From NCBI RefSeq assembly GCF_006345805.1, contig NC_043014.1, forward strand, positions 2,108,001-2,172,000: DNA of 64,000 nucleotides, read 5' to 3'. The position numbers and the translations under genes were made by a program. The number at the start of each line of letters is the position of its first letter. The first letter of the stretch is position 1. Shown here piece by piece: positions 1 through 64,000 of this stretch. The stretch is from Octopus sinensis (Eukaryota). Under the pieces are notes generated by a model. That model searched no databases and was not told where the DNA came from. It saw nothing but the letters and a program-made list of their open reading frames with translations.

Positions 1-605
1 GGCGGCGAGCTGGCAGAAGCGTTAGCACACTGGGCGAAATGCTTAGCAGTATTTCGTCTGTCTTTATGAACCGAGTTCAAATTCCACCGAGGTCGACTGT
101 GCCTTTCATCCTTTCGGGGTCGATAAATTAAGTACCAGTTACGCACTGGGTTCGATGTAATCGACTTAATCCGTTTGTCTATCCTTGTTTGTCCTCTCTG
201 TGTTTAGCCCCTTGTGGGCAGTAAAGAAATAAGTATTTCGTCTGCTGCTACGTTCTGAGTTCAAATTCCGCTGAGGTCGACTTTGCCTTTCATACTTTCG
301 GGGTCGATAAATTAAGTACCAGTTACGCACTGGGTTCGATGTAATCGACTTAATCCGTTTGTCTATCCTTGTTTGTCCTCTCTGTGTTTAGCCCCTTGTG
401 GGCAGTAAAGAAATAGGTATTTCGTCTGCTGCTACGTTCTGAGTTCAAATTCCGCTGAGGTCGACTTTGCCTTTCATACTTTCAGGGTTGATTAAATAAG
501 TACCAGTTACGCACTGGGGTCGATGTAATCGACTTAATACATTTGTCTGTCCTTGTTTGTCCTCTCTGCGTTTAGCCCCTTGTGGGTAATAAAGAAATAG
601 GTATT
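1..605 (+). mobile_element. tRNA-derived SINE (family M) with its ~186-bp body repeated three times in tandem
   Basis: tRNA-like head (ggcgagctggcagaagcgttagc ... gagttcaaattcc), followed by three copies of gcctttcatMctttcggggtcgataaa-ttaagtaccag...ttagccccttgtggg. Related copies lie at about 1505-1720, 14225-14345, 18290-18490, 19680-19870, 36655-36760(-), 46075-46270 and 48530-48641(-). Confidence 0.8.
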
Positions 606-857
606 CGCTCAAAGTACCGCCCATTGAAATCGAACTCTAGGCAAAGTTGTGCATGGCGAACGACTTACCCAATCAACTAATTTTGCACCTACCCGGGTAT
701 TCAGTTTCTAAATACATAAGCTATTTCTTGTTTATATTTTCGCTCAAGACAAACTACTCATGACTTAACGAAATACATCAATAAGATTCGAACCTCCAAA
801 TCTTCCGACAAACAACTTAACCCACTTCACTCTACCGATTGACCTCTATGTTTGCAG

Positions 858-15101
<14,244 letters not shown>

Positions 15102-15297
15102 AAGCTGTTCTCTAATTTTTTTTTCTCTGTTGTTTAAACTGTTAATTTCTCTATTAATCAATATGGTCGATTTTTAAAAGATAAACAATTTAAGGTCTAA
15201 GCAGGAGATATATAATTCAATGATTGAATCACTATAAAGATATAACAAATGTTAAAATTACTTGTGAAATATCTCTCAATTCAAAATTTAACGTCTC

Positions 15298-15303
15298 AAT
15301 AAA
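15298..15303 (+). promoter_or_regulatory. candidate polyadenylation signal of gene A
   Basis: AATAAA about 200 bp after the stop codon; the surrounding sequence is AT-rich, so the evidence is weak. Confidence 0.3.
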
Positions 15304-15377
15304 GATTTTCAATTTTATACCATAATAAGCTGTTACGTAAAATCTTTTGTGATATAATAATATCTTTTTGTATTTTT

Positions 15378-15682
15378 TCTCTATATATAAAACTCTAGTT
15401 GTGTGAGAGTCTGTCTACTCCGATTTAGATTCCTAACTACTCCCACATTTTGTGGTGCAGTTTAATCAAAACCGGGTATCTTATAGTCGTGATTCATATC
15501 GAGCCCTTCTGGGTAATAGCACGCGTCTACGATGAGTTTACGATTTAAAAAAAAGTTTACCATCAATTTTCCGCATTTTTAATGCATTTTTTGCTCGGTT
15601 TATATAAGGGAAGTAACTCTCTAAAAATGCTTATATAGTTATTTCCCTTACAAACCCGAGCAACGCCGTGCGATACTGCTAG
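15378..15682 (+). mobile_element. non-autonomous Helitron
   Basis: 5' TC(tc)tatatataaaa; 3' GC-rich subterminal hairpin region cccgagcaacgccgtgcg then atactgCTAG|t; no target-site duplication; second copy at 46289-46681. Confidence 0.8.
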
Positions 15683-16395
15683 TATATGTATATAATAAAA
15701 AGTCTTACCTCCTATGTTTTATTCAAATGTATATATGTATAAAAATTTAGCGCACCATCAAGGCGTTCATATTATTTTCCTTGTATGTATGTCTGTATGA
15801 ATGTCATGGCTATGGCATTAAACTATAGATCGGGAGTTCTGGGGAGATTTGAGTCATCCTTAAATACCATTATTCACTGGTCTGTTCTGAATCTGGACGG
15901 TAATATCTGTCTGGGTCCTATGTACGAATTAAATAGAGTGGTAGAGGAGAAGCTTAATATTGAAGCTTAATGAAGAGTCCCTTTTGAATGAGTACAACAA
16001 ATAACGTCTTTTAAAAACGGAAAATCGATACGAATTTAACCACATCGGTATAAAATAATCTACATAGAAAAATACAAACAGAATATTAAAATCAATGCTT
16101 ATATTTTTTGTAAGTGTTGAAAAAATACCGTCAAAGGTATGATGTCAAAAATGCGACACGATTTTCTTTGCGAACTAATACTATATTTACATACATATGT
16201 ATATATGTATATATATTTCTTTACTACCCACAAGGGGCTATGTATATATGTATATATACATATATATAAACACGCGAATAAATACACACCTATAGTATAT
16301 TGTTTATAGCCATTCGACAAGAGCTTCACAACAACTACATATAAACGAAATCATATTAAAAAACGAAACACGAACAACAATTTATAAAATATAAT

Positions 16396-16517
16396 TTATT
16401 TGTCAGAAAACTTATTACGTAAAGCTATTACCAAAATAAGCACTGCTCCAATTAAAGTAGAAGCACCAGCTCCGAAGAAGACAATCAGGAACGATCCAGT
16501 GACGTCGTAAACCAGTC
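16396..16517 (-). CDS. gene B terminal coding exon 8
   Basis: cctttcag|GACTGGTTTACGACGTC...; LVYDVTGSFLIVFFGAG...NKFSDK*. Confidence 0.86.
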
Positions 16518-18624
16518 CTGAAAGGATAAAGGAGTTTCACTAAAAACATGGAAATTTTCGCATCATTATAATTTCCGAACATTGATCTAAGCTATTGACT
16601 GTCTTGCTAACACCTTGCACACGCAAGTGCTACCAGTCGAGAACTCCGCACACCGGAAGCCGACAAGTGTATGGAGTCATCAGGAGAGAATGCGCGCCGT
16701 TTCGGGGCCTACCTCTCAACGGCATCACTGCGCACCGGCCCCCTCACTGATATGAGGCCCCGTTTGCTAGATCAACTGGTTATCAAATAAAGCTCAATAT
16801 TCCTCTAGCCATCGCTCATCGTCTCTTTTTAACCAAATCCAGTGGCCAGCCTATGCCACTGTAGTTTGGATATCGGTCATGGTGGTATTGACTTTACGAT
16901 AACAACAGTCGTCTCACACTGTGTCCAACAAGCCCTCAACATTCGACTTCGATTGGAAAATGCTCCGCTTTCCAGCCTGCGTCTTCATATTCCTCTATGC
17001 TGTTGAAATATACTTTGTGCATTTGATAATAAAATATATTAAACAGTGGTTAGGGCAGCGGACTCGCGGTCATAGGATCGCGGTTTCGATTCCCGGACCG
17101 GGCGTTGTGAGTGTTTATTGAGCGAAAACACCTAAAAGCTCCACGAGGCTCCGGCAGGGGATGGTGGTGATCCCTGCTGTACTCTTTCACCACAACTTTC
17201 TCTCACTCTTACTTCCTGTTTCTGTTGTACCTGTATTTCAAAGAGCCGGCCTTGTCACTCTCTGTGTCACGCTGAATATCCCCGAGAACTACGTTAAGGG
17301 TACACGTGTCTGTGGAGTGCTCAGCCACTTACACGTTAATTTCACGAACAGGCTGTTCCGTTGATTCGGATCAACCGGAACCCTCGTCGTCGTAACCGAC
17401 GGAGTGCTTCCATTCCATATTAAACACGACTCAAGAATATACCTACTTTATTGTGGGTAGATTGAAATATCGAATTCCAGTTATAAAGATTTAAGGTGAG
17501 GCTTTTTAAGTTCACAAGCTTTAGGAATTAAAGTTTGAATCATTTATTACGAGTGACAAAATTTCTGTCGTCCAGTAGAACTGTGTCAGTCAGTTGAAAT
17601 TTTGCTAAAATGACTGAAAGTATAACGATTTCTCTCTATATGGTAATGGTAGCTAGACATGCTTAGATATATTTCTTTTATAGTTTTTACCCCAACCACG
17701 ACTGTGTGCTAAAGAAGATAGCTTTCTAACCACGTAATTTCAGGCTCGGTCCCAAAGCGTGGTACCTTGTGCAACTGTCTTCTGCTATAGCCTTTCATCG
17801 CACTTCGCAGAAACTCTGGAATCCCGTTGTGCGTACATACATACATACATACATACATACATACATGCATGCATGCATGCATGCATACATACATGTATGT
17901 TTGTGTGTATGTATTTCTGATCTTGATCCAAAATTTGAAACCATTATTTTGTAAATGGAAAAAAAGCAGAGTGATAGGAGAGGAAAAGGCACACAAAAGC
18001 TGTATATTAATTTGGTTATTATTATTAATTTAGAGGAATATTTTGAAGAATAACTTCGATATACTTACCAAAAAGTGGAGGGGTAAATAGACCCGCAATT
18101 CCACTGGTGACACTTACAAAGCTGTATGCCTTTGTCGAATGTTGTATGCCGACGGATTCAGTGGTCAGCACCAGTCTGAGTGAAACAATGAACCCTGAGT
18201 GAAACAATAAACAAAGAATAGAACAACTAACCATTATATGGCTAAAGCATAAAATTAATGGAATCATAAAAGAGTCTGATAGAATGATGGTTGCGAGCTG
18301 GAAGAATTATTGGTGCGTCGGACAAAATGCTTAGCCATATTTCTTCTGGTTTTATATTCTGAATTCAGACGCTGCAGAGGTCGCTTCTGCATTTCATCCT
18401 CTGAGGGACGATGAAATAAGCACATGCCGAAAACTGGGGCCGATGCTATCGACTTAACGCTTCTCCTAAAATTCCTATTTTTTTTGCCACAATTTGAAAT
18501 CCTTAAAAATGGTGACAATGTTGTGTTGTGTCTTTATTACAGTTCCGAACAAATCAATGCTTTGTGAGTGAATTTAGTAGACAGAAACTGCGTGGAAACT
18601 CATTACATATGACATACCATATAT

Positions 18625-18673
<49 letters not shown>

Positions 18674-19097
18674 ATATAATATATATATATATACTCTTTT
18701 ACTTGTTTCAGTCATTTGACTGCGGCCATGCTGGAGCACCGCCTTTAATCGAGCAACTCGACCCCGGCACTTATTCTTTGTAAGCCCAGTACTTATTCTA
18801 GCGGTCTGTTTTGCCGAACCGCTAAGTGACGGGGACATAAATACACCAGCATCGGTTGTCAAGCAATGCTAGGGGGACAAACACGGACACACAAACACAC
18901 ACACATATATATATACATATATACGACGGGCTTCTTTCAGTTTCCGTCTACCAAATCCACTCACAAGGCTTTGGTCGGCCCGAGGCTATAGTAGAAGACA
19001 CTTGCCCAAGGTACCATGCAGTGGGACTGAACCCGGAACCATGTGGTTGGTAAACAAGCTACTTACCACACAGCCACTCCTGCGCCTATATATATAT

Positions 19098-19160
<63 letters not shown>

Positions 19161-21632
19161 TATATATTATATATATATCTATATATATATATATATATAT
19201 ATATACATACATACACACAATGGACATAAAAAATACAAAGAAAACATTCAGATTAAGCAAACTTCTATCAACACAATTCTGCGGATTTGTTTAAGAAAAA
19301 GCTCGTCCGAAATTTAAACATATATTAATATATTGAACATAGTTTCGTAAAAAAAAGCTCGCCATCTTAATCTGTTTATAAATTCAGTGATTTTATGTAG
19401 AAGGGATTCCATATAAGTGTCCCTAGAAGGTATAGGGATGTTCTTAGTAGAAATACCTAAAAATTCTTTTTCCGTTAGTGCATTCTATAAGATAGAGCAA
19501 AAGTATATTTTTTTTACGAAATATTTAGATTGCTTAGAAGTGGTCAAGTCAAACATGAGACGAACAGGAATAAAAATCTAAAAGGAAACGTTAAGATTAG
19601 GCAAACCACCATCAACACACACTTCTTACTGCCATTGTCTTTTTCCACACTACTCAGTGATTAATATTCCTCTTAAATAAGGCAACCAGGTGGCAGAATC
19701 GTTAGCACACAACAATCTGTTTTGCGTTCTGAGTTTAAATTCTGTCAAGGTCAACTTCTTTGCCTTTCATCCTTTCAGAGACAATAAAATAAATATCAGC
19801 TGAGTACTGGGATTGATTTAATTGAAATAGCCCCTCCTCTCAAACTGATAGTGTAGAGCCAAAATTTGAAACCGGTATTTCTCTTAAACAGATTTGACTA
19901 ATAATTCAGAAATATTAAATTTCTAAATATCTCATAGAGATATGTACAGTGGTGGGGCGATAGAATGGTTGTATACTGTCAATTTAATGTGACGGTATGG
20001 GATTACACCACCGCTGTTTAGCCCTAGGAAGCATCGACGCTTCCTGATGGCTTCGACACATTTTTAAAGACACAGGAAAAATGTGTCGAAGCCATCAGGA
20101 AGCGTCGATGCTTCCTAGGGCTAAACAGTGGTGGTGTAACCCCCTACTGTCACGTTAAATTGACAGTATACAACCATTAATAATTCGTCCAAAATTAAAA
20201 CATCAATATATCGAACATTGAATCTTATTTATTATAATTTATTGAAATACGTTCATTAATTTCATGATATTGATAAGGTTATAAACTCACCGTGTGCTAC
20301 ACTGTAGATGCAGACGACGGGGGCGATGTACTGGAAGCTGTAACAGTATGGCATCATTATGATGGTAATAGCGAATATTAGCATAGAGAAGATGTATAAG
20401 TTGTTGCTCCTAAGATGAAGCAAATCAACAAGCATACCAACGAAGATATTACCAACCGTTGTAAATATTCCAAGAAGTGACATCAAAATGGCGGACCTCT
20501 GTTGGCTTATTCCAAACGACCAAACAGCGAGAGGGGCAATATACATTATCGTGATTGCACCTACTGTGATAAAATAACGAAAGAGAAAAGATAAAGATAG
20601 CGAGCAACACAGAAATGATACAGAGAAAGAGGCAGCTGGATAGATAAAAAGATTATAAGAAAGGAGGAGGCGAAATGGCCCAGTGGTTAGGGCAGCGGAC
20701 TCGCGGTCGTAGGATCGCGGTTTCGATTATTCCCAGACCGGGCGTTGTGAGTGTTTATTGAGCGAAAACACCTAAAGCTCCACGAGGCTCCGGCAGGGGT
20801 TGGTGGTGATCCCTGCTGTACTCTTTCACCACAACTTTCTCTCACTCTTACTTCCTGTTTCTGTTGTACCTGTATTTCAAGGGGCCGGCCTTGTCACTCT
20901 CTGTGTCACGCTGAATATCCCCGAGAACTACGCTAAGGGTACAGGTGTCTGTGGAGTGCTCAGCCACTTGCACGTTAATTTCACGAGCAGGCTGTTCCGT
21001 TGATCGGATCAACCGGAACCCTCGTCGTCGTAACCGACGGAGTCCTTCCCCCATAAAAAAGGAGATCAATAAATCTAGAATGAGTTTCATTAAACGTCTT
21101 TAGTCTTTGCATATTTTGTTGTATTTATGTTAATGTTGCCAAAGTGAGATTATATTTTATTGGCGAAGGAAACGGATGAGCGGCAACATGGTGGTAGACT
21201 TTCATGCAACACTTTCAAAATTACAGAAATTTAAACATAAAGTATGAAACGAGAGCAACCAGCGTCCACACGTTGATGGAATGACATCATCAGTTTTTAA
21301 GGTACAATTTTATAACAGGCGAAGAGAAAAATTATCATCATTATTATTATTATCATCATCATCATCATCATCATCATCATTATTATTATTATTATTATTA
21401 TTTATTTTTTTTCTTCTTTCAAATTTGCTTCCATTTCTTGCCGAGTGTCTTCCCGACTCCTAGGGCAAAGAAACTCATAGTATACATTGGTAGGCCATTA
21501 AACTAAACTCAATAGTTCGTTCATTTTTTTAAAAATTAAAATACATTTTTGTTAAATTAAAATACATGGGTAGTAATAGTTCTCACATCGACAATGCTCT
21601 TCTCAATACGTGTGATGTACCAGTTAAGACAA

Positions 21633-21711
<79 letters not shown>

Positions 21712-22153
21712 GTTGTTATTATTATTATACTTACTCTGAAAGAAAACATAGGATATCATCACTAAGACGAAGTTGATATTTTTCAAAAGTCCAAAACCAA
21801 TTATATTTGAACAACGTTTCGTCAGCGATCTTCTGCCAACTTCCTGCTCCTGAATAATGGACTCGTCTTTCACTTCGTTTCTCTCTGACGCTGATAGATT
21901 CTCCTAAAATCAATAAACAGAGACAACAATTCAGCTAAACATTCATCTGTTAGCTTTTTGCTTGTTTCAGACTGCTGCCATGCTGGGACATCACCTGGAA
22001 GAATTTTAGACTCTAATGCTAATTTCTTTATAAAGTCAAGTTATTATTACATTGAACAATTTTGTCGAACTGCTAAGTTGCGGGTTCAGTAACAAACCAA
22101 CACCGGTTGTCAAACGGTGGTGGAAGACAAAGACAGACACACTCATATACGAG

Positions 22154-22195
<42 letters not shown>

Positions 22196-22211
22196 TGGTG
22201 TGTGTGTGTTG

Positions 22212-22246
<35 letters not shown>

Positions 22247-22255
22247 GTGTGTGTC

Positions 22256-22286
<31 letters not shown>

Positions 22287-22931
22287 ATGTATGTATGTAT
22301 GTATGTATATAGTTCAAATTTATGGAAAAACAATCGACGAAGACAAGTGTATGAGCAATAAACAGGTGTATTAGTCTGACGCTCGGGAAAATGAAAAAAG
22401 TCTTTGACGTTTCGGCCTACGCTCTTCAGACGAAAGGAATGAGAGAAAATAAACAGGGAGAGAACGAAAAACTGGTAGTTTTCAGCATTCCAGCATGTTG
22501 AATGTTCTTCGCTCTTTCCGGGGCGTTGAATATGCTTCTTTGTCGCTTCCATTATAGCTTTGAAAAAATAACTGTTAACATCGAACTGCACTCTTCAAAA
22601 TTTGCACTACGAATAAGTACTAGGTAAAATTACTACCTGCTTTTATAGCAAGTTGAGGCAGATATTTCACCCCGTCCCCCTCCAACCTTTAGTTCATGAA
22701 ATTGAAAAAAACCGCATTATTTATGGGATGGCACAGTACATAGACGCAAAGGTGGCCGTGTGGGAAAAAGTTTGCTTCTGAACCTCACAGTTCCGGGTTC
22801 TATCACAGTGCCTGACTCCATGGAAAATTTTCTTCTATGATTACTTCTGTCTGACCAAACATCAGGAGTGGATGATTTGATAGACAGAAATTGAAGAGAA
22901 GCCAAGCCCGTTGGGCATTGTTTTTGTGTGT

Positions 22932-22996
<65 letters not shown>

Positions 22997-24491
22997 TCGA
23001 CAACCGGAGCTGATTTACTTACGTTACCATAATTTAGCGGTTCGGTATAAGAGACCGACAGAATAGGTTTGATAAAAATAAGCAGTTAGGTCGATTATTT
23101 GTAGACAAAATATTTCAAGGCCGTGCTCCAGGTTGGCCGCAGTGGGGCGGCTGAAATAAGGATCAGATAGAAGAAAAAAATGTAAATAATATTGTCTAAC
23201 CGTAATGTGTCTTTCGTCTGAGCTAACAAATGCCTTGTTGACCATTTGGTTTTGTTTCATAATTTCCGTTGAGTCCGATTCTTGGTTTTCTATCACAGAA
23301 AATCGGTTCGTTCCGTCTGGTGAGGCTGAAGCAGAAGTTTACAACATTTTTCATACAGTCTGACCTGTTTGTTACTTTGCACATATTATAATTTCTAACT
23401 TTAATTCACAATAACACACACACTCATACACACACATGGTGGAAGCACTCCGTCGGTTACGATGACGAGGGTTCCGGTTGATCCGAATCAACGGAACAGC
23501 CTGCTCGTGAAATTAACGTGTAAGTGGCTGAGCACTCCACAGACACGTGCACCCTTAACGTAGTTCTCGGGGAGATTCAGCGCGACACAGAGAGTGACAA
23601 GGCTGGCCCTTTGAAATACAGGTACAACAGAAACAGGAAGTAAGAGTGAGAGAAAGTTGTGGCGAAGAGTACAGCAGGGATCACACCATCCCCTACCGGA
23701 GCCTCGTGGAGCTTTAGGTGTTTTCGCTCAATAAACACTCACAACGCCCGGTCTGGGAATCGAAACCGCGATCCTATGACCGCAAATCCGCTGCCCTAAC
23801 CACTGAGCCATTGCGCCTCCACACACACATACACATATAAGTACGTATGTATGTATATACATGTACACACACATATATAAGTCTGTATGTACATACATAC
23901 ATACATGCATACATTCATACATACATACATACATACATACATACATACATACATACATACATACATACATACATGCATACATACATACATACATACATAC
24001 ACACACATATGAATGTATATGTGTATGTGTGTGTGTGTGTGTGTATGTAGCCTGTTTTGGGATCTCATCACAGACTGATGAGAGTCGCTGCTGTTACCAC
24101 GTAAACTAATACTACCCGTTTCATGGTTGAGTGGTGAGCGACTAAACTGGATTCCACACTTGAGTCATAGGAATAAATCGAATAACAAGGGAATTGGGAT
24201 GAATTAATCAATTTCATTCGGTTACAACCGTTTCCGCTGTAGAAGCAGTGCATTCAGAGCTGAATGCTGGTACATCAGATTTATAGTTTCTTAGGAACCT
24301 TTAAAATGAAGCTTATGTTTATTTCGGAATGCTTGTAAATATACGGAAAGGGTTACCTTCGAAACAATAAATATACATAAATAATGGAAAACGATATGCA
24401 TACATACATAATAACATGTATCCATGCATCATCCATACACATATATGCATGTATGTGTATGTGTGTGTATAATATATATATATTATATATA

Positions 24492-24529
<38 letters not shown>

Positions 24530-27500
24530 AAAGGATGTGTTATAATACTATTCCACATATACAAAAACAGCCATACCAACAAACCAACTTACCACCATCA
24601 TCAGCTGCCCCACAGATATCATTATGGTTTCGACACCTGGGCAGTACCATTCAATCCGGCGGTGTCAACAGCACTAAAATAAATGTTGTTCTGGAACAAA
24701 TATACCAAATAAACCACAACTTTCAAACACATTTACCCAATGTACAACTGTATCGGTAAAAAAATTCAATAAGTAAATCCATCACCAACTCCTAAATATG
24801 TAACTAAACAGCGACCAAACCTTTGAATCATACAAAAAATATTTCCTACAGTCTTCCATAGTATAATATAAAAGTGAGAGCTTAACAACCACATTCATTC
24901 AATCTAAATACAAGCAAGATTAAACACCGACTTTAAAATTGAACTACAACAAAGAAACACATAAATCTATGTACATCTGTATCGGTATTAATAGTAAACC
25001 TACAATAACTAAATTATATACTAAATAGCGACCAGTCTTTAAGTCCATACAAATAAATTATCCCACCAGTTTTCCATAGCTACTGCTATGATAAAAAAAG
25101 TGAAAGATTTATATTCAATTCTTTCCAAAACAAAACACGATTGAATTGAATTTAGCGAATAATATAATATGATAGCAATAATAAATCTCTGAACGAGATG
25201 TAAACAGTAACTGCTCGACAACGTAAAGTATACTAGCCATCTCAATATGGCTAACCACTAAGGGTGGGTGTTACTGTAGCTTTTCGCCCCAGGAGATCAT
25301 CGTCTCCAGCTGGCTTTAGGCACACTTTCTGTGCCCTTATTGTATTTACAAAGGGAGGTCATCCCTCTCTCGTCAACCTAAGTGATACGCATGGACTGCA
25401 GTTTCGAGGTATTTGCCTCTTGTCAACGTACGGTAATCACCGGTTTTCGATGAGGGGAGACCTGTTTGCAAATATCTATATAATGTTTTTCCCAGTAACT
25501 TTCCCAGTAACTTCTCCCAGTAACGAGAGAGGGATGACCTCCCTTTGCAAATACCATAAGGGCACAGAAAGTGTGTCTAAAGCCAGCTGGAGACGATGAT
25601 CTCCTGGGGCTAAAAGCTACAGTAACACCCACTCTTAGTGGTTAGCCATATTGAGATGGCTAGTATACTTTACGCTGTCGAGCAGTTACTGTTTACATCT
25701 CGTTAAGTATACTTTACGTTATAATATGGTAATTATGGGTGAAATACATTATTTCATGATTAAAAAATTAATTATAAAAACACTACATACTCATTAATAT
25801 ATATTAATCTTACAAGCTTTAATGTAAAATTACCATATTATTAAACATAAACTTACCTTTGGGTTCTTTCTGCTCAACATTTTTGTAAACATATTGCAGG
25901 GGTCGGCAAAGCGATCCAAAAACAACAATATTCAAAAGCGCCCCTGAAATAAGAAGCAAGGCTCCTCTCGGTCCATAAAACTCTATGAGGTACTCAAGTA
26001 ACATGTTACCCACTAGTATCCCCATTCCACCACCACAGTTCGATATTCCTATTGCCAAAGCACGCTTCTTTTCGAAATAGAATCCTGCAATGATTTGTCC
26101 TGTGAAAAATGATATTCCAAGTGACACACCTGAAAAAAAACAAAAAAAAAACGCTAAAATAATTCCCAATAATACATCATGTCACTTGCAGAGAATCAAA
26201 ACTTTATTTCTCTGAATTATAGGTTATGACATCAAATGCTAAATTATTTATCTCTTGGAAATGTTTCATAAAGTCTTTTGTTATAACTGTATCTGGTTGA
26301 TGAGCTTTGAATTCAGCTGGAATTGTGTAAAACCACGCAATCCTCTGCGCAAAGATACCTGCCCTATTATTTCTTTACTGCCCACAAGAGGTTAAACACA
26401 GAAGGGACAAACAAGGACAGACAAACGGATTAAGTCAATTATATCGACCCCAGTACGTAACTGGTACTTAACGTATCGACCCCGAAAGGATGAAAGGCAA
26501 AGTCGACCTCGGCGGAATTTGAACTCAGAACGTAGCGGCAGACGAAATACCTATTTCTTTACTACCCACAAGGGGCTAAACATAGAGAGGACAAACAAGG
26601 ACAGACAAACGGATAAAGCAATTATATCAACCCCAGTGCGTAACTGGTACTTAATTTATCGACCCCGAAAGGATGAAAGGCAAAGTCGACCTCGGCTTAA
26701 TTTGAACTCAGAACGTAACGGCAGACGTAATACGGCTACGCATTTCGCCCGGTGTGCTAACGATTCTGCCAGCTCGCCGCCTACTCTCTGGTATATCAAG
26801 TTGGCGAAAGTATTATTGCATACAAGCATGGGTGTATGGTAAGAAACTTGCTTCCCAACCAGATGGTTCTGGTTTCAGTCCCACTGCATGGCATCTGGGG
26901 CAAGTATCTTCTACTATAGCCTCGGGCCGACCAAAGCCTTGTGAGTGGATTTGGTAGACGGAAACTGAAAGAAGCCCGTCGTATATGTGTGTGTGTGTGC
27001 GTGTGTGTCCACCATTGCTTGACAACCATGTTGGTGTGTTTACGTGCCGTAACTTAGCGGTTCGACACAAAGAACCGTTAGAATAAGTAGTAGACTTACA
27101 AATAATAAGTCCTGAGGTCGATTTGTTCGGCTAAAGGCGGTGCTCCAGCATGGCCGCAGTCAAAATGACTGAAACAAGTAAATGAATAAGAGAATATTAA
27201 TTATCCTCGGCAGCGAATAAGGATGTGTTTGAGATCCATCTAAGACATTTAAGCAAGAGATCGATGCCAATAATCCGTGGAATTCTTCACACATCCAACC
27301 TATATCACCCAATACATCCCAAGAACTTTACCTGCAGCTGTATACAATAGTATAGCAATGTGTATGTAAGGGGTGTATGTATATAAGTATGAGGGTTTGG
27401 TGATGTATGAATAGTGGAACCAAGGCCGAGATGGCTGGTGATGTAAGTGGTATTGAGGGGAACAAATGTATACGGTGTATGTTGGTTTGGAATGCAGGTT

Positions 27501-64000: not shown

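What the first reader, a model, noticed from the sequence alone, without database searches (positions are those of the whole stretch)
24591..24650. Second, sequence-unrelated CBA-permuted hammerhead with compensated stems and a similar linker
Seen on the minus strand (sense to gene B, intron 3): AUGGU-A-CUGCCC-agguguc-GAA-ACCAU-aaugauaucugug-GGGCAG-CUGAUGA. Stems I and III differ in sequence from the 51.2-kb motif yet pair perfectly. The B-to-A linker is again 13 nt and similar (AAUGAUAUCUGUG versus AAGAUGAUCUGGU). No Watson-Crick stem II is evident. Inference: the same architecture in two independent repeats argues for a real permuted-ribozyme class in which the linker is structurally constrained.
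Basis: partly seen in the sequence, partly recalled or inferred. Interest (0 to 1): 0.8.

Follow-up and report, generated by a model that had tools for sequence, protein, structure and literature searches.

The report
Core-split hammerhead ribozyme in retrotransposons
The tail of this jumping gene encodes a predicted self-cutting "hammerhead" RNA whose core is wired in a way I could not find described; the same predicted wiring recurs with different letters in five other repeat families of this genome and in related jumping genes of several animal phyla, which likely explains why those elements were thought to lack the ribozyme, but cutting is untested.

Summary
The motif is real and larger than reported. 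It is the 3' end of a Naiad Penelope-like retrotransposon (matching the published Naiad_Obim/Ovul motif) inside an intron. Its block order (cleavage site, GAAA, CUGAUGA) is the 'type SGC' order of Eckert 2023, previously found only in metatranscriptomes. The 'missing' stem II exists, but its 5' strand (GACACC, 24666-24661) lies upstream, detached from CUGAUGA. A bridging helix, a hairpin and a closing helix complete a predicted four-way junction between A9 and G10.1, a link Eckert assumed unbreakable. In 1.2 Mb of random genome the order scored 13 hits versus 0 reversed and 0-2 shuffled; none had a conventional stem II. Six unrelated families here (Naiad, two LINE 3' UTRs, three non-coding repeats) pair 30 of 30 positions in stems I and II with different letters. 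Read by eye, 10 published Naiad consensus sequences from five phyla show the same layout; four nematode ones are type CSG. Core variation follows catalytic rules (N7 free, H17 never G). Against: no cleavage assay, no end pile-up in RNA reads or copy boundaries, and helix IV is weak in this family.

The parts
24522..25180 (-). 5'-truncated 3' end of a Naiad Penelope-like retrotransposon (family A), ending in a (TA)n microsatellite; a further piece at about 25713-25835
   Evidence: shared 3' end, variable 5' ends; longer copies encode RT with PADKA/YDFS/GIPMG/YIDD and stop after the thumb; motif matches the 3' ends of Naiad_Obim and Naiad_Ovul in File S5 of PMC8557442
24692..24694 (-). helix IV 5' strand (3 bp next to the junction; weak in this family)
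   Evidence: not recovered as minimum-energy fold for family A
24667..24690 (-). hairpin V, directly 5' of stem II
   Evidence: (8 of 9 positions paired in 27-30 of 30 copies)
24661..24666 (-). detached 5' strand of stem II (GACACC; first G = G10.1)
   Evidence: 14 of 400 shuffles reach it; 28-30 of 30 copies paired per position
24654..24658 (-). 5' strand of the helix bridging stems I and II (I*)
   Evidence: 5 bp, not significant alone in this copy (181 of 400 shuffles)
24639..24650 (-). block S: stem III 3' strand, A17 at 24645 (predicted cut between 24645 and 24644), stem I 3' strand
24624..24637 (-). block G: stem II 3' strand GGUGUC, GAA, stem III 5' strand
24613..24617 (-). 3' strand of bridging helix I* inside the 13-nt linker
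24598..24610 (-). half of block C: stem I 5' strand and CUGAUGA; not followed by stem II
24595..24597 (-). helix IV 3' strand, directly after A9
16673..16761 (-). third family in the window (F): same layout, in the 3' UTR of a non-LTR retrotransposon with a C-terminal restriction-like endonuclease-type end
51185..51330 (-). family B motif (stem II 5' strand 51275-51270, C17 51254, core 51209-51203) in a non-coding tandem unit of about 770 bp
51950..52095 (-). second family B copy (stem II 5' strand 52040-52035, core at 51975)

Best explanation
The stretch is the 3' end of a Naiad retrotransposon and likely folds into an active hammerhead ribozyme whose core is opened between A9 and G10.1, predicted to cut after A24645. 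Shown in sequence: order 5'-IVa, hairpin V, IIa, I*a, IIIb-UH-Ib, IIb-GAA-IIIa, I*b, Ia-CUGANGA, IVb-3', with complementary strands in every family examined. Inferred: stems II and III stack through the G12/A9 and A13/G8 pairs as in any hammerhead; the strand that normally runs A9 to G10.1 instead crosses over into helices IV and V, which would stack on each other as a four-way junction; helix I* would hold stems I and II parallel, like the 'I' helix of type SGC. Topologically this is a circular permutation of type SGC/CSG with the chain ends leaving through a new helix in the core. Inferred role: processing of tandem or read-through retroelement transcripts; because four helices (IV, II, I*, III) join the two products, they would stay bound, favouring re-ligation or circle formation over release.
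For: Enrichment over controls. Conventional stem II of 4 bp or more in 0 of 13 random-sample hits, upstream stem II of 5 bp or more in 8 of 13 versus 0 reversed and 0, 1, 0, 0 shuffled. Six unrelated families: own-family pairing 30 of 30 for upstream stem II and 30 of 30 for stem I, cross-family means 2.4 and 2.0 of 5, 1 of 720 permutations each (hand-picked intact copies). Upstream-shuffle test that includes the search for the best partner: 14, 12, 4, 35, 77 and 13 of 400, Fisher p 1.6e-4. G10.1-C11.1 is supplied by the upstream strand in 5 of 6 families. IV/V junction is the minimum-energy fold in 8 of 14 copies (B, C, C2, E, F) versus 1-13 of 200 shuffles. Same layout read by eye in 10 Naiad consensus sequences from Ctenophora, Cnidaria, Acanthocephala, Crustacea and Mollusca. 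N7 takes all four bases and N17 is A, C or U. Motif more conserved than flanks in copies chosen by the ORF end: 0.91 versus 0.82, 0.86, 0.86 and 0.88. Type SGC and CSG RNAs cleave in vitro (PMC10085705).
Against: No activity data. The A9-G10.1 link is intact in every form in the papers read, including the pseudoknot hammerhead, so tolerance of a break is inferred. In family A, helix IV is only 3 contiguous bp and the IV/V junction was not the minimum-energy fold in 0 of 3 A copies, 0 of 2 D copies and one B copy. For the window copy ViennaRNA prefers a rival pairing of GGUGUC with the linker (z -0.21; it cannot model pseudoknots). Only 10 of 30 close family A copies keep core plus stems I-III and 7 of 20 family E copies keep upstream stem II. 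Copy 5' ends do not pile up at the cut site: 0 of 29 (A), 1 of 29 (B). Raw RNA reads of a related species show no end pile-up (unstranded, mostly under 90% alike, about 6% of each run). Cross-phylum sequences were judged by eye, not computed. Beroe has only 2 bp in stem I.
Confidence: 0.75

Rival explanations
1. The fold is real but is a non-cutting or very slow hammerhead-derived structure that serves as a 3'-end recognition or stability element for the element's reverse transcriptase.
For: Position 60-120 nt from the element 3' end, also in LINE 3' UTRs, where a cut would sever the priming end; copies extend across the site with no truncation pile-up; no read-end pile-up; the core link A9-G10.1 is broken.
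Against: All catalytic positions are kept across unrelated families while N7 varies freely and N17 is never G, the pattern expected from catalysis; products would stay paired, so a cut need not lose the 3' end.
Confidence: 0.15
2. It cleaves, but as a type SGC variant without a true stem II: helix IV (or, in family A, the IIb-linker pairing) stacks on the core and the upstream helix is an accessory or inhibitory switch.
For: Helix IV follows A9 directly, as stem II normally does; a four-way junction has two stacking isomers (general knowledge); family A has an alternative partner for GGUGUC in the linker.
Against: The upstream strand supplies the usual G10.1-C11.1 pair in 5 of 6 families and is followed directly by the I* strand, as in type SGC; the linker alternative is absent in family B; helix IV is the weakest helix in A and D.
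Confidence: 0.07
3. Chance complementarity within a few repeat families, amplified by copy number.
For: Hits in the random sample come from few families, so counts are not independent; helix I* and IV are individually not significant in several copies.
Against: Six families with different letters, permutation 1 of 720, Fisher p 1.6e-4, and the same six-helix order in five phyla.
Confidence: 0.03

Closest known systems
Type-SGC hammerhead (HRIMA-1 and variants), Eckert et al. 2023, PMC10085705 (text parts 2-6 of 8 read; supplement searched for six terms)
   Same: Block order S-G-C, short link from stem I to stem II, a helix bridging the far ends of stems I and II, same core letters.
   Different: There stem II follows CUGAnGA and block C is assumed indivisible; here its 5' strand and the bridging strand lie upstream and helices IV and V sit between A9 and G10.1. 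Those RNAs were found only in metatranscriptomes, none in genomes of known organisms; these are in animal retrotransposons.
Type-CSG hammerhead (same paper; two sequences)
   Same: Circular permutation of the same non-circular wiring; four nematode Naiad consensus sequences read by eye fit CSG with an intact block C.
   Different: Block C intact and at the 5' end; no helices IV and V.
Naiad Penelope-like elements with 'HHR_core' / 'HHR_half_core', Craig et al. 2021, PMC8557442 (passages, File S1 table, parts of File S5)
   Same: Same element (motif matches Naiad_Obim and Naiad_Ovul), 3' UTR position, (TA)n target; the authors noted half cores that fit no descriptor.
   Different: They concluded Naiads lack canonical hammerheads and proposed no structure.
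Minimal type I hammerheads of Penelope-like elements and non-LTR retrozymes (bioRxiv 10.64898/2026.07.22.740005, passages; Cervera and de la Pena, Lunse et al. recalled, not read)
   Same: Near the 3' end/pLTR of Penelope-like elements and in non-coding tandem repeats; 25 full type I hits in the same 1.2 Mb.
   Different: Order C-G-S, three-way junction, often dimer-dependent; products are released through stem I only.
Pseudoknot (pistol-like) hammerhead, Zhan et al. 2024, PMC11300833 (parts 1-2 of 6 read)
   Same: Shows that stem II can be rewired through a pseudoknot while the core is kept.
   Different: A9 still leads into G10.1-C11.1; different connectivity.

Membership tests
Hammerhead ribozyme | C3-U4-G5-A6-N7-G8-A9, G12-A13-A14, A15.1-U16.1, H17 | tested here: met
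   other families
Hammerhead ribozyme | Stems I, II and III abutting the core | tested here: met
   6, 6 and 5 bp; stem II abuts G12 but its 5' strand is not linked to A9
Hammerhead ribozyme | Helix or loop contact between stems I and II | tested here: inconclusive
   5 bp in family A, not significant alone; 7-8 bp and significant in C2, E, F; 7-10 bp by eye in Acropora, Morbakka and the acanthocephalan record
Hammerhead ribozyme | Site-specific self-cleavage after H17 | not testable with these tools
   indirect looks negative or uninformative
Type-SGC hammerhead (Eckert 2023) | Block order S, G, C | tested here: met
Type-SGC hammerhead (Eckert 2023) | Intact block C: stem II 5' strand within 1-2 nt after CUGAnGA | tested here: not met
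   0 of 13 hits with 4 bp or more; U.C opposition after A9 in this copy
Rfam hammerhead families (types I-III) | Covariance-model match | tested here: not met
   no hammerhead family at E up to 10 for 24545-24760 or 16620-16830
Naiad Penelope-like element | RT with DKA motif, ORF ending after the thumb without C-terminal endonuclease | tested here: met
   translations of longer family copies; Pfam gave no hit for the decayed RT piece
Naiad Penelope-like element | N-terminal GIY-YIG endonuclease | not tested
   no copy long enough was fetched; the published Naiad_Obim ORF has it
Naiad Penelope-like element | 3' end at (TA)n with 5' truncations; match to published consensus | tested here: met

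The most novel reading that the evidence does not exclude
A seventh natural hammerhead layout, opened inside the catalytic core through a four-way junction, is a common ribozyme of animal retrotransposons (Naiads across at least five phyla, restriction-like-endonuclease LINE 3' UTRs and retrozyme-like tandem repeats; roughly 25,000 descriptor-passing copies extrapolated for this genome). Together with CSG and long-spacer SGC forms in other Naiads it would show that Naiads never lacked hammerheads but carry a family of non-circularly permuted ones, and that the module moves between unrelated retroelement classes.
Probability: 0.7. Interest if true: 0.92.

Novelty: new variant of a known kind. 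Interest (0 to 1): 0.85.

Why it matters
It would break the stated rule that CUGAnGA and its flanking stems form an indivisible block, extend non-circular RNA permutations from unassigned metatranscriptome contigs to abundant animal genome repeats, and make directly testable the open question of why Naiads 'lack' hammerheads. It places a hammerhead in the 3' UTR of a LINE-type element and, here, in the sense strand of a host intron. A new helix entering the core is also a ready site for engineering switches.

Tried and rejected
Rfam: whole window gave only microsatellite-driven miRNA matches among the 150 of 265 rows shown; targeted scans gave no hammerhead. Canonical connectivity between tandem copies was rejected because no copy has stem II after A9. 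An upstream CUGUUGA as alternative core was rejected: A6 is U and its G-A would be inside stem II. The window-specific ACCGCC/GGUGGU pairing is not kept in most copies. The Hydra-like Penelope ORF pieces beside the 51.2-kb motif (50473-50892, 48587-49183) are not its host: family B copies end at the microsatellite before them and only the window locus joins the two. Expression: no RNA holder listed; lays on three raw RNA runs of a related species and one contig set showed coverage but no end pile-ups, which is uninformative. Truncation test negative. One narrow pattern scan of viral contigs: 109 stretches, 80 loci scanned, 9 type II-like, 1 type I-like, 1 type III-like and no convincing split form. 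Pfam did not name the LINE or Penelope ORF pieces. Two of the 13 random-sample hits (L138, L272) look like chance; they were left in the counts. Families A and F had no passing copy in the 120 random stretches. Literature searches that found no description of the split form or of permuted hammerheads in Naiads or LINEs: 0 papers; 0 papers; Perreault 2011 (passages) and a 2025 review (passages) list no helix between A9 and G10.1. The 2012 hammerhead review was not held, most subscription papers are not searchable, and bioRxiv supplements are closed, so prior description cannot be excluded.

Full report
Observation. The 51.2-kb motif occurs twice. The motif is sense to, and downstream of, an MFS-family exon.

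Not chance. A descriptor for this order with stems I and III gave 12 hits in 864 kb (80 random stretches plus the window), 0 in reversed and complemented sequence and 1 in ten shuffles together. In 120 random 10-kb stretches without the window it gave 13 hits, against 0 reversed and 1, 2, 0, 0 shuffled; ordinary type I hammerheads gave 25. Eleven of the 13 belong to repeat families; about 9 per Mb extrapolates to roughly 25,000 copies in 2.7 Gb (inference; only large chromosomes were sampled).

Host element. The search with the motif had 1680 first-look candidates, 40 scored. Copies share a 3' end at (TA)n and have variable 5' ends. Longer copies encode a reverse transcriptase with PADKA, YDFS, GIPMG and YIDD motifs that stops after the thumb. 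The motif matches the 3' ends of Naiad_Obim and Naiad_Ovul in File S5 of Craig et al. 2021, so the host is a Naiad and the organism is by inference an octopus. That paper says Naiads lack canonical hammerheads but that some hold cores or 'half cores' that fit no descriptor (passages; table).

The known order. Eckert et al. 2023 name the three blocks S, G and C; this order is their type SGC, which cleaves in vitro, was found only in metatranscriptomes, and has stem II directly after CUGAnGA. They state that no known alignment has more than one or two bases inserted there and assume the block cannot be interrupted.

The new part. Here nothing pairs after A9 with the bases before GAA (0 of 13 hits with 4 bp or more). 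Instead GACACC at 24666-24661 pairs with GGUGUC before GAA. The same holds with other letters in family B (770-bp non-coding tandem unit), C and C2 (about 860-bp non-coding tandem unit), D (short non-coding repeat), and E and F, which lie just after ORF ends reading RYTWRHNQVL, ELTVPWE and VGARGF or VGCRGF (the assignment to restriction-like-endonuclease LINEs of the HERO type is recalled, Pfam gave no name). A family F copy lies in the window at 16761-16673. For one intact natural copy per family, upstream stem II pairs at 30 of 30 positions and stem I at 30 of 30, each reached by 1 of 720 family permutations. Because the partner was searched for, I also shuffled the upstream region and repeated the search: 14, 12, 4, 35, 77 and 13 of 400 for A, B, C, D, E, F (two copies were tested for A, B, D and F, the second giving 9, 16, 80 and 13), Fisher p 1.6e-4. 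The upstream strand supplies G10.1-C11.1 in 5 of 6 families.

Further helices. The strand after IIa pairs with the linker before stem I (I*), as the bridging helix does in type SGC; this, not length, constrains the linker. The bases after A9 pair upstream (IV) and a hairpin (V) sits directly before IIa. This junction was the minimum-energy fold in 8 of 14 copies tested (B, C, C2, E, F) against 1-13 of 200 shuffles, but in none of three A copies, neither D copy and not in one B copy. In family A hairpin V is kept in 27-30 of 30 copies per pair, while IV is only 3 contiguous bp.

Other animals. In the passages of File S5 that I saw (not the whole file of 54 Naiads) the same order of six helices is readable by eye in 10 records: Beroe (stem I only 2 bp), three Acropora (stem II GGCUCC/GGAGCC, one with a mismatch), Morbakka Naiad-2, the acanthocephalan and clam-shrimp records (names inferred from file order), two Octopus and, degenerate, Euprymna. 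Four nematode records read as type CSG with an intact block C, and the Paralithodes record as SGC with a conventional stem II and a long spacer. These readings were not computed.

Signs of selection and catalysis. Among family A copies found through the ORF end, the motif is closer to the window copy than its flanks: 0.91 versus 0.82 (15 of 16 copies higher), 0.86 (15 of 15), 0.92 versus 0.86 downstream (13 of 17) and 0.90 versus 0.88 next upstream (9 of 12, p 0.06) (copies are related, so not independent). Across families N7 takes U, A, C and G and N17 takes A, C and U, never G.

Mechanism. Shown: the sequence elements and their complementarity. Inferred: stem II stacks on the core and stem III as usual; the backbone crosses from A9 into helix IV and returns from hairpin V into G10.1, a four-way junction in which IV and V would stack; I* holds stems I and II together; cleavage follows A24645 by the standard G12/G8 chemistry (for that chemistry). 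Four helices would keep the products bound, so a cut need not detach the 3' end and would favour re-ligation or circles in tandem transcripts. Most genomic copies are decayed: 10 of 30 close family A copies, the window copy among them, keep core and stems I-III; 7 of 20 family E copies keep stem II in a variable G/C tract.

Against. No assay. Copy 5' ends do not gather at the cut site (0 of 29 and 1 of 29). Raw RNA reads of a related species cover the family A motif without end pile-ups and barely match family B. ViennaRNA, which ignores pseudoknots, folds the window copy with GGUGUC paired to the linker and no better than shuffles. The A9-G10.1 link is intact in all forms in the papers read.

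Novelty. Ten literature searches, Rfam and a term search of the Eckert supplement found no description of this layout or of permuted hammerheads in Naiads or LINE 3' UTRs; coverage of subscription journals is poor. An unchecked note of this scan reports a phage hammerhead entered through an extra helix in the core; it is a lead, not support. Verdict: a real, conserved new wiring of a known ribozyme; structure about 0.93 likely, cleavage about 0.75.

Noticed in passing
window, cores at 7280+, 22429-, 24075+, 30376-, 31746+, 38228+, 39108-, 39538+, 60381- and others: Many CUGANGA sites that look like ordinary minimal type I hammerheads of Penelope-like repeats; not scored one by one.
   Followed up: no
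window 48587-50892 (-): Fragments of a Penelope-like ORF with RT start (KDHK...RLINP, like the Hydra-clade ORFs seen) and duplicated C-terminal GIY-YIG region; adjacent to, but not the host of, the 51.2-kb motif.
   Followed up: partly
window about 25190-25700: A long inverted-repeat insertion of about 500 bp interrupts the Naiad copy.
   Followed up: no
L274-L293 and listing (336 matches): In family E the G/C tract holding hairpin V and stem II varies strongly in length and letters between copies while the flanks are fixed; instability or assembly error not resolved.
   Followed up: partly
File S5 of PMC8557442, nematode, Paralithodes, Darwinula and chelicerate records: Type CSG and long-spacer SGC hammerheads readable in other Naiads; several Darwinula and chelicerate records have CUGACGA cores in layouts I did not resolve.
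   Followed up: partly
window 51215-51256, reads of organism B: Substitutions at 51248 with 51215 and 51233 with 51256 would be compensatory in stems I and III; linkage within single reads was not checked.
   Followed up: no
window 24560-25080 (-): The Naiad 3' UTR holds two degenerate direct repeats of about 220 bp upstream of the ribozyme.
   Followed up: no
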